From Escherichia coli (lineage in GTDB: Bacteria; Pseudomonadota; Gammaproteobacteria; Enterobacterales; Enterobacteriaceae), in NCBI RefSeq assembly GCF_013122565.1, contig NZ_CP053258.1: a stretch of DNA of 64,000 nucleotides, one strand, 5' to 3'. The notes under the pieces are model-generated. The model had not been told where the DNA came from. It made no database searches and worked only from the letters and a program-made list of their open reading frames with translations. Every line of letters starts with the position of its first letter. The stretch's first letter is position 1. This document shows, one piece after another, positions 1 through 64,000 of the stretch. The position numbers were made by a program, and so were the translations under genes.

Positions 1-682
1 CAGTAGCCTGTTTGCGGTCGTGACTACAGCGGCATCCTGTGGCGCGGTGATTGCGATGCATGATTCGTTTACCGCTCTCGGTGGCATGGTGCCGATGTGG
101 CTGATGCAAATTGGTGAAGTGGTATTCGGCGGTGTCGGTTCTGGTCTTTACGGCATGATGCTGTTTGTCCTGCTGGCGGTGTTTATTGCCGGGCTGATGA
201 TTGGTCGTACACCGGAATATCTGGGTAAAAAAATCGACGTACGTGAGATGAAACTGACTGCACTGGCGATTCTGGTCACCCCGACGCTGGTGCTGATGGG
301 CGCGGCGCTGGCAATGATGACCGACGCCGGACGTAGCGCCATGCTCAACCCTGGCCCGCATGGTTTTAGCGAAGTGCTGTACGCCGTGTCATCCGCCGCT
401 AACAACAACGGCAGCGCCTTTGCCGGATTAAGCGCCAACTCTCCGTTCTGGAACTGTTTACTGGCGTTCTGCATGTTTGTCGGTCGCTTCGGGGTGATTA
501 TCCCGGTGATGGCAATTGCCGGTTCGCTGGTGAGTAAAAAGAGCCAACCCGCCAGCTCCGGCACGCTGCCAACGCACGGCCCGCTGTTTGTTGGCCTGTT
601 AATCGGCACCGTGTTGCTGGTTGGCGCACTGACCTTTATCCCTGCCCTGGCGCTTGGTCCGGTGGTGGAATATCTCTCCTGA
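1..682 (+). CDS. kdpA: Potassium-transporting ATPase subunit KdpA, 5' end truncated by window edge
   Basis: Reading frame open from window start to TGA at 680-682; hydrophobic polytopic C-terminus; followed by kdpB/C/D/E in canonical operon order. Confidence 0.9.
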
Positions 683-704
683 TGATATTGAGTGAGCACT
701 GAAT

Positions 705-2753
705 ATGAGTCGTAAACAACTGGCGCTATTCGAACCAACACTTGTCGTTCAGGCGCTGAAAGAAGCGGTGAAAAAATTAAACCCGCAGGCGCAATGGCGC
801 AATCCGGTGATGTTTATCGTCTGGATCGGCAGTCTGCTGACCACCTGTATTAGCATCGCGATGGCAAGCGGCGCGATGCCTGGCAATGCGCTGTTTAGCG
901 CGGCAATTAGCGGCTGGCTGTGGGTCACCGTACTGTTCGCTAATTTCGCCGAGGCGCTGGCAGAAGGCCGCAGTAAAGCGCAGGCCAATAGTCTGAAAGG
1001 GGTGAAAAAAACTGCCTTTGCCCGCAAGCTGCGTGAGCCGAAATATGGCGCTGCGGCGGACAAAGTTCCTGCCGATCAACTGCGTAAAGGCGATATCGTA
1101 CTGGTAGAAGCTGGCGATATTATCCCCTGCGATGGTGAAGTTATTGAAGGGGGCGCATCGGTCGATGAAAGCGCCATCACCGGGGAATCGGCACCGGTTA
1201 TCCGTGAATCCGGCGGCGATTTTGCCTCCGTCACTGGCGGCACGCGTATTCTTTCTGACTGGCTGGTAATTGAGTGCAGCGTTAATCCCGGCGAGACATT
1301 TCTGGATCGGATGATCGCGATGGTGGAAGGCGCACAGCGACGCAAAACGCCGAACGAGATTGCCCTGACCATTCTCCTGATTGCCCTGACTATCGTCTTT
1401 TTACTGGCAACCGCCACGCTGTGGCCGTTTTCCGCGTGGGGCGGTAATGCAGTCAGCGTAACGGTACTGGTGGCGCTGCTGGTCTGTCTGATCCCAACCA
1501 CTATTGGCGGCCTGTTGTCAGCGATCGGCGTCGCCGGGATGAGTCGGATGCTGGGCGCGAATGTGATTGCCACCAGCGGACGTGCAGTTGAAGCGGCGGG
1601 TGACGTTGACGTCCTGCTGCTGGATAAAACCGGCACCATCACACTCGGTAACCGTCAGGCGTCGGAGTTTATCCCTGCGCAGGGCGTGGATGAAAAAACG
1701 CTGGCTAATGCCGCACAACTGGCTTCGCTGGCTGATGAAACGCCGGAAGGCCGCAGTATTGTGATCCTCGCCAAGCAGCGTTTTAATCTGCGCGAGCGCG
1801 ATGTGCAGTCGCTTCACGCCACCTTTGTACCGTTTACTGCGCAAAGCCGGATGAGCGGGATCAACATCGACAACCGCATGATCCGTAAAGGTTCTGTCGA
1901 TGCCATTCGCCGCCATGTTGAGGCTAACGGTGGTCACTTCCCTGCCGATGTTGATCAAAAAGTCGATCAGGTTGCGCGTCAGGGAGCCACGCCGCTGGTG
2001 GTGGTGGAAGGTTCTCGTGTGCTGGGCGTTATTGCGCTGAAAGATATCGTCAAAGGCGGTATTAAAGAGCGCTTCGCCCAGCTGCGTAAAATGGGCATTA
2101 AAACGGTGATGATTACCGGCGATAACCGTCTGACTGCCGCCGCCATTGCTGCGGAAGCGGGCGTCGATGATTTCCTCGCTGAAGCGACACCGGAGGCCAA
2201 GCTGGCATTGATTCGTCAGTATCAGGCGGAAGGCCGTTTGGTGGCGATGACCGGCGACGGCACCAACGATGCTCCGGCGCTGGCGCAGGCAGATGTCGCG
2301 GTGGCGATGAACTCTGGTACTCAGGCGGCGAAAGAAGCGGGCAATATGGTGGATCTCGACTCTAACCCGACCAAGTTGATCGAGGTGGTACATATTGGCA
2401 AACAGATGCTGATGACCCGTGGCTCGCTGACCACCTTCAGCATTGCCAACGATGTGGCGAAATACTTCGCCATTATTCCGGCGGCGTTCGCGGCAACGTA
2501 TCCGCAGTTAAATGCGCTGAACATCATGCGCCTGCATTCGCCCGACTCCGCCATTCTCAGTGCGGTCATTTTCAACGCCTTGATTATCGTCTTTTTGATT
2601 CCCCTGGCGTTAAAAGGCGTGAGTTATAAACCGCTTACCGCTTCTGCCATGTTGCGCCGTAACTTATGGATTTACGGTCTGGGTGGGCTGCTGGTGCCGT
2701 TTATTGGTATCAAAGTCATTGATTTACTGCTGACCGTTTGCGGTCTGGTGTGA
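705..2753 (+). CDS. kdpB: Potassium-transporting P-type ATPase subunit KdpB
   Basis: 682-aa ORF with P-type ATPase motifs (DKTGT, TGDN, GDGTND); ATG 705 shortly after kdpA stop. Confidence 0.95.
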
Positions 2754-2761
2754 GGTTTACC

Positions 2762-3334
2762 ATGAGTGGATTACGTCCGGCATTATCGACATTTATCTTT
2801 CTGTTATTGATTACTGGCGGCGTTTACCCGCTGCTGACCACCGTGCTGGGGCAATGGTGGTTTCCCTGGCAGGCCAACGGTTCGTTGATCCGTGAAGGTG
2901 ATACAGTGCGGGGTTCGGCATTAATCGGGCAGAATTTTACTGGCAACGGCTATTTTCATGGTCGCCCGTCGGCAACGGCAGAAATGCCCTATAATCCACA
3001 GGCTTCTGGCGGGAGCAATCTGGCGGTCAGTAACCCTGAGCTGGATAAACTAATAGCCGCACGCATTGCGGCATTACGGGCCGCTAACCCGGATGCCAGC
3101 GCGAGCGTTCCGGTTGAACTGGTGACGGCGTCGGCAAGCGGGCTGGACAATAACATAACCCCGCAAGCGGCGGCCTGGCAAATCCCACGCGTGGCGAAAG
3201 CGCGTAATCTCAGCGTTGAACAGCTCACGCAACTGATCGCAAAATACAGCCAACAACCGCTGGTGAAATATATCGGCCAGCCGGTCGTCAACATTGTTGA
3301 ACTCAATCTGGCGCTGGATAAGCTTGATGAATAA
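2762..3334 (+). CDS. kdpC: Potassium-transporting ATPase subunit KdpC
   Basis: 190 aa from ATG 2762 ([16 protein letters not shown]...); start overlaps kdpB 3' end; the track ORF starts upstream at 2738. Confidence 0.9.
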
Positions 3335-6011
3335 CGAACCCTTACGTCCCGACCCCGACCGTCTGCTGGAACAAACTGCCGCGCCGCATCGGGGGAAGCT
3401 GAAAGTTTTCTTCGGTGCCTGTGCAGGCGTCGGGAAGACCTGGGCGATGCTGGCAGAAGCCCAGCGACTGCGGGCGCAAGGGCTGGATATTGTGGTTGGC
3501 GTGGTAGAAACCCACGGGCGAAAAGATACCGCCGCCATGCTGGAAGGGCTGGCTGTTCTGCCGTTAAAACGCCAGGCGTACCGTGGGCGGCATATCAGCG
3601 AGTTTGATCTCGATGCCGCCCTCGCCCGCCGCCCGGCGCTGATCTTAATGGACGAACTGGCGCACAGTAATGCGCCAGGTTCTCGTCATCCTAAACGCTG
3701 GCAGGATATCGAAGAACTGCTGGAAGCTGGCATTGATGTTTTCACAACCGTCAACGTTCAGCATCTGGAAAGTCTGAATGATGTGGTCAGCGGCGTCACC
3801 GGAATTCAGGTACGGGAAACCGTGCCCGATCCTTTTTTCGATGCCGCCGACGACGTGGTTCTGGTGGACTTGCCCCCGGACGATCTGCGCCAGCGGCTGA
3901 AAGAAGGCAAAGTCTATATTGCCGGGCAGGCGGAGCGCGCCATTGAACATTTTTTCCGCAAAGGCAATCTGATCGCCCTGCGCGAACTGGCACTGCGCCG
4001 TACTGCTGATCGCGTTGATGAGCAAATGCGCGCCTGGCGGGGGCATCCTGGCGAAGAGAAAGTGTGGCACACGCGCGACGCGATCCTTTTATGCATCGGC
4101 CATAACACCGGCAGCGAAAAACTGGTCCGCGCAGCGGCGCGGCTGGCGTCACGGCTGGGTAGCGTCTGGCACGCGGTGTATGTTGAAACCCCTGCCCTGC
4201 ATCGCTTACCGGAGAAAAAACGTCGGGCAATTCTCAGCGCCTTACGTCTGGCGCAGGAGCTGGGCGCGGAGACGGCAACACTTTCTGATCCAGCGGAAGA
4301 GAAAGCGGTAGTGCGTTATGCCCGTGAACATAATCTCGGCAAGATTATTCTCGGTCGCCCAGCCTCGCGCCGCTGGTGGCGTCGGGAAACGTTTGCTGAC
4401 CGACTGGCGCGCATCGCTCCCGATCTCGATCAGGTGCTGGTCGCGCTTGATGAACCACCCGTCCGCACGATTAACAACGCGCCGGATAGCCGCTCTTTTA
4501 AAGACAAGTGGCGGGTACAGATTCAGGGATGCGTGGTTGCCGCCGCGTTATGCGCCGTTATCACCTTAATTGCTATGCAGTGGCTGATGGCGTTTGATGC
4601 CGCCAACCTGGTGATGCTGTATCTGCTTGGCGTGGTGGTGGTCGCGCTATTTTATGGACGCTGGCCTTCGGTGGTTGCTACCGTCATTAATGTGGTGAGT
4701 TTCGATCTCTTTTTTATCGCCCCACGCGGCACGCTCGCCGTCTCTGATGTGCAATATCTGCTGACCTTCGCGGTGATGTTAACCGTCGGGCTGGTGATCG
4801 GGAACCTTACTGCGGGTGTGCGTTATCAGGCGCGGGTAGCCCGTTACCGCGAGCAACGCACACGGCACTTATATGAAATGTCGAAAGCTCTGGCGGTGGG
4901 CCGCAGTTCGCAGGACATCGCCGCCACCAGCGAACAATTTATTGCCTCCACGTTTCATGCCCGCAGTCAGGTGTTGTTGCCCGATGACAACGGTAAATTG
5001 CAGCCGTTAACACATCCGCAAGGAATGACGCCGTGGGACGATGCCATCGCGCAGTGGAGTTTTGATAAAGGCCTGCCTGCGGGTGCGGGCACCGACACGT
5101 TACCCGGCGTGCCGTACCAGATTTTGCCGTTAAAAAGCGGTGAGAAAACCTACGGGCTGGTGGTGGTGGAACCGGGGAATCTGCGTCAGTTGATGATCCC
5201 GGAACAGCAGCGCCTGCTGGAGACGTTTACGCTGTTAGTCGCCAATGCGCTTGAGCGGCTGACGCTGACCGCCAGCGAAGAACAGGCGCGGATGGCAAGC
5301 GAACGGGAACAGATCCGCAACGCCCTGCTGGCGGCGCTTTCGCATGATTTACGCACTCCGCTTACGGTGCTGTTCGGTCAGGCAGAAATCTTAACGCTCG
5401 ATCTGGCAAGCGAAGGATCGCCCCACGCCCGCCAGGCCAGCGAGATCCGTCAGCACGTGCTGAACACTACCCGACTGGTGAATAATCTACTGGATATGGC
5501 GCGAATTCAGTCCGGCGGCTTTAATTTGAAGAAAGAGTGGTTAACGCTGGAAGAAGTAGTCGGCAGCGCGCTGCAAATGCTGGAACCGGGTTTATCGTCG
5601 CCCATCAATCTTTCTCTGCCAGAACCGCTGACCTTAATCCACGTTGACGGGCCACTCTTTGAACGGGTGCTGATTAATCTGCTGGAGAACGCGGTGAAAT
5701 ACGCGGGTGCGCAGGCCGAAATTGGGATCGATGCCCACGTTGAGGGCGAAAATCTACAACTGGATGTCTGGGATAACGGCCCCGGTCTTCCGCCAGGCCA
5801 GGAGCAGACGATATTTGATAAGTTTGCTCGCGGGAATAAAGAGTCGGCAGTACCGGGGGTAGGGCTTGGGCTGGCAATTTGTCGGGCGATAGTGGATGTA
5901 CACGGGGGCACTATTACCGCGTTCAACCGACCGGAAGGTGGTGCCTGTTTTCGTGTTACACTTCCCCAGCAAACCGCTCCTGAACTTGAAGACTTTCATG
6001 AGGATATGTGA
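3327..6011 (+). CDS. kdpD: Sensor histidine kinase KdpD
   Basis: 894 aa from ATG 3327 ([16 protein letters not shown]...); N-terminal KdpD domain with P-loop GACAGVGKT, four TM helices, C-terminal HisKA/HATPase; overlaps kdpC end. Confidence 0.93.
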
Positions 6012-6685
6012 CAAACGTTCTGATTGTTGAAGATGAACAGGCTATTCGTCGCTTTCTGCGCACGGCGCTGGAGGGCGACGGTATGCGCGTCTTTGAGGCC
6101 GAAACGCTGCAACGCGGCTTGCTGGAAGCGGCAACCCGTAAGCCAGATTTGATTATTCTCGATCTCGGCCTGCCCGACGGTGATGGGATTGAGTTTATCC
6201 GCGACCTGCGCCAGTGGAGCGCGGTGCCGGTGATTGTGCTTTCCGCACGCAGCGAAGAGAGCGACAAAATCGCCGCGCTGGATGCCGGAGCGGATGATTA
6301 TCTGAGTAAGCCGTTTGGCATTGGCGAATTGCAGGCCCGTCTGCGCGTCGCATTACGCCGCCACTCTGCCACCACCGCGCCCGATCCGCTGGTGAAATTT
6401 TCCGATGTTACCGTCGATTTAGCCGCCCGCGTGATCCATCGCGGTGAGGAAGAGGTGCATCTCACCCCGATTGAGTTTCGCCTGCTGGCAGTGCTGCTCA
6501 ACAACGCCGGAAAAGTACTCACCCAGCGCCAGTTACTCAATCAGGTGTGGGGGCCAAACGCGGTCGAACACAGTCACTATTTGCGTATTTATATGGGACA
6601 TCTGCGACAAAAACTGGAACAGGATCCCACTCGCCCCCGCCATTTCATTACTGAAACCGGTATTGGGTATCGGTTTATGCTTTGA
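6008..6685 (+). CDS. kdpE: Response regulator KdpE (OmpR family)
   Basis: 225 aa, receiver domain plus winged-helix; GTG start overlapping kdpD stop (ATGTGA). Confidence 0.93.
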   Translation: MTNVLIVEDEQAIRRFLRTALEGDGMRVFEAETLQRGLLEAATRKPDLIILDLGLPDGDGIEFIRDLRQWSAVPVIVLSARSEESDKIAALDAGADDYLSKPFGIGELQARLRVALRRHSATTAPDPLVKFSDVTVDLAARVIHRGEEEVHLTPIEFRLLAVLLNNAGKVLTQRQLLNQVWGPNAVEHSHYLRIYMGHLRQKLEQDPTRPRHFITETGIGYRFML

Positions 6686-6808
6686 AAAAAGTGGCAATGT
6701 ATGGATAAAGTCATTTTTTATTCAAATATAAGGAACTTAATATTTAAAAAATGTTCCATACAATTCCTCATCATAAATGACACCGTAGCACACAAGGAGC
6801 AAGTAGCG

Positions 6809-7459
6809 ATGCGTGAAATAAATCAGTTAGTAAATACTGAAGATTCAGCCTGGCCAATAATCCAGAACTGGTTAAAAGACGCCACAAACCATACCGAACT
6901 CTTACCGGTTAATAAAGATTTAGCCGAAACCGCACTTTATCAATTACAGGTGACAACAAAATCACCGATGGGTGCGCTTGTCTATGGCTCCGGAGGTCTA
7001 CTGATTGATAATGGTTGGTTACGCATAGCAGGCTCTGGTCACCCCCGGTTGCCACGAGATCCAGTAAGTTGGACACAACGCCCTGAATTCGCAGGCGTGC
7101 GGGCTTTACCCATCGCTGACGATGTCGCAGGGGGAATTTTTGCTCTTAATGGTGGCGATCTTGGGGAAGATACTGGCTGCGTTTATTATTTTGCGCCAGA
7201 TACGCTGAATTGGGAAAGTCTGGAAGTTGGATATTCTGAGTTTCTTCAGTGGGCATTATCCGGTGATTTAGATACCTTCTATGAAAATGTACGATGGCAG
7301 CAATGGCGAGAAGACGTAATAAAATTATCGGCAACGGAAGCCTTCACGTTCTACCCTTTCTTATGGGTACAAAGTGAAGAAGCAAGAACAAGAAAAGTTA
7401 TTTCGCTTACTGAACTCTGGGAAATGCAGTATCAAATGAAAGAAACATTCACTCAATAA
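6809..7459 (+). CDS. ybfG: Hypothetical protein, YbfG-like (DUF2625-type); apparently intact
   Basis: 216 aa from ATG 6809 preceded by AGGAG; the track ORF extends upstream to 6701 through AT-rich sequence with no RBS; position between kdpE and ybfP. Confidence 0.6.
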   Translation: MREINQLVNTEDSAWPIIQNWLKDATNHTELLPVNKDLAETALYQLQVTTKSPMGALVYGSGGLLIDNGWLRIAGSGHPRLPRDPVSWTQRPEFAGVRALPIADDVAGGIFALNGGDLGEDTGCVYYFAPDTLNWESLEVGYSEFLQWALSGDLDTFYENVRWQQWREDVIKLSATEAFTFYPFLWVQSEEARTRKVISLTELWEMQYQMKETFTQ

Positions 7460-7499
7460 GACATGTTCAGGTCCGGGTTTCATTCCCGGACTCACTATT

Positions 7500-7994
7500 T
7501 TAATGTGTGTTTATCGCTTTCAATTCTTGCTGGCATTTTTCTGACTGGCAGCGTCGCAACTCAATAATCCCGACATGCATCATCGAGCCAAAAAATCCGC
7601 TTTCGCTGACATAATCCTCATTGACTATCGGTCGAGTGCCGGGCTTGCCCTGGCAAACCCGCATAAAAAATGAGGTGTAGCATTGCCAACCGGGATTTAA
7701 ACCGACCTTTTCTTGTGCTGACATATCGTGAAGATAAGTAAGTTCTTTTTCGTTCCCGCCTGACAACTGCCAGCTGCGGGTATTATCAGGTAAGTTATCG
7801 CCACGGCAATTTGTCTTACACCGGGAAGGTGCAATATTTACCGCAATGCTACCCGTTAATCCTCTGGTTTTATCTTTAGGGGTCAGTAACCAGTCGCCAG
7901 CTAATGATGATTGTTCAGGTTGGGCGCATGCAGTCAGCAGTAATGTGGCGGTAATTAGTGACACTATGACGACCAGACTCCTGTTGGTCTTCAT
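7500..7994 (-). CDS. ybfP: Putative lipoprotein YbfP
   Basis: 164 aa; N-terminal signal peptide with lipobox LLLTAC. Confidence 0.8.
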   Translation of the reverse strand: MKTNRSLVVIVSLITATLLLTACAQPEQSSLAGDWLLTPKDKTRGLTGSIAVNIAPSRCKTNCRGDNLPDNTRSWQLSGGNEKELTYLHDMSAQEKVGLNPGWQCYTSFFMRVCQGKPGTRPIVNEDYVSESGFFGSMMHVGIIELRRCQSEKCQQELKAINTH

Positions 7995-8044
7995 TGGGAT
8001 TTCCTTGAGCTACTCAGTTTGTTGACAAAGTGTTCGTTGTTTTT

Positions 8045-8078
8045 GCCGGATGCGGCGTGAACGCCTTATCCGGCCTAC
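8045..8078. repeat. REP element (gccggatgcggcgtgaacgccttatccggcctac)
   Basis: Matches REP consensus; forms a BIME with the inverted copy at 8114-8142. Confidence 0.85.
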
Positions 8079-8113
8079 AAAATCGCGTAAATTCAATATA
8101 TTGCACCATCCTC

Positions 8114-8142
8114 GTAGGCCTGATAAGCGTAGCGCATCAGGC
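8114..8142. repeat. REP element, inverted copy (gtaggcctgataagcgtagcgcatcaggc)
   Basis: Reverse complement contains ATCAGGCCTAC; REP consensus. Confidence 0.85.
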
Positions 8143-8163
8143 AATTCTGTGTTTGTCATACGT

Positions 8164-8199
8164 AAAAAAGGGCGATCTTCTGACCGCCCTTTTTCTTAT
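8164..8199. terminator. Bidirectional rho-independent terminator between pgm and ybfP
   Basis: GC stem gggcg/cgccc flanked by an A-run on one side and a T-run on the other (aaaaaagggcgatcttctgaccgccctttttctt). Confidence 0.7.
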
Positions 8200-8208
8200 T
8201 TAATGTGT

Positions 8209-9849
8209 TTACGCGTTTTTCAGAACTTCACTAACAATCTCAACCGCTTCTTTCTCGATCTGCTTGCGATGTTCTTCACCGAGGAAGCTTTCGCAATAAA
8301 TCTTGTACGCGTCTTCCGTGCCTGACGGACGCGCGGCGAACCAGCCGTTGTCAGTCATCACTTTCAGACCGCCGATAGAAGCACCGTTGCCCGGTGCCGC
8401 CGTCAGGCGCGCGGTGATCGGGTCGCCTGCCAGGGTGCTGGCGCTCACCATTTCCGGAGACAGCTTAGACAGCGCCGCTTTTTGTGCGGAAGTCGCAGCT
8501 GCCTGCAAACGGTTGTAGCTCGGCGCACCAAAGCGTTTTGCCAGTTCGTTGTAGTGTTCCTGCGGATTCTTACCGGTGACAGCGGTGATTTCCGCCGCCA
8601 GCAGACACATGATGATGCCGTCTTTGTCGGTGGACCATGGCGTGCCGTCGAAACGCAGGAAGGAAGCCCCTGCGCTCTCTTCGCCGCCAAAGCCGAAGCT
8701 GCCGTCGAACAGACCATCAACAAACCATTTGAAACCTACCGGGACTTCTACCAGCTTACGGCCCAAGTCATTGACCACACGGTCGATCATCGCAGAAGAA
8801 ACCAGCGTTTTACCGACAGCAACATCTTTGCCCCACTGCGGACGATGCTGGAACAGGTAGTTGATCGCCACCGCCAGGTAGTGGTTCGGATTCATCAAAC
8901 CTGCCGGAGTGACGATACCGTGACGGTCATAATCCGGGTCGTTAGCAAACGCCAGATCGAACTTATCACGCAGTGCCAGCAGGCCCGCCATCGCACACTC
9001 GGAGGAGCAGTCCATACGGATCGCGCCGTCTTTATCAAGGTGCATAAAGCGGAACGTTTGATCGACCTGATCGTTAACGATAGTCAGGTTGAGGTTGTAA
9101 TACTCGCCAATACGCTTCCAGTATTCGATACCGGAACCGCCCAGCGGATCAACGCCAAGCGTCAGGCCCGCCTTCTGAATCGCCGCCATATCAACGATAT
9201 CGGCCAGCCCTTCCACGAACGGCTGCACCAGATCCTGCTCTTTCACATGACCGGATGCCATCGCTTCGTCGAGGGAGATACGCTTCACGCCTTTCAGGCC
9301 ATCGGCCAGCAGTGCGTTGGCACGATCTTCCACCACTTTAGTGACGTTGGTATCAGCCGGGCCACCATTTGGCGGATTGTACTTGATACCACCATCTTCC
9401 GGCGGGTTATGGGACGGTGTAATCACGATACCGTCTGCCAGCGGGCCACCTTTTTTATTGTGAACCAGGATGGCATTGGAAACGGCAGGCGTCGGGGTGA
9501 AGCCATTGTTTTCCTGCACAATAACATCTACGCCGTTCGCTGCCAGCACTTCCAGAACGGAAATAAATGCAGGTTCGGACAGGGCGTGAGTATCTTTACC
9601 CACATAGCAAGGGCCAGTGATGCCGTTTTTCGCACGTTCTTCAGCAATTGCCTGAGCGATCGCCAGAATGTGCGGCTCGTTAAAGCTGTGGCGCGCTGCA
9701 CTGCCACGGTGACCGGAAGTACCGAATTTCACCGCGTGCTCCGCATTCCCTGCTTCTGGTTTCAGTACATAATATTGCGCCGTCAGTTGGGCGACGTTAA
9801 TCAAATCACTCTGTTGTGCAGGTTGGCCTGCACGATTGTGGATTGCCAT
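8209..9849 (-). CDS. pgm: Phosphoglucomutase
   Basis: 546 aa from ATG ([16 protein letters not shown]...); phosphohexomutase active-site motif TPSHNP; the track ORF is extended 17 codons upstream. Confidence 0.95.
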
Positions 9850-9874
9850 TGCTTTGTCCTTTGTCTGCAACGTG

Positions 9875-10420
9875 TTAGATAGTTCCGCAAACCTTCTCAA
9901 TCAATTCCGCCGGGAATTGCATCGACTGCATGATGTGTTCGATCATGCTGCATTTACGGCCGGTGTTGGTGTTGGTGATCACCCAATACGGCGTGCCTGG
10001 CACATGTTTCGGCTTGGTCTGATTACCATTTTTCAGCAGCGTTTGTTCATCTGCCGCAAAGTAAACGCGCGTACGACCGTGCAACGATTCCGTTGCTTCG
10101 GCAAACGCCTGGGCGTCAAGAGAATATAGTGTAGACAACAGCAGCATAAAGCGATTGACCGCTCGCTTTTGCTCTGCGTATTCATCCGAAAGCAGAAGTT
10201 CACGCATTGCGCGAACCTTGTCTTTAATCGTTTTGACCGGCTTCGCTTCGACGATAGCAGGTGACGCAACGCGAACCTCTTTCGTCACCGGAGCAGCAGG
10301 CTGTGATGCGGCGGAAAATTTCAACATACGCCGTAAAATGTCGGATGCGCTCTCGCCGATATGCTTAGTGTGGCTGGCAATATAGCTGTAGAGTTCATCA
10401 TCAACTTCAATCGTTTTCAT
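9875..10420 (-). CDS. seqA: Negative modulator of replication initiation SeqA
   Basis: 181 aa from ATG ([19 protein letters not shown]...); upstream of pgm in the same orientation. Confidence 0.93.
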
Positions 10421-10604
10421 CTTAATCCAGTGCAGTGTCTTAGCTGAATACAAGTCGCCAGGAGTATATGAATAAATCCCGGCAGCGGATAGCGTCAAGC
10501 CTGGCTTGCAGAAAAACTCGGAATAAACCTTATTTGTTGCAGCCCTGTGGCACAATGGTCAACATAATACCCTAACCCGACAACGCGAAAAAAAGAACTT
10601 TGCC

Positions 10605-11369
10605 ATGAAATTGAATATCCGCGCGCAAACTGCACAAAACCAGCACAATAATTCTCCCATCGTTCTTGTCCACGGTCTGTTTGGCAGCCTCGACAACCTT
10701 GGCGTACTGGCTCGCGATCTGGTAAACGATCACAATATCATCCAGGTTGATATGCGTAACCACGGTCTTTCACCGAGAGATCCGGTAATGAATTACCCGG
10801 CGATGGCGCAGGATCTTGTTGATACTCTGGATGCACAGCAGATCGACAAAGCAACATTTATCGGTCACTCCATGGGCGGTAAAGCGGTAATGGCACTTAC
10901 TGCACTGGCCCCCGATCGCATCGATAAACTGGTGGCGATCGATATCGCGCCGGTCGACTATCACGTACGCCGTCATGATGAGATTTTCGCGGCTATCAAC
11001 GCGGTCAGTGAATCGGACGCACAAACTCGCCAGCAAGCAGCAGCAATAATGCGCCAGCATCTTAATGAAGAAGGGGTGATTCAGTTTCTGTTGAAATCTT
11101 TTGTTGACGGGGAGTGGCGCTTTAACGTGCCGGTATTGTGGGATCAGTATCCGCATATTGTGGGTTGGGAGAAAATCCCGGCATGGGATCACCCTGCCCT
11201 GTTTATCCCTGGCGGCAATTCTCCGTATGTTAGCGAGCAGTACCGTGATGATTTACTGGCACAATTTCCACAGGCACGGGCGCATGTGATTGCAGGCGCG
11301 GGTCACTGGGTCCATGCTGAAAAACCGGATGCGGTATTACGCGCTATCCGTCGCTATCTCAATGATTAA
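10605..11369 (+). CDS. ybfF: Alpha/beta-hydrolase esterase YbfF
   Basis: 254 aa; GHSMGG nucleophile elbow motif. Confidence 0.9.
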   Translation: MKLNIRAQTAQNQHNNSPIVLVHGLFGSLDNLGVLARDLVNDHNIIQVDMRNHGLSPRDPVMNYPAMAQDLVDTLDAQQIDKATFIGHSMGGKAVMALTALAPDRIDKLVAIDIAPVDYHVRRHDEIFAAINAVSESDAQTRQQAAAIMRQHLNEEGVIQFLLKSFVDGEWRFNVPVLWDQYPHIVGWEKIPAWDHPALFIPGGNSPYVSEQYRDDLLAQFPQARAHVIAGAGHWVHAEKPDAVLRAIRRYLND

Positions 11370-11508
11370 CGCAACTGATTAAAAACCCAGCGTCCGCGTC
11401 GCTTTCCGCGCGTGGGCGTTGGCGTGACTCATCGCGCTGATGTATTATGGCGCGCTATCCATCCGGGCAGAGGCCTGGCTGATTGTTTCCCCCGAAGTCA
11501 CCAAGATC

Positions 11509-11802
11509 ATGGCCAAAGAACAAACGGACCGTACGACATTAGATCTGTTCGCGCACGAGCGTCGACCGGGACGACCGAAAACTAATCCGCTTTCGCGCGA
11601 TGAACAGCTGCGTATTAATAAACGCAACCAGCTAAAACGCGACAAAGTACGTGGCCTTAAGCGTGTCGAACTGAAGCTGAACGCGGAAGCTGTCGAGGCG
11701 CTGAACGAGCTGGCGGAATCGCGCAATATGAGCCGTAGCGAACTGATCGAAGAGATGTTAATGCAGCAACTGGCGGCGCTGCGTAGTCAGGGCATCGTTT
11801 AA
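11509..11802 (+). CDS. ybfE: Small DNA-damage-inducible protein YbfE
   Basis: 97 aa from ATG 11509 ([14 protein letters not shown]...); the track ORF starts upstream at 11440. Confidence 0.8.
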
Positions 11803-11941
11803 ATTTCCACTTTCATGTAGCACAGTGTGCAGTCCTGCTCGTTTGCTGATTCCGCAAGACTGCCTGTTCTGCTATGATTGCCTTTATCCGTGGGCAATTT
11901 TCCACCCCCATTTCAATAAGTTTCAAGAGGTTATTTCACTC

Positions 11942-12472
11942 ATGGCTATCACTGGCATCTTTTTCGGCAGCGACACCGGTAATACCGAAAATATCGCAAA
12001 AATGATTCAAAAACAGCTTGGTAAAGACGTTGCCGATGTCCATGACATTGCAAAAAGCAGCAAAGAAGATCTGGAAGCTTATGACATTCTGCTGCTGGGC
12101 ATCCCAACCTGGTATTACGGCGAAGCGCAGTGTGACTGGGATGACTTCTTCCCGACTCTCGAAGAGATTGATTTCAACGGCAAACTGGTTGCGCTGTTTG
12201 GTTGTGGTGACCAGGAAGATTACGCCGAATATTTCTGCGACGCATTGGGCACCATCCGCGACATCATTGAACCGCGCGGTGCAACCATCGTTGGTCACTG
12301 GCCAACTGCGGGCTATCATTTCGAAGCATCAAAAGGTCTGGCTGATGACGACCACTTTGTCGGTCTGGCTATCGACGAAGACCGTCAGCCGGAACTGACC
12401 GCTGAACGTGTAGAAAAATGGGTTAAACAGATTTCTGAAGAGTTGCATCTCGACGAAATTCTCAATGCCTGA
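11942..12472 (+). CDS. fldA: Flavodoxin 1
   Basis: 176 aa from ATG 11942 ([20 protein letters not shown]...); flavodoxin FMN-binding signature. Confidence 0.95.
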
Positions 12473-12677
12473 TGTGATGCGGCGTAGACTCATGTCTACG
12501 CCGTATTAATAGATAATGCCAATCAAAATAATTGCTACAAATTTGTAACTTTTGCTGTTGTACCTGTACAATGTCCCGGTGTTCAAGTGGCCTTGCCGTT
12601 GTAAATGTAAGCTGTGCCACGTTTTTATTAACAATATTTGCCAGGGACTTGTGGTTTTCATTTAGGCGTGGCAATTC

Positions 12678-12696
12678 TATAATGATACGCATTATC
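12678..12696. promoter_or_regulatory. Fur box (tataatgatacgcattatc) overlapping the uof start codon
   Basis: 16 of 19 matches to GATAATGATAATCATTATC; sits at the uof/fur translation start, consistent with fur autoregulation. Confidence 0.7.
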
Positions 12697-12768
12697 TCAA
12701 GAGCAAATTCTGTCACTTCTTCTAATGAAGTGAACCGCTTAGTAACAGGACAGATTCCGCATGACTGA
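12682..12768 (+). CDS. uof: Fur leader peptide Uof (28 aa)
   Basis: MIRIISRANSVTSSNEVNRLVTGQIPHD; stop overlaps fur start in ATGACTGA, giving translational coupling. Confidence 0.8.
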   Translation: MIRIISRANSVTSSNEVNRLVTGQIPHD

Positions 12769-13207
12769 TAACAATACCGCCCTAAAGAAAGCTGGCCTGA
12801 AAGTAACGCTTCCTCGTTTAAAAATCCTGGAAGTTCTTCAGGAGCCGGACAACCATCACGTCAGTGCGGAAGATTTATACAAACGTCTGATCGATATGGG
12901 TGAAGAAATTGGTCTGGCTACGGTATATCGCGTACTGAACCAGTTTGACGATGCTGGTATCGTCACCCGCCACAATTTTGAAGGCGGTAAATCCGTATTT
13001 GAACTGACACAGCAACATCACCACGATCACCTGATCTGCCTCGACTGCGGCAAGGTTATCGAATTTAGTGATGATTCCATCGAAGCGCGTCAGCGTGAAA
13101 TTGCCGCAAAACATGGCATTCGCCTGACTAACCACAGTCTCTATCTTTACGGTCACTGTGCCGAAGGCGATTGCCGCGAAGATGAGCACGCGCACGAAGG
13201 CAAATAA
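12761..13207 (+). CDS. fur: Ferric uptake regulator Fur
   Basis: 148 aa; HHHDHLIC...CxxC metal-binding motifs. Confidence 0.97.
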   Translation: MTDNNTALKKAGLKVTLPRLKILEVLQEPDNHHVSAEDLYKRLIDMGEEIGLATVYRVLNQFDDAGIVTRHNFEGGKSVFELTQQHHHDHLICLDCGKVIEFSDDSIEARQREIAAKHGIRLTNHSLYLYGHCAEGDCREDEHAHEGK

Positions 13208-13223
13208 GCCAGCCTGAATGAGA

Positions 13224-13252
13224 AAAAGCCAACCTGCAGGTTGGCTTTTTTA
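13224..13252. terminator. Bidirectional rho-independent terminator between fur and chiQ
   Basis: Perfect hairpin agccaacc-tgca-ggttggct flanked by an A-run and a T-run. Confidence 0.85.
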
Positions 13253-13291
13253 TGCAAGGAAAATAAGAAAAGCGAGAGTTACAGCTCTCTC

Positions 13292-13618
13292 TTATTTGTT
13301 ATTACTGCGAATTTCCTGCCAAACTTTATCACAATCGGCTTTCACCGCCTGATCATTTCCGGTTTGCGTTGCACGCAGACACTGCTGATAATCCAGTACG
13401 CGTACACTTTCCTGGTCGGCAAACTGCTGATGTTGTTTCTCTTTCTTCAGCACGTTTAACACGCTCTGGCAGGCTTCAATTTTTTCCGGCGAACCTTGCG
13501 CGGTGTTGATACAGGCGCTGTATGCCTCTTTCAGACGGCTGTCTTCCTGTGGCGCGGTTGATTGCGCACAAGCCACCAGCCCCGATGCCATCATGGCGAT
13601 GAGAATCAGTTTTTTCAT
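13292..13618 (-). CDS. chiQ: Lipoprotein ChiQ (YbfN)
   Basis: 108 aa; signal peptide with lipobox LVAC; immediately downstream of chiP on the same strand. Confidence 0.85.
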   Translation of the reverse strand: MKKLILIAMMASGLVACAQSTAPQEDSRLKEAYSACINTAQGSPEKIEACQSVLNVLKKEKQHQQFADQESVRVLDYQQCLRATQTGNDQAVKADCDKVWQEIRSNNK

Positions 13619-13667
13619 AGCGAATTCCTCAAATGTGCGGCAGGCACAAAACCTGCCGCGTCGGGCA

Positions 13668-15074
13668 TCAGAAGATGGTGAATGGTGCGATTACCATAAA
13701 TTTCACGTCACGCTCATCCTGGAAGATGTTACCGTAACCGCCGCCCCAGCTTGGGATGTCAGAGTGGTTGTCGTATTCGGTGAAATGCAGTTTGAACATC
13801 GTGCCTTTGGCGCGGCCGTCCTGAATGGTGTAGACCGCATCCAGGCTGTATGCAGACTCTTCAATAGTCCGGTTTTTGTCGTAGTACGCATCCGGATTGC
13901 TCTGCCAGGTCGCAGGTTTTGCATCCCATGCGTAAACGTAGGAAGCGCCGATGGCGAAGCCTGGAAGATTCCAGTTTTTCAGGTCATACATCGCACCGAA
14001 GAAGACCGCTTTTTCGCCGTTGGCGTTGAAGTCAGAACGGTTATCCCACCAGATATCCAGGCGACCATTCGAGGAAGCGTAGGTTGGGGTCATACGTTGC
14101 AGGAAGTATCCCTGCTGACCGTCAGCCTTAACCCAGGTGCCTTCGAGGCGCAAATCCACTACGTCAGCCGCCCGGTAACCAAAGGTCAACGCTTGCAGCC
14201 AGGCGGTGCCGTCATAAAGATCGTTGACGCTGCGATCGTCAACTTTATCGCGCGTACCATAGAACTGATAGCTGGTGGTTAACGGGCTACCGGCGATATC
14301 AAATTTGTAGCTGGCTTTGGCAAAATATTGATCGATATACCCTTCCGCCTGACCAAACGCCGCTTCCAGTACGAAGTTATTTTTGAAGTCGTATTTCGCC
14401 CCAAGGGAGTGCAGATAATCAACTTTGGTGGTTTTATCGTTCTGATAAAACTCATCCATTTCCAGGTGCCACGGCGCTTTGTATTCGTTGGTCCACATGT
14501 AGGAGAAACTCAAGGCACCAGCATCGCCGTAATCAAAATTCGCTCCGGCTTCCGCACCCTGATAAGTACCTGGCATAAAGCTCCAGTGCGGCGCTAACAG
14601 CGTCTGACCGGTTGGCTGAATATAACCTGCCCTCGCCCAAACCGGACCGTATTTAAATTTGGCCGCAGCTTTATACAGGCTTATACCGCTTTTGTCGCCG
14701 GACCAGTCTTCGTCATAGGCTTTATTACTTTTTGAAAACGCGATTTCGTTCGGGTGAGAGCTGTCGCCGTTTTCCGCCATTTCAATCGCCGTAAACGCAG
14801 CAATATCAAGGCCGAACATATCAGCAGCATAACCGGACTGAAAATCGAGGTTGGCATTCCAGGTGGAGTGAGAAAGGTTGGTTTTGTATTTGTCGCCGTC
14901 GGTAACATCTTTACGGTCGCGTTCACGCTGCCAGTAATAGATACCGCCGGTTAAGGTTGAATCGTCGATGAATCCTTCGGCGCGAGCCTCCGGCATTGCC
15001 ATAAAGCCCGACATTGCTGTAACACCGGCGATAGCCAGCGCCAGCGTACTACGTTTGCCACTAAACGTACGCAT
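13668..15074 (-). CDS. chiP: Chitoporin ChiP (YbfM), OprD-family outer-membrane porin
   Basis: 468 aa with signal peptide and C-terminal aromatic residue typical of beta-barrels; long upstream leader. Confidence 0.9.
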
Positions 15075-15425
15075 GGGTTAATCCTCTTTGACGTATAAAT
15101 TGCTGCACCAAAGGTGAACAGCGAAAAAATAAAAATTAAAAAAGTAGCGTTGAGAAAAGTCTCGCTGACTACAGGAACAGACTATTTTTCGCGACGCGAA
15201 TTATCAATCTCTTTCTGTAACCAGAATGTAAGAACATGAGCAACCGCACATATTTTGATGATTTTTGTTACAAGGCTTAAGTTTGCGGTTGAAAGGCTTG
15301 CAGAAGAATAAAAGCGTGAAATTCCAGCAAGATGAAAGCGGTTACATTTTATTTAATTATGTTTTGTGATTTTAAATTTATTTTATGGATAAATTGCGAA
15401 GCGGAATTAATTCGCGAAGAAAAGC

Positions 15426-15454
15426 AGAAAAAAACGCCGCAGAGCGCGGCGTTT
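15426..15454 (-). terminator. glnS rho-independent terminator
   Basis: On the minus strand: GC-rich hairpin (cgccgc/gcggcg) followed by a U-run. Confidence 0.8.
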
Positions 15455-15521
15455 GGGATTGTTTGCATATTTCTTGCCGGATGTGGCGTAAATGCCTCAC
15501 CCGGCCTGGTAGAACTTAAAA

Positions 15522-17186
15522 TTACTCGCCTACTTTCGCCCAGGTATCACGCAGCCCAACGGTGCGGTTAAATACCGGTTTTTCCGCCGTAGAATGGCGG
15601 CTGTCGAGGCAGAAGTAACCTTCACGCTCAAACTGGAATGCTTTACCCGCTACCGCGTCTTTCAGCGACGGTTCAGCAAAGCCCTGTTTGATCACCAGCG
15701 ATTCCGGGTTAATCACCGACAGGAAATCATCCGCAGCGCCTGGGTTAGGCACGCTGAACAGACGATCATACAAACGGATTTCAACCGGCAGCGCATGTGC
15801 CGCGCTCACCCAGTGAATAACGCCTTTCACTTTACGACCATCTGCCGGATCTTTGCTTAAGGTATCGGCGTCATAAGTACAGAAGATGGTGGTGATATTA
15901 CCTTCGGCATCTTTCTCGACGCGTTCTGCCTTAATCACGTAAGCATTACGCAGACGCACTTCTTTACCCAGCACCAGACGTTTGTACTGCTTGTTAGCTT
16001 CTTCGCGGAAATCGGCGCGATCGATCCAAATTTCACCGCTAAACGGCACCTGACGGCTCCCCATTTCCGGTTTGTTCGGATGGTTCGGCATGGTGACCAT
16101 TTCGCCTTCGCCCTGATAGTTTTCGATAACCAGTTTCACCGGATCGATAACCGCCATTGCGCGCGGCGCATTTTCGTTGAGATCTTCACGGATGCAGGAT
16201 TCCAGCGACGCCATCTCAATGGTGTTGTCCTGCTTGGTCACGCCAATGCGTTTGCAGAACTCACGAATAGAAGCCGCAGTGTAACCACGACGACGCAGAC
16301 CAGAAATGGTCGGCATACGCGGGTCATCCCAGCCTTCAACGTGCTTGTCGGTCACCAGCAGGTTCAGCTTACGCTTGGACATCACAGTGTATTCCAGATT
16401 CAGGCGCGAGAATTCGTACTGGCGCGGGTGAACAGGAATGGTGATGTTGTCCAGCACCCAGTCGTACAGGCGACGGTTGTCCTGGAATTCAAGCGTACAC
16501 AATGAGTGCGTAATACCTTCCAGCGCATCGCTGATGCAGTGGGTGAAGTCGTACATCGGGTAGATGCACCACTTGTTGCCAGTCTGGTGGTGTTCAGCAA
16601 ATTTAATGCGGTACAGCACCGGATCGCGCATTACGATAAATGGCGACGCCATGTCGATTTTCGCACGCAGGCAGGCTTTACCTTCTTCAAAACCACCGGC
16701 ACGCATTTTTTCGAACAGCGCCAGGTTCTCTTCAACGCTGCGGTCGCGGTACGGGCTGTTTTTACCCGGCTGCGTCAGGGTGCCGCGGTATTCGCGGATC
16801 TGTTCCGGTGTCAGTTCATCAACATACGCCAGGCCTTTATTGATCAGTTCGATCGCATAGGCGTGGAGCTGATCAAAATAATCGGAGGAGTAACGGACGT
16901 TACCAGACCAGTGAAAACCTAACCACTCTACGTCGTTTTTGATCGAATCGACATACTCGATATCTTCTTTTACCGGGTTAGTGTCGTCGAAACGCAGGTT
17001 GCACTGGCCTTTATAGTCCTGGGCGATCCCGAAGTTCAGGCAGATAGATTTCGCATGCCCAATATGCAGATAGCCATTCGGCTCCGGCGGGAAACGGGTG
17101 TGTACTGTGGTGTGCTTACCACTGGCCAGATCTTCATCGATGATCTGACGGATAAAGTTAGTCGGGCGGGCTTCTGCCTCACTCAT
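15522..17186 (-). CDS. glnS: Glutaminyl-tRNA synthetase
   Basis: 554 aa; class I HIGH (HIGH) and KMSKS-like (VMSKR) motifs. Confidence 0.97.
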
Positions 17187-17349
17187 CGTGGATTCCTCAA
17201 AGCGTAAACAACGTATAACGGCGTATGATCTTATAAGCGGGACAGGCTGACAACTGTTAGTTAGTGAAAATCGAAAATCTCACTGAGATTATGGGGATGA
17301 TTGATGAAAAAAAAAGCGGCAGAGAAGATCTCCACCGCTTGTCATTGTT

Positions 17350-17378
17350 GGATGCGACGCTCAAGCGTCGCATCAGGC
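17350..17378. repeat. REP-like palindrome downstream of nagE (ggatgcgacgctcaagcgtcgcatcaggc)
   Basis: 10-bp inverted arms gatgcgacgc/gcgtcgcatc, REP-type sequence. Confidence 0.6.
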
Positions 17379-17388
17379 ATAAAGCAGA

Positions 17389-19335
17389 TTACTTTTTGAT
17401 TTCATACAGCGGTGTTTGACCCGCCACAACATGGCCCTGAGCTTTAATGATCAAACCACTGAAATCGTCGATATTGCTGCAAACCACCGGACTAATCATC
17501 GAGCTGGCGTTAGCGTTCAGGTAATCCAGATCCATTTCCAGAATCGGTTGCCCTGCGCTTACCTGCGCGCCCTCTTCCACCAGACGTTTAAAGCCTTTAC
17601 CTTCCAGCGCTACGGTGTCGATACCCATATGGACGACGATCTCCGCGCCTTTTTCGGTTTCCAGGCAGAACGCGTGGTTGGTGTTGAAGATTTTCACGAT
17701 TGTTCCTGCGGCTGGTGATACGACGATTTTATCTGTCGGTTTTACCGCCACACCGTCACCCACCGCTTTGCTGGCGAATGCTTCGTCAGGAACCTGATCC
17801 AGTGCCACAACATCACCGGTAATCGGCGATACCAGCTCCGCGACAGACACCGCGTTTGGTACAGCCTGCGGTTTTGCTACAGGAGCGGCAGTTGCCGGAG
17901 TTGCTTCAGCTGACGCAGCTGCTACCGGGCCACGGGCAACGACTTTCTTCATCGCATCGCCGATGGATTCTGCTTTCGCGCCAACAATCACCTGAATAGT
18001 CTGTTTGTTCAGTTTTACTACCCCAGAAGCCCCCAGACGTTTACACATCGTATCGTTAACGCGGGCAGAGTCAGCCACGGTAAGGCGCAGACGAGTGATA
18101 CAGGCGTCAATCGCTTTCAGGTTGTCAGTGCCGCCAACCGCAGCAATATAGTTGGTTGCCAGTTGATTGAGGCCTTCTTCAGTGTTGCTGTTGGCTTCTT
18201 CAGTAACGATCTCGTCTTCTTTATCTTCACGACCCGGCGTTTTCAGGTTGAACATGCGGATAACCAAACTGAACACCACGAAGTAGATAGCGAAGAAGAC
18301 AACACCCATAACCAGCAGCATCCAGACGTTCTGGCTGGCGGCCGGCAGGTTATACATCAACGCGTAGTCGATAGCCCCCGCAGAGAAAGAGAAGCCGGCA
18401 TGGATACCCAGCAGCGTTGCCACAAACAGGCTGATACCGGTCAGCAGTGCGTGCAGGAGGTACAGCAGCGGTGCAAGGAACATGAACAGGAATTCCAGCG
18501 GCTCAGTCACACCGGTCAGGAACGCAGTAACAGCAACAGAAAGCAGCATCCCGCCAACCATCGGACGACGCTCTTTCGGTGCTGCGAAGTACATCGCCAG
18601 CGCCGCACCCGGCAGACCGAACATCATGATCGGGAAGAAGCCGGACATGAACATCCCCGCGGTGCCGTCACCAGCGTAGAAACGGTTGATGTCGCCGTGG
18701 AAAACCGTACCCGCCGCGTTGGTGAATTCACCAATCTGGAACCAGGCGATGGTGTTCAGCACCTGATGCAGACCGGTTGGGATCAGCAGACGGTTGATGA
18801 AACCAAAGATACCGGAACCCAGCGCGTCCGCAGAAACGATCCACTCGCCGCCTGCATGGATAGCGTGCTGTACCGGCGGCCAGACGTAACCAAAAATGGC
18901 CGCCAGCACCAGACAGAAGAAGCCGGTGGCGATCGGCACAAAGCGTTTGCCGCCGAAGAAGCTCAGGAAGTCCGGCAGTTTAATATCGGACCAACGGTTA
19001 TAGGCTGCGCCACCAACCAGACCGGTAATGATACCCGCCAGTACACCCATGTTTATTTCTGGGTTGATGGTCACCATCGCTTTGGTTAACACAAAGTAAC
19101 CTACCGCACCCGCCAGCGCCGCCGCACCAGCGCTGTCTTTCGACCAGCTGGATGCCACACCGATGGCGAAGATTAATGCGAGGTTATCAAAAATCGCACC
19201 GCCCGCCTGGGCAATAAACGCAACGTTAAGTAAATCTGGCTGACCGAATCGCAGCAACAGCGCCGCCACCGGCAGCACCGCGATAGGGAGCTGTAACGCC
19301 CTACCGAGTCGCTGGAAAAAACCTAAAATATTCAT
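17389..19335 (-). CDS. nagE: PTS N-acetylglucosamine-specific EIICBA component
   Basis: 648 aa; N-terminal EIIC membrane domain, EIIB, C-terminal EIIA. Confidence 0.95.
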   Translation of the reverse strand: MNILGFFQRLGRALQLPIAVLPVAALLLRFGQPDLLNVAFIAQAGGAIFDNLALIFAIGVASSWSKDSAGAAALAGAVGYFVLTKAMVTINPEINMGVLAGIITGLVGGAAYNRWSDIKLPDFLSFFGGKRFVPIATGFFCLVLAAIFGYVWPPVQHAIHAGGEWIVSADALGSGIFGFINRLLIPTGLHQVLNTIAWFQIGEFTNAAGTVFHGDINRFYAGDGTAGMFMSGFFPIMMFGLPGAALAMYFAAPKERRPMVGGMLLSVAVTAFLTGVTEPLEFLFMFLAPLLYLLHALLTGISLFVATLLGIHAGFSFSAGAIDYALMYNLPAASQNVWMLLVMGVVFFAIYFVVFSLVIRMFNLKTPGREDKEDEIVTEEANSNTEEGLNQLATNYIAAVGGTDNLKAIDACITRLRLTVADSARVNDTMCKRLGASGVVKLNKQTIQVIVGAKAESIGDAMKKVVARGPVAAASAEATPATAAPVAKPQAVPNAVSVAELVSPITGDVVALDQVPDEAFASKAVGDGVAVKPTDKIVVSPAAGTIVKIFNTNHAFCLETEKGAEIVVHMGIDTVALEGKGFKRLVEEGAQVSAGQPILEMDLDYLNANASSMISPVVCSNIDDFSGLIIKAQGHVVAGQTPLYEIKK

Positions 19336-19489
19336 CTTATTCCCCCTACGAGAACCCTAATTGGCTCGTTTAAAGCCGTATTTTTATTTTGCTGCAAATT
19401 GTACTGCCGATGTTCTGTAATCAGATTGTTAGATCATCTGCTACAGAGTGTGTGAAAATTTAATTCGTATCGCAAATTAAACGCGTGTC

Positions 19490-19511
19490 TTTTGTGAGTT
19501 TTGTCACCAAA
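19490..19511. promoter_or_regulatory. CRP binding site in the divergent nagE-nagB control region
   Basis: tTGTGAgttttgTCACca matches TGTGA-N6-TCACA. Confidence 0.75.
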
Positions 19512-19667
19512 TATCGTTATCATCACTCCCTTTTACTGGCTAAACCAGAAAACTTATTTTATCATTCAAAAAATCAGGTCGGATTGACGCCTGTCTGCGC
19601 AAATCCAGGTTACGCTTAAAGATGCCTAATCCGCCAACGGCTTACATTTTACTTATTGAGGTGAATA

Positions 19668-21676
<2,009 letters not shown>

Positions 21677-21684
21677 GAGAAAGT

Positions 21685-22905
21685 ATGACACCAGGCGGAC
21701 AAGCTCAGATAGGTAATGTTGATCTCGTAAAACAGCTTAACAGCGCGGCGGTTTATCGCCTGATTGACCAGTACGGGCCAATCTCGCGGATTCAGATTGC
21801 CGAGCAAAGCCAGCTTGCCCCCGCCAGCGTAACCAAAATTACGCGTCAGCTTATCGAACGCGGGCTGATCAAAGAAGTTGATCAGCAGGCCTCCACTGGG
21901 GGCCGCCGCGCTATCTCCATCGTCACCGAAACCCGCAATTTCCACGCAATCGGTGTACGGCTTGGTCGTCACGACGCCACCATCACCCTGTTTGATCTCA
22001 GCAGCAAAGTGCTGGCAGAAGAACATTACCCGCTGCCGGAACGTACCCAGCAAACGCTGGAACATGCCCTGTTGAATGCCATTGCTCAGTTTATTGATAG
22101 CTACCAGCGCAAACTGCGCGAGCTGATCGCGATTTCGGTGATCCTGCCAGGGCTTGTTGACCCGGACAGCGGCAAAATTCATTACATGCCGCATATTCAG
22201 GTAGAAAACTGGGGGCTGGTAGAAGCACTGGAAGAACGTTTTAAAGTGACCTGTTTCGTCGGTCACGATATCCGTAGTCTGGCGCTGGCAGAGCACTACT
22301 TCGGTGCAAGTCAGGATTGCGAAGACTCCATTCTGGTGCGTGTCCATCGCGGAACCGGGGCCGGGATTATCTCTAACGGGCGCATTTTTATTGGCCGCAA
22401 CGGCAACGTCGGTGAAATTGGCCATATTCAGGTCGAACCGCTGGGTGAACGCTGCCACTGCGGCAACTTTGGCTGCCTGGAAACTATCGCCGCCAACGCT
22501 GCCATTGAACAACGGGTGTTGAATCTGTTAAAGCAGGGCTACCAGAGCCGCGTGCCGCTGGACGACTGCACCATCAAAACTATCTGTAAAGCCGCGAACA
22601 AAGGCGATAGCCTGGCGTCGGAAGTGATTGAGTATGTCGGTCGTCATCTGGGCAAAACCATCGCCATTGCTATCAACTTATTTAATCCGCAAAAAATTGT
22701 TATTGCCGGTGAAATCACCGAAGCCGATAAAGTGCTGCTCCCTGCTATTGAAAGCTGCATTAATACCCAGGCGCTGAAGGCGTTTCGTACTAATCTGCCG
22801 GTGGTACGTTCTGAGCTGGATCACCGCTCGGCAATCGGCGCTTTTGCGCTGGTAAAACGCGCCATGCTCAACGGTATTTTGCTCCAGCATTTGCTGGAAA
22901 ATTAA
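21685..22905 (+). CDS. nagC: Transcriptional regulator NagC (ROK family)
   Basis: 406 aa; N-terminal HTH and ROK sugar-kinase-like domain with zinc motif CHCGNFGC. Confidence 0.96.
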   Translation: MTPGGQAQIGNVDLVKQLNSAAVYRLIDQYGPISRIQIAEQSQLAPASVTKITRQLIERGLIKEVDQQASTGGRRAISIVTETRNFHAIGVRLGRHDATITLFDLSSKVLAEEHYPLPERTQQTLEHALLNAIAQFIDSYQRKLRELIAISVILPGLVDPDSGKIHYMPHIQVENWGLVEALEERFKVTCFVGHDIRSLALAEHYFGASQDCEDSILVRVHRGTGAGIISNGRIFIGRNGNVGEIGHIQVEPLGERCHCGNFGCLETIAANAAIEQRVLNLLKQGYQSRVPLDDCTIKTICKAANKGDSLASEVIEYVGRHLGKTIAIAINLFNPQKIVIAGEITEADKVLLPAIESCINTQALKAFRTNLPVVRSELDHRSAIGAFALVKRAMLNGILLQHLLEN

Positions 22906-22952
22906 TGTGCTTTTATAGTGGCGCTTATTGTTGTCAATATTCTGGGTAGTCC

Positions 22953-23705
22953 ATGACCATTAAAAATGTAATTTGCGATATCGACGGCGTGCTGATGCAC
23001 GATAACGTCGCCGTACCGGGTGCAGCGGAATTTTTGCACGGGATTATGGATAAAGGCCTGCCGCTGGTGTTGCTGACCAACTATCCTTCGCAGACCGGGC
23101 AAGATCTGGCGAACCGCTTTGCCACTGCCGGTGTCGATGTACCTGACAGCGTGTTTTATACCTCTGCGATGGCGACCGCCGATTTCCTGCGTCGCCAGGA
23201 AGGCAAGAAAGCGTATGTGGTGGGCGAAGGCGCACTGATTCATGAACTGTACAAAGCCGGTTTCACTATTACCGATGTGAACCCTGATTTTGTGATTGTT
23301 GGCGAAACGCGTTCCTACAACTGGGACATGATGCATAAAGCGGCCTATTTCGTCGCTAATGGTGCACGCTTTATCGCCACCAACCCGGATACCCACGGGC
23401 GCGGTTTTTATCCGGCCTGTGGCGCGTTGTGTGCAGGGATTGAGAAAATCTCCGGGCGCAAACCGTTCTATGTTGGTAAGCCGAGTCCGTGGATTATCCG
23501 CGCGGCATTAAACAAAATGCAGGCACATTCGGAAGAAACGGTGATTGTCGGCGATAACCTGCGTACCGATATTCTGGCCGGCTTCCAGGCAGGTCTGGAG
23601 ACGATTCTGGTGCTTTCTGGTGTTTCGTCGCTCGACGATATCGACAGTATGCCTTTCCGCCCCAGCTGGATTTACCCGTCGGTCGCTGAAATCGACGTTA
23701 TCTGA
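22953..23705 (+). CDS. nagD: UMP phosphatase NagD/UmpH (HAD superfamily)
   Basis: 250 aa; HAD motif DIDGV at the N-terminus. Confidence 0.93.
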   Translation: MTIKNVICDIDGVLMHDNVAVPGAAEFLHGIMDKGLPLVLLTNYPSQTGQDLANRFATAGVDVPDSVFYTSAMATADFLRRQEGKKAYVVGEGALIHELYKAGFTITDVNPDFVIVGETRSYNWDMMHKAAYFVANGARFIATNPDTHGRGFYPACGALCAGIEKISGRKPFYVGKPSPWIIRAALNKMQAHSEETVIVGDNLRTDILAGFQAGLETILVLSGVSSLDDIDSMPFRPSWIYPSVAEIDVI

Positions 23706-23709
23706 ATAG

Positions 23710-23731
23710 CAACCACGTCTGCGGACGTGGT
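23710..23731 (+). terminator. Hairpin immediately 3' of nagD (possible terminator; no U-run)
   Basis: Stem aaccacgtc / gacgtggtt with loop tgcg. Confidence 0.4.
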
Positions 23732-23755
23732 TGATACTGATGACAAATGCCAAAC

Positions 23756-23785
23756 TGCCTGATGCGCTACGCTTATCAGGCCTAC
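23756..23785. repeat. REP element (gcctgatgcgctacgcttatcaggcctac)
   Basis: REP consensus ending ATCAGGCCTAC. Confidence 0.85.
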
Positions 23786-23820
23786 GCAGCTCCTGCAATA
23801 TATTGAATTTTCATGCTTTT

Positions 23821-23854
23821 GTAGGCCGGATAAGGCGTTCACGCCGCATCCGGC
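23821..23854. repeat. REP element, inverted (gtaggccggataaggcgttcacgccgcatccggc)
   Basis: REP consensus; forms a BIME with 23756-23785. Confidence 0.85.
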
Positions 23855-24101
23855 ATGAACAAATCGCACTTTGTCAGTAATTTGGCCCCCGTAAAATATA
23901 ACCATTCAATAAAACCCGCTAAAAATTATCGATTCATCAATAAATACATCCTTACACCAGACCTTTTTTCACCAATCGACAATCACCATTACGTTTTTTA
24001 TTTTTTCACCGCCAAATCGCTTGCGCACAGTGCTGCTTTGCGGCATTTTTTTAAACAAGCAAACACAACAAGCAACAAATACCAGGTTAACGGAGAAGGT
24101 T

Positions 24102-25766
24102 ATGTGTTCAATTTTTGGCGTATTCGATATCAAAACAGACGCAGTTGAGCTGCGTAAGAAAGCACTCGAGCTGTCACGCCTGATGCGTCATCGTGGCCCG
24201 GACTGGTCCGGTATTTATGCCAGCGATAACGCCATTCTCGCTCACGAACGTCTGTCAATTGTTGACGTTAACGCGGGGGCGCAACCTCTCTACAACCAAC
24301 AAAAAACCCACGTACTGGCGGTAAACGGTGAAATCTACAACCACCAGGCATTGCGCGCTGAATATGGCGATCGTTATCAGTTCCAGACAGGGTCTGACTG
24401 TGAAGTGATCCTCGCGCTGTATCAGGAAAAAGGGCCGGAATTTCTCGACGACTTGCAGGGCATGTTTGCCTTTGCCCTGTACGACAGCGAAAAAGATGCC
24501 TACCTGATTGGTCGCGACCATCTGGGGATCATCCCACTGTATATGGGGTATGACGAACACGGTCAGCTGTATGTGGCCTCAGAAATGAAATCGCTGGTGC
24601 CAGTTTGCCGCACGATTAAAGAGTTCCCGGCGGGGAGCTATTTGTGGAGCCAGGACGGCGAAATCCGTTCTTACTATCATCGCGACTGGTTCGACTACGA
24701 TGCGGTGAAAGATAACGTGACCGACAAAAACGAGCTGCGTCAGGCACTGGAAGATTCAGTTAAAAGCCATCTGATGTCTGATGTGCCTTACGGTGTGCTG
24801 CTTTCTGGTGGTCTGGATTCCTCAATTATTTCCGCGATCACCAAGAAATACGCCGCCCGTCGCGTGGAAGATCAGGAACGTTCTGAAGCCTGGTGGCCGC
24901 AGTTACACTCCTTTGCTGTAGGCCTGCCGGGTTCACCGGATCTGAAAGCAGCCCAGGAAGTGGCAAACCATCTGGGCACGGTGCATCACGAAATTCACTT
25001 CACTGTACAGGAAGGTCTGGATGCCATCCGCGACGTGATTTACCACATCGAAACTTATGATGTGACCACTATTCGCGCTTCAACACCGATGTATTTAATG
25101 TCGCGTAAGATCAAGGCGATGGGCATTAAAATGGTGCTGTCCGGTGAAGGTTCTGATGAAGTGTTTGGCGGTTATCTTTACTTCCACAAAGCGCCGAACG
25201 CTAAAGAACTGCATGAAGAGACGGTGCGTAAACTGCTGGCCCTGCATATGTATGACTGCGCGCGTGCCAACAAAGCGATGTCAGCCTGGGGCGTGGAAGC
25301 ACGCGTTCCGTTCCTCGACAAAAAATTCCTTGATGTGGCGATGCGCATTAACCCGCAGGATAAAATGTGCGGTAACGGCAAAATGGAAAAACACATCCTG
25401 CGTGAATGTTTTGAGTCGTATCTGCCCGCAAGCGTGGCCTGGCGGCAGAAAGAGCAGTTCTCCGATGGCGTCGGTTACAGTTGGATCGACACCCTGAAAG
25501 AAGTGGCGGCGCAGCAGGTTTCTGATCAGCAACTGGAAACTGCCCGCTTCCGCTTCCCGTACAACACGCCGACCTCAAAAGAAGCGTATCTGTACCGGGA
25601 GATCTTTGAAGAACTGTTCCCGCTTCCGAGTGCCGCTGAGTGCGTGCCGGGCGGTCCTTCCGTCGCGTGTTCTTCCGCTAAAGCAATCGAATGGGATGAA
25701 GCGTTCAAGAAAATGGACGATCCATCTGGTCGTGCGGTTGGTGTTCACCAGTCGGCGTATAAGTAA
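24102..25766 (+). CDS. asnB: Asparagine synthetase B (glutamine-hydrolysing)
   Basis: 554 aa from ATG 24102 (MCSIFGVF..., Ntn-type Cys2); the track ORF is extended upstream to 24021. Confidence 0.95.
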   Translation: MCSIFGVFDIKTDAVELRKKALELSRLMRHRGPDWSGIYASDNAILAHERLSIVDVNAGAQPLYNQQKTHVLAVNGEIYNHQALRAEYGDRYQFQTGSDCEVILALYQEKGPEFLDDLQGMFAFALYDSEKDAYLIGRDHLGIIPLYMGYDEHGQLYVASEMKSLVPVCRTIKEFPAGSYLWSQDGEIRSYYHRDWFDYDAVKDNVTDKNELRQALEDSVKSHLMSDVPYGVLLSGGLDSSIISAITKKYAARRVEDQERSEAWWPQLHSFAVGLPGSPDLKAAQEVANHLGTVHHEIHFTVQEGLDAIRDVIYHIETYDVTTIRASTPMYLMSRKIKAMGIKMVLSGEGSDEVFGGYLYFHKAPNAKELHEETVRKLLALHMYDCARANKAMSAWGVEARVPFLDKKFLDVAMRINPQDKMCGNGKMEKHILRECFESYLPASVAWRQKEQFSDGVGYSWIDTLKEVAAQQVSDQQLETARFRFPYNTPTSKEAYLYREIFEELFPLPSAAECVPGGPSVACSSAKAIEWDEAFKKMDDPSGRAVGVHQSAYK

Positions 25767-25777
25767 GAAATGCGGTA

Positions 25778-25808
25778 TTGCCCCGGAGAAATCCGGGGCA
25801 ATTTCAGT
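25778..25808 (+). terminator. asnB rho-independent terminator
   Basis: 9-bp stem ttgccccgg / ccggggcaa followed by a T-rich tract. Confidence 0.8.
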
Positions 25809-26075
25809 TACTGGGGCGCTTGTTGATTCTGATATGCAGTGAGGAAATGTTCCGGATTTGCTACATCGCTGTTTGGCAACTCATCACTGTAGGCCAGTAT
25901 TTCATAGATTAATTTCCCACCACTATTGTTGAATTCCGAATTTCATCCTGTACGACAAAAGAATGGCTAGGGTGGGGAAAAAACACAAAGTAAACAATAA
26001 TTGACGAATATAGCGCCACGCTGTTCGCAACCTAACCAAACAGTCACTTTCGAGCAATTTTCCTTGAAAAAGAGG

Positions 26076-26104
26076 TTGACGCTGCAAGGCTCTATACGCA
26101 TAAT
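26076..26104 (+). promoter_or_regulatory. tRNA operon promoter (-35 ttgacg, 17-bp spacer, -10 cataat) with GC-rich discriminator
   Basis: Near-consensus sigma70 hexamers, followed by gcgccccgc typical of stringently controlled stable-RNA promoters; about 40 bp upstream of the first tRNA. Confidence 0.7.
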
Positions 26105-26144
26105 GCGCCCCGCAACGCCGATAAGGTATCGCGAAAAAAAAGAT

Positions 26145-26221
26145 GGCTACGTAGCTCAGTTGGTTAGAGCACATCACTCATAATGATGGGGTCACAGGTT
26201 CGAATCCCGTCGTAGCCACCA
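26145..26221 (+). tRNA. metT: tRNA-Met (CAU), elongator
   Basis: 77-nt cloverleaf sequence ending CCA; anticodon loop ctCATaa. Confidence 0.95.
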
Positions 26222-26230
26222 TCTTTTTTT

Positions 26231-26315
26231 GCGGGAGTGGCGAAATTGGTAGACGCACCAGATTTAGGTTCTGGCGCCGCAAGGTGTGCGAGTTCAAGTC
26301 TCGCCTCCCGCACCA
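26231..26315 (+). tRNA. leuW: tRNA-Leu (UAG)
   Basis: 85-nt type II tRNA with long variable arm; anticodon loop ttTAGgt. Confidence 0.95.
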
Positions 26316-26338
26316 TTCACCAGAAAGCGTTGTACGGA

Positions 26339-26413
26339 TGGGGTATCGCCAAGCGGTAAGGCACCGGTTTTTGATACCGGCATTCCCTGGTTCGAATCCA
26401 GGTACCCCAGCCA
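26339..26413 (+). tRNA. glnU: tRNA-Gln (UUG)
   Basis: 75 nt; anticodon loop ttTTGat. Confidence 0.95.
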
Positions 26414-26447
26414 TCTTCTTCGAGTAAGCGGTTCACCGCCCGGTTAT

Positions 26448-26522
26448 TGGGGTATCGCCAAGCGGTAAGGCACCGGTTTTTGATACCGGCATTCCCTGGT
26501 TCGAATCCAGGTACCCCAGCCA
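26448..26522 (+). tRNA. glnW: tRNA-Gln (UUG)
   Basis: Identical copy of the 26339-26413 tRNA. Confidence 0.95.
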
Positions 26523-26537
26523 TCGAAGAAACAATCT

Positions 26538-26614
26538 GGCTACGTAGCTCAGTTGGTTAGAGCACATCACTCATAATGATGGGGTCACAGGTTCGAATCC
26601 CGTCGTAGCCACCA
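26538..26614 (+). tRNA. metU: tRNA-Met (CAU), elongator
   Basis: Identical copy of the 26145-26221 tRNA. Confidence 0.95.
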
Positions 26615-26662
26615 AATTCTGAATGTGTCGAATACGTTCGGCAAATTCAAAAACCAATTTGT

Positions 26663-26737
26663 TGGGGTATCGCCAAGCGGTAAGGCACCGGATTCTGATT
26701 CCGGCATTCCGAGGTTCGAATCCTCGTACCCCAGCCA
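26663..26737 (+). tRNA. glnV: tRNA-Gln (CUG)
   Basis: 75 nt; anticodon loop ttCTGat. Confidence 0.95.
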
Positions 26738-26774
26738 ATTTATTCAAGACGCTTACCTTGTAAGTGCACCCAGT

Positions 26775-26849
26775 TGGGGTATCGCCAAGCGGTAAGGCAC
26801 CGGATTCTGATTCCGGCATTCCGAGGTTCGAATCCTCGTACCCCAGCCA
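26775..26849 (+). tRNA. glnX: tRNA-Gln (CUG)
   Basis: Identical copy of the 26663-26737 tRNA. Confidence 0.95.
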
Positions 26850-26855
26850 CATTAG

Positions 26856-26888
26856 AAAAGCTCGCTTCGGCGGGCTTTTTGCTTTTTT
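26856..26888 (+). terminator. tRNA operon rho-independent terminator
   Basis: Hairpin gctcgc-ttcg-gcgggc (UUCG tetraloop) followed by tttttgcttttttg. Confidence 0.85.
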
Positions 26889-26936
26889 GCGTATATTCAA
26901 TGTCGAATGCGATGTTGACTCGTCTTATCCTTCAAA

Positions 26937-28191
<1,255 letters not shown>

Positions 28192-28192
28192 C

Positions 28193-28252
<60 letters not shown>

Positions 28253-28281
28253 GTTGGCATGCATCCAGCAATGTTGTGAGG

Positions 28282-29457
28282 CTACACCCCTAACGCATAT
28301 TTCAGCGCCTGACGTTTCAACACGCCAGCACGCTCCGCCGCCATCAAACCAAGATTACGCACAAAACGCAGCGGCGGCAGATTATTACTGAATCCGGCAT
28401 AAAACAGATCCATACCACTTTGCATAATGAAGTTATCCGCCATGCGCCGCATCTGGTAACGCTTGAGGACAGGATAACTGGCCCACGCTTCGCCATAGCT
28501 ACGGGCGTTGACCAGAACATCAATCAGGGCATCGACATCACGATAACCAAGATTCACCCCCTGCCCCGCCAGCGGATGGATGGTATGCGCGGCATCGCCC
28601 ACCAGCGCAAGCCCTGGTTGCACATACTGCAACGCATGGCGACGTGTCAGCGGAAACGCACCAGCGGCAAGCGGTGTAACGTAACCCAGACGCGACGGGA
28701 AATGCTTCGCGATTTCCGCCTGGAGCTGCGCCATATTCATATTCTGCAACTGGCGAATGCGCGCCGGAGAGTCATACCACACCAGCGATGCCCAGTTATC
28801 AAACAACGGCAGAAACGCACGCGGTCCGTCCGGGGTAAATTGCTGCCAGGTGCTATCGCCGGGATCGTTCTCGCACTGGATGCTAATCAACATGCACGAC
28901 TGCGCATACTGCCAGGCATGAACGCCAATTCCCGCCATCTGCCGCACCTGCGAATTTGCGCCGTCGGCACCAATCACCAGCTTCGCGCGGATCGTTTCTC
29001 CACCCTTCAGTTCCAGCTCCTGAAGATCATCATGGCGATGCAGCGCAATCAGTGAGCCTGGCACACGTAACGTTACTTTCGGATGCGCTTCCAGCGCCTG
29101 CCACAGCGCCTGTTGCAGGACGGTGTTTTCCACCATATAGCCAAGCAACGGTAGCTTAAGTTCAGCAGCATCAAACACCACATGCGCCGTTTCCCACTCC
29201 CACGTTTCCAGTCTGTGGTAAGGATGGCAACGCATAGCCTGTACTGCATCCCAGACCCCTAACCCTTTAAGCAATGATACCGAAGCCGCGCTGATCGCCG
29301 AGATCCGCACGTCCGGTTGGCTATCAGCGACAAACGGCGCTGGTTCTGCGTGCTCGATCACCGTTACCGAAAATCCGTGCTGTGCCAGCCCCAGCGCCAG
29401 TGCGCCGCCGACCATTCCTCCGCCGACAATGGCAATTTCCGTTGGTTGATTTGTCAT
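28282..29457 (-). CDS. ubiF: 2-octaprenyl-3-methyl-6-methoxy-1,4-benzoquinol hydroxylase UbiF (FAD-dependent monooxygenase)
   Basis: 391 aa from the second Met (MTNQPTEIAIVGGGMVGG..., FAD-binding GxGxxG); stop codon lies 32 bp from the IS right end. Confidence 0.92.
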   Translation of the reverse strand: MTNQPTEIAIVGGGMVGGALALGLAQHGFSVTVIEHAEPAPFVADSQPDVRISAISAASVSLLKGLGVWDAVQAMRCHPYHRLETWEWETAHVVFDAAELKLPLLGYMVENTVLQQALWQALEAHPKVTLRVPGSLIALHRHDDLQELELKGGETIRAKLVIGADGANSQVRQMAGIGVHAWQYAQSCMLISIQCENDPGDSTWQQFTPDGPRAFLPLFDNWASLVWYDSPARIRQLQNMNMAQLQAEIAKHFPSRLGYVTPLAAGAFPLTRRHALQYVQPGLALVGDAAHTIHPLAGQGVNLGYRDVDALIDVLVNARSYGEAWASYPVLKRYQMRRMADNFIMQSGMDLFYAGFSNNLPPLRFVRNLGLMAAERAGVLKRQALKYALGV

Positions 29458-29602
29458 GGTCAATCATCCTGTTAGCAATATGCTTTAAGTTTACAGGATT
29501 TTTACCCCTAAGGGCTGATAACGCTCATACTGGTCACAACGGCAGCAAAGCATTACACTATGCGCCCTGCATTCCTGGCTACTATTTCGCAAGAGCAAGT
29601 CG

Positions 29603-31027
29603 ATGACCAAAAAACTCCATATTAAAACCTGGGGCTGTCAGATGAACGAGTACGATTCATCGAAGATGGCCGATCTGCTGGATGCCACCCACGGCTATCA
29701 ACTGACCGACGTGGCGGAAGAAGCGGATGTGCTGCTGCTGAACACCTGCTCAATCCGCGAGAAGGCTCAGGAAAAGGTCTTCCATCAGTTGGGTCGCTGG
29801 AAACTGTTAAAAGAGAAGAATCCAGACCTGATTATCGGCGTCGGTGGCTGCGTGGCATCGCAAGAAGGCGAGCACATTCGCCAGCGCGCCCACTATGTCG
29901 ATATTATTTTTGGGCCGCAAACGCTGCACCGTCTGCCGGAGATGATCAACTCCGTGCGCGGCGACCGCAGCCCGGTTGTAGATATCAGCTTCCCGGAAAT
30001 CGAGAAGTTTGACCGTCTACCGGAACCGCGCGCCGAAGGGCCGACCGCGTTTGTCTCCATCATGGAAGGCTGCAATAAATATTGCACCTACTGCGTGGTG
30101 CCTTACACCCGTGGTGAAGAGGTAAGCCGTCCGTCTGACGATATTCTGTTTGAGATTGCCCAGCTTGCGGCTCAGGGCGTGCGTGAAGTCAACCTGCTCG
30201 GTCAGAACGTGAATGCCTGGCGTGGTGAAAACTACGACGGCACCACCGGATCGTTTGCCGATCTGCTGCGTCTGGTTGCAGCGATCGACGGGATCGATCG
30301 TATTCGCTTTACCACCAGTCATCCGATCGAATTCACCGACGATATCATCGAAGTGTACCGCGACACGCCGGAGCTGGTGAGCTTCCTGCATCTGCCGGTA
30401 CAGAGCGGTTCCGATCGCATTCTGAACCTGATGGGCCGTACCCATACGGCGCTGGAGTACAAAGCGATCATCCGTAAACTGCGTGCGGCGCGTCCGGATA
30501 TTCAGATCAGTTCTGATTTCATTGTTGGCTTCCCTGGCGAAACCACCGAAGACTTCGAGAAAACGATGAAGCTGATTGCCGACGTCAATTTCGACATGAG
30601 CTACAGCTTTATCTTCTCTGCACGTCCGGGTACACCAGCCGCCGATATGGTTGATGATGTTCCGGAAGAAGAGAAGAAGCAGCGTCTGTATATTCTGCAA
30701 GAGCGCATTAATCAGCAAGCGATGGCGTGGAGCCGTCGGATGCTCGGCACCACCCAGCGTATTCTGGTAGAAGGGACTTCACGTAAGAGCATCATGGAGC
30801 TTTCCGGGCGTACGGAAAATAACCGCGTGGTCAACTTCGAAGGCACGCCGGATATGATCGGTAAATTCGTCGATGTAGAAATTACCGACGTCTACCCGAA
30901 CTCTCTGCGCGGTAAAGTGGTGCGAACTGAAGATGAAATGGGTCTGCGCGTGGCAGAAACACCAGAATCGGTGATTGCCCGTACTCGCAAAGAAAACGAC
31001 CTTGGTGTGGGTTATTATCAGCCGTAA
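29603..31027 (+). CDS. miaB: tRNA-i6A37 methylthiotransferase MiaB (radical SAM)
   Basis: 474 aa; N-terminal MTTase cysteines, radical-SAM CxxxCxxC (CNKYCTYC), TRAM domain. Confidence 0.95.
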
Positions 31028-31179
31028 TTCTCAGGCCCGCCGTTCCGGTGGGCCTTGTTTTTTCTCTCTTTATCCCCATCTTTATCGCAATGCTTGCGCC
31101 TTTTTCCTGTGGCGTGAATAATTTCCTTATAGGCCGGTGAATGTTCAGCTTCCGGCGGCATACAGATAAGAGGAACGGT

Positions 31180-32220
31180 TTGAACATAGACACTCGCGAA
31201 ATCACCCTGGAGCCAGCAGACAACGCGCGTCTGTTGAGCCTGTGCGGCCCGTTTGATGACAACATCAAGCAGCTCGAACGCCGTCTCGGCATCGAGATCA
31301 ATCGCCGCGATAACCACTTTAAACTGACCGGCCGTCCGATTTGCGTCACCGCTGCGGCAGACATTCTGCGTAGCCTGTATGTCGATACTGCCCCGATGCG
31401 CGGTCAGATTCAGGATATTGAACCGGAACAGATCCACCTTGCGATTAAAGAAGCGCGGGTACTGGAGCAAAGCGCGGAGAGCGTGCCGGAGTACGGCAAA
31501 GCGGTCAATATCAAAACTAAACGCGGCGTAATTAAGCCGCGCACGCCAAACCAGGCGCAGTACATCGCCAATATTCTCGACCATGACATTACCTTCGGCG
31601 TTGGCCCGGCGGGTACGGGTAAAACCTACCTGGCAGTGGCTGCAGCAGTTGATGCCCTGGAGCGTCAGGAAATTCGCCGTATTCTGCTGACTCGTCCGGC
31701 GGTCGAAGCCGGTGAGAAACTGGGGTTCCTGCCTGGCGATTTAAGCCAGAAAGTAGACCCGTATCTGCGCCCACTGTACGACGCGCTGTTTGAAATGCTG
31801 GGCTTTGAGAAAGTCGAGAAACTGATTGAGCGCAACGTTATTGAAGTCGCGCCGCTGGCCTATATGCGTGGTCGTACGCTGAATGACGCCTTTATCATTC
31901 TCGATGAGAGCCAGAACACCACCATCGAACAGATGAAGATGTTCCTGACCCGTATCGGTTTTAACTCAAAAGCGGTTATCACCGGCGACGTCACGCAGAT
32001 CGACCTGCCGCGTAATACCAAGTCAGGCTTGCGTCACGCCATCGAAGTGCTGGCCGATGTCGAAGAGATCAGCTTTAACTTCTTCCACAGCGAAGACGTG
32101 GTTCGTCACCCGGTGGTGGCGCGTATCGTTAACGCTTATGAAGCCTGGGAAGAAGCAGAACAAAAACGTAAAGCGGCGCTGGCAGCAGAACGCAAGCGCG
32201 AAGAACAGGAACAAAAATGA
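31180..32220 (+). CDS. ybeZ: PhoH-like ATPase YbeZ
   Basis: Walker A GPAGTGKT; probable TTG start at 31180 preceded by AAGAGG (346 aa); alternative ATG at 31141 gives 359 aa. Confidence 0.85.
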
Positions 32221-32684
32221 GTCAGGTGATCCTCGATTTACAACTGGCATGTGAAGATAATTCCGGGTTACCGGAAGAGAGCCAGTTTCAGAAATGGCTG
32301 AATGCGGTGATCCCGCAGTTTCAGGAAGAGTCGGAAGTGACGATTCGCGTGGTCGATACCGCCGAAAGCCACAGTCTGAATCTGACCTATCGCGGTAAGG
32401 ATAAGCCGACCAACGTGCTCTCCTTCCCGTTTGAAGTGCCGCCTGGCATGGAGATGTCGCTACTGGGCGATCTGGTTATCTGCCGTCAGGTGGTTGAGAA
32501 GGAAGCACAGGAGCAAGGCAAACCACTGGAGGCGCACTGGGCGCATATGGTGGTGCACGGCAGTCTGCATTTGTTAGGTTACGATCACATCGAAGATGAC
32601 GAAGCAGAAGAAATGGAAGCCCTCGAAACAGAGATTATGCTTGCTCTGGGCTATGAGGATCCGTACATTGCCGAGAAAGAATAA
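32217..32684 (+). CDS. ybeY: Endoribonuclease YbeY (16S rRNA maturation)
   Basis: 155 aa; metal-binding HxxxHxxGYDH motif; overlaps ybeZ stop. Confidence 0.93.
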
Positions 32685-32773
32685 TTTGCCAGGCATTTGA
32701 CTGGCAGACGTCCCCGCCGTTGGTGATTAACGACGGCGTTTTGATTAACTAACATGAGAACCCATACGACGCC

Positions 32774-33652
32774 ATGAGCGACGACAATTCACACAGTAGT
32801 GACACGATAAGCAACAAGAAGGGATTTTTCTCCCTGTTACTCAGCCAACTTTTCCACGGTGAACCGAAAAACCGTGACGAACTGCTGGCGCTGATCCGTG
32901 ATTCCGGGCAGAACGACCTTATCGACGAAGATACGCGCGATATGCTCGAAGGGGTGATGGACATCGCAGACCAACGCGTCCGCGACATCATGATCCCCCG
33001 CTCCCAGATGATTACCCTGAAACGCAACCAGACGCTGGACGAATGCCTTGATGTCATCATCGAGTCCGCCCACTCACGTTTCCCGGTGATTAGCGAAGAC
33101 AAAGATCACATTGAAGGGATTCTGATGGCGAAAGACTTGCTGCCGTTTATGCGCAGCGATGCTGAAGCCTTCAGCATGGACAAAGTGTTACGTCAGGCGG
33201 TTGTCGTTCCTGAAAGTAAGCGCGTAGACCGGATGCTGAAAGAGTTTCGCTCTCAGCGTTACCACATGGCGATCGTTATTGACGAATTCGGTGGGGTTTC
33301 CGGTCTGGTGACCATTGAAGACATCCTGGAACTGATTGTTGGTGAGATTGAAGACGAATATGACGAAGAAGATGATATCGACTTCCGTCAGCTGAGTCGT
33401 CATACCTGGACCGTGCGCGCACTGGCTTCCATTGAAGACTTCAACGAAGCGTTCGGCACCCACTTTAGCGATGAAGAAGTCGACACCATCGGTGGTCTGG
33501 TGATGCAGGCATTTGGGCATCTTCCGGCGCGTGGCGAAACCATCGACATCGACGGTTACCAGTTCAAAGTGGCGATGGCCGATAGTCGGCGTATTATTCA
33601 GGTTCATGTCAAAATCCCGGATGACTCACCCCAGCCGAAGCTGGATGAATAA
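32774..33652 (+). CDS. corC: Magnesium/cobalt efflux-associated protein CorC (CBS pair and CorC_HlyC domains)
   Basis: 292 aa, full-length. Confidence 0.92.
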
Positions 33653-33676
33653 AACCGAAACTGGATAGATAACTAC

Positions 33677-35215
33677 ATGGCTTTTGCCTCATTAATTGAA
33701 CGCCAGCGCATTCGCCTGCTGCTGGCGTTATTATTCGGTGCCTGCGGAACGCTGGCCTTCTCTCCTTACGATGTCTGGCCTGCGGCGATTATTTCGCTGA
33801 TGGGGCTTCAGGCGTTGACCTTTAACCGTCGTCCACTCCAGTCTGCCGCTATTGGCTTTTGCTGGGGATTTGGCCTCTTTGGCAGCGGTATTAACTGGGT
33901 CTATGTCAGCATCGCGACCTTTGGCGGAATGCCTGGCCCGGTTAACATCTTCCTGGTGGTGCTGCTGGCGGCGTATTTGTCGCTGTATACCGGACTGTTT
34001 GCTGGCGTGCTGTCGCGCCTGTGGCCGAAAACCACCTGGCTGCGCGTGGCGATTGCCGCCCCTGCTCTCTGGCAAGTGACCGAGTTTCTGCGCGGTTGGG
34101 TACTGACCGGCTTCCCGTGGTTACAGTTCGGCTATAGCCAGATTGATGGCCCGTTAAAAGGGCTGGCACCGATAATGGGCGTGGAAGCCATTAACTTCCT
34201 GCTGATGATGGTTAGTGGCCTGCTGGCACTGGCGTTGGTCAAACGCAACTGGCGTCCGCTGGTGGTGGCCGTCGTGCTGTTTGCCCTACCCTTCCCGCTG
34301 CGTTACATCCAATGGTTTACCCCGCAACCGGAGAAAACCATTCAGGTTTCGATGGTTCAGGGCGATATTCCGCAATCGCTGAAATGGGACGAAGGCCAGC
34401 TTCTTAATACGCTGAAGATTTACTACAACGCAACGGCACCGCTGATGGGCAAATCATCGTTGATTATCTGGCCGGAGTCGGCGATAACCGATCTGGAAAT
34501 TAATCAGCAACCGTTCCTCAAAGCACTGGACGGTGAGTTGCGCGAGAAAGGGAGCTCGCTGGTAACCGGGATTGTTGACGCGCGTCTCAATAAGCAGAAC
34601 CGCTACGATACCTACAACACCATCATCACGCTGGGTAAAGGTGCACCGTACAGCTACGAATCAGCCGATCGCTATAACAAAAACCATCTGGTGCCGTTTG
34701 GCGAGTTTGTCCCGCTCGAGTCGATTCTGCGTCCGTTAGCACCGTTCTTTGATCTGCCGATGTCGTCGTTCAGCCGTGGGCCATATATCCAGCCGCCGCT
34801 GTCGGCAAATGGTATTGAGCTTACTGCGGCTATTTGCTATGAGATCATTCTTGGCGAGCAAGTGCGTGATAACTTCCGCCCGGATACCGACTACCTGCTG
34901 ACTATCTCCAATGATGCATGGTTTGGTAAGTCTATTGGTCCATGGCAGCACTTCCAGATGGCGCGTATGCGTGCGTTGGAGCTGGCGCGCCCATTGCTGC
35001 GTAGTACCAACAACGGCATTACGGCGGTGATTGGCCCGCAGGGTGAGATTCAGGCGATGATCCCGCAGTTCACCCGCGAGGTGCTAACCACTAATGTGAC
35101 ACCGACCACCGGACTCACACCGTATGCACGTACCGGCAACTGGCCGCTGTGGGTGCTGACGGTGCTATTTGGTTTTGCCGCTGTGTTGATGAGTCTGCGT
35201 CAACGACGTAAATAA
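33677..35215 (+). CDS. lnt: Apolipoprotein N-acyltransferase
   Basis: 512 aa; N-terminal TM helices and C-terminal nitrilase-like domain. Confidence 0.95.
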
Positions 35216-35611
35216 TCCCTTCTTATCGTGCCGGAATACATCCCGTATTTCGGCACGCTCACCGGATGCGGCATCAGTGCATTATCCGGATAACAATATT
35301 CTCCTATCCAACTTTGGCACATCTATTGCTTTGTTATACAAGGCAAAGCTTGAACCAGCATCAGTACAACCCGGTTGCACCACAGCAATCCACCGGTAGC
35401 ACCAAAAGAGTGCATTTTAAGAATTTTGCTTCGGAATGGTGCGGCGCACCTCGCAAAAACAAACAATAAAACATCAATATCTTTACATTTAGCCAAACTA
35501 AATGTTACCTAACAGGCACAACACTGCACAATAAAGTTGCAGACGATAACAACACAAACACTCACAACGGGTATCCATGCGTTCTTAACGCAGAAGATAA
35601 AGGAGTTGGAT

Positions 35612-36520
35612 ATGCAATTACGTAAACCTGCCACAGCAATCCTGGCCCTGGCGCTTTCCGCAGGACTGGCACAGGCAGATGACGCCGCCCCGGTAGCGGG
35701 CAGTACGCTGGACAAAATCGCCAAAAACGGCGTGATTGTCGTCGGTCACCGTGAATCTTCAGTACCTTTCTCTTATTACGACAATCAGCAAAAAGTGGTG
35801 GGTTACTCGCAGGATTACTCCAACGCCATTGTTGAAGCAGTGAAAAAGAAACTCAACAAACCGGACTTGCAGGTAAAACTGATTCCGATTACCTCACAAA
35901 ACCGTATTCCGCTGCTGCAAAACGGCACTTTTGATTTTGAATGTGGTTCTACCACCAACAACGTCGAACGCCAAAAACAGGCGGCTTTCTCTGACACTAT
36001 TTTCGTGGTCGGTACGCGCCTGTTGACCAAAAAGGGTGGTGATATCAAAGATTTTGCCGATCTGAAAGGCAAAGCCGTAGTCGTTACTTCCGGCACTACC
36101 TCTGAAGTTTTGCTCAACAAACTGAATGAAGAGCAAAAAATGAATATGCGCATCATCAGCGCCAAAGATCACGGAGACTCTTTCCGTACCCTGGAAAGTG
36201 GTCGTGCTGTTGCCTTTATGATGGATGACGCTCTGCTGGCTGGTGAACGTGCGAAAGCGAAGAAACCAGACAACTGGGATATCGTCGGCAAGCCGCAGTC
36301 TCAGGAAGCCTACGGTTGTATGTTGCGTAAAGACGATCCGCAGTTCAAAAAGCTGATGGATGACACCATCGCGCAGGTGCAGACCTCCGGTGAAGCGGAA
36401 AAATGGTTTGATAAATGGTTCAAAAATCCAATTCCGCCGAAAAACCTGAACATGAATTTCGAACTGTCAGACGAAATGAAAGCACTGTTCAAAGAACCGA
36501 ATGACAAGGCACTGAACTAA
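35612..36520 (+). CDS. gltI: Glutamate/aspartate ABC transporter periplasmic binding protein
   Basis: 302 aa from ATG 35612 with AGGAG RBS; signal peptide; the track ORF is extended upstream to 35537. Confidence 0.93.
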   Translation: MQLRKPATAILALALSAGLAQADDAAPVAGSTLDKIAKNGVIVVGHRESSVPFSYYDNQQKVVGYSQDYSNAIVEAVKKKLNKPDLQVKLIPITSQNRIPLLQNGTFDFECGSTTNNVERQKQAAFSDTIFVVGTRLLTKKGGDIKDFADLKGKAVVVTSGTTSEVLLNKLNEEQKMNMRIISAKDHGDSFRTLESGRAVAFMMDDALLAGERAKAKKPDNWDIVGKPQSQEAYGCMLRKDDPQFKKLMDDTIAQVQTSGEAEKWFDKWFKNPIPPKNLNMNFELSDEMKALFKEPNDKALN

Positions 36521-36678
36521 TTACAAGAACCAGGGGCGGAAATTCCAGCCCTCTCAATTGTTACGTAGCACGGACAGACTATACGCCTGATGGTCGTTCC
36601 CCATCGGGCCTGAAAACCGCAATACGCTGGGTAACAATCTTCGAGGGTAGCAGTTAACGCTGCTACCCTCTTTTTTCT
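36516..36678 (+). ncRNA. sroC: SroC sRNA, 3'-derived from the gltI-gltJ intercistronic region
   Basis: 169-bp gltI-gltJ spacer ending in an intrinsic terminator (36643-36678); boundaries placed from my recollection of the K-12 annotation, so approximate. Confidence 0.65.
36643..36678 (+). terminator. Intra-operon rho-independent terminator between gltI and gltJ
   Basis: 11-bp perfect stem gagggtagcag / ctgctaccctc followed by ttttttct. Confidence 0.88.
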
Positions 36679-36689
36679 GGAGTAGATTT

Positions 36690-37430
36690 ATGTCTATAGA
36701 CTGGAACTGGGGTATTTTTTTACAACAAGCCCCGTTCGGCAACACCACCTATCTTGGTTGGATCTGGAGTGGTTTTCAGGTGACGATCGCTTTGTCGATC
36801 TGCGCCTGGATTATCGCTTTCCTCGTCGGTTCATTTTTCGGCATTTTACGTACCGTTCCAAACCGTTTTCTCTCCGGTCTGGGTACGTTGTATGTCGAAC
36901 TGTTCCGCAACGTGCCGTTGATTGTGCAATTCTTTACCTGGTATCTGGTGATCCCGGAGCTGCTGCCGGAGAAAATCGGCATGTGGTTTAAGGCCGAGCT
37001 GGATCCCAATATTCAGTTTTTCCTTTCATCCATGCTCTGCCTTGGGCTGTTTACCGCCGCCCGTGTTTGCGAACAGGTACGCGCCGCTATTCAGTCGCTG
37101 CCGCGTGGGCAGAAGAATGCCGCGCTGGCGATGGGTCTGACGCTACCGCAGGCTTACCGCTACGTACTGCTGCCTAATGCTTATCGCGTTATCGTCCCGC
37201 CGATGACCTCAGAGATGATGAACCTGGTGAAAAACTCCGCCATCGCCTCGACCATCGGTCTGGTAGATATGGCAGCGCAGGCAGGTAAATTGCTCGACTA
37301 CTCGGCTCACGCTTGGGAGTCGTTTACCGCCATTACGCTGGCGTATGTATTGATTAACGCTTTTATCATGCTGGTGATGACGCTGGTTGAACGTAAAGTT
37401 CGCCTGCCCGGCAACATGGGGGGCAAATAA
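36690..37430 (+). CDS. gltJ: Glutamate/aspartate ABC transporter permease
   Basis: 246 aa polytopic membrane protein with ABC permease EAA-like loop. Confidence 0.93.
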
Positions 37431-38104
37431 TGTACGAGTTTGACTGGAGTTCCATTGTTCCTTCCCTGCCATATCTGCTCGACGGGCTGGTGATCACCCT
37501 GAAAATCACCGTCACGGCAGTCGTGATTGGTATTTTGTGGGGCACCATGCTGGCGGTGATGCGCTTGTCCAGCTTTGCGCCCGTAGCATGGTTTGCCAAA
37601 GCCTACGTTAACGTATTCCGCTCGATTCCTTTAGTTATGGTTTTGCTGTGGTTTTACCTGATCGTGCCGGGTTTTCTGCAAAACGTGCTGGGATTATCAC
37701 CAAAAAATGATATCCGTTTAATTTCGGCGATGGTGGCGTTTTCGATGTTTGAAGCGGCCTACTATTCAGAGATTATCCGTGCCGGTATTCAAAGTATTTC
37801 TCGTGGTCAATCGAGCGCCGCGCTGGCGTTGGGGATGACTCACTGGCAGTCGATGAAACTGATTATTCTGCCGCAGGCGTTCCGCGCGATGGTGCCGCTG
37901 CTGCTCACTCAGGGCATCGTACTGTTCCAGGATACCTCACTGGTGTATGTGTTATCTCTGGCCGATTTCTTCCGTACCGCCTCAACCATTGGTGAGCGTG
38001 ATGGTACGCAGGTTGAGATGATCCTGTTTGCCGGATTTGTTTATTTCGTTATTAGCCTTAGCGCGTCGTTGTTGGTCAGCTACTTGAAAAGAAGGACAGC
38101 ATAA
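37430..38104 (+). CDS. gltK: Glutamate/aspartate ABC transporter permease
   Basis: 224 aa; start overlaps gltJ stop. Confidence 0.93.
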
Positions 38105-38829
38105 TGATTACCCTGAAAAATGTTTCAAAATGGTATGGTCACTTTCAGGTGCTGACCGACTGCTCAACCGAAGTGAAAAAAGGCGAAGTGGTGGTGGTTT
38201 GTGGCCCGTCTGGTTCCGGCAAATCAACGCTGATTAAAACCGTCAACGGCCTCGAACCGGTGCAGCAAGGTGAAATCACCGTCGATGGTATCGTGGTTAA
38301 CGACAAGAAAACCGATCTGGCAAAGCTGCGTTCCCGCGTCGGGATGGTGTTCCAGCATTTTGAGTTGTTCCCCCATTTGTCGATTATTGAAAACCTGACT
38401 CTGGCGCAGGTTAAAGTGCTTAAACGCGATAAAGCACCCGCTCGTGAAAAAGCATTGAAATTGCTGGAGCGCGTGGGACTTTCCGCACATGCCAATAAAT
38501 TTCCGGCACAGCTTTCCGGCGGTCAGCAGCAGCGTGTGGCGATCGCTCGCGCATTATGTATGGATCCTATTGCCATGCTGTTCGACGAACCGACATCGGC
38601 GCTGGATCCGGAGATGATCAACGAAGTGCTGGACGTAATGGTCGAACTGGCGAATGAAGGAATGACCATGATGGTGGTGACCCACGAAATGGGCTTTGCC
38701 CGTAAAGTGGCGAATCGGGTGATCTTTATGGATGAGGGTAAAATTGTCGAAGACTCGCCGAAAGATGCGTTCTTCGATGATCCGAAATCGGACCGCGCAA
38801 AAGACTTCCTCGCGAAAATCCTGCATTAA
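38104..38829 (+). CDS. gltL: Glutamate/aspartate ABC transporter ATP-binding protein
   Basis: 241 aa; Walker [13 protein letters not shown] signature LSGGQQQR, Walker B. Confidence 0.95.
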
Positions 38830-38946
38830 TCATTCTGGCGCGCATACCCAAGTGCGCGCCATCTCACGCTTTATCGTTTCGCTCCTCGTATCTGTTATAT
38901 CCTGGCGTTACCCTTGTCGCAAAGAAGCACACAACAAGGAGCAACA

Positions 38947-39882
38947 ATGGCACTGCCAATTCTGTTAGATTGCGACCCAGGTCATGACGATGCTATCGCA
39001 ATAGTTCTCGCCCTCGCCTCACCAGAGCTTGATGTCAAAGCAATTACGTCTTCCGCCGGAAACCAGACACCAGAAAAAACCTTACGCAATGTTCTGCGTA
39101 TGCTGACCTTGCTTAATCGCACCGATATTCCGGTAGCCGGCGGCGCGGTAAAACCGTTAATGCGTGAGTTGATTATCGCGGACAATGTGCACGGCGAAAG
39201 CGGTCTGGATGGCCCGGCATTACCGGAACCGACGTTTGCACCGCAAAACTGTACGGCGGTGGAGCTGATGGCGAAAACGCTACGTGAAAGTGCGGAACCT
39301 GTCACAATTGTGTCTACCGGACCGCAAACTAACGTTGCCTTGCTGCTCAATAGCCTCCCGGAACTGCATAGCAAAATTGCCCGTATCGTGATTATGGGCG
39401 GCGCAATGGGGCTTGGTAACTGGACGCCTGCGGCTGAATTTAATATTTACGTTGACCCGGAAGCGGCAGAAATTGTCTTCCAGTCAGGGATCCCGGTGGT
39501 GATGGCCGGTCTGGATGTTACTCACAAAGCACAAATCCACGTTGAAGACACCGAGCGTTTCCGCGCGATTGGCAACCCTGTTTCAACCATTGTTGCCGAA
39601 CTGCTGGATTTCTTCCTCGAATATCATAAAGACGAAAAATGGGGTTTTGTCGGCGCACCGCTGCATGACCCATGCACCATCGCCTGGTTGTTGAAACCGG
39701 AGTTGTTTACCACTGTTGAGCGCTGGGTTGGCGTGGAAACACAGGGGAAATATACCCAGGGTATGACGGTTGTTGATTATTATTATCTGACTGGCAATAA
39801 ACCGAATGCCACCGTAATGGTCGATGTTGATCGTCAGGGCTTTGTTGATTTACTGGCTGATCGTCTGAAATTTTACGCTTAA
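38947..39882 (+). CDS. rihA: Pyrimidine-specific ribonucleoside hydrolase RihA
   Basis: 311 aa from ATG 38947 ([16 protein letters not shown]..., nucleoside hydrolase DxDxxxDD motif); the track ORF starts upstream at 38914. Confidence 0.92.
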
Positions 39883-39965
39883 CACACGTCATTGATTAAG
39901 ATCACCACGCGTTACCTGGGTGGTCTTAATCTGTTTATCTCTTTTTCTTTCAAGATATAAATGCA

Positions 39966-41636
39966 ATGGATAATGCAGAACTCGCCATTGGTATCGATCT
40001 CGGTACTACCAATAGTTTAATTGCCGTCTGGAAAGACGGTGCCGCGCAATTAATTCCAAATAAGTTCGGTGAATATTTAACACCATCCATAATTAGCATG
40101 GATGAAAATAATCATATTTTAGTCGGAAAACCGGCTGTATCACGGCGTACTTCGCATCCGGATAAAACGGCAGCGTTATTTAAACGTGCAATGGGCAGTA
40201 ATACCAACTGGCGGTTAGGCAGCGACACATTTAACGCGCCAGAACTGTCCTCTTTGGTATTACGCTCATTAAAAGAAGATGCCGAAGAATTTCTGCAACG
40301 TCCAATTAAAGATGTGGTGATCTCCGTTCCGGCTTATTTCAGCGATGAACAACGCAAGCATACCCGTTTAGCAGCGGAGTTAGCCGGGTTAAATGCGGTA
40401 CGCTTAATTAATGAACCCACAGCAGCTGCAATGGCGTATGGCCTGCATACCCAACAAAATACCCGTTCGCTGGTGTTTGATCTCGGTGGCGGCACGTTTG
40501 ACGTTACGGTGCTTGAGTACGCCACGCCGGTGATTGAAGTTCACGCCTCCGCTGGCGACAACTTTCTTGGTGGCGAAGATTTTACCCATATGCTGGTCGA
40601 TGACGTTTTAAAGCGCGCGGATGTCGCCAGGAACACGCTTAACGAGAGTGAACTGGCAGCCTTGTACGCCTGCGTAGAAGCGGCAAAATGTAGTAATCAA
40701 TCGCCAATGCACATTCGCTGGCAGTACCAGGATGAAACGCGGGAGTGCGAATTTTACGAGAACGAACTGGAAGATTTGTGGTTGCCGCTGCTCAATCGCT
40801 TGCGAGTGCCGATTGAACAGGCGTTGCGCGATGCGCGTCTGAAGCCGAGTCAAATCGACAGTCTGGTGCTGGTTGGCGGCGCGTCACAAATGCCGCTGGT
40901 GCAGCGAATCGCCGTGCGTCTGTTTGGCAAATTACCGTATCAAAGTTACGATCCGAGCACCATTGTCGCGCTGGGCGCAGCAATCCAGGCCGCCTGCCGC
41001 TTACGCAGTGAAGATATTGAAGAAGTGATCCTCACTGATATTTGCCCTTACTCGTTGGGTGTTGAAGTTAACCGTCAGGGCGTATCCGGCATTTTCTCGC
41101 CGATTATTGAACGAAACACCACAGTACCGGTGTCGCGTGTAGAAACGTACTCGACCATGCACCCGGAGCAGGATTCAATTACGGTTAACGTCTATCAGGG
41201 AGAAAACCACAAAGTTAAAAATAACATTCTGGTGGAATCCTTCGATGTGCCGTTGAAGAAAACCGGGGCTTATCAGTCGATTGATATTCGTTTTAGTTAT
41301 GATATCAACGGCTTGCTTGAAGTTGACGTACTTCTGGAAGACGGCAGCGTTAAGTCCAGAGTCATTAATCATAGCCCGGTAACATTGAGCGCGCAGCAGA
41401 TCGAAGAGAGTCGGACGCGGTTATCCGCATTGAAAATTTATCCGCGCGATATGCTCATCAATCGCACCTTTAAAGCCAAACTGGAAGAGTTGTGGGCGCG
41501 AGCGCTGGGTGACGAGCGAGAAGAGATTGGCCGGGTGATCACCGATTTTGATGCGGCGTTGCAGTCAAACGATATGGCCCGCGTCGATGAGGTCAGGCGG
41601 CGGGCGAGCGATTATTTAGCCATTGAGATCCCATAA
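39966..41636 (+). CDS. hscC: Hsp70-family chaperone HscC
   Basis: 556 aa; Hsp70 signatures IDLGTTNS and DLGGGTFD. Confidence 0.95.
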   Translation: MDNAELAIGIDLGTTNSLIAVWKDGAAQLIPNKFGEYLTPSIISMDENNHILVGKPAVSRRTSHPDKTAALFKRAMGSNTNWRLGSDTFNAPELSSLVLRSLKEDAEEFLQRPIKDVVISVPAYFSDEQRKHTRLAAELAGLNAVRLINEPTAAAMAYGLHTQQNTRSLVFDLGGGTFDVTVLEYATPVIEVHASAGDNFLGGEDFTHMLVDDVLKRADVARNTLNESELAALYACVEAAKCSNQSPMHIRWQYQDETRECEFYENELEDLWLPLLNRLRVPIEQALRDARLKPSQIDSLVLVGGASQMPLVQRIAVRLFGKLPYQSYDPSTIVALGAAIQAACRLRSEDIEEVILTDICPYSLGVEVNRQGVSGIFSPIIERNTTVPVSRVETYSTMHPEQDSITVNVYQGENHKVKNNILVESFDVPLKKTGAYQSIDIRFSYDINGLLEVDVLLEDGSVKSRVINHSPVTLSAQQIEESRTRLSALKIYPRDMLINRTFKAKLEELWARALGDEREEIGRVITDFDAALQSNDMARVDEVRRRASDYLAIEIP

Positions 41637-41643
41637 ACACGGC

Positions 41644-41673
41644 TGCCGGATGCGGCGTAAACGCTGCATCCGG
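41644..41673. repeat. REP-like palindrome between convergent hscC and djlC
   Basis: gccggatgcggcgtaaacgctgcatccggc. Confidence 0.7.
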
Positions 41674-41694
41674 CATCGGCGCCAAAACACATCG

Positions 41695-43146
41695 TCAACT
41701 AAACAACATCGCGATTTTGCCGAGAGCATAACCTATCACCAGCACCGTTAAACTGATTTTGATAATGCCGGTAATGCTCTGTGGTTTTTCATCCTCATCA
41801 TTTTTTTCTTCATGGTTTTCAGGTGTTGGCTCATCGACATCTTCATCCTCCGGCTCGAGTTTCACTTTCGTCAACAGCATCCGGGTGATGATGGCCTCTA
41901 ATGGATGAGCATCTCCACCTTCCAGCCTTGTATTAAGACGGGCCAGCATCTCTTGTTTCGGAAACGCTTCAAGTACTACCTGTTCCGCTACCCGATACAA
42001 ATCCAGTAACGGTGAATCTTGCTCTGTCTCGCTACCGACTCTCGATTTCCACCACGCCCATGCTTTGCGCTTGAAAAATAACGATTCAATAAACGATTGA
42101 CCTAACGGCGATAATTTTCCGCTATGTAAAATTTCCGCCCATAACAGCCGCGTCCGGGCGCTCTCACCAGGAACATATTTCAACGGTTTACCTTGCACAT
42201 CAACCATGCTCTGCGCTTCGATAACCATCACTAACAGCGCGAAATAATCCGGGCAATGTTGTGCGCTCCACTGCAACAACAAATTATCGGCTTGTGTAGA
42301 TGGGTAACTCTCCCGGTATGCGCAGAGATCGGCAAGCAGGCTTTCCCCCTCGCCGCAGTACAAACGTTGTGCACACTGGTAATACCGGGCATCTTCGCTT
42401 TCTGGTTCTTCCATTTGCCACTGTTGGGCAACAGGAATGAGTTCCGCCATACCTGTTTGCACCGAGCTGTACCAGCGCAACAGTTTGCGATGTAACTTTG
42501 CATCATCAGGAATGAACCACGGACCTTCCATCGCCAAAAACGCAGTGACATAGTCAGGATGGTAACGGCAGCAACGTTCCAGCGCGAAGTAATACTCAAC
42601 AGTCTGGTTCTGCAACGCAACAGGATATTCCAGAAGGCTAAGGAAATCGAAACAATCACCAGCCTGAATGGCCTCAAGAAAAGCCTCCCTTTCTTCCTCA
42701 TCCATTCCTTCGCTGTCATTAAACGAATGCCAGTTCAAACGCTCTGCCAGCAAAGAAGCACAATTTAATGAAAGATATCGCGCTTCTATAGCGATTGCAC
42801 ACAGCGGCCAGCGTAATTGATCGACATCCTCCATGTTCCAGGTATTTAATTGCTGAATAAATTTCTGCCAGGCGGAGGGCTGAAAACGATCACTTTCTGA
42901 ATCCAGTAATGCCCTGAATGCACATAGTATTTCATGTTCAGCGGCAGCATCTTTTTCTTCATCATCTGCTTCCTCGACAGGATTTACCGCCAATCGCAAG
43001 GCCTCTTCATAGGCCTGGCGTAATGCTTTAAACCCCTGCGGATCGGTTTCGGGATGACACAACGGTAAGCGAGCAAGATAAGCCTGGCGGATAATGTCTA
43101 TTTGCGTCGTGCTTTCAATTTCGAGGATTTGCCAACATGTTTTCAT
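41695..43146 (-). CDS. djlC: J-domain-like co-chaperone DjlC (YbeV), C-terminal membrane anchor
   Basis: 483 aa; acidic linker and C-terminal hydrophobic helix; paralogous along its length to the 44516-45943 ORF. Confidence 0.88.
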
Positions 43147-43850
43147 AGGTCGCTCACATCCTTAAGCGTTACCGGGCATTCAGGCTGGACAGTCAATGGC
43201 TGCCAGGGAAGCGTGGCATAGAAACGATCGCTTCCCGCTGCCAGCTCTTCGAACATCCGACTCCCGGCGCTATCGTATTTGTACAGGGTTAGCGCCTCGC
43301 GTAACGAAGCGTTGTCTTCGCATTGAGAAGATTGCCAGTAGAGACGCCCTAGTGAATAGGCAGAAAAATAGTGCATCCAGCTGTGATAGTAATGGTGTGC
43401 TCGGACGTAGACGCGCGATTGCAGCCATAAACTCTCGTCTTCCGTCAGCCACTTGTTGAGCACACCGACCCGTGACAGAAACCCCATTCGAACATAATCC
43501 CAGGCTTTGATTCCACCTTCTCCACAGCACATAGCGGTTTGGGCAACGAATTGGGTATAAATCAACCCTCTCTCCGAGCCACCAGCAATTAATGCTTTCC
43601 ACTCTTCAGGGGAAGAGCGATGCCATGTCAGATATAAGCCAGCTAAATCATTAGCATGACCATCATCAGTCATCTGATAAATAGTCTGAATTAAATCATC
43701 ACGATTATTTATTCCCCAGGATGATGAGAGATCGAATTCTTTTATCCCAGTATACATTTTCGGCGAGTCATGCGCGGGTTTGCAACCCTGATTAAGTATT
43801 TCCATTGGCGCAGAAAGCGCAAAAAGAAGATATTGTTCTTCCTTATTCAT
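43143..43850 (-). CDS. ybeU: DUF1266-family protein YbeU
   Basis: 235 aa; 4-bp overlap with djlC start; paralog of the 45940-46647 ORF. Confidence 0.88.
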
Positions 43851-43951
43851 TTGTTAATAATCCCTTAAGTGCATTAACTGACTACTTTTTTATTATTGAT
43901 GAGTATAAACTTGACGCTTTCAAAATAAAAAGAAAATCGAATCATTCACAG

Positions 43952-44506
43952 ATGAATAAAAAATTAATGTATATATTCGCAATATTTATAGTTGCAGCAA
44001 TTACCTGTATTAGCCAACCCAAGAAAACGACGTTGCGTGATAAAGCCATGGCGAATTATGCCTTTGATTATTTAAGCTCACCAGGCAGTCTTCCATTCAC
44101 CACGGCAGCCACGGAGCTTTCCGCGATTCATGGTCACTCAACGTCGCAATATCGCCTTGGCGAATTTTATCTTCATGGTAGCGACGGGAAACCACTGGAT
44201 TATACACAGGCGAGATACTGGTATGAGCAATCAGCAGAACAGGAAAATCCACGCGCGCAAAGTAAACTGGGGTGGATCTACCTCAAAGGTCTGGGGGTCA
44301 AACCCGACACCCGTAAAGCAATTCTCTGGTATAAGGAAGCAGCTGAACAAGGGTATGCTCATGCTCAATATACTTTAGGTTTGATCTACAGAAATGGCTC
44401 AGGTATTAATGTTAACCATTATGAATCTCAAAAATGGTTAAAACTGGCCGCCAAACAACATTACAAAAATGCGGAAAGATTACTTGCCGGGCTTCCCGCA
44501 CATTAA
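43952..44506 (+). CDS. ybeT: Sel1-repeat protein YbeT
   Basis: 184 aa from ATG 43952 (N-terminal hydrophobic segment, then Sel1/TPR-like repeats); the track ORF starts upstream at 43805. Confidence 0.8.
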
Positions 44507-44515
44507 CGTCGACGG

Positions 44516-45943
44516 TCACCCGAACAGATGGAGTATTTTCCCTATCAAACCAGCAAAGATAAAAATATAGAAAATAATTTTGATGACGCCCAGACAGCCC
44601 GGCCCACCATCATCAACGGGCATTGGTTGCGGTTGCGGCTCCGGTTCGACGGTTTGCTTCTCGGCAAAATTCGCCGACTGAATTAATAACCGTCGAATAA
44701 TTAATGCCTCCAGAGGACAACGATCTTCTGCATCAAGGCGGCTCACAATCGGCATTAATGATTCTTCTGTAGGTTGGCTGGCCTGCACTAATTGTTTGGC
44801 AACTAGATATAATGGCCATAAGGTATGTTCTGTATCACGCGTGAGTGAGATCCGCGGCTTACGTCCTTTGTGCAAAACCATCTCGACCAGTGAACGCCCC
44901 AGAGCAGAGAGTTTTTCATCGCTGAGTATTTCGTATAAATGAAAACGCGTACGGGCGCTGTCGCCGGGGACATAAAGTAGCGGTTTTCCCTGGTCGTTAA
45001 CCAGTTCACGAGCTTCAATCATCATCACCACTAACGGGTAATAATCGACCCGATGCTGACGACACCATTGCAACATTAAAGCATCCGCCTGGGTGGAGGG
45101 ATACTCGCGCCAGTAGTCACAAAGTTCTGCCAGCAGGCTTTCGCCTTCTCCACAATAGACGCGTTGCGCGTATTCATAATAACGCGCATCTTCATTATCA
45201 GGTTCAGCTTCCCGCCACGACCGGGCGTAATCCAGGAGTTCGGGGATATCCAGGCGACCTGCGCTATACCAGCGGAGTAAATTTCTGTGCAGTTTTGCAT
45301 CATCGGGGATAATCACTGCGCGATGTTGCGATAAATACAATGTCAGCCATTCTGGATGCGATGACCAAATCCGGGCGAACATTTGGTAAAAATCGATGGT
45401 GTCATTTTGCACGGCAACGGGCAGATGCAGAATGGTCTGGAAGTTAAAAACATTTCCCTTCGCAATGGCATATAAAAAGGATTCCAGTTCTTCTTCGTCT
45501 ATTTCCCCGGTGTTTTCCTCCTGCAACCACCGCAATCTTTCTGCTAATAACACCACACACTCGAAGGATAAATGGGCAGTGTTCATGGCGATTGTGCACA
45601 GCGACCAGCGTAATTCATCAATCTCTTCCATTGAGCAATAATTTAATTGCTGAATGAATCGCTGCCAGGCGGAAGGCAGAAAACGTTCGCTATCAGAAGC
45701 AAGTAAAGCACGAAAGGCGAGCAGAATTTCATGTTCTGCTACCTCATATTCTTCTGGTTGCCAAACAGATTTAGCAGGCGACTGCGCAATCCGTAGCGCC
45801 TCCTCATACGCCTGACGAAGTTGTTTAAAACCCTGCGGATCGGTTTCTGGATGAAAGGACGGTAACAGCGCCAGATAAGCGCGGCGGATAATATCGACGT
45901 CAGTCGTTTCCTCTATGTTGAGGATCTTCCAGCAATTTTTCAT
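44516..45943 (-). CDS. djlB: J-domain-like co-chaperone DjlB (YbeS), C-terminal membrane anchor
   Basis: 475 aa; paralog of djlC. Confidence 0.88.
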
Positions 45944-46647
45944 AGGTCGCTCATATCCTTAAGCGTTTCAGGGCATGCAGAATAGTAAGCCAATGGTTGC
46001 CAGGACAAGGTAGGGTAATACGCATCATCACTGGCAAATAATTGATAAAACATATCATTGCCGGAATCGTCGTATTCTTTACGCGCTAAGAATTCACGTA
46101 ATAACTGAAGATTATCATCTTCGGGAGACTGCCAATATTGCCGACCAAAGGTATAACCGGCAAAGTATTGCTGCCAGTTACTATAATAACGTAGCGCCCG
46201 TAGATGAATGCGCGACTGGATCCATAGACTTTCTTCTTCGCTCAACCAGTTATTAAGTACGCCCATTCGGCTTAAAAAACCCATCCGGACATAATCCCAG
46301 GCTTTGATTCCCCCTTCGCCACAGCATTCGGCGGTGCTGGCGACAAATTGCGCATAAGCCTGACCTTGCTCATTTAGTTCAGCAAGATAGTCACGCCATT
46401 CACACGGAGAATAACGAAACCAGCGGTGATAAAACCCTGCCAACCGAGCGGCATGACCGTTATCGATCATTCGGTGAATTGTGCGCAGCAGGTCATCACG
46501 GTCATCAATTCCCCATGAGGAAGAAAGGTCAAAAAAGCATGTACCTAAATACATTTTGGGAGATGAATGCGAAGGTAAACAGCATTCATTGCGTATTTCC
46601 ATCGGAGTGGAAAGTGCAAACAATATTTTTTGCGACCCCATGTCCAT
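45940..46647 (-). CDS. ybeR: DUF1266-family protein YbeR
   Basis: 235 aa; 4-bp overlap with djlB start; paralog of ybeU. Confidence 0.88.
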
Positions 46648-46662
46648 ATAATTTATCCTTAA

Positions 46663-46681
46663 ACATTCATTTAATGAATGT
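46663..46681. promoter_or_regulatory. 19-bp perfect palindrome (acattcatt-t-aatgaatgt) just upstream of the ybeR RBS; candidate operator
   Basis: 9-bp inverted arms with 1-bp spacer, 16 bp upstream of the ybeR start codon in the divergent ybeR/ybeQ control region. Confidence 0.5.
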
Positions 46682-46810
46682 AAACTACATTTCGAGACTC
46701 AGTTATTTATACTTTTCTGACGCAACATAATACGCATAAAATAAGGCTTACGCAAAAATGGAACACATAAAAATATAATATGTTTTATCTACAACCATAA
46801 GGAAATGATA

Positions 46811-47788
46811 ATGATTTTTACGTCAAGTTGCTGCGATAATTTATCAATAGATGAGATTATCGAACGTGCTGAAAAAGGCGATTGCGAGGCTCAATATATT
46901 GTTGGGTTTTATTATAATCGCGATAGCGCAATTGACTCTCCGGACGACGAAAAGGCCTTTTACTGGCTGAAGCTGGCCGCTGAGCAAGGTCATTGTGAAG
47001 CACAATATTCCTTAGGGCAAAAGTATACCGAGGATAAAAGCCGTCATAAAGATAATGAGCAAGCCATCTTTTGGCTGAAAAAAGCTGCCCTACAAGGCCA
47101 TACTTTCGCTTCCAACGCCCTTGGCTGGATACTGGATCGTGGAGAAGACCCCAACTATAAAGAAGCGGTTGCCTGGTATCAGATAGCCGCGGAGAGCGGA
47201 ATGTCTTATGCGCAAAATAATCTTGGGTGGATGTACAGAAATGGCAACGGAGTCGCACAAGACTATACGCTGGCATTTTTCTGGTACAAACAAGCTGCAT
47301 TACAAGGCCATAGTGACGCGCAAAACAATCTGGCCGATCTTTATGAAGACGGAAAAGGCGTTGCTCAAAACGAGACACTCGCCGCATTCTGGTATTTGAA
47401 AAGCGCACAGCAGGGTAATCGGCATGCTCAGTTTCAAATTGCATGGGATTATAACGCTGGCGAAGGGGTGGACCAGGACTATAAGCAAGCGATGTACTGG
47501 TATCTGAAGGCTGCCGCTCAGGGGAGCGTCGGCGCTTACGTCAACATCGGTTATATGTATAAACACGGACAAGGCGTTGAGAAAGATTATCAGGCCGCCT
47601 TTGAATGGTTTACGAAAGCCGCTGAATGCAATGACGCCACAGCCTGGTATAACCTGGCCATTATGTATCACTACGGAGAAGGAAGACCTGTCGATCTCCG
47701 ACAGGCTCTCGACCTGTATCGTAAAGTTCAGTCATCCGGAACCAGAGATGTCAGTCAAGAAATTCGTGAGATTGAAGATTTACTGTAG
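46811..47788 (+). CDS. ybeQ: Sel1-repeat protein YbeQ
   Basis: 325 aa from ATG 46811 (better RBS spacing than 46805); tandem Sel1 repeats. Confidence 0.85.
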   Translation: MIFTSSCCDNLSIDEIIERAEKGDCEAQYIVGFYYNRDSAIDSPDDEKAFYWLKLAAEQGHCEAQYSLGQKYTEDKSRHKDNEQAIFWLKKAALQGHTFASNALGWILDRGEDPNYKEAVAWYQIAAESGMSYAQNNLGWMYRNGNGVAQDYTLAFFWYKQAALQGHSDAQNNLADLYEDGKGVAQNETLAAFWYLKSAQQGNRHAQFQIAWDYNAGEGVDQDYKQAMYWYLKAAAQGSVGAYVNIGYMYKHGQGVEKDYQAAFEWFTKAAECNDATAWYNLAIMYHYGEGRPVDLRQALDLYRKVQSSGTRDVSQEIREIEDLL

Positions 47789-47799
47789 AGATAAAAACA

Positions 47800-47831
47800 A
47801 GGGCCGGGGAATTTCATTCGGCCCATATTCT
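47800..47831. terminator. Hairpin between convergent ybeQ and ybeL (possible bidirectional terminator)
   Basis: Stem gggccg / cggccc with A-rich 5' and T-rich 3' flanks. Confidence 0.5.
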
Positions 47832-47857
47832 ATTTATTACTCTGCGTAATCAGACTA

Positions 47858-48340
47858 TTACGGCTCAAACGGGCGTCTCTGGAACTGATCATGACCACAT
47901 TTCGGGCATAGCGTCAGCACTTCCGGTGTGTAGATCGGGAGATGGAAGTGACATTTCTCGCAGACCAGATTCCCCAGCCCTACCACTTCTCCGCTGTGAT
48001 AAACCCCATGATGATTGAGGTCCTGGAAAACTTCGCGCCATTCAAGCTGCGTTTTATCGGTGATGTCTGCCAGCTCCTGCCATAAGCTTTCTTTAATCAC
48101 CCGCATAAAGACGCTGTCAGATTCTTCTTTCAGGCTCTCTTCATAGCTCATGGCGAACTCTTCCAGGTCACGTCTGACAGCTCGCGTCAGCTCATCGACC
48201 TCGGTTCGCGTTAACTCCCCTGTTTTTATTACGCGCTCGCGCGCCTGTTCCACCAGTGCGTCGATATCACGTTCGCCATTGCGCAGACGTTCGCTCAGTG
48301 ACGCGACCAGTTCACGGTAATATTGAGCAACCTTGTTCAT
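47858..48340 (-). CDS. ybeL: Zinc-ribbon protein YbeL (DUF1451)
   Basis: 160 aa; C-terminal CxxC...CxxC. Confidence 0.88.
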   Translation of the reverse strand: MNKVAQYYRELVASLSERLRNGERDIDALVEQARERVIKTGELTRTEVDELTRAVRRDLEEFAMSYEESLKEESDSVFMRVIKESLWQELADITDKTQLEWREVFQDLNHHGVYHSGEVVGLGNLVCEKCHFHLPIYTPEVLTLCPKCGHDQFQRRPFEP

Positions 48341-48574
48341 CGTTTCATCTCCCGGGTCGTTAACTGACTATAATAATAGACGTTCTTTGTTCCTTGCTTT
48401 GCTAATACGCCCACAAACTCTGTAAATTAATGTATGAATAATCCGGGCATCATTTCAACGTCGAGTGCGCGAAAGGCTGTTTTGACGCGGACGTTTGGGC
48501 TATGCTATGCGGATCTGAAAAACCACCTCAACGCTACATTTGTAGCCGTATTGAAAACAGGACCACTGGCTGCC

Positions 48575-51157
48575 ATGCAAGAGCAATACCGCCCGGAAGA
48601 GATAGAATCCAAAGTACAGCTTCATTGGGATGAGAAGCGCACATTTGAAGTAACCGAAGACGAGAGCAAAGAGAAGTATTACTGCCTGTCTATGCTTCCC
48701 TATCCTTCTGGTCGACTACACATGGGCCACGTACGTAACTACACCATCGGTGACGTGATCGCCCGCTACCAGCGTATGCTGGGCAAAAACGTCCTGCAGC
48801 CGATCGGCTGGGACGCGTTTGGTCTGCCTGCGGAAGGCGCGGCGGTGAAAAACAACACTGCACCGGCACCGTGGACGTACGACAACATCGCGTATATGAA
48901 AAACCAGCTCAAAATGCTGGGCTTTGGTTATGACTGGAGCCGCGAGCTGGCAACCTGTACGCCGGAATACTACCGTTGGGAACAAAAATTCTTCACCGAG
49001 CTGTATAAAAAAGGCCTGGTATATAAAAAGACTTCTGCGGTCAACTGGTGCCCGAACGACCAGACCGTACTGGCGAACGAACAAGTTATCGACGGCTGCT
49101 GCTGGCGCTGCGATACCAAAGTTGAACGTAAAGAGATCCCGCAGTGGTTTATCAAAATCACCGCTTACGCTGACGAGCTACTCAACGATCTGGATAAACT
49201 GGATCACTGGCCAGACACCGTTAAAACCATGCAGCGTAACTGGATCGGTCGTTCCGAAGGCGTGGAAATCACCTTCAACGTTAACGACTATGACAACACG
49301 CTGACCGTTTACACTACCCGCCCGGACACCTTTATGGGTTGCACCTACCTGGCGGTAGCTGCGGGTCATCCGCTGGCGCAGAAAGCGGCGGAAAATAATC
49401 CTGAACTGGCGGCCTTTATTGACGAATGCCGTAACACCAAAGTTGCTGAAGCTGAAATGGCGACGATGGAGAAAAAAGGCGTCGATACTGGCTTTAAAGC
49501 TGTTCACCCATTAACGGGCGAAGAAATTCCCGTTTGGGCAGCAAACTTCGTATTGATGGAGTACGGCACGGGCGCAGTAATGGCGGTTCCGGGGCACGAC
49601 CAACGCGACTACGAGTTTGCCTCTAAATACGGCCTGAACATCAAACCGGTTATCCTGACGGCTGACGGCTCTGAGCCAGATCTTTCTCAGCAAGCCCTGA
49701 CTGAAAAAGGCGTGCTGTTCAACTCTGGCGAATTCAACGGTCTTGACCATGAAGCGGCCTTCAACGCCATCGCCGATAAACTGACTGCGATGGGCGTTGG
49801 CGAGCGTAAAGTGAACTACCGCCTGCGCGACTGGGGCGTTTCTCGTCAGCGTTACTGGGGCGCGCCAATTCCGATGGTAACGCTGGAAGACGGCACTGTG
49901 ATGCCGACCCCGGACGACCAGCTGCCTGTGATCCTGCCGGAAGATGTGGTGATGGACGGCATTACCAGCCCGATTAAAGCAGATCCTGAGTGGGCAAAAA
50001 CTACCGTTAACGGTATGCCAGCGCTGCGTGAAACCGACACTTTCGACACCTTTATGGAGTCCTCCTGGTACTATGCGCGCTACACTTGCCCGCAGTACAA
50101 AGAAGGTATGCTGGATTCCGAAGCGGCTAACTACTGGCTGCCGGTGGATATCTACATTGGTGGTATCGAACACGCCATTATGCACCTGCTCTACTTCCGC
50201 TTCTTCCACAAACTGATGCGTGATGCAGGCATGGTGAACTCTGACGAACCAGCGAAACAGTTGCTGTGTCAGGGTATGGTGCTGGCAGATGCCTTCTACT
50301 ATGTTGGCGAAAACGGCGAACGTAACTGGGTTTCCCCGGTTGATGCTATCGTTGAACGTGACGAGAAAGGCCGTATCGTGAAAGCGAAAGATGCGGCAGG
50401 CCATGAACTGGTTTATACCGGCATGAGCAAAATGTCCAAGTCGAAGAACAACGGTATCGACCCGCAGGTGATGGTTGAACGTTACGGCGCGGACACCGTT
50501 CGTCTGTTTATGATGTTTGCTTCTCCGGCTGATATGACTCTCGAATGGCAGGAATCCGGCGTAGAAGGGGCTAACCGCTTCCTGAAACGTGTCTGGAAAC
50601 TGGTGTACGAGCATACAGCAAAAGGAGATGTTGCGGCACTGAACGTTGATGCACTGACTGAAGATCAGAAAGCGCTGCGTCGTGATGTGCATAAAACTAT
50701 CGCTAAAGTGACCGATGATATCGGCCGTCGTCAGACCTTCAACACCGCAATTGCGGCGATTATGGAGCTGATGAACAAACTGGCGAAAGCACCGACCGAT
50801 GGCGAGCAGGATCGCGCTCTGATGCAGGAAGCTCTGCTGGCCGTTGTCCGTATGCTTAACCCGTTCACCCCGCACATCTGCTTCACGCTGTGGCAGGAAC
50901 TGAAAGGCGAAGGAGATATCGACAACGCGCCGTGGCCGGTTGCTGACGAAAAAGCGATGGTGGAAGACTCCACGCTGGTTGTGGTGCAGGTTAACGGTAA
51001 AGTCCGTGCCAAAATCACCGTTCCGGTGGACGCAACGGAAGAACAGGTTCGCGAACGTGCTGGCCAGGAACATCTGGTAGCAAAATATCTTGATGGCGTT
51101 ACCGTGCGTAAAGTGATTTACGTACCAGGTAAACTCCTCAATCTGGTCGTTGGCTAA
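48575..51157 (+). CDS. leuS: Leucyl-tRNA synthetase
   Basis: 860 aa from ATG 48575 ([11 protein letters not shown]...); HIGH-class motif HMGH and KMSKS; the track ORF starts upstream at 48434. Confidence 0.96.
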
Positions 51158-51171
51158 GCGCGGGAGGAAGC

Positions 51172-51753
51172 GTGCGATATCTGGCAACATTGTTGTTATC
51201 TCTGGCGGTGTTAATCACCGCCGGGTGTGGCTGGCATCTGCGTGATACCACGCAGGTTCCTTCCACTATGAAGGTCATGATTCTGGACTCAGGCGATCCG
51301 AACGGGCCATTAAGCCGTGCGGTGCGTAACCAGTTACGTCTGAATGGTGTCGAGTTGCTTGATAAAGAAACCACGCGTAAGGACGTTCCATCCCTGCGTT
51401 TGGGTGCTGTATCAATCTCGCAGGATACCGCGTCGGTTTTCCGTAATGGTCAAACTGCGGAATATCAGATGGTGATGACTGTTAGCGCGTCGGTATTGAT
51501 TCCTGGACGAGATATCTACCCGATTAGCGCCAAAGTCTTCCGTTCGTTCTTCGATAACCCGCAAATGGCGTTAGCGAAAGATAACGAGCAGGAAATGATC
51601 ATTAAAGAGATGTACGACCGTGCTGCCGAACAGCTGATTCGTAAGCTACCAAGCATCCGTGCTGCGGATATTCGTTCCGACGAAGAACAGACGTCGACCA
51701 CAACGGATACTCCGGCAACGCCTGCACGCGTCTCCACCACGCTGGGTAACTGA
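51172..51753 (+). CDS. lptE: LPS assembly lipoprotein LptE
   Basis: 193 aa; GTG start with GGGAGG RBS; lipobox ITAGC. Confidence 0.92.
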
Positions 51754-52784
51754 TGATTCGGTTGTACCCGGAACAACTCCGCGCGCAGCTCAATGAAGGG
51801 CTGCGCGCGGCGTATCTTTTACTTGGTAACGATCCTCTGTTATTGCAGGAAAGCCAGGACGCTATTCGTCAGGTAGCTGCGGCACAAGGATTCGAAGAAC
51901 ACCACACTTTTTCCATTGATCCCAATACTGACTGGAATGCGATCTTTTCGTTATGCCAGGCTATGAGTCTGTTTGCCAGTCGACAAACGCTATTGCTGTT
52001 GTTACCAGAAAACGGACCAAATGCGGCGATCAATGAACACCTCCTCACGCTCACCGGATTGCTGCATGACGACCTGCTGTTGATCGTCCGCGGTAATAAA
52101 TTAAGCAAAGCGCAAGAAAATGCCGCCTGGTTTACTGCTCTTGCGAATCGAAGCGTGCAGGTGACCTGTCAGACACCGGAGCAGGTTCAGCTTCCCCGCT
52201 GGGTTGCTGCGCGCGCAAAACAGCTCAACTTAGAACTGGATGACGCAGCAAATCAGGTGCTCTGCTACTGTTATGAAGGTAACCTGCTGGCGCTGGCCCA
52301 GGCACTGGAGCGTTTATCGCTGCTCTGGCCAGACGGCAAACTGACATTACCGCGCGTTGAACAGGCGGTGAATGATGCCGCGCATTTCACCCCTTTTCAT
52401 TGGGTTGATGCTTTGTTGATGGGAAAAAGTAAGCGCGCGTTGCATATTCTTCAGCAACTGCGTCTGGAAGGCAGCGAGCCGGTTATTTTGTTGCGCACAT
52501 TACAACGTGAACTGTTGTTACTGGTTAACCTGAAACGCCAGTCTGCCCATACGCCACTGCGTGCGTTGTTTGATAAGCATCGGGTATGGCAGAACCGCCG
52601 GGGCATGATGGGCGAGGCGTTAAATCGCTTAAGCCAGCCGCAGTTACGTCAGGCCGTGCAACTCCTGACACGAACGGAACTCACCCTCAAACAAGATTAC
52701 GGTCAGTCAGTGTGGGCAGAGCTGGAAGGGTTATCTCTTCTGTTGTGCCATAAACCCCTGGCGGACGTATTTATCGACGGTTGA
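51753..52784 (+). CDS. holA: DNA polymerase III delta subunit
   Basis: 343 aa; start overlaps lptE stop. Confidence 0.93.
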
Positions 52785-52785
52785 T

Positions 52786-53427
52786 ATGAAATCTTTACAG
52801 GCTCTGTTTGGCGGCACCTTTGATCCGGTGCACTATGGTCATCTTAAACCCGTGGAAACGCTGGCGAATTTGATTGGTCTGACGCGGGTCACAATCATCC
52901 CTAATAATGTTCCTCCGCATCGTCCCCAGCCGGAAGCGAACAGCGTACAGCGTAAACACATGCTTGAACTGGCGATTGCCGACAAGCCATTATTTACTCT
53001 TGATGAACGCGAGCTAAAGCGCAATGCCCCCTCTTACACTGCGCAAACACTGAAAGAGTGGCGGCAGGAACAAGGGCCGGACGTGCCGCTGGCGTTTATT
53101 ATTGGTCAGGATTCATTGCTGACCTTTCCGACCTGGTACGAATACGAAACGATACTCGACAATGCACATTTGATTGTCTGTCGGCGTCCAGGCTACCCAC
53201 TTGAAATGGCGCAACCGCAATACCAACAATGGCTGGAAGATCATTTGACACATAACCCGGAAGATCTTCACCTTCAGCCTGCTGGTAAAATTTATCTGGC
53301 TGAAACGCCGTGGTTTAACATCTCGGCGACCATCATCCGCGAACGTTTGCAAAACGGTGAATCGTGTGAGGATTTATTGCCGGAACCGGTACTCACTTAC
53401 ATTAACCAACAAGGCTTGTATCGCTGA
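52786..53427 (+). CDS. nadD: Nicotinate-nucleotide adenylyltransferase
   Basis: 213 aa; nucleotidyltransferase [11 protein letters not shown] motif. Confidence 0.95.
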
Positions 53428-53450
53428 TACCTGTCGTTACGGAGGGCATC

Positions 53451-54062
53451 ATGCGACTGTGGTTAATTCGTCATGGCGAAACGCAAGCGAATGTCGATGG
53501 TCTGTACAGCGGTCATGCGCCCACTCCCCTGACCGCGCGCGGTATTGAGCAAGCGCAAAATCTGCATACACTGCTACATGATGTTTCCTTTGACCTGGTT
53601 TTATGCAGTGAACTGGAACGGGCACAGCATACCGCGCGACTGGTTCTCAGTGACCGCCAGCTCCCCGTGCAAATCATCCCTGAACTCAACGAAATGTTTT
53701 TTGGCGACTGGGAGATGCGACATCATCGCGACCTCATGCAAGAAGATGCCGAAAACTATAGCGCGTGGTGCAATGACTGGCAGCATGCTATCCCCACGAA
53801 CGGTGAAGGATTTCAGGCATTTTCGCAACGTGTGGAACGCTTTATCGCAAGGCTTAGTGAATATCAGCACTATCAGAATATTTTAATCGTCAGCCATCAG
53901 GGCGTACTGAGTCTGTTAATGGCTCGTTTAATTGGCATGCCTGCCGAGTCTATGTGGCATTTTCGCGTTGACCAGGGGTGTTGGAGCGCCATTGATATCA
54001 ACCAAAAATTCGCGACGCTACGCGTCCTCAATAGCCGTGCCATCGGGGTCGAGAATGCATGA
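53451..54062 (+). CDS. cobC: Alpha-ribazole phosphatase / phosphoglycerate-mutase-family protein CobC (PhpB)
   Basis: 203 aa; RHGE histidine phosphatase motif. Confidence 0.9.
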   Translation: MRLWLIRHGETQANVDGLYSGHAPTPLTARGIEQAQNLHTLLHDVSFDLVLCSELERAQHTARLVLSDRQLPVQIIPELNEMFFGDWEMRHHRDLMQEDAENYSAWCNDWQHAIPTNGEGFQAFSQRVERFIARLSEYQHYQNILIVSHQGVLSLLMARLIGMPAESMWHFRVDQGCWSAIDINQKFATLRVLNSRAIGVENA

Positions 54063-54303
54063 CTTTTCTGTTTTTTTACGGGTAAGCCGCAACGACCATT
54101 GACAGCCCCGGGCAGGCTGATATTCTCCGCAGCCAGACTTTTTCCGCCAGACACGACTTTGTAGAAATTGTTTTACAAAAATGGCGATGCAATCTGCGGC
54201 GCGGGGTGGGATGATAGCCCACTTTCGAAAGCCGATTCGGCGACAATTGTCCCGAAATCGCCTCTGGTTCAGGTATACTGACAGACCATTTTTATCTATT
54301 TGA

Positions 54304-54639
<336 letters not shown>

Positions 54640-54642
54640 TGC

Positions 54643-55110
54643 GTGAAGCTGCAACTTGTCGCCGTGGGAACGAAAATGCCGGACTGGGTACAAACCGGTT
54701 TTACCGAGTACCTGCGTCGTTTTCCGAAAGATATGCCCTTCGAGCTGATTGAAATTCCGGCCGGAAAACGCGGCAAGAATGCGGACATCAAGCGCATACT
54801 CGACAAAGAGGGTGAGCAGATGTTGGCGGCCGCAGGCAAAAACCGCATTGTCACCCTCGATATTCCAGGCAAGCCCTGGGATACGCCGCAGTTAGCCGCT
54901 GAGCTGGAACGCTGGAAGCTGGATGGTCGCGACGTCAGTCTACTGATTGGCGGGCCTGAAGGGTTGTCGCCTGCCTGTAAAGCGGCGGCTGAGCAGAGCT
55001 GGTCGCTGTCGGCGCTTACCCTCCCCCATCCGCTGGTTCGCGTGCTGGTCGCAGAGAGTCTGTACCGGGCGTGGAGCATCACCACCAACCATCCTTATCA
55101 CCGTGAGTGA
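54643..55110 (+). CDS. rlmH: 23S rRNA m3-pseudouridine1915 methyltransferase RlmH
   Basis: 155 aa SPOUT-family protein. Confidence 0.93.
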
Positions 55111-55140
55111 TAAGGGAGCTTTGAGTAGAAAACGCAGCGG

Positions 55141-57042
55141 ATGAAACTACAGAACTCTTTTCGCGACTATACGGCAGAGTCCGCGCTGTTTGTGCGCCGG
55201 GCGCTGGTCGCCTTTTTGGGGATTTTGCTGCTGACCGGCGTGCTTATCGCCAACCTGTATAATCTGCAAATTGTTCGCTTTACCGATTACCAGACCCGCT
55301 CTAATGAAAACCGCATTAAGCTGGTGCCTATCGCGCCCAGCCGCGGCATTATCTATGACCGTAACGGTATCCCTCTGGCCCTCAACCGCACTATCTACCA
55401 GATAGAAATGATGCCGGAGAAAGTCGATAACGTGCAGCAAACGCTGGACGCTTTGCGCAGCGTGGTTGATCTGACCGATGACGATATTGCTGCATTCCGA
55501 AAAGAGCGCGCACGTTCACACCGTTTCACCTCTATTCCGGTGAAAACTAACCTGACCGAAGTACAAGTAGCTCGCTTTGCCGTCAATCAGTACCGTTTTC
55601 CGGGTGTTGAAGTTAAAGGCTATAAACGTCGTTACTATCCTTACGGTTCGGCGTTGACCCACGTCATCGGCTATGTGTCGAAAATCAACGATAAAGACGT
55701 CGAACGCCTGAATAATGACGGCAAACTGGCCAACTATGCGGCAACGCATGATATAGGTAAGCTCGGCATTGAGCGTTACTATGAAGATGTGCTGCACGGT
55801 CAGACTGGTTATGAAGAGGTTGAAGTTAACAACCGTGGGCGTGTTATCCGCCAGTTAAAAGAAGTCCCACCGCAAGCCGGACACGATATTTACCTGACGC
55901 TGGATCTCAAACTCCAGCAATATATTGAAACGCTGCTGGCGGGTAGCCGCGCAGCTGTGGTAGTCACCGATCCGCGTACAGGTGGGGTGCTGGCGCTGGT
56001 TTCCACGCCTAGTTATGACCCAAACCTATTTGTTGACGGTATCTCCAGCAAAGATTATTCCGCCTTGCTGAACGACCCGAATACACCGCTGGTGAACCGC
56101 GCCACACAGGGGGTTTATCCTCCTGCGTCTACAGTTAAACCCTATGTGGCGGTTTCGGCATTGAGCGCCGGGGTGATCACGCGCAATACGACGCTGTTTG
56201 ACCCAGGCTGGTGGCAACTGCCAGGTTCGGAAAAACGTTATCGTGACTGGAAAAAATGGGGCCACGGGCGTCTGAATGTCACAAGATCGCTGGAAGAATC
56301 TGCGGATACCTTCTTCTATCAGGTGGCCTACGATATGGGGATCGATCGCCTCTCCGAATGGATGGGTAAATTCGGTTATGGTCATTATACCGGTATCGAC
56401 CTGGCGGAAGAACGTTCCGGCAACATGCCTACCCGCGAATGGAAACAGAAACGCTTTAAAAAACCGTGGTATCAGGGTGACACCATTCCGGTTGGTATCG
56501 GTCAGGGTTACTGGACAGCGACCCCAATCCAGATGAGTAAGGCACTGATGATCCTGATTAATGACGGTATCGTGAAGGTTCCGCATTTGCTGATGAGCAC
56601 CGCCGAAGACGGCAAACAGGTGCCATGGGTACAGCCGCATGAACCGCCCGTCGGCGATATTCATTCCGGTTACTGGGAGCTGGCGAAAGACGGTATGTAC
56701 GGTGTTGCTAACCGCCCTAACGGTACGGCGCATAAATACTTTGCCAGCGCACCGTACAAAATTGCGGCGAAATCCGGTACCGCTCAGGTCTTCGGTCTGA
56801 AAGCGAACGAAACCTATAATGCGCACAAAATTGCCGAGCGTTTACGTGACCACAAACTGATGACCGCCTTTGCGCCATACAACAATCCGCAAGTGGCTGT
56901 CGCCATGATTCTGGAGAACGGTGGCGCGGGTCCGGCGGTTGGTACGCTGATGCGCCAGATCCTCGACCACATTATGCTGGGTGATAACAACACCGATCTG
57001 CCTGCGGAAAATCCAGCGGTTGCCGCAGCGGAGGACCATTAA
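55141..57042 (+). CDS. mrdA: Peptidoglycan D,D-transpeptidase MrdA (PBP2)
   Basis: 633 aa; N-terminal TM anchor; transpeptidase motifs STVK, SAD, KSG. Confidence 0.96.
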
Positions 57043-57044
57043 TC

Positions 57045-58157
57045 ATGACGGATAATCCGAATAAAAAAACATTCTGGGATAAAGTCCATCTCGATCCCAC
57101 AATGCTGCTGATCTTACTGGCATTGCTGGTTTACAGCGCCCTGGTTATCTGGAGCGCCAGCGGTCAGGATATTGGCATGATGGAGCGTAAAATCGGCCAA
57201 ATCGCGATGGGTCTGGTCATCATGGTGGTGATGGCGCAAATTCCTCCACGCGTTTATGAAGGCTGGGCCCCCTATCTCTATATCATCTGTATTATTTTGC
57301 TGGTGGCGGTAGATGCTTTCGGTGCCATCTCTAAAGGCGCTCAACGCTGGCTGGACCTCGGTATTGTTCGTTTTCAGCCGTCGGAAATTGCCAAAATAGC
57401 CGTACCACTGATGGTTGCGCGCTTTATCAACCGCGACGTTTGCCCGCCATCGTTGAAGAACACTGGCATCGCGCTGGTGCTGATATTTATGCCCACGCTG
57501 CTGGTGGCTGCACAGCCTGACCTGGGAACATCAATCCTCGTTGCGCTTTCCGGTCTGTTTGTACTGTTCCTCTCTGGCCTTAGCTGGCGTCTGATTGGCG
57601 TCGCAGTAGTGCTGGTAGCGGCGTTCATTCCGATTCTGTGGTTCTTCCTGATGCATGATTACCAGCGCCAGCGCGTAATGATGCTCCTGGACCCGGAATC
57701 AGACCCACTCGGCGCGGGCTATCACATTATTCAGTCTAAAATTGCTATTGGCTCCGGCGGATTACGCGGCAAAGGCTGGCTGCATGGCACTCAGTCACAG
57801 CTTGAATTTCTACCCGAACGCCATACCGACTTTATCTTCGCGGTACTGGCGGAAGAGCTGGGATTAGTGGGCATTTTGATTCTGCTCGCTCTCTACATTC
57901 TGCTGATCATGCGCGGGCTGTGGATAGCCGCCAGAGCGCAAACCACCTTTGGTCGCGTCATGGCTGGCGGCTTAATGCTGATATTATTCGTTTATGTCTT
58001 CGTAAATATTGGTATGGTAAGCGGTATTCTGCCGGTTGTAGGGGTTCCGCTCCCACTGGTCAGTTATGGAGGATCGGCGCTAATTGTGCTGATGGCTGGG
58101 TTCGGGATTGTAATGTCAATCCACACCCACAGGAAAATGTTGTCGAAAAGCGTGTAA
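57045..58157 (+). CDS. mrdB: Peptidoglycan glycosyltransferase MrdB (RodA), SEDS family
   Basis: 370 aa polytopic membrane protein. Confidence 0.96.
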
Positions 58158-58167
58158 GAGGTGCGCA

Positions 58168-59256
58168 ATGCGTAAGCAGTGGCTCGGGATCTGCATCGCG
58201 GCAGGAATGCTCGCGGCATGTACAAGCGATGATGGTCAGCAACAGACGGTAAGTGTACCGCAGCCTGCGGTATGTAACGGCCCCATAGTTGAAATTAGCG
58301 GGGCGGACCCGCGTTTCGAACCACTGAACGCGACGGCAAATCAGGATTACCAGCGCGACGGTAAAAGCTACAAAATCGTGCAGGATCCGTCTCGATTTAG
58401 CCAGGCGGGACTGGCGGCAATCTATGATGCCGAACCCGGCAGTAACCTGACGGCCTCTGGCGAAGCTTTCGATCCGACACAGCTGACGGCGGCCCATCCA
58501 ACGCTTCCGATCCCCAGCTACGCCAGAATCACTAACCTGGCTAACGGGCGAATGATCGTGGTGCGCATTAATGATCGCGGTCCTTACGGCAACGACCGCG
58601 TTATTTCGCTTTCTCGCGCAGCAGCTGACCGTCTTAACACATCAAACAACACCAAAGTTCGTATCGATCCGATTATTGTCGCCCAGGATGGTTCGCTTTC
58701 TGGTCCTGGTATGGCTTGTACCACAGTCGCCAAACAGACTTACGCCCTGCCTGCACCTCCCGATTTAAGCGGCGGCGCAGGAACAAGTTCAGTGTCTGGC
58801 CCGCAGGGTGACATTCTTCCGGTCAGTAATTCGACGCTAAAAAGCGAAGATCCGACCGGCGCGCCGGTAACCAGCAGCGGTTTCCTCGGCGCACCAACGA
58901 CCTTAGCGCCTGGTGTTCTGGAAGGCAGCGAACCACCGCCTGCTCCACAGCCCGTTGTTACAGCTCCGTCGACAACGCCTGCAACCTCGCCTGCAATGGT
59001 GACACCGCAAGCCGCCTCGCAAAGCGCCAGCGGCAACTTTATGGTGCAAGTCGGGGCCGTTAGCGATCAGGCTCGTGCGCAACAGTACCAACAGCAACTG
59101 GGACAGAAGTTCGGCGTCCCCGGTCGCGTAACTCAAAATGGCGCGGTCTGGCGGATCCAGCTTGGCCCATTCGCCAGCAAAGCCGAAGCCAGTACCTTGC
59201 AGCAACGTTTGCAAACCGAAGCCCAATTACAGTCATTTATTACCACCGCGCAGTAG
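58168..59256 (+). CDS. rlpA: Septal ring lytic transglycosylase lipoprotein RlpA
   Basis: 362 aa; lipobox LAAC; DPBB domain and C-terminal SPOR domain. Confidence 0.94.
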   Translation: MRKQWLGICIAAGMLAACTSDDGQQQTVSVPQPAVCNGPIVEISGADPRFEPLNATANQDYQRDGKSYKIVQDPSRFSQAGLAAIYDAEPGSNLTASGEAFDPTQLTAAHPTLPIPSYARITNLANGRMIVVRINDRGPYGNDRVISLSRAAADRLNTSNNTKVRIDPIIVAQDGSLSGPGMACTTVAKQTYALPAPPDLSGGAGTSSVSGPQGDILPVSNSTLKSEDPTGAPVTSSGFLGAPTTLAPGVLEGSEPPPAPQPVVTAPSTTPATSPAMVTPQAASQSASGNFMVQVGAVSDQARAQQYQQQLGQKFGVPGRVTQNGAVWRIQLGPFASKAEASTLQQRLQTEAQLQSFITTAQ

Positions 59257-59261
59257 CGTAA

Positions 59262-59367
59262 AGCAGGCATCTGATGTGTCAATTTCTGTAAATGACGTTA
59301 ACAAAGTCACGCGGAAAGTCAGATGCCTGCCGGTAGTGCATTTGCTATAGTAGGGCACTTTTTTTAA
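59262..59367 (+). terminator. Inverted repeat plus hairpin/T-run between rlpA and dacA (probable rlpA terminator region)
   Basis: 12-bp inverted repeat gcaggcatctga (59263-59274) / tcagatgcctgc (59319-59330) with 44-nt spacer, then stem agtgc/gcact followed by ttttttt. Confidence 0.5.
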
Positions 59368-59395
59368 TTCCATCACGGATGTCGTAGTTCAGACC

Positions 59396-60607
59396 ATGAA
59401 TACCATTTTTTCCGCTCGTATCATGAAGCGCCTGGCGCTCACCACGGCTCTTTGCACAGCCTTTATCTCTGCTGCACATGCCGATGACCTGAATATCAAA
59501 ACTATGATCCCGGGTGTACCGCAGATCGACGCGGAGTCCTACATCCTGATTGACTATAACTCCGGCAAAGTGCTCGCCGAACAGAACGCAGATGTCCGCC
59601 GCGATCCTGCCAGCCTGACCAAAATGATGACCAGTTACGTTATCGGCCAGGCAATGAAAGCAGGTAAATTTAAAGAAACTGATTTAGTCACTATCGGCAA
59701 CGACGCATGGGCCACCGGTAACCCGGTGTTTAAAGGTTCTTCGCTGATGTTCCTCAAACCGGGCATGCAGGTTCCGGTTTCTCAGCTGATCCGCGGTATT
59801 AACCTGCAATCGGGTAACGATGCTTGTGTCGCCATGGCCGATTTTGCCGCTGGTAGCCAGGACGCTTTTGTTGGCTTGATGAACAGCTACGTTAACGCCC
59901 TGGGCCTGAAAAACACCCACTTCCAGACGGTACATGGTCTGGATGCTGATGGTCAGTACAGCTCCGCGCGCGATATGGCGCTGATCGGCCAGGCGTTGAT
60001 CCGTGACGTACCGAATGAATACTCGATCTATAAAGAAAAAGAATTTACGTTTAACGGTATTCGCCAGCTGAACCGTAACGGCCTGTTATGGGATAACAGC
60101 CTGAATGTCGACGGCATCAAAACCGGACACACTGACAAAGCAGGTTACAACCTTGTTGCTTCTGCGACTGAAGGCCAGATGCGCTTGATTTCTGCGGTGA
60201 TGGGCGGACGTACTTTTAAAGGCCGTGAAGCCGAAAGTAAAAAACTGTTAACCTGGGGCTTCCGTTTCTTCGAAACCGTTAACCCACTGAAAGTAGGTAA
60301 AGAGTTCGCCTCTGAACCGGTTTGGTTTGGTGATTCTGATCGCGCTTCGTTAGGGGTTGATAAAGACGTGTACCTGACCATTCCGCGTGGCCGCATGAAA
60401 GATCTGAAAGCCAGCTATGTGCTGAACAGCAGTGAATTGCATGCGCCGCTGCAAAAGAATCAGGTCGTCGGTACTATCAACTTCCAGCTTGATGGCAAAA
60501 CGATCGAACAACGCCCGCTGGTTGTACTGCAAGAAATCCCGGAAGGTAACTTCTTCGGCAAAATCATTGATTACATTAAATTAATGTTCCATCACTGGTT
60601 TGGTTAA
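59396..60607 (+). CDS. dacA: D-alanyl-D-alanine carboxypeptidase DacA (PBP5)
   Basis: 403 aa; signal peptide; SLTK, SGN and KTG motifs. Confidence 0.96.
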
Positions 60608-60657
60608 AAATTGAACACTTGAAAGTGTAATTTCCGTCCCCATATACTAAGCATCAG

Positions 60658-60692
60658 TAAAAAACTCCCGCCTTCTGGCGGGAGTTGCTATT
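60658..60692 (+). terminator. dacA terminator hairpin
   Basis: 9-bp stem actcccgcc / ggcgggagt with loop ttct, followed by a T-rich tract. Confidence 0.65.
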
Positions 60693-60716
60693 TAATTACG
60701 TTACGCCGGAGCTGAC

Positions 60717-60980
60717 ATGAAAACCAAACTTAACGAACTGCTTGAATTCCCTACTCCTTTTACTTACAAAGTTATGGGGCAGGCGTTACCTGAGCTGGTT
60801 GATCAGGTGGTTGAAGTGGTACAGCGCCATGCGCCAGGTGACTACACCCCAACGGTAAAACCAAGCAGCAAAGGCAACTACCACTCGGTATCTATCACTA
60901 TCAACGCCACTCATATCGAGCAGGTTGAAACACTGTATGAAGAACTGGGCAAAATCGATATTGTCCGCATGGTTCTGTAA
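60717..60980 (+). CDS. ybeD: UPF0250 protein YbeD
   Basis: 87 aa, full-length. Confidence 0.9.
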
Positions 60981-61080
60981 CTCGCGTCTCCGTTACCCGG
61001 CTCCTGGTCGGGTAACTCCCCTCTCCTCGCTGTGATATACTTTTCCCCCACTTTTACTCATTCTCCACGGAGATGCCGTT

Positions 61081-61722
61081 TTGTATCAGGATAAAATTCT
61101 TGTCCGCCAGCTCGGTCTTCAGCCTTACGAGCCAATCTCCCAGGCTATGCATGAATTCACCGATACCCGCGATGATAGTACCCTTGATGAAATCTGGCTG
61201 GTCGAGCACTATCCTGTATTCACCCAAGGGCAGGCAGGAAAAGCGGAGCACATTTTAATGCCGGGTGATATTCCGGTGATCCAGAGCGATCGCGGTGGGC
61301 AGGTGACTTATCACGGGCCGGGACAACAGGTGATGTATGTGTTGCTTAACCTGAAACGCCGTAAACTCGGTGTGCGTGAACTGGTGACCTTGCTTGAGCA
61401 AACAGTGGTGAATACCCTGGCTGAACTGGGTATAGAAGCGCATCCTCGGGCTGACGCGCCTGGTGTCTATGTCGGGGAAAAGAAAATTTGCTCATTGGGT
61501 TTACGTATTCGACGCGGTTGTTCATTCCACGGTCTGGCATTAAACGTCAATATGGATCTTTCACCATTTTTACGTATTAATCCTTGTGGGTATGCCGGAA
61601 TGGAAATGGCTAAAATATCACAATGGCAACCCGAAGCGACGACTAATAATATTGCACCACGTTTACTGGAAAATATTTTAGCGCTACTAAACAATCCTGA
61701 CTTCGAATATATTACCGCTTAA
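61081..61722 (+). CDS. lipB: Octanoyltransferase LipB
   Basis: 213 aa; TTG start. Confidence 0.92.
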
Positions 61723-61981
61723 TTGCATACATCAATGGCCCAATTTACACTGGGTCATTACTCATAATACCTGCTAATGCTTTACATCTCCTTCGCGTTT
61801 GTATATTTTCTTTATCACTTGCAGAAATGCGGTGCTACGCCTTGCTCCGTAACTCACCCCATTGATTAACCTATTGAAATAGTTGATTATGGTGAGCAAA
61901 AGCGTTCCGTTCCAATTAGACATAAGATTATTGTAATTTTTTTAAATATTATTTTTCCATGAATAAAATTGGAGTAAGTGC

Positions 61982-62935
61982 GTGGATAGTAATAATCAAA
62001 TTGAACCCTGTTTAAGCAGAAAGTCGTCAGAAGGTAAACCACAAATATTTACAACCTTACGAAATATTGATCTTAACCTTCTGACTATTTTTGAAGCTGT
62101 ATATGTACATAAAGGGATCGTTAATGCAGCGAAAGTGCTTAATCTGACCCCCTCGGCAATCAGTCAGTCTATACAGAAACTGCGCGTTATATTCCCTGAC
62201 CCATTGTTTATTCGCAAAGGCCAGGGTGTTACTCCTACCGCATTTGCGATGCATCTACATGAGTATATCAGTCAGGGCCTTGAGTCCATTCTTGGCGCAC
62301 TGGATATCGAAGGAAGCTATGATAAGCAACGAACGATAACTATCGCGACCACCCCCTCGGTCGGAGCCCTGGTCCTTCCTGTCATCTATCGGGCGATTAA
62401 AACTCACTATCCGCAGCTTTTACTGCGCAACCCGCCCATCAGCGACGCGGAAAACCAACTCAGTCAGTTTCAAACTGATCTCATCATCGATAACATGTTT
62501 TGCACCAATCGAACGGTGCAACATCATGTTCTGTTCACCGACAATATGGTGTTAATTTGCCGCGAGGGAAATCCACTACTCTCTTTAGAAGATGACAGAG
62601 GGACTATCGACAACGCTGCGCATGTACTCCTGTTACCGGAAGGGCAAAATTTCAGCGGTCTACGGCAGAGAGTTCAAGAGATGTTTCCGGACCGGCAAAT
62701 CAGTTTCACCAGCTACAACATTTTGACAATCGCTGCACTGGTTGCCAACAGTGACATGTTAGCGATTATTCCCAGCCGTTTTTATAACCTGTTTCGCCGT
62801 TGCTGGCCGCTGGAAAAACTGCCTTTTCCGTCCTTAAATGAGGAGCAAATTGATTTCTCTATCCACTACAACAAATTCAGCCTGCGTGATCCCATCCTGC
62901 ACGGAGTAATAGATGTTATCCGTAATGCATTTTGA
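61982..62935 (+). CDS. ybeF: LysR-family transcriptional regulator YbeF
   Basis: 317 aa; N-terminal HTH and LysR substrate-binding domain; GTG start. Confidence 0.88.
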   Translation: MDSNNQIEPCLSRKSSEGKPQIFTTLRNIDLNLLTIFEAVYVHKGIVNAAKVLNLTPSAISQSIQKLRVIFPDPLFIRKGQGVTPTAFAMHLHEYISQGLESILGALDIEGSYDKQRTITIATTPSVGALVLPVIYRAIKTHYPQLLLRNPPISDAENQLSQFQTDLIIDNMFCTNRTVQHHVLFTDNMVLICREGNPLLSLEDDRGTIDNAAHVLLLPEGQNFSGLRQRVQEMFPDRQISFTSYNILTIAALVANSDMLAIIPSRFYNLFRRCWPLEKLPFPSLNEEQIDFSIHYNKFSLRDPILHGVIDVIRNAF

Positions 62936-63142
62936 AAAAGTATTGTTACAGCCAGATCACAGCGCAGAACGATAAAATGGCACAATCCAACAACAATTTT
63001 ACATTTTCGCGACCGCTTTGGCTGCTTTCAAGTCCGTTTCAATGATATACTGCCAGTCGTTAATTCAAAAATAGTTGATAATTACAACAATCTATTGAAT
63101 TGAAACGCTTTCCTTCGTAATTCGCAACTGGAACACGCACGC

Positions 63143-64000
63143 TATGAGTAAACCCATTGTGATGGAACGCGGTGTAAAATACCGCGATGCCGATAAGATG
63201 GCCCTTATCCCGGTTAAAAACGTGGCAACAGAGCGCGAAGCCCTGCTGCGCAAGCCGGAATGGATGAAAATCAAGCTTCCAGCGGACTCTACACGTATCC
63301 AGGGCATCAAAGCCGCAATGCGCAAAAATGGCCTGCATTCTGTCTGCGAGGAAGCCTCCTGCCCTAACCTGGCGGAATGCTTCAACCACGGCACAGCAAC
63401 GTTTATGATCCTCGGCGCTATTTGTACCCGCCGTTGTCCGTTCTGTGACGTTGCCCATGGTCGCCCGGTAGCTCCTGATGCCAATGAACCAGTGAAACTG
63501 GCGCAGACCATTGCCGATATGGCGCTGCGTTATGTGGTTATCACCTCCGTTGACCGTGATGACCTGCGCGATGGCGGTGCCCAGCACTTTGCGGATTGCA
63601 TTACTGCCATTCGGGAAAAAAGCCCGCAAATCAAAATTGAAACTCTGGTGCCGGATTTCCGTGGTCGTATGGATCGTGCTCTGGATATTCTGACTGCAAC
63701 GCCACCAGATGTGTTCAACCATAACCTGGAAAACGTACCGCGTATTTACCGTCAGGTACGGCCTGGTGCAGATTACAACTGGTCGCTGAAGCTGCTGGAA
63801 CGCTTTAAAGAAGCACATCCGGAAATCCCGACCAAGTCTGGTCTGATGGTGGGACTGGGTGAAACCAATGAAGAAATTATTGAGGTAATGCGCGACCTGC
63901 GCCGCCATGGTGTGACGATGTTAACGCTGGGGCAATATTTGCAGCCAAGCCGCCATCACCTGCCGGTTCAACGTTACGTTAGCCCGGATGAGTTCGACGA
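63143..64000 (+). CDS. lipA: Lipoyl synthase LipA, 3' end truncated by window edge
   Basis: ATG 63143 ([19 protein letters not shown]...); radical-SAM CxxxCxxC (CTRRCPFC); frame open to window end, so absent from the ORF track; the large minus-strand ORF 63060-63908 is its antisense shadow. Confidence 0.93.

Follow-up and report, generated by a model that had tools for sequence, protein, structure and literature searches.

The E. coli DNA analyzed here, a stretch of 64 kb (referred to as the window), genuinely lacks the speFL-speF-potE module at its usual position, and this absence represents an ordinary strain-level polymorphism. In its place, kdpE is joined to ybfG, and the junction is, judged by its bases, the product of homologous recombination between the 3' end of kdpE and ybfI, a relic of kdpE. 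While loss of speF-potE is already known and common in E. coli, the seamless kdpE-ybfG form is rare.

The kdpE-ybfG locus and the absence of speFL-speF-potE

In the window, the end of kdpA is followed by kdpB, kdpC, kdpD and kdpE, all on the plus strand. kdpE (6008-6685, plus strand) starts with GTG, overlapping the end of kdpD as in K-12, and ends with a TGA stop codon (6683-6685). It encodes an intact response regulator of the KdpDE two-component system; this protein is full length (225 aa), is encoded downstream of kdpD, carries a receiver domain and a winged-helix Trans_reg_C domain and shows 99.1% identity to KdpE of E. coli C. A database entry for the identical protein lists Pfam PF00072 and PF00486.

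The next gene, ybfG (6809-7459, plus strand), encodes an intact 216-aa DUF2625 protein (Pfam PF10946 on the exact protein), and its ATG start is preceded, 9 nt upstream, by the Shine-Dalgarno sequence AAGGAG. At the protein level, YbfG shares 99.5% identity with the DUF2625 gene product of E. coli C and 99% with the ybfG locus of K-12. Starting from an in-frame ATG at 6701, ybfG would be 36 codons longer, giving a mechanical 252-aa ORF that spans the spacer; the start of the 216-aa form, with its good Shine-Dalgarno sequence, is the one chosen by the RefSeq annotators in both CUWW10 and E. coli C. ybfG is intact in the window and in most E. coli; the K-12 copy (L017 3948-4598) has an in-frame stop at codon 70 (W70*) and is therefore annotated as a pseudogene. 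On the opposite strand, ybfP (7500-7994, minus strand) is a 164-aa lipoprotein gene, named as lipoprotein YbfP in the K-12 annotation, with 97.6% identity to YbfP of E. coli C. A REP/BIME repeat (approximately 8031-8146, no strand assigned), which adjoins the kdpE stop codon directly in genomes with a kdpE-pgm layout, separates ybfP from pgm, and because of this element similarity searches returned dozens of matching places per genome. pgm (8209-9849, minus strand; 99.8% protein identity) is the right-hand anchor of the variable kdpE-pgm interval and is followed by seqA, ybfF, ybfE and fldA; from here to the end of the window the order is colinear with K-12 and the genes are intact.

An earlier note on this DNA had described kdpE as followed by ybfG across an AT-rich gap of about 120 bp. 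The coordinates bear this out, as kdpE ends at 6685, ybfG starts at 6809 and the spacer between them (6686-6808, plus strand) has 123 bp and 31% G+C (30.9%, vs. 51.3% for the whole window). A promoter and terminator scan of this spacer gave weak consensus matches alone, at numbers no higher than in shuffled sequence, and revealed no terminator-like site from kdpE to ybfG. The note had also placed speFL-speF-potE between these two genes on the K-12 map, which agrees with the annotated order in K-12 MG1655 (i.e., kdpE, speFL, speF, potE, the pseudogenes ybfI and ybfG, ybfP and pgm); the order from kdpE to pgm in E. coli C is the same. The absence of speF-potE without a remnant could likewise be confirmed, as neither SpeF and PotE (tblastn) nor the entire 4.2 kb that separate kdpE from ybfI in E. 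coli C (blastn) had a match anywhere in the 64-kb window. Finally, the gene-content difference was correctly taken to be one between strains. At a cut-off for presence of at least 80% of speF-potE, 5,038 of 5,426 complete E. coli genomes have the operon and 388 (approximately 7%) fall below the cut-off. No relocated speF-potE was seen among the complete genomes examined, with a median of one place per genome. Identity bands of the speF-potE operon (E. coli C, L002 5405-8919) extend down to 90-95% in 1,864 complete E. coli genomes; the operon is more divergent than its flanking genes, suggesting distinct operon allele classes.

The ybfI relic and the hybrid junction

ybfI was found to be a degenerate copy of the 3'-terminal 144 bp of kdpE. 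When translated, it reads IRQM*GLNAIEHSNYLRNYMGHLRQKLEQDPARPRHFITETGIGYRFML, which aligns with the C-terminus of KdpE, and its DNA is 89.6% identical to the kdpE 3' end of the window (6542-6685, plus strand) and approximately 90% identical to kdpE of E. coli C. Since ybfI copies the end of kdpE, the speFL-speF-potE segment is flanked by direct repeats in ordinary E. coli. The 144-bp repeat, approximately 90% identical between its copies, flanks the segment in K-12, E. coli C, L003, L009 and L011, and the second copy lies 4,335 bp downstream of the first in K-12, E. coli C, L003 and L011. This relic explains the seamless junction of the window. A literature search for ybfI together with kdpE found nothing.

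Exactly one copy of the repeat is present in the window, and this copy is a hybrid with the left part of kdpE and the right flank of ybfI. Compared to ybfI, the window has 15 differences in 6542-6646 (15/105), all of which agree with kdpE alleles, and is then identical to ybfI and the ybfI-ybfG spacer over at least 6647-6819 (0/173), a step in divergence with a Fisher p of 2e-7. The spacer 6686-6808 is, accordingly, the sequence that lies between ybfI and ybfG in ordinary E. coli; it is 100% identical to this sequence in E. coli C, K-12, L003 and L011, and is unrelated to the kdpE-speFL spacer that is normally found 3' of kdpE. The last kdpE-specific base is 6646, and the flanks of ybfI and of native kdpE first differ at 6687. 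Given the divergence step and the absence of the native kdpE flank (the speFL upstream region), the join can be placed within 6647-6686 (plus strand), a 40-bp block that is identical between the kdpE allele of the window and ybfI. The length of this block is due to a single base; window kdpE reads GGG at 6665-6667, with G at 6667 where K-12 has C, and its last 40 bp (6647-6686) are thus identical to ybfI, making up the longest perfect block, as compared to 29 bp for the K-12 kdpE allele.

The missing length equals the repeat spacing (4,335 bp), and with this offset the flanks align colinearly and without gaps to the left and to the right. kdpE and the ybfI flank together explain each base of the junction, kdpE is left at full length and there is no foreign DNA. 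What is directly shown is that the segment is absent and how long it is, that relatives carry the repeats and that the junction is a hybrid. An IS-mediated deletion was considered and rejected, as the junction has no IS1 end; a search for the IS1 inverted repeat, allowing up to 3 mismatches, found none in the 64-kb window.

As the repeats flank the segment in relatives and the part of the genome examined amounts to 64 kb, an assembly artefact, in which the repeats were collapsed and the 4.3-kb segment dropped, or a location of speF-potE elsewhere in the genome, was also weighed, and we consider either most improbable. The repeats are only approximately 90% identical and their longest perfect block, at 40 bp, is too short to mislead standard assemblers. 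In addition, the Logan assembly of SRR11451224, which may come from the same reads, is identical to the window across the junction (8,069 bp), and CUWW10, a finished genome, has the same layout. Relocation, for its part, was not encountered in any complete genome examined.

Layouts of the kdpE-pgm interval and the history of the locus

At least four layouts of the kdpE-pgm interval are found across Escherichia and relatives, which are here termed form A (kdpE-speFL-speF-potE-ybfI-ybfG-ybfP-pgm), form B (kdpE-BIME-pgm), form C (kdpE-ybfG-ybfP-pgm) and form D (kdpE-speF-potE-pgm). Form B, with kdpE directly beside pgm, accounts for 354 of the 388 complete E. coli genomes that lack speF-potE. In this form, kdpE ends with TAG, the BIME and pgm terminator follow within approximately 15 bp, and ybfI, ybfG and ybfP are absent; the E. 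coli form B junction is homologous to that of E. whittamii and of another Escherichia species representative. Downstream of kdpE, 80 Enterobacterales species representatives showed either kdpE-pgm or kdpE-speF-potE-pgm, the latter group including E. albertii, Enterobacter and some Citrobacter, so the interval is a long-standing variable spot. One form B contig, L015 (5686-8004; ERR1937349), has an internal kdpD deletion, with a product of 772 aa as compared to 894 aa.

Form C, the layout of the window, is rare and was found in one complete genome (CUWW10), one SRA assembly (SRR11451224, matching the window at every base over 8,069 bp) and two metagenome contigs (L102 and L104), which have the same junction, yet carry other kdpE alleles. 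As the alleles and backgrounds of CUWW10, L102 and L104 differ, the clean junction has arisen more than once. L102 also lacks 252 bp inside ybfG (around 883-884 of the contig, equivalent to 6817-7068 of the window). Two further candidates were rejected, namely the metagenome contig L103, which fits the junction pattern, yet starts inside the repeat and looks like ybfI upstream, as another form C, and E. coli KL53, an IS1-associated deletion with the native kdpE flank kept, as another case of the clean junction.

The window appears to represent a rarely sampled E. coli lineage. Over its whole length (1-64000), it is 98.0-98.4% identical to the best of the 5,426 complete E. coli genomes, yet colinear, and its exact KdpD and YbfP proteins occur in one public sample alone, SRR11451224. 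Across kdpCDE, the window shares approximately 94% identity with the Escherichia representative L018, 92% with E. whittamii and 91% with E. albertii. A Shigella origin, suggested by the best identity to E. coli of about 98%, was rejected as unlikely, given that no IS1 end occurs in the 64-kb window, that its genes are intact and in K-12 order, and that one public sample alone shares its KdpD and YbfP alleles. L098, an assembly with the sequence of the window, has ybfA directly followed by ybgA and phr (4464-5683); rhsC, which lies between them in K-12, is absent.

We consider it most likely, with moderate confidence, that a form A ancestor lost the module through recombination between kdpE and ybfI; the direction of this change is one that we infer. 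In such an ancestor, a 4,335-bp segment, bounded by the kdpE stop and the 3' end of ybfI, would have lain between two direct repeats, and a crossover between these, located inside the 40-bp perfect block 6647-6686, would have removed the segment and left one hybrid copy, consisting of an intact kdpE and the ybfI-ybfG spacer. This could have happened by either of two routes. One is a simple intrachromosomal deletion. In the other, a kdpD-kdpE tract entering from a form B-type strain would have paired on its right with the resident ybfI, not with the resident kdpE, so that everything between the tract and ybfI was replaced, which would still be a loss. A suitable progenitor is plausible, as form A genomes with the GGG kdpE allele exist (L009 and L012). 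The exact YbfG protein of the window also occurs in form A contigs, as does its exact KdpE protein.

Speaking against loss, no close relative, of form A or otherwise, was found beyond the one identical SRA assembly, and the nearest kdpDE tract was found in form B drafts. A 2-kb tract (4644-6683), comprising the 3' end of kdpD and kdpE, is 99.8% identical to three drafts with the kdpE-pgm layout, L010, L015 and L016, a match which could mean that the lineage may never have had speF-potE. A form B ancestor, which itself never had the module, might thus have gained ybfG-ybfP from an ordinary E. coli donor, with the left crossover between the resident kdpE 3' end and the donor ybfI and the right one in or beyond pgm; the same junction would result with no loss. 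We regard this course of events, both the gain by a form B ancestor and the crossovers that it entails, as unlikely, although several observations are consistent with it. Compared to these drafts, the tract shows 4 mismatches in 2,040 bp, none of them in the last 937 bp, and none of 5,416 matching complete genomes exceeds 98.4% identity to it. Form B is, moreover, well represented (354 complete E. coli genomes, E. whittamii and another Escherichia species representative), and identity to ordinary E. coli is higher for ybfG-ybfP (99.1%) than for the kdp genes (97.8-98.2%). On the other hand, the similarity between the window and L010 is a mosaic on the kdp side and ends at the junction on the pgm side; the near-identity of L010 stops at its own junction, with 22 mismatches in the first 470 bp of BIME-pgm, and outside the 2-kb tract L010 is only 98.5-98.8% identical, so it does not belong to the same lineage. 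CUWW10, in addition, shows the same junction arising by simple loss from form A. To the left of 4644, divergence from the form B drafts alternates in blocks between near zero and approximately 2.8%, a mosaic typical of recombination imports.

The composite locus of E. coli (form A) itself has the appearance of a fusion between a kdpE-speF-potE-pgm and a kdpE-ybfG-ybfP-pgm chromosome. This reading is suggested by two elements of ordinary E. coli (L002 8900-9010 and L020 14845-14935 compared), (i) the potE hairpin GGGCGATTGAATGATCGCCC, which matches the terminator shared by potE and pgm in E. albertii, and (ii) a REP-like core, GCCGCATCCGGC, directly before ybfI. It raises the question of whether the window keeps the ancient kdpE-ybfG-ybfP-pgm arrangement as one parent of the composite locus, with ybfI as the stump of the parental kdpE that was left when kdpE-speF-potE was joined in front. 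The existence of ybfI implies such a parent, form A resembles form D, as found in E. albertii, joined to form C, with the match in the potE terminator, and the window comes from a rare, divergent lineage. Nevertheless, retention of the ancient arrangement, stump included, is very improbable and is largely refuted by the divergence step at 6646/6647, since the kdpE end of the window should then be orthologous to ybfI, yet 15 of 105 positions differ beside 173 identical bp. The window also has ordinary kdpE bases where ybfI agrees with the non-coli Escherichia L018, and the other carriers of the layout (CUWW10, L102 and L104) have different, ordinary backgrounds.

In a broader version, the window would stem from a rare E. 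coli lineage that branched off deeply and was always without speF-potE, with a layout descended from the arrangement that, on fusion with a kdpE-speF-potE-pgm chromosome, gave the composite locus, ybfI included, of nearly all E. coli. We think this version improbable. If true, the kdpE-pgm interval would be a traceable hotspot at which an acid-stress polyamine module was swapped in and out across the Enterobacteriaceae.

Predicted consequences and comparison with known systems

From pathway knowledge, we infer that the strain lacks SpeF, the ornithine decarboxylase that is induced by low pH and ornithine, along with the SpeFL leader peptide and the putrescine/ornithine antiporter PotE; the Kdp system for potassium is intact. 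The predicted lack could slightly alter acid tolerance and polyamine export. As a matter of speculation, ybfG may now be read through from kdpDE, the potE terminator having been lost with the segment. A 2026 study (PMC13322260) reported speF among the metabolic genes that are most often inactivated or pseudogenised across the E. coli pangenome, and the loss itself is thus not surprising. The added value of the present locus is mechanistic, in that ybfI may act as a standing recombination substrate for a seamless and recurrent excision of speFL-speF-potE, in which kdpE is regenerated intact.

Compared to K-12 and E. coli C (form A), the window has the same order and orientation of the flanking genes, a 100% identical spacer upstream of ybfG and gap-free flanks; it differs by lacking the 4,335 bp that extend from the kdpE stop through ybfI and, as compared to K-12, by an intact ybfG in place of one with a stop at codon 70. 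Form B genomes, which include the 354 complete E. coli genomes, E. whittamii and many Citrobacter, Pantoea and Serratia, share with the window the absence of speFL-speF-potE, but have no ybfI, ybfG or ybfP and show a TAG kdpE stop followed by the BIME. The window is not of this form, as its kdpE stop is TGA and is followed by the spacer, ybfG and ybfP, with the BIME 1.35 kb further on. In the IS1-associated losses of E. coli KL53 and ET846, speF-potE is also missing between kdpE and ybfG, but these genomes carry an IS1 at the junction, have kept the native kdpE flank and have a 5'-truncated ybfG, whereas the window has no IS1 end.

CUWW10 (NZ_CP182145.1), the sole complete genome among the 5,426 with a clean kdpE-ybfG junction, has the same gene order, the same spacer and an intact kdpE. 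It differs from the window in that its kdpE allele has kept GGC (the K-12 type at the 6667 site), which places its breakpoint at 6668-6686, i.e., within the last 19 bp, and in that it carries K-12-like alleles on both sides of the junction, with 98.3% identity to the window over 12 kb. Because both the breakpoint and the kdpE allele differ, the junctions of CUWW10 and the window are the products of independent events.

Follow-up and report, generated by a model that had tools for sequence, protein, structure and literature searches.

The interval 8045–8142, within a window of 64,000 nucleotides of Escherichia coli DNA (the whole stretch that was analysed), is very probably a canonical single-copy BIME-1 (RIP/RIB), in which a y REP is joined to an inverted z1 REP by a 35-nt L linker that carries an IHF-type site. 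It lies between ybfP and pgm, and the letters of its REP feet suggest that they are substrates for the bridge-RNA-guided recombinase of IS621, so that this copy would be susceptible to insertion. It differs from the natural IS621 targets in REPs in that it is empty, in the window as well as in all 5,426 complete E. coli genomes searched. Much has been published on REPs, on BIMEs and on the preference of IS621 for the CTAC foot of a REP, and the pgm-ybfP copy is itself already known and ordinary. The earlier note had described a BIME with CT-core REP motifs in both orientations at this place. This description is borne out by the sequence, by the palindromes and by the abundance of the shared motif: ATCNGGCCTAC is found four times in the 64-kb window against 0.07 copies expected, and four copies were obtained in 0 of 100 shuffles. 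Two of the four sites are the arms at 8045–8142, and the other two belong to a mirror-image twin at 23757–23854.

A BIME-1 has been defined as a z1 REP paired with a y REP in inverse orientation, with GTAG/CTAC feet, present in single copy, with a long and well-conserved L linker in which an IHF site is frequent (Ton-Hoang et al. 2012, PMC3333891). The y-type REP, a palindromic unit that ends in CTAC, occupies 8045–8078 on the plus strand and reads GCCGGATGCGGCGTGAACGCCTTATCCGGCCTAC; it was delimited from its sequence, the imperfect palindrome I3 and a motif match. It terminates in ATCCGGCCTAC (8068–8078, plus strand), with the CT core at 8075–8076. The 35-nt L linker follows at 8079–8113 and has the sequence AAAATCGCGTAAATTCAATATATTGCACCATCCTC. 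The z1-type REP, delimited from its sequence and a motif match, lies on the minus strand at 8114–8142, where the plus-strand letters are GTAGGCCTGATAAGCGTAGCGCATCAGGC and those of the minus strand GCCTGATGCGCTACGCTTATCAGGCCTAC. Its minus-strand end is ATCAGGCCTAC, running from 8124 to 8114 with the CT core at 8117–8116. The feet are thus CTAC at 8075–8078 and GTAG at 8114–8117. Each arm was assigned to its type from the consensus sequences of the REP types together with the definition given above. Both the repeat finder and the RNA fold showed that the two arms are imperfect palindromes with mismatched stems, and the repeat finder showed that they are inverted repeats of each other. The y-L-z1 unit occurs once between 7994 and 8164, with no tandem array, and no IS lies between the two REPs. 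The interval therefore combines inverted y and z1 REPs, GTAG/CTAC feet, palindromes, a conserved long linker and single-copy status, and its structure shows no difference from that of other E. coli BIME-1 elements, including its extragenic location behind a terminator.

The linker core TTCAATATATTGCA is common to the sister BIME in the same window, to K-12 and to many of the BIME-1 targets in the published list of IS621 sites. Within the linker, ATTCAATATATTG at 8091–8103 has one mismatch to the IHF consensus WATCAANNNNTTR. At one mismatch this pattern occurs 63 times in the window against 53 times expected, which is no enrichment; the motif alone is insufficient, and the candidate IHF site is assigned from membership of the BIME-1 family. 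From what is known of this family, the transcripts of a BIME-1 would be expected to form stable hairpins across the element, and its DNA to provide a site that IHF can bend. IHF binding and an effect on RNA stability may likewise be presumed for the pgm-ybfP element. Folding of the minus-strand RNA from the end of pgm to the start of ybfP gave –72.8 kcal/mol (z = –5.78), with the terminator hairpin followed by two REP hairpins. The intergenic region between pgm and ybfP in K-12 MG1655 could be aligned base for base; it differs by a single substitution in the linker and by minor changes in the loop of the terminator. The same element is present in BL21(DE3), where the z1 target is found at NZ_CP053602.1:676454-676464 on the plus strand and the y site some 40 nt further downstream on the opposite strand.

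In E. coli, the locus corresponds to the region of kdpE / ybfP / pgm / seqA. The gene pgm (phosphoglucomutase), placed by the ORF list, the RefSeq annotation of matching genomes and the K-12 alignment, is encoded on the minus strand at 8209–9849, with its stop codon at 8209–8211. The lipoprotein gene ybfP (ORF list, K-12 alignment and annotation) lies on the same strand at 7500–7994; its start codon is 50 nt past the y REP, and the BIME is thus located within the ybfP upstream region. A rho-independent terminator hairpin that can be used in both directions spans 8164–8194 (inverted repeat I4, RNA fold). It consists of an A6 tract (8164–8169), an 8-bp stem (8170–8177/8182–8189) with a 4-nt loop, and a T5 tract (8190–8194), and the letters of the hairpin at 8170–8189 are GGGCGATC-TTCT-GACCGCCC. 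The hairpin with A and T tracts that had previously been noticed beside the BIME is accordingly real, being recovered by the repeat finder and by the RNA fold. In the minimum-energy fold of the minus-strand RNA, the terminator hairpin has 14 bp. A consensus scan of 7900–8300 for terminators and promoters reported nothing, the hairpin at 8164–8194 included; this hairpin was probably missed because its A tract pairs with its T tract, which leaves no free T tail.

On the minus strand, the hairpin at 8164–8194 terminates pgm ahead of the BIME. Read in the direction of pgm transcription, the stop codon (8211–8209) is followed by the stem (8189–8170), the U tract (8169–8164), the z1 REP (8142–8114), the linker, the y REP and ybfP, and 21 nt of unique sequence separate the z1 REP from the A tract of the terminator. 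The same hairpin with A and T tracts forms the bidirectional potE/pgm terminator of O157-type E. coli. In O157:H7-type genomes, potE and pgm converge on it with a 56-bp spacer and no BIME, whereas in the window no plus-strand gene enters the hairpin and only the side that faces pgm has an obvious client. The two-faced shape of the hairpin makes sense because potE and pgm converge on it in other alleles, and it is conserved in all of the locus arrangements examined. A different insertion sequence was seen in strain GPEC1185 (NZ_CM142790.1, about 1900–2400), where an IS200C lies between the z1 REP and the terminator hairpin, outside the REPs.

The natural target of IS621 is ATCAGGCCTAC; the bridge RNA of the element encodes ATCGGGCCTAC, and the two differ at position 4, where an rG:dT pair is tolerated (Durrant et al. 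2024, PMC11208160). In an IS621 assay in BL21(DE3), ATCAGGCCTAC was found at 129 of the 173 insertion sites (PMC11208160). The z1 arm follows the 11-nt rule ATC(A/G)GGC-CT-AC exactly, as ATCAGGC-CT-AC at 8124–8114 on the minus strand. The y arm, in which ATCCGGCCTAC reads ATCCGGC-CT-AC, breaks the rule by one mismatch at position 4, where the pairing scheme would allow no wobble pair. Insertions into REPs of both variants exist in nature, as a search for IS110-family elements in such REPs had been expected to reveal if these are landing sites. Copies of wild-type IS621, with a left end like that of the reference and an unaltered bridge-RNA region, were found in a y REP at ATCCGGC|CT|AC in strain JE86-ST05 (hypF-norW), where the left end equals the reference over 190 nt and the target loop of the bridge RNA is unchanged, and in strain F8704-2 (yjgA-mpl), where the y REP is identical at 32 of 32 positions to the one at 8045–8078. 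A further copy, in strain A5, sits at ATCCGAC|CT|AC. Left-end junctions of IS621 were present in 2,169 of the 5,426 complete E. coli genomes. A junction with a z1-type REP covered at least 80% of the query in 1,550 genomes, and 1,180 records had the exact z1 REP joined to the left end at 99% identity or more; z1 REPs are used by IS621 much more commonly than y REPs.

Occupancy of the locus was examined with a junction test, in which chimeric queries joining the ends of IS621 to locus-specific flanks were searched against the 5,426 complete E. coli genomes. As positive control we used the sister BIME-1 between nagD and asnB. Motif matches and alignment place it at 23757–23854 in mirror orientation, where a plus-strand z1 REP is followed by the L linker and a minus-strand y REP, and it has both REPs and the linker core in common with the element at 8045–8142. 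The same junction design was applied to this sister, and its query was fully covered (100%) at 99.1% identity in E. coli HS as well as in no fewer than 14 further genomes. In the RefSeq record of E. coli HS, an IS621 transposase is annotated between nagD and asnB; the site taken is the z1 site, and the 50-mer of the sister BIME-1 is an exact match to the natural-target entry seq255. A search with junction chimeras thereby cleanly tells occupied from empty BIMEs across thousands of genomes, and it can be reused.

For the pgm-ybfP locus, the junction k-mers expected of an occupied site are ACAGTATCTACGAGGATGGTGCAATATA and ACACAGAATTGCCTGATGCGCTACGCTTATCAGGCCTTGTATTATCCC. No place in the 5,426 complete genomes matched the left junction of the z1 site with at least 80% query coverage, and the same result was obtained there for the left junction of the y site. 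The right junction of the z1 site matched only other BIME-1 loci in these genomes, with 89–91% coverage and 91–94% identity. The best of these right-junction matches were considered as an occupied pgm site in a divergent lineage and were rejected, as they represent the dppA-dppB BIME-1. The z1-linker-y context of the pgm-ybfP copy is the same as that of the occupied dppA-dppB and nagD-asnB elements. The 5' flank of ybfP was found once each in 2,112 genomes, and in 2,084 of these genomes ybfP, the BIME and the end of pgm are contiguous. A large insertion or rearrangement between ybfP and pgm could thus be present in 28 genomes at most, and an IS621 junction was found in none of these. Metagenome contigs were also scanned for the exact pattern of the occupied right junction, TATCTACGAGGATGGTGCAATATAYTGAAT, and no match was obtained. 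The description of the element as unoccupied thus holds for the window, with no IS between the arms, and for the complete E. coli genomes, with no IS621 junction at the locus.

Next to this negative outcome of the comparative search that the earlier note had proposed, there is one indirect positive. The published natural-target entry TBL_ATCGGGCCTAC_seq813 is the 50-mer CTGATGCGCTACGCTTATCAGGCCTACGAGGATGGTGCAATATACTGAAT, which is identical to the minus strand of the window at the z1 site in 49 of 50 positions and identical in 50 of 50 to a site in E. coli SCPM-O-B-8794 that lies beyond the pgm terminator and is unoccupied. Its 27-nt core was found in two copies among 100,044 species-representative genomes, both of them unoccupied and only downstream of pgm. 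The occupied genome from which seq813 derives was found neither in the metagenome scan nor among the complete genomes. Since this entry equals the orthologous pgm-side site exactly, a relative of IS621 probably used that site at least once, in some lineage. This bears on the proposal that the pgm-ybfP copy resists IS621 although its 11-mer is perfect, or that insertions here are selected against, in which case the element would be a BIME-1 but no functional landing site. Occupancy by IHF, the local context or the cost of parting ybfP from its upstream region could each be the cause. The proposal would account for the finding that IS621 is present at this site in none of about 2,100 genomes that carry the locus, while its left-end junctions are as widespread as described above and the sister BIME-1, which lies in the same window and whose z1 REP and linker core are identical, harbours IS621 in E. 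coli HS and other genomes. However, the presence of exactly the orthologous site in the natural-target list speaks against it. Occupancy counts, moreover, mirror descent rather than independent events, and a genome has more than 100 exact sites (129 were hit in BL21(DE3)), so that zero occupancy at any one of them would be unsurprising. A refractory site is considered unlikely.

A susceptible BIME-1 with one exact and one near-exact target also differs from what the earlier note had proposed, namely near-cognate IS110-family landing sites in both arms and, since the terminator is adjacent, a disruption of pgm termination by any insertion. Both motifs and the hairpin are present, and the candidate landing sites stand, as each arm carries an IS621-type CT-core 11-mer. 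The label near-cognate is right for the y arm, as ATCCGGCCTAC is truly one mismatch off the IS621 target, but wrong for the z1 arm, where ATCAGGCCTAC is the exact natural target (PMC11208160). The claim on termination fails on the order of the features. Because pgm (9849–8209) and ybfP (7994–7500) are both on the minus strand, the stop codon and the terminator (8189–8164) precede the BIME (8142–8045), and the termination of pgm would be undisturbed by an insertion. The predicted crossovers, at 8116/8117 and 8075/8076, are located at least 47 nt downstream of the U tract, in the upstream region of ybfP. If IS621 recombined at the CT core, its 1,279 bp would come to lie between a REP stem and the linker, in the orientation of pgm and ybfP at the z1 site and facing the terminator at the y site. 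Either insertion would spare the pgm terminator and part ybfP from its upstream sequence, and the likely effect would be on whatever drives ybfP. In strain GPEC1185, the hairpin sequence has stayed intact despite the IS200C next to it. Taken as a whole, the reading with two near-cognate arms and a disrupted terminator is improbable. Still less probability can be given to the idea that the region 8045–8142 is the source of a small RNA derived from REPs, of the type of naRNA4 or ES036, instead of being a passive repeat. Matches to Rfam were obtained for naRNA4 (RF02564; 41.5 bits, 8011–8075, minus strand) and ES036 (32.6 bits, 8079–8121, plus strand), but these scores fall under the curated gathering thresholds of 59.5 and 37.6, respectively. 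Both families were built from REP/BIME sequence, and any BIME will therefore resemble them. In addition, no promoter-like site was reported by the consensus scan of 7900–8300.

Several further observations concern the REP feet and their occupants. In some lineages (L002, L003 and L010, aligned to 8112–8117), the GTAGG of the z1 foot is replaced by GCAGG or CCAGG, which turns the IS621 target into ATCAGGCCTGC or ATCAGGCCTGG, with loss of the right-hand AC. Between znuB and ruvB of the ST131 strain 5506 (NZ_CP103508.1, 1598–1710), a 61-nt fragment of the IS621 left end is flanked by 13-nt direct repeats of the y-REP half CCTTATCCGACCT. The relic stops just short of the part of the left end that encodes the target loop of the bridge RNA, and an IS3-family element is found in a neighbouring REP. 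A sampled ranking suggests that several hundred genomes share a relic of this type. The y-junction matches of the 95%-identity class, which were considered as intact IS621, represent this 61-nt left-end relic and were rejected. Another candidate occupant was a second IS110 group, the bridge RNA of which encodes ATCCGGCC, for which 245 natural targets in y-like REPs are listed (PMC11208160, supplementary files 11 and 15). The sequence ATCCGGCC equals the first eight bases of the y motif. This group was dropped, as no match to its bridge-RNA sequence was obtained in any of the 5,426 complete E. coli genomes; the group therefore belongs to other bacteria.

The interval between kdpE and pgm is variable, with at least five gene arrangements across E. 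coli (window 6008–8209 compared with the loci L001, L003, L004, L010 and L011). In K-12 the order is potE, ybfI, ybfG, ybfP and the BIME. The window has kdpE, an intact DUF2625 gene (6701–7459), ybfP and the BIME, and is devoid of speF-potE. Strain K12a has kdpE, ybfP and the BIME, and in strains ETEC6334 and SCPM-O-B-8794 kdpE directly abuts the y REP. About 61% of genomes have only the end of pgm and the terminator in common with the window, with the match beginning near 8162; both ybfP and the BIME are missing from these genomes, in which potE runs straight towards the pgm terminator from the opposite side. Where the BIME is present, it stays joined to the pgm terminator in every arrangement. 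The REP-associated transposase cleaves at CC|TAC. It is conceivable, though we attach little probability to it, that the BIME-1 marks and perhaps helps to create a recombination boundary, the alleles having arisen by REP-directed recombination, either through the REP-associated transposase or through bridge-RNA-guided recombination by IS621 between REP targets. Recombination of the latter kind has been seen as rare donor-independent deletions and inversions (Durrant et al., PMC11208160). The 5' flank of ybfP (window 7845–8044) is 100% identical to that of K-12-type genomes, whereas the best match of the 3-kb region that includes pgm (6900–9900) has only 98.8% identity. This contrast suggests a mosaic ancestry across the BIME.

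Follow-up and report, generated by a model that had tools for sequence, protein, structure and literature searches.

The control region between fldA and fur in the 64,000-nucleotide (64-kb) window, by which we mean the whole stretch of DNA analysed, has the canonical Escherichia coli fldA-uof-fur arrangement, the same as in K-12, a conclusion that we hold with high confidence. The uof-fur leader is already known, being characterised and annotated in the E. coli core genome, and the window copy carries little weight as a discovery since it is the K-12 sequence. The outcome of use is an exact coordinate map of the promoters, transcription starts, footprint, Fur box, uof, UCA codon, RyhB core and stop/start overlap. 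On this map the Fur-controlled start lies inside uof, so that largely separate transcripts are subject to Fur autoregulation and to uof coupling; this split between transcript classes is visible in public data and seldom spelled out. The features are the following, in window coordinates.

11942-12472, plus strand: fldA (flavodoxin 1), the upstream gene, from the annotation of K-12 and of a collinear E. coli genome.
12543-12572, plus strand: distal promoter "Puof", with -35 TTGTAA (12543-12548), an 18-nt spacer and -10 TACAAT (12567-12572), 9/12 in the promoter scan.
12579, plus strand: start of the uof-containing mRNA (Kim 2012 Table S1, PMC3415461).
12655-12683, plus strand: proximal fur promoter from the promoter scan, with -35 TTTTCA (12655-12660), a 17-nt spacer and -10 TATAAT (12678-12683).
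12670-12699, no strand assigned: window position of the DNase I footprint published for Fur at the fur promoter (Chen 2007 Table 3).
12678-12696, no strand assigned: Fur box TATAATGATACGCATTATC, 16/19 against the consensus and top matrix match of the 64 kb.
12682-12768, plus strand: uof, 28 codons plus TGA, peptide MIRIISRANSVTSSNEVNRLVTGQIPHD, identical to b4637 and matching NF011344.
12691, plus strand: major fur transcription start, an A (Kim 2012 Table S1).
12697-12699, plus strand: uof codon 6, TCA (Ser), read from the sequence, its need for MiaB being taken from the literature.
12701-12714, plus strand: core pairing predicted with RNAduplex for RyhB, GAGCAA (12701-12706) and UGUC (12711-12714) against RyhB nt 38-47.
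12747-12750, plus strand: weak fur Shine-Dalgarno AGGA, 10 nt before the ATG, anti-SD duplex -4.0 kcal/mol.
12754, plus strand: further 5' end from Kim 2012 (position 709876, 28 reads), lying past the Shine-Dalgarno and 7 nt short of the fur ATG.
12761-12768, plus strand: ATGACTGA, an 8-nt overlap with the fur start codon and the uof stop codon, read from the sequence.
12761-13207, plus strand: fur, 148 aa, NCBIfam NF006999 equivalog (309 bits against a cut-off of 146).

Identity with the K-12 locus was established at several scales. Over the 296 bp from the fldA stop to the uof stop (12473-12768), identity with K-12 MG1655 is 100%; the source strain departs from K-12 at a few positions only, all in and after fur and none in the leader. 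When aligned to the characterised leader, the uof DNA is likewise 100% identical to K-12 MG1655 b4637 and shows no frameshift. A 901-bp query around the leader found matches in 5424 of 5426 complete E. coli genomes, with a top identity of 99.8%, and the 5424 matched genomes are annotated fldA, uof ("fur leader peptide"), fur and chiQ. The narrower interval 12640-12780 reaches at least 99% identity in 5096 of these 5424 genomes, and in an evenly spaced sample of genomes the majority are 100% identical. The earlier sequence-only reading had called the arrangement textbook and intact; every element it named is present, intact and the same as in the characterised K-12 locus. The K-12 uof-fur leader was reportedly described by Vecerek, Moll and Blasi in 2007 (EMBO J 26:965).

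That uof is a 28-codon leader ORF with its ATG at 12682, as had been claimed, can be read directly from the sequence: the ATG (12682-12684) is followed by 27 more sense codons and a TGA (12766-12768), and the claimed overlap of the uof stop with the fur start (ATG, 12761-12763) is carried by ATGACTGA. The ORF list opens the uof frame at 12532 only because it counts from whichever possible start comes first behind a stop; uof is annotated as starting at 12682. A 28-codon ORF is statistically unremarkable by itself, with 46 ORFs of at least 20 aa in 2.5 kb. We therefore accept uof not for its length but because it is identical to an annotated gene, is described in the literature and scores 85.2 bits with the NCBIfam equivalog "fur leader peptide" (NF011344; cut-off 71), aligned over residues 1-28 of 28. 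Nothing supports an antisense ORF at 12462-12716 (84 aa). According to the cited literature, the sixth codon of uof, UCA, is read preferentially by MiaB-modified tRNA-Ser, MiaB being the Fe-S enzyme needed for its decoding. The window also contains miaB itself (TIGR01574, 738.7 bits; 29603-31027, plus strand), about 17 kb downstream of uof and 1149 bp further along than in strain PapM-32-1. Also present is a 326-aa ORF (27162-28142, plus strand), an IS110-family RNA-guided transposase by equivalog NF033542 (254 bits), which lies between the tRNA cluster and ubiF and is absent from the otherwise collinear closest genome, that of PapM-32-1, in keeping with the 1149-bp shift of miaB.

Transcription starts published for K-12 were mapped into the window through the identical sequence. 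The proximal promoter, TTTTCA-17-TATAAT, matches at 10/12 positions and is the best sigma-70-like promoter of the region in the promoter scan; its TATAAT, part of the Fur box, serves the main fur promoter as -10 and contains the first two bases of the uof ATG. The start reported at 709939 (Kim 2012 Table S1, PMC3415461), with a 51-mer ending in ...TATAATGATACGCA, falls at 12691, which is 7 bases past this -10, 70 nt ahead of the fur ATG and 9 nt past the A of the uof ATG. Two NC_000913.2 starts are assigned to uof in the same table: 710051, which maps to 12579, 7 nt past the distal -10 and 103 nt ahead of the uof ATG, and 710082, a minor start that maps to 12548. Reads numbered 46 at the first of these three starts and 8 and 5 at the two upstream of uof, a ratio of uof-less to uof-containing mRNA that comes from one K-12 data set and one growth condition, and in which fldA read-through transcripts, which also carry uof, are not counted by TSS-seq. 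The further 5' end at 12754 is either a second start or a processing site. These positions correspond to two promoters of the cited literature, Pfur within the uof ORF, giving the "fur mRNA", and Puof upstream of it, giving the "uof-fur mRNA"; the literature also reports co-transcription, by which read-through from fldA yields fldA-uof-fur transcripts.

Because the start at 12691 lies inside uof, the Fur-repressed transcript is without the uof start codon, which is carried by the transcripts from 12579, from 12548 and from fldA read-through and is missing from the major one. uof is translatable only from distal-promoter transcripts or from fldA (and ybfE) read-through. This qualifies the view, put forward from the sequence, that the site combines autoregulation with leader-peptide coupling: both elements are present, but the box is the operator of a promoter whose transcripts begin inside uof. 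Operator control and leader-ORF control should accordingly not be assumed to act on the same RNA, the Fur-controlled start being inside uof. The geometry also has a practical side, as any mutation of the uof start codon alters the Fur box too and adjoins the -10.

Two further elements were seen upstream. A near-perfect palindrome, GCTACAAATTTGTAAC (12534-12549; core TACAAATTTGTA, 12536-12547), overlaps the distal -35 and is kept from Escherichia to Yersinia and Serratia. Directly after the fldA stop lies a 10-bp hairpin, CGGCGTAGAC-TCAT-GTCTACGCCG (12480-12503), without a T-run; its position is kept in relatives while its stem sequences vary. Its possible roles are those of a leaky terminator or of an RNA-stability element, either of which would govern the amount of fldA read-through into uof.

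The Fur box was said to sit on the uof ATG, and TATAATGATACGCATTATC at 12678-12696 does include the ATG at 12682. Sixteen of its 19 positions agree with the 19-bp consensus GATAATGATAATCATTATC, and no other stretch of the 64 kb has three mismatches or fewer, 0.01 such matches being expected. Scoring relied on a symmetrised matrix of nine sites from other footprinted K-12 promoters (fepA-fes, fepD-entS, fepB-entC, cir, sodA, fecI and fhuF), the fur site being excluded. With 20.1 bits the box falls within the 17.4-24.3 of the training sites, absolute values that are generous given the small size of the matrix and the use of the consensus to seed its sites. A poor match can be dismissed, as the box ranks first in the scan of the 64 kb, ahead of the next site at 18.2 bits (mean -21.4, sd 8.5). 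That second-best match, GGAAATGATAATGATTTTT at 46801-46819, falls in the AT-rich intergenic region between ybeR and ybeQ, where it overlaps both ATGs (46805 and 46811) that are candidates for the start of ybeQ; it may be a genuine Fur site or a chance match due to AT-richness.

Chen 2007 (PMC2189734) places the DNase I footprint of De Lorenzo 1988 at NC_000913.2 709931-709960, with two predicted sites (walkers), the strongest of 12.3 bits. As the sequence is identical to that of K-12, the footprint maps, by window position = 12682 + (709948 - x), to 12670-12699, enclosing the box. Relative to the proximal start the box occupies -13 to +6, and on the distal transcript +100 to +118. Lying over the -10 and the start, it has the classical occlusion geometry, from which RNA polymerase would be expected to be excluded on binding.

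We consider it very improbable that the box is merely a strong -10 region resembling the consensus by chance, with no autoregulation of fur through it. One could cite for this the left half, TATAATGAGACGCA, kept order-wide as a promoter element even where the 19-mer falls below 8 bits (Yersinia, Serratia and Pantoea, in which the promoter half alone is kept), together with the published 12.3 bits, at the low end of footprinted sites. However, a DNase I footprint is reported by Chen 2007 over exactly this stretch, the matrix that puts the box at the top of the 64 kb excluded fur, and the right half CATTATC, unneeded for a -10, is retained in Escherichia, Citrobacter and Salmonella. The full 20.1 bits are found in Escherichia, some Citrobacter, one Enterobacter and Salmonella, and the Enterobacter/Leclercia group has a box of 16.9 bits. 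We thus retain the box as the Fur operator of the proximal promoter.

The position of the main start bears on uof itself. It can be argued that uof is largely a by-product of overlapping non-coding signals, that its coupling matters for a minor share of fur mRNA, since the main fur transcript starts at 12691, and that the functional units are the two promoters, the operator and the fur initiation region. We regard this as unlikely. In its favour are the 46 reads against 8 and 5 and the northern blots of the cited literature, in which a decrease caused by RyhB was seen for the short fur mRNA but not for the uof-fur mRNA. Further points come from a comparison across the order.

The comparative set, retrieved with a pattern for the fur N-terminus, comprises at least 120 Enterobacterales species among the matches listed; as these species are related, the counts below are not independent events. 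Among the matches listed, the blocks conserved over much of the order are GGTTTTCATTT (the -35), TCTATAATGA(G/T)ACGCA (the -10 and first transcribed bases) and TAACAGGACAGATTCCGCATGACTGA, and TTTTCA-N17-TATAAT occurs in 67 of 120 fur loci. Conservation of the distal block GCTACAAATTTGTAAC...TGTACAAT extends as far as Yersinia and Serratia. The uof ATG is made by the conserved -10 and the next G (TATAATG, in 66 of 120 species among the matches listed), and the stop by the conserved ATGACTGA (96 of 120 among the matches listed), with many of these species lacking uof. Both ends of uof therefore come from elements that are conserved for other reasons, since TATAATG and ATGACTGA are so widely kept.

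Among the matches listed, 29 of the 66 species with TATAATG have an intact ORF running from it to the TGA of ATGACTGA: Escherichia, Citrobacter, most Enterobacter, some Leclercia, Kluyvera, Pseudocitrobacter, Phytobacter, Pluralibacter gergoviae, Siccibacter, Superficieibacter and two others. Elsewhere 1-nt indels break the ORF: Salmonella enterica arizonae, Klebsiella oxytoca, Raoultella and several others are left with 14-20 codons of it. Most Yersinia and Serratia have an ORF of just four codons. The 23 distinct sequences of 28 or 29 codons show no third-position bias in codons 5-16, which speaks against conservation of the peptide sequence; UCA stands at codon 6 in nine of them and is absent throughout in 12.

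The same 23 sequences also speak against uof as a by-product. Their uof frame has no stop at all, the two remaining frames 86 and 20; a shuffled interior would stay open only about 24% of the time, and in-frame versions of 28 or 29 codons persist despite very different middles. In addition, the uof-lacZ, coupling and RyhB experiments, as summarised in the citing literature, favour a functional uof, and the fldA read-through transcripts that TSS-seq leaves uncounted carry it. Taken from sequence comparison, the pattern fits a uof that, in one sub-lineage, would matter through the act of translation rather than through its peptide, and that could be lost elsewhere.

Other short ORFs were noted in relatives. 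In Salmonella enterica arizonae (L105), in which a 1-nt indel breaks the uof frame, the ORF from the TATAATG start has 16 codons and stops 30 nt before fur. Klebsiella oxytoca (L101) and Raoultella planticola (L110) have a separate 14-codon ORF, MEVDRLATGQIPHD, which starts from a downstream ATG and still ends in ATGACTGA. In the Cedecea group (L049, L010, L082) and Mangrovibacter (L062), the upstream ORF that begins at TATAATG is read in a different frame; after 23-26 codons it terminates at the TGA of ATGA and so overlaps the fur start by 4 nt. Two of the three frames can thus find an overlapping stop in ATGACTGA.

Two statements of the sequence-only reading concern translation, and both have counterparts in the literature. 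The cited papers state that fur translation is coupled to that of uof, and likewise that RyhB blocks uof initiation, in keeping with the description of the site as a known target of small-RNA control of fur. They add that inversion of RyhB G44/C45 abolishes repression of both uof and fur. Using the K-12 sequence of RyhB, RNAduplex predicts the core pairing at -11.9 kcal/mol, with G44 opposite C12704 and C45 opposite G12703; an extended duplex between 12665-12714 and RyhB 38-76, which spans the uof start, reaches -24.4 kcal/mol. These energies do not rise above background, as the uof region lies near the median in a tile scan of the window. An accessibility-corrected search did not prefer uof and favoured 12822-12846, inside fur, and 12636-12656, and full-length RyhB against the whole leader gave in RNAduplex long, loop-riddled duplexes matched by 121 of 300 shuffles. 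The published model of the RyhB-uof pairing was likewise hard to predict (PMC3018821). The modelled pairing at uof is hence consistent with the literature and indistinguishable from background by energy. Lying downstream of 12691, the predicted core would be present on the short mRNA too, which fits the reported lowering of that mRNA by RyhB.

Shine-Dalgarno complementarity is weak at both initiation regions. The anti-SD duplex of -4.0 kcal/mol before fur compares with -3.6 for the best site before uof and an average of -2.6 kcal/mol for random 22-mers, and the block TAACAGGACAGATTCCGCATG at the fur Shine-Dalgarno is kept order-wide among the matches listed. In the minimum-energy fold of the short leader, the fur AGGA (12747-12750) is paired with 12709-12717, and the predicted occlusion of the fur start is moderate, at about 6-7 kcal/mol to open. 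As RNA, the palindromic box is predicted to form a weak hairpin of -2.1 kcal/mol that contains the uof AUG. Overall, leader stability was nothing unusual against shuffles for the short and long leaders (z = +0.28 and -0.22).

EcoCyc counts uof among its "leader peptides", and as a short ORF in a 5' leader it might be taken for a transcription-attenuation leader peptide of the trpL/thrL kind, a possibility to which we give next to no credence. No terminator-like hairpin lies between 12682 and 12761, the overlap of the ORF with the start of fur leaves no room for alternative hairpins, MIRIISRANSVTSSNEVNRLVTGQIPHD holds no run of regulatory codons, and no Rfam leader family matches. An attenuator of the trpL, thrL or hisL type, lacking here its terminator/antiterminator pair, codon run and Rfam match, was therefore ruled out. 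An Rfam scan by E-value over 12300-13400 found nothing in the leader and gave sub-threshold matches only, on the hairpin after fur. One of these, at 13217-13296 on the minus strand in the hairpin region between fur and chiQ, is to the enterobacterial sRNA STnc370 (36.1 bits against a gathering score of 54) and most likely reflects terminator hairpins.

The locus most probably works as follows. Iron-loaded Fur binds the box at 12678-12696 (footprint 12670-12699) on the DNA and covers the -10 and the start at 12691 of the main fur promoter, so that polymerase is blocked, which, by the literature and the mapped coordinates, is the autoregulation. Transcripts from 12691, beginning within uof, have no usable uof AUG, and Fur would probably be made from these short transcripts by direct initiation at the weak Shine-Dalgarno. 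Transcripts from 12579 or from fldA read-through carry the same 19 bases as RNA, there serving as the uof initiation region. Ribosomes finishing the 28 codons would, following the literature, terminate within AUGACUGA at the UGA, and ribosomes would thereby be brought to, or unmasked at, the fur AUG, giving coupling. RyhB, made when Fur is inactive, would pair around the uof start and early codons and so lower uof and hence fur translation, and decoding of uof would, through the UCA at codon 6, be dependent on MiaB, an Fe-S enzyme. A roadblock to transcripts initiated upstream may be a further effect of Fur at the box.

A broader reading, which we advance tentatively and as less probable than its negation, is that fur is expressed from two mRNA pools: a major autoregulated pool that bypasses uof, and a distal/fldA pool that alone is under uof coupling and UCA decoding. 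The textbook uof/RyhB/MiaB route would then perhaps be a minority one, and uof an add-on restricted to one lineage (Escherichia, Citrobacter, Enterobacter and relatives) and repeatedly lost by 1-nt frameshifts.

Compared with known systems, the locus is the K-12 uof (b4637)-fur leader itself, having in common with it the 28-codon ORF, the Fur box, the ATGACTGA overlap, the UCA at codon 6 and the fldA-uof-fur synteny. With the upstream regions of fur in other Enterobacterales (Yersinia enterocolitica, PMC7867234, and the 120 species listed), it has in common fldA upstream, both promoter blocks, the Shine-Dalgarno region and ATGACTGA, whereas uof is missing or truncated in Yersinia, Serratia, Klebsiella, Raoultella and Salmonella arizonae, and the box falls from 20.1 bits to less than 8 bits beyond the Escherichia/Citrobacter/Enterobacter group. 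Like fepA-fes, fhuF, cir, sodA, tonB and other promoters (Chen 2007, PMC2189734), fur has a 19-bp palindromic box over its core promoter, and the score of the box is within the range of the footprinted Fur-repressed promoters. In contrast to those promoters, fur has a single strong 19-mer, the matrix finding no strong neighbour sites at 6-bp offsets of the box; its published 12.3 bits are among the weakest of the footprinted Fur sites, and the gene regulated is that of the repressor itself. The control of uof by RyhB resembles the action of GcvB on thrL and ivbL (reviewed in PMC7534054), where an sRNA likewise blocks a short upstream ORF and lowers downstream expression. Unlike in those cases, the link between uof and fur is translational coupling via an overlapping stop and start rather than attenuation, and RyhB is itself repressed by the product, Fur, so that the feedback loop is closed.

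Follow-up and report, generated by a model that had tools for sequence, protein, structure and literature searches.

The AT-rich glnS–chiP gap of Escherichia coli very probably holds the glnS 3' end and a complete chiPQ control region

Organization of the glnS–chiP gap

The 447-bp gap between glnS and chiP (15075..15521) in the window, the 64,000-nt stretch of Escherichia coli DNA analyzed here, very probably has two parts, the glnS 3' end and then the whole chiPQ control region. On the minus strand, the order would be the glnS stop codon, a decayed REP, a strong intrinsic terminator, a distal NagC-like operator, an AT-rich spacer of ~150 bp, a GTAACA motif, a CRP-like box (centered at -70.5), a sigma-70 promoter with a NagC operator in its spacer, a transcription start at 15172, and a leader of 98 nt. 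The functional elements named here (ChiX, ChiZ, Hfq, Rho, and NagC) are all already published and constitute ordinary E. coli chiP biology. Correct labels for the gap are a glnS terminator and REP; a chiP promoter that carries NagC sites and probably a CRP site; and a 98-nt leader, or ChiZ, with its ChiX site. The term "450-nt leader" is a wrong label for the gap. In PGAP annotations of E. coli, chiZ is generally missing and a spurious hypothetical ORF is sometimes called in this gap. The features are as follows.

15476..15509, unstranded: degenerate REP, an imperfect palindrome just downstream of the glnS stop codon
15425..15454, minus strand: glnS intrinsic terminator (stem 15454..15432, then U-tract), from a terminator scan
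15406..15428, unstranded: putative distal NagC-like operator TCTGCTTTTCTTCGCGAATTAAT, centered at -245 and abutting the terminator U-tract
15253..15405, unstranded: AT-rich spacer, GC ~0.33, not conserved between genera
15266..15271, minus strand: GTAACA motif (-99..-94), conserved in alignment A2
15235..15250, unstranded: CRP-like box TGTGCGGTTGCTCATG, centered at ~-70.5, class I spacing
15202..15207, minus strand: -35 hexamer TTGATA, invariant in 13 taxa, -35..-30 relative to the K-12 chiZ 5' end
15183..15205, unstranded: proximal NagC operator GATAATTCGCGTCGCGAAAAATA, centered at -22 and filling the promoter spacer, a published site verbatim
15179..15184, minus strand: -10 hexamer TAGTCT, near-invariant, ending 7 nt before the mapped start
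15075..15172, minus strand: chiP 5' untranslated leader of 98 nt, which is the ChiZ sRNA by identity to K-12 chiZ
15144..15172, minus strand: 5'-terminal stem-loop of the leader, predicted in MFE and centroid folds
15124..15143, minus strand: U/A-only tract UUUUUUAAUUUUUAUUUUUU of 20 nt, GC 0.0, predicted to be unpaired
15102..15122, minus strand: second leader hairpin, then AAUUUAUA, a predicted fold directly upstream of the pairing site
15082..15093, minus strand: ChiX pairing site CGUCAAAGAGGA (also written CGTCAAAGAGGA), an exact 12-nt ChiX complement
15072..15074, minus strand: chiP start codon, from ORF 13668..15074

Two minus-strand ORFs in the ORF listing flank the gap, 15522..17186 (554 amino acids, stop codon at 15524..15522) and 13668..15074 (468 amino acids). 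By the annotation of matching genes in E. coli RefSeq genomes, these are glnS and chiP, respectively, and the product of the latter has 99% identity to E. coli chitoporin ChiP. The gene order (nagE, glnS, chiP, chiQ) is the same as in K-12. The gap has a GC content of 0.38, as compared to 0.51 over the window as a whole, and just 1.5% of all windows of 447 bp reach a value this low; the preliminary description of an AT-rich gap of ~450 bp is accurate on both counts. Within the gap, the leader has a GC content of 0.37 and the terminator plus REP one of 0.50, with 0.34 for the DNA between promoter and terminator. An 801-bp query spanning the gap had matches in 5424 of 5426 complete E. coli genomes, in which the flanking genes are annotated as glnS and chiP. 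The promoter and leader were likewise found in 5424 of these 5426 genomes, with at least 99% identity in 4301. The closest E. coli match to the 801-bp region among complete RefSeq genomes is 99.1% identical, and between the terminator and the ATG there are only a handful of differences between the window and K-12.

For comparison across Enterobacterales, the chiP loci of 12 other taxa were obtained by protein (a probable Salmonella locus, a divergent Salmonella, Klebsiella, Citrobacter, two Enterobacter, Kluyvera, Cronobacter, Shimwellia, Serratia, Edwardsiella, and Ewingella; n=13 with the window). All 12 have glnS upstream of chiP, with a gap of 385–580 bp. The GC content of the gap is low in all genera (0.35–0.45), and its sequence is not conserved. 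The alignment of these loci (A2) spans the 286 bp before the chiP ATG. A GH20 chitobiase gene (~885 amino acids) follows chiP, with or without chiQ, in Cronobacter, Shimwellia, Serratia, Edwardsiella, Ewingella, and an atypical Salmonella (~3950-6400 in loci L128-L132 and 3938-6395 in L123), and is absent from the chiP locus of E. coli, Klebsiella, Citrobacter, and Kluyvera. A pattern scan of genome contigs for CGTCAAAGAGGAN{5,9}ATG, with 15 specified bases, was too loose and was discarded. Nearly all of its 120 matches were due to chance, in unrelated phyla, and the only true chiP loci among them were L071 (Enterobacter sp. Ag1) and L103 (E. albertii).

The 3' end of glnS

The glnS terminator was found by a terminator scan independently of the preliminary description. 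It begins 68 nt past the glnS stop codon and has the sequence AAACGCCGCGCTCTGCGGCGTTT then TTTTCTGCTT. Its stem of 9–10 bp is G+C-rich, with 6 G-C pairs, and is followed on the minus strand by TTTTTTT, as expected of an intrinsic terminator; the stem contains a perfect 9-nt inverted repeat (15432-15440 / 15446-15454).

The REP in the window aligns to the canonical K-12 REP with five substitutions. The region 15465-15506 scored 28.1 bits (E=0.009) against the REP-derived Rfam family naRNA4, which is below the gathering score of 59.5, and a classical REP consensus had no match at up to 3 mismatches. "Degenerate" is a fair label for this element. The coordinates proposed earlier for the terminator and the degenerate REP were accurate to ~3 bases. 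The glnS–chiP gap of K-12 is 576 bp in length and has three REP copies, whereas that of the window is 447 bp with one decayed REP; the two have their terminator, promoter, and leader in common. This difference (window 15455-15521 versus 3759-3990 of K-12 locus L001) is a polymorphism in REP copy number within E. coli.

The leader and transcription start

Comparison with the characterized chiP leader identifies the last 98 bases of the gap as K-12 chiZ. In pairwise alignment, the window is identical at 98 of 98 bases to this ncRNA (b4808, 708236..708333), which in K-12 RefSeq sits immediately before the chiP ATG, the same position as in the window. Because K-12 chiZ is annotated as 98 nt directly before chiP, the leader is 15172..15075, or 22% of the gap, and not ~450 nt. 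Only the curated K-12 annotation carries chiZ, and the PGAP-annotated genomes matched here list chiP only.

The chiZ/chiP start site was mapped in K-12 by dRNA-seq (Adams et al. 2021, eLife, PMC7815308), and transfer of this mapping would place the transcription start in the window at G 15172. The cloning primers of that study begin at GTAGTCAGCG, and its Term-seq 3' end at K-12 708334 corresponds to window position 15074 (PMC7815308). ChiZ was described there as an RNA of ~90 nt on Northern blots that is Hfq-dependent, has a Rho-dependent 3' end, and acts as a ChiX sponge (PMC7815308). These three properties, published for K-12, are expected to apply to the window by virtue of sequence identity. 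The same study reports a Rho-dependent 3' end at K-12 708624 (Adams et al.), which is 290 nt into chiP and equivalent to window position ~14784 (minus strand); its location is in keeping with the Rho termination within the gene that ChiX triggers (Bossi et al. 2012).

The preliminary description had assigned the rest of the gap, beyond the terminator and REP, to the leader. This does not hold, as start mapping in K-12 gives a short leader that begins 98 nt before the ATG, and a -35/-10 block lies at -35..-7. The ~250 bp of AT-rich DNA upstream of the start is untranscribed promoter and operator DNA, since the start maps 98 nt before the ATG and the -35/-10 block fits that start.

The leader is predicted to have a hairpin at its 5' end, and single-sequence folds predict such a hairpin in nine of the 13 orthologous leaders despite their differing sequences. 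A U-rich tract likewise recurs in orthologous chiP leaders. Published work includes a prediction that a UA-rich region of chiP mRNA binds the Hfq rim, and the U/A-only tract (15124..15143) is probably this region, if the exact bases are the same. Ribosome-binding-site fragments of chiP that bind Hfq and are cleared by PNPase are also described in published work. The third recurring element, in single-sequence folds of most orthologous leaders, is a G+C-rich hairpin followed by AUUUU. The fold of the leader is no more stable than that of shuffled sequence (z=-1.15), and RNAalifold on the 13 leaders, whose 5' halves do not align, returned neither a consensus structure nor covariation support. 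Rfam gave no relevant match at E up to 10, and no family corresponds to the leader, the spacer, or a riboswitch. We rejected a long structured cis-regulatory leader (riboswitch or attenuator) as an explanation of the gap on the basis of the Rfam result, the z-score, and the lack of a consensus structure.

The promoter and proximal NagC operator

A 29-nt block, TTGATAATTCGCGTCGCGAAAAATAGTCT (15207..15179), spans -35 to -7 relative to 15172 and is near-invariant in the 13 Enterobacterales. The block includes TTGATA and TAGTCT separated by 17 bp, with the latter reading TAATCT in two of the 13 taxa (E. kobei and Shimwellia). It is likely to be the chiP -35/-10, placed for exactly the start mapped in K-12. 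The generic sigma-70 scan missed the chiP promoter, the -10 of which matches three of six consensus positions.

The operator that fills the promoter spacer, GATAATTCGCGTCGCGAAAAATA, is listed by Oberto 2010 as the NagC site "ybfM proximal" (PMC3098098, Table 1). A NagC matrix built from nine other operators in that work (PMC3098098), with the ybfM proximal site excluded, ranks it first of the ~64,000 positions in the window, at 22.2 bits, level with the nagE operator, which is also in the window. The proximal operator is invariant or nearly so in the 13 taxa. NagC binding and repression of chiP that is relieved by GlcNAc-6-P are reported in secondary sources; a review and a recent preprint contain statements on the repression, both citing Plumbridge et al. 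2014.

The divergent nagE–nagB region in the same window provided positive controls for the NagC and CRP scans. Both known operators, nagE (19459-19481) and nagB (19553-19575), are recovered with the NagC matrix, and the CRP consensus scan finds TGTGAGTTTTGTCACC (19493-19508) between them. The fourth best NagC score in the window, 13.4 bits, belongs to GTTATTTTGTTGCGCACATTACA at 52482-52504.

The distal NagC-like site and AT-rich spacer

A second NagC-like site (15406..15428) abuts the U-tract of the glnS terminator. In the window it scores only 9.0 bits, with a poor left half that overlaps the terminator U-tract, and two other weak sites (at -197 and -227) outscore it in the NagC matrix. In 12 of the 13 taxa the orthologous site, ..TTCGCG..GCGAATTAAT, precedes the proximal operator by 222–236 bp, and in E. 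kobei by 162 bp. Its scores range from 8.4 to 21 bits across taxa, and the sequence around it does not align between genera. The distal site has TCTTCGCGAATTA in common with the published chbB distal operator. Taken together, the window sequence and its orthologs suggest that NagC may bind at 15406-15428.

The distances between distal and proximal sites are either 222–226 or 233–236 bp, clustering about one helical turn apart. Phase coherence at 10.5 bp is R=0.76, with p ~6e-4 if the taxa are treated as independent and 0.02 on distinct values, the taxa being related. This is suggestive of operators held in helical phase.

Between the two operators the DNA is AT-rich (GC 0.325 for 15206-15405). 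Mean identity across the 13 taxa is 0.35–0.40 at 15271-15330, and 15331-15405 lies outside A2. Because a NagC-like site is conserved 222–236 bp upstream in 12 of 13 taxa, we infer that the spacer is loop DNA, which suggests that the AT-rich stretch between the NagC sites would form a repression loop constrained in length or flexibility and not in sequence.

Two conserved elements are found at the promoter side of this DNA. The first is GTAACA, in which G, T, and C are invariant in A2 and two A's nearly so. The second is the CRP-like box, TGTGC-N6-TCATG, whose TGTG and TCA are invariant in the 13 taxa and whose flanks vary. The box has three core mismatches to TGTGA-N6-TCACA and by sequence alone is not significant. 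As ybfM (=chiP) is on the list of CRP targets from Genomic SELEX (PMC3105977), the box at -70.5 may be a CRP site. The combination of a distal operator in rough helical phase, the CRP-like box, and GTAACA might represent a loop-plus-activator design of chiP conserved from Escherichia to Serratia, Edwardsiella, and Ewingella. We regard this as speculative and on balance doubtful; if true, it would explain a long AT-rich gap whose sequence is free to vary.

The spacer could instead serve mainly as a platform for nucleoid proteins, through silencing or bending of the H-NS, Fis, or IHF type, and not as passive DNA of a NagC loop. A GC content of ~0.33 over 200 bp is typical of DNA preferred by H-NS, and low GC (0.35–0.45) is maintained in all genera without conservation of sequence. 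However, the conserved features flank the spacer and resemble NagC sites, and we consider this explanation unlikely, while noting that it is compatible with a NagC loop.

Still less probable is a second promoter within the spacer, such as TTAAAA-18-TAAAAT at 15375..15346, that would produce an additional, longer chiP transcript under some conditions. There is one promoter-like match on the chiP strand, and Adams et al. observed unexplained bands of ~200–500 nt with a chiP probe (PMC7815308). AT-rich DNA readily gives -10-like hexamers, though, and the one match found compares with 1.3 expected by chance. Furthermore, the site at 15375..15346 is not conserved outside Escherichia, and Adams et al. 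interpreted the extra bands as products of degradation or read-through (PMC7815308).

That the whole stretch from terminator to ATG (~350 nt) is transcribed as a single AT-rich leader is very improbable. The gap is long and AT-rich, and its length is kept at 385–580 bp across genera, as such a leader might be. Against this, the K-12 start was mapped 98 nt before the ATG in a sequence identical to that in the window, the near-invariant -35/-10 block is positioned for that start, the genera do not align upstream of ~-100 except at the distal NagC-like site, and no leader or riboswitch in Rfam was matched.

Lastly, it is hardly credible that the gap encodes a small protein: ORFs of 40–79 amino acids are listed in it and in some E. 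coli genomes PGAP annotates a 61-amino acid hypothetical protein on the other strand (WP_001365525.1, between glnS and chiP in SMN013SH2), but the equivalent frame in the window has two internal stop codons, none of the small ORFs of the gap belongs to a Pfam family, and the ORF runs antisense through the REP and terminator in a region not conserved between genera. WP_001365525.1, which is also found in NZ_CP023673.1 and whose equivalent position in the window is 15334-15519 (plus strand), is almost certainly a spurious gene call.

The ChiX pairing site

Within the first 100 nt upstream of 15074, a site for sRNA pairing was found at 15093..15082. The site is the exact complement of nucleotides 45–56 of K-12 ChiX and occurs once in the window, as compared to an expectation of 0.008. 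It covers the Shine-Dalgarno sequence GAGG (15086..15083), 8 nt before the AUG. Its core, GTCAAAGAGGA, is kept in 12 of the 13 Enterobacterales, which were fetched by protein and not chosen on the ChiX motif. The predicted duplex between ChiX and chiP has an energy of -21.0 kcal/mol, a value reached by three of 500 shuffles. The single-stranded region of ChiX does recover the site, but energy alone does not single it out, as other places in the window score as well; RNAduplex with full-length ChiX was abandoned, having yielded meaningless hybrids with long loops. Because duplex energy is not discriminating, the site is argued from the exact match of 12 nt, from its placement on the Shine-Dalgarno, from conservation, and from published genetics. 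Pairing between ChiX and chiP has been documented by compensatory mutations, and pairing at the ribosome-binding site leads to translation block, decay, and Rho termination inside chiP (PMC7815308). Compensatory mutagenesis of this pair has been carried out in both K-12 and Salmonella. Retention of both the NagC operator and the ChiX site in the taxa compared confirms, in terms of sequence, that the two control layers are ancient in Enterobacterales. A slightly stronger duplex with the single-stranded region of ChiX (-24.4 kcal/mol) is predicted at 5569-5760 of the window (minus strand) and is probably due to chance.

Several other loci bear on the distribution of ChiX sites. In the atypical Salmonella enterica GCA_050507695.1 (L123, 2406-2503), the ribosome-binding-site region has CCTCTATAAGGAA in place of GTCAAAGAGGA, and the ChiX complement is lost. 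The chiP protein of this genome is 86% identical, the next gene is chitobiase instead of chiQ, and the promoter and both NagC sites are intact; this chiP may be a natural escape from ChiX silencing. In Enterobacter sp. Ag1 (L072, 11277-11311), CCCGTCAAAGAGGAAT provides a 16-nt perfect ChiX complement at the ribosome-binding site of an ORF beginning with MSFTRKMLPLVAAVTLACS, a lipoprotein-like signal; the ORF is incomplete at the end of the locus. This ORF may be another ChiX target. Citrobacter sp. FP75 (L086, ~6685-6710) has ATACGTCAAAGAGGA, which shares 15 nt with the chiP leader, directly after a terminator-like hairpin and before a 247-amino acid ORF (MGNCPNSNERLFGG...); it could be a chance match or an acquired ChiX-pairing site. 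The pattern match in Mixta sp. (L106, 1-40) is the antisense strand of a chiX gene (reverse complement AAATTCCTCTTTGACGGGCCGATAGCAATAT), which shows that the ChiX seed is conserved in Erwiniaceae.

Model of chiP control and comparison with known systems

Both types of control anticipated in the preliminary description are borne out: NagC-type repression by the published operator, verbatim at 15205..15183, together with reported repression, and sRNA control near the ribosome-binding site by the 12-nt ChiX complement at 15093..15082 together with the literature. NagC is known to loop between operators at other targets. At chiP, NagC on the proximal operator would occlude the promoter and would probably loop to the distal operator ~223 bp away, and CRP would presumably act at this promoter as well. 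Imported chitosugars would give rise to GlcNAc-6-P and thereby cause release of NagC. In the leader, the layout would be a 5' hairpin, the Hfq-binding U/A-only tract, a second hairpin, and the ChiX site over the Shine-Dalgarno. Constitutive ChiX would pair over the Shine-Dalgarno and block ribosomes, leaving chiP open to decay and to intragenic Rho termination. At low ChiX, Rho-dependent 3'-end formation at the start codon would free the leader as ChiZ, which would then sponge ChiX. The RNA steps of this model are carried over from K-12 and Salmonella because the sequence is identical.

The closest known system is the chiP (ybfM) 5' UTR, or ChiZ, of K-12, whose RNA is identical to that of the window, ChiX complement included, and is preceded by the same promoter block. 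The window also resembles the decoy circuit formed by ChiX (MicM/SroB/RybC), chiP, and chb in E. coli and Salmonella, in that the target lies over the ribosome-binding site, a UA-rich Hfq region is present, and chiQ is located downstream, as expected for Rho-mediated polarity. Studies of this circuit include Figueroa-Bossi 2009, Overgaard 2009, Rasmussen 2009, and Bossi 2012. The chiX gene and the chb operon are absent from the 64-kb window, which therefore holds no more of the circuit than its target half. The chiP proximal operator is like other NagC operators in having a TT-N9-AA core and a central CGCG and in overlapping a promoter. As in NagC promoters with paired operators (nagE-nagB, chbB, glmU, fimB, and galP; PMC3098098), a second NagC-like site is found upstream in the window. 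The nagE and nagB operators score similarly to the chiP proximal operator and are ~94 bp apart in the window, as compared to a spacing of ~223–236 bp for chiP.

Follow-up and report, generated by a model that had tools for sequence, protein, structure and literature searches.

An ordinary, empty REP pair between nagD and asnB of Escherichia coli and its relation to a resident guide variant of IS621

Introduction

REPs have been described as targets of the insertion sequence IS621 (Choi et al. 2003, as cited in a passage of PMC1525189). The bridge RNA of IS621 carries a left target guide, which base-pairs to target positions 1-9 on the bottom strand, and a right target guide, which base-pairs to CTAC on the top strand (PMC11208160, PMC11208158). 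The REP tail ATCAGGCCTAC is a natural target through an rG:dT pair at position 4, and sites flanked by GCA are among the most used (PMC11208160). In experimental measurements, tolerance of a single mismatch between guide and target was low and that of two mismatches lower still, and off-target insertions with one or two mismatches were seen (PMC11208160).

Natural targets have been grouped by guide (PMC11208160 Supplementary Data 2). The ATCCGACCTAC guide group holds 35 unique sites: 32 exact, two ATCCGGCCTAC, one ACCCGACCTAC, and none ATCAGGCCTAC (PMC11208160). Among the 132 sites of the ATCCGGCCTAC group that were considered here, about nine deviate, by one base each (PMC11208160).

This study concerns a REP pair downstream of nagD in an E. 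coli chromosome that also carries a copy of IS621. The best explanation, held with high confidence, is that the pair is an ordinary one, that its first REP (REP1) is a standard IS621 target, and that both REPs are empty in the setting of a nearby variant guide that does not match them and of rare occupancy in general.

Data and scope

For the resident genome, the analysis covered a 64-kb stretch of DNA, referred to below as the window. Bridge RNA positions are numbered as in PMC11208158. Occupancy was surveyed in 5,426 complete E. coli genomes with junction queries that joined 150 nt of unique flank to 150 nt of IS. Shorter queries of 140 nt (75 nt of flank and 65 nt of the IS left end) were rejected because they over-counted, returning 1,175 genomes for REP1 (at least 80% coverage) and 47 for the second REP (REP2); the short-query REP2 matches that were inspected (loci L005-L007) proved to lie in paralogous REPs, those of yiiF-fdhE, msrQ-zinT, and waaH-tdh. 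Loci with the variant guide were gathered by an exact-protein look-up of the strain C9 recombinase, two residues from that of the window, together with genome matches. The exact recombinase sequence of the window was not on record in the sequence look-up.

The nagD-asnB REP pair

The gene order in the window is nagC, nagD (22953-23705), a 396-bp spacer, and asnB. Between the nagD stop codon (23705) and asnB lies an extragenic REP pair at 23756-23855, which is an ordinary E. coli REP pair (BIME) composed of two REPs in inverted orientation around a linker of 34 nt. REP1 occupies 23756-23786 on the + strand and ends in the tail ATCAGGCCTAC(G), with ATCAGGCCTAC itself at 23775-23785. The linker runs from 23787 to 23820. 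REP2 occupies 23855-23821 on the - strand, with its tail ATCCGGCCTAC at 23831-23821 and its CT core at 23824-23823. REP1 is a Y-type REP and REP2 a Z-type REP.

Both units have the form of a REP, a ~35-nt imperfect palindrome with the head GCC(T/G)GATGCG and the tail ATC(A/C)GGCCTAC, and their arrangement is that of a BIME: inverted, separated by a short linker, extragenic, and repeated in the genome, each genome containing matching places by the tens. The tails of the two REPs make an inverted repeat of 14 nt, spaced 35 nt. Predicted hairpin folds reach -13.2 kcal/mol for REP1 (z -2.2) and -20.9 kcal/mol for REP2 (z -4.1). The 64-kb window holds four copies of the motif ATCNGNCCTAC where 0.23 would be expected, and none of 100 shuffles reached four copies; the two copies outside the nagD pair belong to a second REP pair at 8068-8124. 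REP1 positions 23757-23786 are exactly the query GCCTGATGCGCTACGCTTATCAGGCCTACG, one of three REP queries in PMC11208160, and REP2 differs by one mismatch from the published query TGCCGGATGCGGCGTAAACGCCTTATCCGGCCTAC. The REP1 50-mer at 23759-23808 is exactly the published entry TBL_ATCGGGCCTAC_seq255 (PMC11208160 Supplementary Data 2). Within REP1, the 14-nt target of standard IS621, ATCAGGC-CT-ACGCA, lies at 23775-23788 (+), with the CT core at 23782-23783 and the crossover after 23783.

An earlier note on this DNA had assigned both REPs to the ATCNGNCCT/AC class (here and below, a slash marks the crossover) and had described them as empty. The tails ATCAGGCCTAC and ATCCGGCCTAC bear out the first statement. 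The second also holds: the 99 bp were read and compared with E. coli K-12 MG1655, no IS sequence was found inside the pair, and the letters are the same as those of the K-12 allele.

The linker contains a 13-mer resembling the IHF consensus, ATTCAATATATTG (23796-23808, - strand), which agrees with WATCAANNNNTTR at 12 of 13 positions. A scan of the whole window for this consensus gave 63 matches where 53 are expected, which is not significant alone. The same 13-mer recurs unchanged at 8091-8103 in the second REP pair. The BIME-1, or RIP (RIB), element of E. coli consists of a Y REP, an L linker with an IHF site, and a Z1 REP. From its sequence, the nagD pair is likely a BIME-1/RIP, with the linker as a putative IHF site.

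The second pair (window 8040-8150) has the same design and is likewise empty, with the same REP cores as the nagD pair. Its Z-type REP lies at 8068-8078 (+, ATCCGGCCTAC) and its Y-type REP at 8124-8111 (-, ATCAGGCCTACGAG). Among Rfam families, ES036 matches 23778-23820 (-) over its full length with 41.1 bits, above the gathering score of 37.6. ES036 is the CssrF sRNA family, and the second pair at 8068-8124 stays below its threshold; a literature search under the Rfam name ES036 returned unrelated papers only. A weak naRNA4 match also covers REP2. Elsewhere in the window, Rfam identifies the sroC sRNA at 36516-36678 (+, 168 bits), which is ordinary E. coli content.

The nagD REP pair is polymorphic. 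Among the 5,426 complete genomes it occurs in no fewer than 2,314, and strain ET201 and others are without it. When window positions 23707-23755 are compared with positions 1040-1110 of the ET201 locus, the nagD-asnB spacer of ET201 is seen to be ~155 bp shorter and to lack the pair. In ET201 a T-run comes after the post-nagD hairpin GCAACCACGTC...GACGTGGTT, which gives an arrangement resembling a terminator. In the window and K-12 this hairpin leads into GATACTGATG, with the REP pair next.

The resident IS621 element

Downstream of the tRNA cluster metT-leuW-glnU-glnW-metU-glnV-glnX (26145-26849) an insertion of 1,279 bp interrupts a REP, and ubiF follows on the - strand. The insertion, at 26971-28249 (+), runs from TGTATTATCC... 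to ...AACAGTATCT, its boundaries being set by the empty site of K-12. The occupied REP has its left half, GTCGGATGCGACGCTGCCGCGTCTTATCCGACCT, at 26936-26970 (+), where it terminates in the left target and the CT core, and the right half of the split target, ACAGTTGGCATGCA, lies at 28250-28263 (+). The empty K-12 allele at this glnX-ubiF site reads ...CTTATCCGACCTACGGTTGG, or with the crossover marked ...CTTATCCGACCT/ACGGTTGG, and the target is ATCCGACCTAC. When 26946-26970 and 28250-28263 are rejoined, the site is the published entry TBL_ATCCGACCTAC_seq4 (PMC11208160). The glnX-ubiF insertion is common to four genomes.

By sequence, the element has the recombinase domains (a DEDD-type, RuvC-like domain and a Tnp domain), the left-end bridge RNA, the CT at both junctions, and the empty site of an IS110 bridge-RNA element. 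Its recombinase gene (27162-28142, +) encodes 326 aa and scores 254 bits against NCBIfam NF033542, for which the cut-off is 140. The product is identical to the common IS621 protein WP_000399648.1 at 323 of 326 residues and keeps the catalytic residues D11, E60, D102, D105, and S241 (residue list from PMC11208158). The whole element is 98.2% identical to common IS621 and 99.8% identical to copies in ~8 genomes. It differs from the standard element at 23 positions over 1,279 bp, and six of these fall in the target-binding loop.

The bridge RNA coding region (26985-27161, +) is 177 nt long, as in standard IS621, and is predicted to fold into three stem-loops (-63.7 kcal/mol, z -3.6); no Rfam family matched over it. 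It contains the left target guide AUCCGACCU (27034-27042, +), a right-guide extension CGCG (27057-27060, +), and the right target guide GUAG (27061-27064, +). The six loop substitutions (G53C, G55A, and UUGC to CGCG at 73-76) are the only differences from the standard bridge RNA; both RNAs share identical stems, an identical 5' stem-loop, and an identical donor-binding loop. Through positions 53 and 55, the left target guide changes from the standard AUCGGGCCU to the resident AUCCGACCU. The 10-mer TATCCGACCT occurs exactly twice in the window: 26961-26970 is the copy at the left IS junction, and 27033-27042 is the copy within the element. The exact variant target loop is found in nine of the 5,426 genomes. 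The resident element is therefore a rare guide variant and not standard IS621, and we infer that this copy is active and follows the same pairing rules.

Just upstream of the occupied REP, window positions 26901-26935 hold a degenerate REP-like unit, GTCGAATGCGATGTTGACTCGTCTTATCCTTCAA, in direct tandem with it; K-12 has the same unit, and a weak Rfam naRNA4 match covers 26901-26969. The CGCG block at 73-76 accompanies the guide change and is also present in the C53/G55 variant (loci L007 and L022). A role for this block as a pairing extension into the right flank was considered and rejected, as it needs CGC after CTAC and the natural flanks are AAA, GGT, GGG, and GAA.

Guide-target pairing at the two REPs

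Standard IS621 has the guide AUCGGGCCU and a right guide with extension reading UGCGUAG. Against it, REP1 (ATCAGGCCTACGCA) pairs at 14 of 14 positions, with one rG:dT at position 4. By part, pairing is 9/9 for the left guide (A50-U58), 4/4 for the right guide (G77-G80), and 3/3 for the GCA extension. Because all 14 positions pair and GCA-flanked sites are favoured (PMC11208160), REP1 is a cognate, not a near-cognate, site of standard IS621. REP2 pairs with the standard guide at eight of nine positions, the exception being an rG:dG mismatch at position 4. With the resident guide AUCCGACCU, position 4 of REP1 gives an rC:dT mismatch, and position 6 gives an rA:dC mismatch in both REP1 and REP2, so that REP1 has two mismatches and REP2 one; neither REP has the complementarity to the left target guide that defines a target site for the resident element.

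The observations fit together as follows. IS621, a member of the IS110 family, lands at REP tails of the form ATCNGNCCT/AC under the direction of its bridge RNA. REP1 is the preferred natural site of the standard element, and REP2 is in the class used by IS621 relatives with C at guide position 53. In the resident sub-lineage the guide has changed to AUCCGACCU, a perfect match to its own site. Both REPs are very probably empty because the resident guide mismatches them and because any single REP is rarely hit.

The earlier note had read the pair in another way, as two near-cognate sites whose use by the resident element would measure how stringent the match has to be. That both REPs are usable for this element, so that their occupancy reports stringency, is rather unlikely. 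The distances on which it rests are correct, since REP2 differs by one base and REP1 by two from the 10-mer TATCCGACCT of the target loop. Two of the 35 published sites of the variant guide are ATCCGGCCTAC, and the insertions at one or two mismatches seen in experiments also speak for it (PMC11208160). However, the mismatches at this pair would be rA:dC and rC:dT, and the tolerated pair is rG:dT; the measured intolerance of single and still more of double mismatches argues in the same direction (PMC11208160). The tail ATCAGGCCTAC was found at none of the nine variant-guide loci described below and at none of the 35 published sites. The framing as near-cognate test sites is only partly correct: the term does not fit REP1 in relation to standard IS621, for which it is fully cognate and by which it is occupied in some genomes. 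One empty locus also has no statistical power.

Natural targets of the variant guide

Copies with the variant guide were found at nine separate loci, of which two lie downstream of arsC and three are glnX-ubiF, manC-cpsG, and the aga operon; at these and at the four remaining loci, every left flank ends in ATCCGACCT. Together with the 32 exact sites among the 35 published ones, these loci confirm the assumption of the earlier note that the choice of site follows the match between loop and target.

The two published ATCCGGCCTAC sites of this guide group may mean that the variant guide occasionally uses REP2-type sites. The published groups pool every IS110 element per guide, and some mismatched pairs could result from mutation after insertion. 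A degenerate copy in APEC O1, with the guide AUCCGGCCU, lies in a ATCCGACCT site with an rG:dT pair at position 6. This copy hints that guides containing G are more permissive than the A55 guide.

It is possible, though doubtful, that the IS621 sub-lineages carry nearly non-overlapping guides that divide the REP subfamilies among them, and that G-to-A changes in the guide narrow specificity by removing wobble. Under such a partition, AUCGGGCCU may direct insertion to ATCAGGCCTAC, AUCCGGCCU to both ATCCGGCCTAC and ATCCGACCTAC via rG:dT, and AUCCGACCU to ATCCGACCTAC only. If this were so, the nagD pair, whose Y-type and Z-type REPs are separated by 35 bp, would serve as a two-site reporter of the guide class active in each lineage.

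Occupancy of the pair across E. coli

A genome survey at this BIME had been proposed in order to look for IS621-like insertions, and it was productive for one REP of the two. The nagD-REP1/IS621 junction is present in 42 of the 5,426 genomes, at the exact CT/AC position. In strains GZ04-0086 and HS the sequence was read directly: standard IS621 lies inside REP1, with the junction ATCAGGCCT/ACGCAG. The best full-length match to the nagD-REP1 junction query reaches 96.7% identity, which means that the variant guide is absent from all 42 genomes with an occupied REP1. These 42 genomes may represent perhaps a few ancestral events; their flank haplotypes differ. At REP2 of the nagD locus, an IS621 junction was found in 0 of the 5,426 genomes with the 150 + 150 nt query.

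Full IS621 is present in ~1,635 genomes, and REP1 is occupied in 42 of ~2,356 genomes that bear the pair, which leaves it empty in ~98% of them. As even a matching guide leaves REP1 empty so often, the emptiness of the pair in the window is uninformative about stringency, and the proposal to use the empty REPs as its gauge has to be given up.

A further explanation is that an IS in the nagD-asnB spacer does harm or is physically blocked, for example by IHF or gyrase on the pair, and that guide match is irrelevant. The IHF-like motif in the linker and the complete lack of REP2 occupancy in the survey are in its favour. However, 42 genomes of diverse hosts tolerate IS621 in REP1, at a distance of 35 bp. 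Sites of the REP2 class are moreover occupied elsewhere, by standard-guide copies at yiiF-fdhE and msrQ-zinT and, at waaH-tdh, by a copy with the C53/G55 guide that matches its REP2-class site perfectly. This explanation is thus improbable. That the match between REP tail and loop is coincidental and the protein chooses the site by reading REP structure, in keeping with an older view in which the transposase sets the specificity of REP-targeting IS such as IS1397 (PMC1525189), is almost certainly wrong, since three natural guide variants each lie in the REP subclass matching their own guide, recombinases that are 99% identical have different targets, and reprogramming and guide-swap experiments show that RNA determines the target and have already refuted reading by protein only (PMC11208160).

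IS621 derivatives

Several IS621 derivatives came to light in the survey. In NZ_CP103672.1, downstream of znuB (locus L020, ~365-505), there is a 72-bp solo scar of the IS621 left end. It consists, in order, of the REP left target CGCCTTATCCGACCT, left-end nt 1 to ~61, TTATCCGACCT, and the right target ACGGTTCG. The missing part extends from the CT of the guide-coding DNA through the CT of the right end, exact at CT/AC. The scar occurs in at least 551 genomes at a single locus, where the allele of other strains is exactly 72 bp shorter. It looks like an excision in which guide-coding DNA (left target + CT + TG) acted as a false left junction, and it is probably one event at a single locus.

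Downstream of arsC (loci L008 and L016, ~1340-1400), a variant IS621 copy lacks left-end nt 1-72 but has an intact recombinase gene. The REP flank ...CTTATCCGACCT is fused directly to TGGGTTCTAACCTGCGCGGTAG, and fourteen more places are similar. This copy is a deletion between the arms of a 10-bp direct repeat, which the target half-site makes together with the guide-coding DNA. In both the znuB and the arsC derivatives, the breakpoints lie exactly at the left-target-guide DNA, a mimic of the true left junction. With one locus each, they are anecdotes and not a pattern.

A 1,264-bp relative of IS621, ~96% identical to the window copy, occurs in strains of phylogroup B2 such as UTI89, LF82, and APEC O1. 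The APEC O1 copy (NC_008563.1) that was examined has a frameshifted transposase, and at the right-guide region UAUGGUAG replaces the standard UUGCGUAG; it adjoins an IS1397 fragment. Strain 33F4 also has an IS621 relative with the guide AUCCGGCCU, whose left flank ...GTAATCCAGTAAAT is neither a REP nor CT-ended. An internal stop interrupts its transposase, and the copy is probably rearranged.

Significance and comparison with known systems

The use of REPs as IS621 targets, guide-target concordance, the tolerance of rG:dT at position 4, and the low tolerance of mismatches are already published, as is a survey of the kind that had been proposed (PMC11208160). The site in REP1 and the insertion site in the window both stand in the published target lists, and the significance of the present results lies mostly in correct annotation. 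Three points are corrected: the resident copy carries a natural variant of the guide and is not standard IS621, the standard element has a cognate site in REP1, and an empty REP says nothing about stringency. With six substitutions in the target loop and a recombinase that is 99% identical, the window is a textbook case of natural reprogramming of a bridge RNA.

The closest described systems resemble the locus to different degrees. Compared with natural IS621 targets, REP1 has the same 11-mer ATCAGGCCTAC and GCA flank that are naturally observed and experimentally favoured, but in the window it is unoccupied, and the tail of REP2, ATCCGGCCTAC, belongs to another guide group (PMC11208160). The resident element is like standard IS621 (1,279 bp, guide AUCGGGCCU) in its length, ends, 99% identical recombinase, and donor-binding loop; it differs by the six target-loop substitutions, which redirect it to ATCCGACCTAC REPs.

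With BIME-1/RIP, the nagD pair shares inverted REPs ~35 nt apart, the 13-mer ATTCAATATATTG in the linker, an extragenic position, and a layout that is repeated at 8068-8124. The IHF site of the nagD linker is a candidate, and its consensus match alone is not statistically distinctive.

IS1397, a BIME-specific element of the IS3 family, also targets E. coli REP pairs (PMC1525189). It was seen beside IS621 remnants at znuB (NZ_CP103672.1) and in APEC O1. It differs from IS621 in family and in its protein-determined specificity, and it is absent from the nagD REP pair.

Follow-up and report, generated by a model that had tools for sequence, protein, structure and literature searches.

An uninterrupted lnt-gltI spacer in an Escherichia coli genome, with an unoccupied target site at the position of IS5 in K-12

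Gene layout of the lnt-gltI junction

The DNA analysed here, referred to below as the window, is a stretch of 64,000 nucleotides from E. coli contig NZ_CP053258.1 (assembly GCF_013122565.1), numbered from its first letter. Within it lnt, the final gene of a ybeZ-ybeY-corC-lnt run and collinear with K-12 b0657, is followed on the same strand by gltI. Since lnt ends at 35215 and gltI begins at 35612, the two genes are separated by 396 bp. This spacer has a G+C content of 43%, and the list of open reading frames contains none longer than 67 amino acids within it. The Lnt protein of the window terminates in ...SLRQRRK*. The following features were located at the junction:

33677-35215, + strand: lnt coding sequence, apolipoprotein N-acyltransferase, 512 amino acids (TIGR00546, E 5e-123)
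35216-35611, no strand: lnt-gltI spacer, uninterrupted
35227-35257, + strand: hairpin with a perfect 13-bp stem just 3' of the lnt stop codon (by folding)
35262-35289, + strand: REP element CCGGATGCGGCATCAGTGCATTATCCGG (REP core pattern with 0 mismatches; second hairpin by folding)
35314-35330, + strand: predicted sigma-54 promoter TTGGCACATCTATTGCT (-24 GG / -12 GC), directed towards gltI
35376-35382, + strand: NtrC-like site TGCACCA (pattern search)
35398-35414, + strand: NtrC-like site AGCACCAAAAGAGTGCA (pattern search)
35438-35450, + strand: NtrC-like palindrome GGTGCGGCGCACC (pattern search)
35509-35512, no strand: CTAA, unoccupied IS5 target, single copy, in the context gttacCTAAcaggcac (longer form aaatgttacCTAAcaggcac)
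35548-35568, + strand: C/A-rich stretch AACAACACAAACACTCACAAC, -64 to -44 from the gltI ATG
35600-35605, + strand: Shine-Dalgarno sequence AAGGAG of gltI
35612-36520, + strand: gltI coding sequence with its ATG at 35612, periplasmic glutamate/aspartate-binding protein, 302 amino acids (NF008063, E 3e-201)
36516-36678, + strand: sroC, a 3' UTR-derived sRNA acting as GcvB sponge (Rfam RF00369, 168 bits, E 2e-36; K-12 annotation)

In an Rfam scan of positions 33000-38000 sroC alone scored above threshold, naRNA4 and sbrA remaining below their gathering scores. SroC is processed from the gltI transcript (PMC4474525) and is therefore governed by the lnt-gltI spacer.

Comparison with E. coli K-12

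A preliminary description, made from the letters of the window, had stated that K-12 has an IS5 copy between gltI and lnt and had proposed alignment to the K-12 reference as a check. The statement was accurate, and K-12 does not lack an insertion sequence at this place: in MG1655 (NC_000913.3) the order is gltI (686839-687747), IS5D (687851-689045, carrying insH3, b0656) and lnt (689343-690881). The alignment, once made, revealed IS5D with a flanking CTAA duplication in K-12 and an empty site in the window. The MG1655 spacer of 1,595 bp is thus made up of 396 bp, the 1,195 bp of IS5D and the 4 bp of the CTAA duplication. At the first K-12 junction gttacCTAA is followed by ggaaggtgcgaa (in longer form, aaatgttacCTAA followed by ggaaggtgcgaac and then IS5), and at the second the IS5 sequence ttcgcaccttcc is followed by CTAAcaggcac, so that CTAA stands on both sides of IS5D.

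Local megablast of the window against K-12 positions 650001-740000 showed the two to be collinear at approximately 98% identity, with breakpoints at 35508-35512, and revealed three structural differences, namely IS5D, speFL-speF-potE and a 1.28-kb insertion. The K-12 IS5D interval (687851-689045) had no megablast match anywhere in the 64-kb window. Between lnt and gltI of the window there is neither a 1,195-bp element with GGAAGGTGCGAA... terminal repeats nor an insH transposase gene, and the 4-bp target that is duplicated in K-12 is not duplicated here. Because a single CTAA is found at 35509-35512 against two in K-12, this is the empty IS5 target site; it lies 99 bp 5' of the gltI ATG. The two strains are otherwise alike at this locus: they share the flanking genes, the 396 bp of spacer sequence (approximately 96% identity over positions 1-297), the hairpin, the REP element, the sigma-54 promoter, the NtrC-like sites and the ribosome-binding site. 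What sets K-12 (b0655-b0657) apart is the 1,195-bp IS5D, which together with its CTAA duplication stands 99 bp 5' of the gltI ATG. A catalogue of IS5 in BW25113 lists 11 copies, the one at gltI/lnt among them (PMC11677980). Both the presence of this IS5 in K-12 and its absence from strains such as this one are already known.

The two remaining structural differences had also been reported in the preliminary description, as a missing speF-potE and as an IS110-family element elsewhere. The 4.2-kb speFL-speF-potE block (K-12 716865-721054) indeed has no counterpart in the window. Window positions 6542-6686 (145 bp) match both the 3' end of kdpE (K-12 721199-721055) and the ybfI pseudogene (716864-716720); in K-12, then, the block stands between two copies of a 145-bp sequence that is single in the window. 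This difference is an indel flanked by a duplication and not strictly a mobile element. The 1.28-kb insertion is IS621, of the IS110 family (~26971-28247), whose open reading frame at 27162-28142 (+ strand) contains PF01548 and PF02371 and is named "IS110 family RNA-guided transposase" by NCBIfam. It separates the Gln/Met/Leu tRNA cluster from ubiF; K-12 has no IS621 there. The broader claim, that the mobile-element complement differs from that of K-12, is supported.

Among the 5,426 complete RefSeq E. coli genomes that made up our population survey, 2,245 contain an IS621-like sequence; a few share the exact insertion together with its flanks, at 99.5-99.6% identity. Positions 30000-42000 of the window found a best identity of 98.2% among complete RefSeq E. 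coli genomes, none reaching 99% or more, while the best match to the spacer alone (99.5%) was in a pig isolate. The source lineage, or a recombinant segment in it, seems to be poorly represented among finished genomes.

Structures downstream of lnt

The hairpin and REP-like sequence that had been noticed at 35230-35300 resolve into two hairpins, at 35227-35257 and 35262-35289, the second of which fits the REP core. Folded jointly they reach -33.1 kcal/mol (z = -5.5), a value matched by 0 of 200 shuffled sequences. REP elements are defined as extragenic, multicopy, imperfect palindromes of ~35 bp with the core CCGGATGCGGC...GC.TTATCCGG; this core pattern has four matches in the window against 0.00 expected, which places the element within that definition. 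Two of the copies, at 8046 and 23826, have the sequence CCGGATGCGGCGTGAACGCCTTATCCGG. The sub-threshold match to naRNA4, a REP-derived RNA (35230-35291, 24 bits), covers both structures.

No Rho-independent terminator was discovered in a scan of 35150-35680, where a stem is present and a T-run is absent. Because it has no U-tract, the hairpin at 35227-35257 is not a canonical intrinsic terminator, and it is probably a 3'-end stabiliser or a REP-like structure. Hairpin and REP together may serve in protection of the lnt transcript 3' end or in attenuation rather than in classical termination.

Promoter and leader of gltI

The pattern TGGCAC-N5-TTGCW has a sole match in the 64 kb, TTGGCACATCTATTGCT, with 0.08 expected, and in this sequence the G of the GC lies exactly 12 bases past the first G of the GG. 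The predicted start near 35340 would give a leader of ~270 nt. TTGGCACATCTATTGCT is identical to the K-12 sigma-54 ChIP-seq site OS04 (PMC4591121), which was assigned to insH3 in that strain, the next gene there being that of IS5. It differs by one mismatch from the Salmonella gltI promoter TGGCACGTCTATTGCTTT, which is bound by sigma-54 (PMC3844500), and is conserved in a four-species alignment. In addition, mutation of rpoN lowers the expression of ybeJ (gltI) in strains CFT073 and EDL933 (PMC9017345). From this identity and homology to other strains, TTGGCACATCTATTGCT is predicted to be active as a promoter in the source strain.

Another sigma-54-like sequence, cAGGCACaacacTGCAc (35514-35529), lies just past the IS5 target. 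It was rejected on its GG-to-GC spacing of 11 rather than 12, and further by its GG reading AG in ST131 and E. marmotae. A consensus scan of 35150-35680 returned no sigma-70 promoter on the + strand, so that the one known from the literature could not be placed in the window.

The K-12 NtrC ChIP-seq peak for gltIJKL is at 688381-688461 (PMC4066584). This interval converts to approximately 35319-35399 of the window, the ChIP resolution of ~80 bp making an exact placement impossible. Genomic SELEX has shown that both RpoN and NtrC bind the insH/lnt spacer (PMC8743547). Assignment of the individual sites between 35376 and 35450 to NtrC is our inference from the pattern search. Enhancer sites for NtrC usually lie ~100-150 bp upstream of the promoter; here the upstream DNA is occupied by the REP element, the hairpin and lnt, and the putative sites are all downstream, ~35-110 bp past the predicted start and inside the ~270-nt leader. 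This is unusual for an enhancer. The layout is nevertheless conserved in Salmonella and Citrobacter, and Klebsiella aerogenes possesses similar TGCACC/GGTGCA-type sequences at the corresponding position.

The gltI 5' UTR is published as containing a GcvB target site and a translational enhancer (PMC4474525). The C/A-rich stretch at 35548-35568 probably corresponds to these, its coordinates having been deduced from the sequence of the window.

Three states of the junction in E. coli

In the survey the spacer was matched in 5,423 of the 5,426 genomes, but a single match covered 80% or more of it in only 1,833. The K-12 IS5 junctions were found on the gltI side in 351 genomes and on the lnt side in 356. 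All of the sampled genomes with an IS5 junction were K-12 derivatives or had K-12-sized genomes; they include MG1655, BW25113, RV308, MC4100, EPI300, NEB Turbo, ER1709, an O16:H48 strain and transconjugants. The rest of the genomes match spacer positions 152-396 only. A 2.2-kb segment between lnt and gltI is present in 3,239 genomes (~60%), near full length in 3,233. The three classes (1,833 + 351 + 3,239) add up to 5,423, roughly all of the genomes, and the IS5 state is therefore a peculiarity of K-12. The short state seen in the window is that of about one third of E. coli, including O157:H7 genomes, which match the entire spacer at 98%, while the long state is the commonest. What the preliminary description had overlooked is that K-12 is exceptional in having IS5 here and that E. 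coli most often has a third state, with a rhomboid-family gene.

The lnt-side IS5D junctions slightly outnumber those on the gltI side, so a handful of K-12 derivatives have seemingly been rearranged at IS5D. Zinser et al. reportedly described, in 2003, IS5-mediated rearrangements affecting ybeJ-gltJKL.

In the long allele lnt and gltI are ~2.46 kb apart, as in ST131 and ATCC 8739, and are separated by a 1,878-bp gene in the opposite orientation that is annotated as "rhomboid family intramembrane serine protease". Its uncharacterised product of 625 amino acids possesses PF01694 at residues 60-201 and a C-terminal beta-propeller. By blastn between the window and ST131, homology at high identity extends to 35200, 15 nt short of the lnt stop codon, and is regained at 35367, so that 166 bp of the window stand against 2,227 bp in the long allele:

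35201-35366 of the window, no strand: segment specific to the short allele, comprising the last five lnt codons, the hairpin, the REP element and the sigma-54 promoter
4655-6532 of the ST131 record: rhomboid gene, in the segment that replaces window 35201-35366

Long alleles (ST131, ATCC 8739, B strains, O111:H8, APEC O1 and others) agree with the window in their flanking genes, in the distance of the sigma-54 promoter and in the gltI-proximal 245 bp, which are 93-97% identical. They differ in having another REP type, an lnt product ending in ARKR, and the 2,227-bp segment with its rhomboid gene. The long allele has its own sigma-54 promoter, TTGGCATGTAAGTTGCT (diverged form TGGCATGTAAGTTGCT), which starts 53 bp upstream of the shared block. 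Since the 53-bp distance is equal in the two alleles and the sequence is different, the promoter region is positionally homologous and strongly diverged.

Homologs of the rhomboid protein with at least 89% identity occur in E. coli and Shigella only; the next stands at 72%, followed by others at 49-58%. A K. aerogenes homolog (49% amino acid identity) occupies the same junction, in the order gltLKJI, rhomboid gene, lnt-corC-ybeY-phoH-miaB; the flanking DNA in that species is ~81-84% identical. For a further homolog with 49% identity (P0039) no encoding contig is on record. The gene is absent from the junction in Salmonella, a Citrobacter and two divergent Escherichia.

Origin of the short arrangement

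In Salmonella enterica and a Citrobacter sp. lnt lies directly beside gltI, with spacers of 354 and 362 bp, respectively. The same holds for an E. marmotae-like contig (its Lnt is named E. marmotae by NCBI), which has a 396-bp spacer and is 93.6% identical to the window, and for a GTDB Escherichia species representative (L062), which has the short allele and is 94.7% identical to the window. In the four-species alignment the window spacer aligns end to end with those of Salmonella, Citrobacter and the E. marmotae-like contig. The sigma-54 promoter, the NtrC-like sites, several leader blocks and the ribosome-binding site are conserved across these outgroups. The claim of a spacer of about 400 bp free of insertion sequences is thus upheld by its length of 396 bp, by the lack of any IS5 match and by this alignment. 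Lnt ends in QRRK in the window, E. marmotae and Salmonella; Citrobacter differs.

L062 was recovered by searching bacterial contigs with the degenerate sigma-54 pattern TTTGGCAYRTMWRTTGCTTT. Among the matches listed, mostly unrelated sigma-54 promoters and chance occurrences, it alone was useful, being an Escherichia with the short allele. Two other loci were set aside. L132, whose Lnt is 91% identical, was considered as a rhomboid-bearing outgroup and proved to be an E. coli assembly full of frameshifts, with 97.6% identity to the window; as E. coli it is uninformative on ancestry. The Shimwellia locus (L056) contains neither lnt nor gltI.

From these comparisons the short arrangement emerges as the orthologous, and probably the ancestral, state for Escherichia; it is no recent deletion. 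The converse, that the ancestor possessed the rhomboid gene and that ~2.2 kb were lost both here and in K-12, whether through this loss, a deeper one or exchange with a lineage of Klebsiella-type arrangement, would agree with the presence of the 2.2-kb segment in 3,239 of 5,426 genomes, with the homologous gene at the K. aerogenes junction (49% amino acid identity) and with the resemblance of the long-allele Lnt terminus ARKR to the SRKR of K. aerogenes. We nonetheless consider it improbable. The conserved blocks are base-for-base collinear with Salmonella, the Citrobacter sp. and the two Escherichia (93.6% and 94.7%), the QRRK terminus is shared with E. marmotae and Salmonella, and the sigma-54 promoter has one mismatch to that of Salmonella where the long allele has four; a recent loss from the long allele would have retained the long-allele promoter sequence.

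The absence of IS5 might itself be secondary or illusory. IS5 prefers YTAR targets, and the CTAA at 35509-35512, a proven IS5 target in K-12, fits this preference; another CTAA lies 8 bp upstream (35498-35501). An IS5 that once resided here and was later lost by precise excision is, however, very unlikely, given that the target CTAA is single and scarless, that 1,833 E. coli genomes have the identical empty sequence and the E. marmotae-like contig has it as ...CCTAACA..., that occupied sites are seen only among K-12 derivatives or K-12-sized genomes, and that the 64-kb window has zero IS5. Still harder to credit is an assembly artefact in which an IS copy was lost by collapse. IS copies are places where short-read assemblies generally break or collapse, but the outcome would then be a broken contig and not a perfect junction with one CTAA, an intact IS621 has been kept elsewhere in the window, and the structure is common to one third of finished E. 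coli genomes. We therefore propose, at a probability of roughly 0.9, that this spacer, adjoining the 3' end of lnt, is the regulatory region of the gltI-sroC-gltJKL operon in its native form and has never been interrupted.

Regulatory consequences and significance

With the spacer read as native and uninterrupted, transcripts of ybeZ-ybeY-corC-lnt would end in, or be stabilised by, the hairpin and REP element, and the NtrC-activated sigma-54 promoter at 35314-35330 would then fire towards gltI. The leader of ~270 nt would carry the NtrC-like sites, the ribosome-binding site and the C/A-rich stretch, presumably the target of GcvB. K-12 and its derivatives have a 1,195-bp IS5 that landed on this CTAA, between the sigma-54/NtrC module and gltI, and that uncouples the operon from nitrogen control. 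According to the published work of Miyakoshi et al., the nitrogen induction of gltI/SroC is blunted by IS5 in K-12 but is seen in O157 and O111, "devoid of IS5 insertion". The spacer being intact in the source strain, normal NtrC/sigma-54 control is predicted there, and a limited nitrogen supply should induce gltI, gltJKL and SroC, as it does in O157, O111 and Salmonella.

Close parallels are Salmonella Typhimurium and E. coli O157:H7 and O111, in which lnt adjoins gltI, the sigma-54 -24/-12 element occupies the same position, the NtrC-like sites and leader blocks are conserved, and there is no IS5 (PMC9731577). Salmonella differs from the window in that the hairpin is missing, the REP element is a mere remnant and the spacer measures 354 bp.

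More speculatively, the enhancer of the gltI sigma-54 promoter may naturally lie within the transcribed leader, and the junction may be a long-lived polymorphism with three states (empty, IS5 and a fast-evolving rhomboid/beta-propeller gene); we hold this as a tentative idea that is rather unlikely to be correct. If it were true, NtrC bound to the leader could activate the sigma-54 promoter and also obstruct another promoter, as a roadblock or a repressor, and the divergently transcribed rhomboid gene, by being present or absent, might change the geometry of the upstream DNA. Perhaps the three-state polymorphism and the downstream NtrC-like sites will be useful by-products for those working on NtrC/sigma-54 architecture or on rhomboid proteases.

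The observation from which this analysis started was correct and its interpretation is supported, the phenomenon having already been described in the literature. Absence of IS5D, presence of IS621 and absence of speF-potE together make a clean strain marker. K-12 is atypical at this locus, a point of little significance beyond bookkeeping; because it is atypical, the nitrogen regulation of gltIJKL/SroC measured in K-12 should not be carried over to wild E. coli such as the source strain.

Follow-up and report, generated by a model that had tools for sequence, protein, structure and literature searches.

A strong terminator hairpin inside an operon raises the question of what the RNA in front of it is for. 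In the window, by which we mean the whole 64,000-nucleotide stretch of Escherichia coli DNA that was analysed, such a hairpin stands between gltI and gltJ, and the sequence ahead of it might give rise to a small RNA, act in cis on the downstream genes, serve as an attenuator and nothing else, or encode a small protein. Our analysis leads to the first of these answers: the locus is almost certainly sroC, the gene of the GcvB-sponging sRNA that is cut from the glt mRNA, with the published mechanism included. As a finding this is nothing new, since sroC has been known since 2003 and its sponge mechanism since 2015, and the gene stands in both the K-12 annotation and Rfam; the locus is ordinary and already annotated, bar one rare base change. 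Its value is that of a control, in which the tool chain recovered, for a known RNA, its identity and fold, its terminator and partner sites, and its synteny.

Identity and position of sroC

The gene and its neighbours in the glt operon are arranged as follows.

36516–36678, + strand: sroC, encoding the 163-nt SroC sRNA (Rfam RF00369; identity to K-12 b4763)
35612–36520, + strand: gltI coding sequence, periplasmic Glu/Asp-binding protein of 302 aa, whose mRNA is the parental mRNA of SroC (open reading frame, sequence and K-12 homologue)
36679–36692, + strand: ribosome-binding region of gltJ, reached by read-through transcripts only (read from the sequence)
36690–38829, + strand: gltJ, gltK and gltL, membrane and ATPase subunits, behind the internal terminator (open reading frames and K-12 annotation)

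A whole-window Rfam scan matched 36516–36678 on the + strand to RF00369 (sroC) with a score of 168.4 bits (E = 2.6e-35), against a gathering score of 45 bits for this family. The match spans model positions 1–163 of 163, is not truncated, and recurs in a local Rfam scan by E-value. The same interval is identical at 162 of 163 nt to the ncRNA sroC of K-12 MG1655 (b4763, 686681–686843), which the K-12 annotation places between gltJ and gltI, and 5421 of the 5426 complete E. coli genomes match a 241-nt query that spans the gene (36480–36720). The initial annotation, made from the raw sequence, had proposed a SroC-type locus and had named a lack of identity with annotated sroC as the result that would count against it; instead, the identity and the Rfam score are those just given, and the proposed coordinates coincide with both the Rfam match and the K-12 annotation. 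The raw-sequence reading thus placed sroC to the exact base, which upholds its suggested use as a positive control for reading structured RNAs in this window.

The gene extends from 2 nt before the stop codon of gltI to 11 nt before the start codon of gltJ. The gltI stop codon, TAA, is at 36518–36520 (the translation ends ...NDKALN) and the gltJ ATG is at 36690, which gives a spacer of 169 bp (36521–36689), as had been stated. This spacer holds sroC, but the description of the locus as intercistronic is not purely correct, because the 5′ part of sroC overlaps the gltI coding sequence by 5 nt. Downstream, the open reading frames of gltJ (36690–37430), gltK (37430–38104) and gltL (38104–38829) follow one another, and the Shine-Dalgarno sequence of gltJ, GGAG (36679–36682), is located directly behind the T-run of the terminator.

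When all 4227 Rfam families were scanned by E-value against 35300–36900, sroC was the only family above threshold, and no riboswitch or cis-regulatory leader family matched the locus in the same scan. An sbrA match on the terminator was discarded, as its 25.1 bits fall below the gathering score of 45 and reflect a generic likeness among hairpins. No sequence evidence against the sroC reading was seen.

Fold, terminator and GcvB contact sites

Numbering within SroC follows from the window coordinates, SroC position n being window position 36515 + n. The elements of the RNA are listed below.

36516–36532, + strand: unstructured, A/U-rich 5′ end, SroC 1–17, with the putative RNase E processing site at its 5′ boundary (unpaired in the minimum free energy, MFE, fold)
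36533–36552, + strand: stem-loop 1, SroC 18–37 (MFE fold)
36556–36639, + strand: stem-loop 2, a long irregular hairpin carrying both GcvB sites, about SroC 41–124 (MFE fold)
36572–36579, + strand: GcvB contact site BS2, GGACAGAC, SroC 57–64, in the internal-loop region of stem-loop 2 (k-mer complementarity)
36594–36600, + strand: GcvB contact site BS1, UCGUUCC, SroC 79–85, the entire heptaloop of stem-loop 2 (k-mer complementarity)
36643–36676, + strand: Rho-independent terminator at the 3′ end of SroC (hairpin 36643–36670, T-run 36671–36676)

The predicted free energy of the 163-nt RNA is −62.7 kcal/mol. Dinucleotide shuffles gave −39.7 ± 4.1 kcal/mol (z = −5.7), and all 200 of them were less stable. 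At its 3′ end, SroC 128–155 form the terminator hairpin, which precedes the U-run. The hairpin is built on a perfect 11-nt inverted repeat, GAGGGTAGCAG at 36643–36653 and CTGCTACCCTC at 36660–36670, followed directly by TTTTTT at 36671–36676, in agreement with the earlier description of an 11-bp perfect-stem terminator with a U-run inside the operon. The terminator scan describes the same hairpin as 12 pairs including a U·G closing pair, 7 of them G-C, with a loop of 4 nt (UAAC) and then TTTTTTCTGG. The hairpin alone has a predicted free energy of −21.3 kcal/mol, and 36643–36676 is by far the strongest terminator-like site that the scan returned in 35000–39200. The U-run is likely to be the Hfq-binding tail of the RNA. 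The gltI-gltJ terminator has been described as leaky (PMC4474525).

The pairing sites for GcvB were located by an exact k-mer complementarity search. The gcvB gene lies outside the window and the partner sequence was taken from K-12, a fair substitute given that 5389 of 5425 E. coli genomes have GcvB at 99% identity or more. BS2 is a perfect 8-nt complement of GcvB 156–163, GUCUGUCC, and BS1 is a perfect 7-nt complement of GcvB 13–19, GGAACGA. The two sites are separated by 14 nt in SroC, and their partner sites are ~137 nt apart in GcvB, the distance also given for the GcvB contact sites in PMC10250213. About two perfect 7–8-mers between SroC and GcvB are expected by chance, compared with four distinct ones found; the weight of this result therefore comes from the coincidence with experimentally mapped sites and not from complementarity alone, BS1 and BS2 having been mapped in Salmonella by structure probing, 14 nt apart (PMC4474525). 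That the locus is conserved here, as had been asserted, is borne out by the full-model match to RF00369 and by the two published contact sites, both intact and at the 14-nt spacing.

Conservation among related species

We scanned one genome per species with an exact BS2...BS1 core pattern, which yielded 93 loci; the pattern fixes both sites, so that BS1 and BS2 are conserved among these loci by design of the search, and the information lies in the flanking features alone. All 93 loci stand under Enterobacteriaceae names except one (L062), which is labelled Chryseobacterium. Wherever flanking sequence exists, the core sits between full-length gltI and gltJ (92 gltI and 89 gltJ matches), and the flanking GltI and GltJ proteins of the related loci are 87–99% identical. 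The locus titled Chryseobacterium sp. 18061 has a typical enterobacterial gltI-sroC-gltJ arrangement with GltI and GltJ ~94% identical to those of E. coli, and it most likely represents a mislabelled or contaminated assembly.

The window and 89 distinct extracts were aligned (90 sequences). The SroC structure tested on this alignment was derived from the window sequence, itself a member of the alignment; 87.5% of its cells are paired, compared with 36–56% when the partners are slid by 1–3 columns. Both sides have changed in 22 of its 48 pairs, and none of 500 shuffles reached its covariation score. The support is distributed over both stem-loops. Stem-loop 1 is paired in 86.5% of cells, with 3 of 8 pairs changed on both sides; the basal helices of stem-loop 2 are paired in 79–84% and contain 9 compensatory pairs; and the apical helix of stem-loop 2 is paired in 96.5%, with 6 of 9 pairs compensatory. 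This covarying apical helix closes the BS1 heptaloop, and RNAalifold recovers the BS1-presenting helix independently. One of the apical pairs called by RNAalifold is A-U in 36, G-C in 36 and C-G in 14 sequences. The terminator is kept in all related loci with flanks and its helices are 97% paired, yet they are near-invariant in sequence across genera and so represent conservation, not covariation. Our own analysis establishes the identity, position and fold of SroC, its terminator, both pairing sites and its synteny in 90 species.

The alignment also revealed where the sequence does and does not vary. The terminator stem and the linkers that flank stem-loop 2 (36636–36650 and 36549–36560) are near-invariant, while the stems of stem-loops 1 and 2 covary freely. 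In most genera the terminator is short, with GAGGGTAGCGCTGCTACCC running into T8. The Escherichia loci (L005, L021, L041, L042 and L059) depart from Salmonella and the majority of other genera: at window 36654–36659 (alignment columns 234–252) they carry a stem-extending 9-nt insert, CAGTTAACG, which gives a stem of 11–12 pairs, and their T-run is interrupted by a C. Kluyvera and relatives (L019, L027, L039, L052, L070, L087 and L092) also have stem-extending inserts at this spot, with a loop sequence unlike that of Escherichia. Cedecea colo (L040) has two copies of the terminator hairpin, ~70–100 and 230–260 nt after the core, with an insert of ~130 nt between them; the first copy is degenerate (GGCTAGCGCTGCTACCC, without a T-run) and the second is intact with a T-run. 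The 3′ half of stem-loop 2 bears an extra, hairpin-like insert of ~35 nt (GUACC...GGUAC) in Buttiauxella, Cedecea and Dryocola (L032, L040, L055 and L078), and a different 14-nt insert occurs at that site in L009 and L020.

Larger insertions were found on either side of the contact core. In three Citrobacter loci (L024, L026 and L045), an insert of ~125 nt with ERIC1R and ERIC2 cores (3–5 mismatches) lies between the gltI stop codon and stem-loop 1. An insert of similar size occupies the same place in Phytobacter and Kosakonia (L056, L072 and L090), where the ERIC1R and ERIC2 cores were not matched. These six loci had at first appeared to have a different upstream gene, an appearance that is due to the ~125-nt insert, gltI being intact. 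In L022, L062 and L089, an ERIC match with 2–5 mismatches lies between the tip of stem-loop 2 and the terminator. All of the insert-bearing loci keep the GcvB contact core, and the terminator is kept wherever the downstream sequence was read. An insert between gltI and stem-loop 1 would shift or alter the RNase E processing site. That the terminator and the GcvB contact core survive ERIC insertions in several genera may be of use to work on SroC processing and on the tuning of the leaky terminator.

A rare base change in SroC

36556, + strand: rare variant, A for G at SroC position 41 (K-12 comparison)

The A at 36556 is the only difference between the sroC of the window and that of K-12. An exact 60-mer carrying A41 is present in 3 of 5421 E. 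coli genomes (strains 14EC033, 100416 and CUWW06), and all 89 of the other Enterobacteriaceae species aligned have G at this position. The change removes the G41-C124 pair that closes stem-loop 2, a pair that is G-C in 86 of the 90 sequences, at a predicted cost of 3.6 kcal/mol (MFE of −62.7 kcal/mol with A and −66.3 kcal/mol with G). Neither the GcvB sites nor the terminator include position 36556. Judged on sequence, G41A is probably harmless, being neutral or nearly so; at a position that is otherwise invariant, it may nonetheless have a mild effect on folding or processing. This rare allele at a family-invariant position is a minor new point that could inform work on SroC processing and terminator tuning.

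SroC biogenesis and action on GcvB

An arrangement of an intra-operon terminator, a stable RNA released from the glt mRNA and an sRNA sponge, which had been proposed for this locus, is described in the same form in PMC4474525 and PMC9438474. A single gltI promoter gives rise to gltIJKL and to a monocistronic gltI transcript that ends at a leaky Rho-independent terminator, and SroC derives from this prematurely terminated transcript (PMC4474525). In the window, transcription from the gltI promoter would mostly stop at the strong, leaky terminator at 36643–36676 to yield a monocistronic gltI-sroC transcript, with the fraction that reads through giving gltIJKL. The 5′ end of SroC is generated by RNase E in the last codons of gltI, in a 5′-monophosphate-dependent and Hfq-guided manner (PMC4474525). 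Applied to the present sequence, 5′-end-dependent decay of the gltI part by Hfq-guided RNase E would halt 2 nt before the stop codon and leave the 163-nt SroC, which is predicted to be tightly folded, very stable and 5′-monophosphorylated. A promoter scan found no sigma-70-like promoter on the + strand in 35000–39200, which is weak evidence on sroC and fits, weakly, with biogenesis by processing.

Once released, the heptaloop UCGUUCC and the internal-loop GGACAGAC would pair with the two distant sites in GcvB and expose GcvB to RNase E, in line with the Hfq-mediated pairing of SroC and GcvB and the RNase E-dependent decay of GcvB described in PMC4474525. The drop in GcvB would then de-repress the mRNAs of amino-acid and peptide transporters, including gltI. 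SroC has other targets as well: it sponges MgrR, and it represses fliE and flhBAE (reviewed in PMC9438474). The steps of the SroC mechanism rest on published experiments, and G41A is inferred to be functionally neutral.

The other arm of the feed-forward loop depends on an element upstream of gltI.

35539–35568, + strand: C/A-rich stretch of the gltI 5′ UTR with complementarity to GcvB in its GU-rich R1 region (duplex scan)

In a sliding duplex scan of 30-nt windows against GcvB R1, 35539–35568 formed the best duplex on the + strand, at −33.2 kcal/mol compared with a mean of −12.4 kcal/mol (sd 4.0). GcvB targets the gltI mRNA at a CA-rich site in the 5′ UTR (PMC4474525), and with this C/A-rich site present, the GcvB-gltI arm of the published loop lies in the window too; in the source strain, the site is a putative GcvB target. 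The sites that ranked next in the R1 scan, near 4131 and 780, were set aside as chance matches, as they are G+C-rich coding sequence inside long open reading frames and not C/A-rich leaders.

SroC of the window agrees with SroC of K-12 (b4763) and of Salmonella Typhimurium in gene, position, 163-nt extent, terminator, and GcvB sites with their spacing; it differs from the K-12 RNA by one base, the A for G at position 41. In a wider comparison, the processed, 3′-UTR-derived Hfq sRNAs CpxQ, SdhX, NarS, MalH and OppZ resemble SroC in being cut by RNase E from a parental mRNA so that they bear a 5′ monophosphate, in sharing the intrinsic terminator of that mRNA, in having no promoter of their own and in acting on the pathway of the parental operon (PMC9438474; PMC4474525). 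The spacer of chbBC, which acts on ChiX, is similar to SroC as a transcript by-product that reduces the activity of an Hfq-dependent sRNA by pairing with it, and sponges such as these two provide cross-talk among the mRNAs of one regulon; the modes of action differ, in that GcvB is cleaved by RNase E through two short, distant contacts, whereas the terminator of ChiX is opened for PNPase (PMC4474525). Unlike the processed 3′-UTR sRNAs, SroC ends at a terminator that separates the first cistron of the operon from the second and so is not at the operon end, and its main target is an sRNA and not an mRNA. The 3′ETS-leuZ fragment is another bacterial sRNA sponge.

Cis-acting and coding alternatives

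Besides producing SroC, the locus might hold a cis-acting switch, formed by conserved nucleotides outside the GcvB contacts, that tunes read-through into gltJKL, although we consider this unlikely. The candidate elements are the linker CCCUCUCGAUUG (SroC 34–45) and AAUCUUCGAGGGUAG (SroC 121–135), with the linker pairing to the first bases of the 5′ arm of the terminator in a manner possibly set by a factor or ligand, and the possibility is one that PMC4474525 itself raises. Both elements are at least 90% conserved over the 90 species while the neighbouring stems vary freely, and the terminator stem is almost invariant in sequence, which is unusual. The same conservation is equally explicable by binding of Hfq or RNase E or by the translation initiation region of gltJ, and as the columns are invariant, covariation neither supports nor refutes the pairing. 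Structure predictions point in both directions. The Rfam consensus pairs 37–41 with 127–131, RNAalifold pairs CCCUC with GAGGG, and in nascent RNAs of 132–144 nt the MFE fold pairs SroC 38–41 with 127–130. However, the alternative helix adds only 1.3–2.5 kcal/mol; at full length, the terminator conformer wins by ~6 kcal/mol and enforced anti-terminator folds are 6–9 kcal/mol worse. In addition, the Rfam scan of 35300–36900 returned no riboswitch or attenuator family.

The explicit form of such a switch is that CCCUCUCG (36549–36556) and CUUCGAGGG (36639–36647) take part during transcription in an alternative pairing with the first bases of the 5′ arm of the terminator and thereby set its leakiness, a model that we regard as quite unlikely. 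If it were true, the terminator leak would govern both the ratio of GltI to GltJKL and the level of SroC, and hence that of GcvB, and with G41A at 36556 the window would carry a naturally weakened form of the switch.

A second alternative keeps the terminator and gives up the sRNA. The locus would be an intra-operon attenuator that sets the ratio of GltI to GltJKL, and the 160-nt RNA would be an inert remnant, protected by its hairpins and devoid of function in trans. This is how the locus was originally seen in 2003. The position of the terminator directly before the gltJ ribosome-binding site suits an attenuator, as does the need for ABC transporter binding proteins in excess, which is discussed in PMC4474525. 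Attenuation is a genuine role of the element and belongs to the best explanation too; as the sole explanation it is refuted by the published genetics, since deletion of sroC alone raises the half-life of GcvB in Salmonella from 1.7 min in the wild type to >15 min (PMC4474525). In E. coli, SroC, which itself lasts >16 min, shortens the half-life of GcvB to 3.8 min (PMC10250213), and ~70% of the GcvB chimeras recovered by RIL-seq in stationary phase are with SroC (PMC9299463). Both GcvB contact sites are, moreover, intact in the window. An attenuator with an inert by-product is thus very improbable, and the locus is best read as sroC with attenuation as one of its roles.

That the spacer encodes a small protein is improbable in the extreme: a 64-codon GTG open reading frame on the minus strand (36554–36748) is in the list of open reading frames and a 7-codon frame begins with the ATG at 36590 inside stem-loop 2, but the indels of related species are not multiples of three (T-runs of 6–9 and inserts of varied lengths), substitutions in the stems come in pairs that preserve the structure and are not codon-like, other genera have GTG, GGG, CTG or a further triplet in place of the ATG of the short frame, and the minus-strand frame runs antisense across the start codon of gltJ.

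Other features of the window

The spacer between lnt and gltI (35216–35611) is an uninterrupted 396 bp in the window. K-12 MG1655 has IS5D (1195 bp, insH3) between lnt and gltI, ~100 bp ahead of the start of gltI. The source of the window is therefore not MG1655-like at this site, and the promoter region of gltI has kept its native state. Upstream of gltI, near 35515–35530, there is a sigma-54-like motif, GGCAC-N-TGCA, whose spacing, judged by eye, is one base shorter than that of the consensus.

Two other groups of RNA genes were matched by Rfam. On the minus strand, 23778–23820 matches the ES036 (CssrF) sRNA family (RF02751) with 41.1 bits (gathering score, 37.6), and on the + strand seven tRNA genes are clustered at 26145–26846. 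On the K-12 map, this cluster would presumably correspond to the metT-leuW-glnUW-metU-glnVX operon, in which case the window is given as the reverse complement of the K-12 reference.
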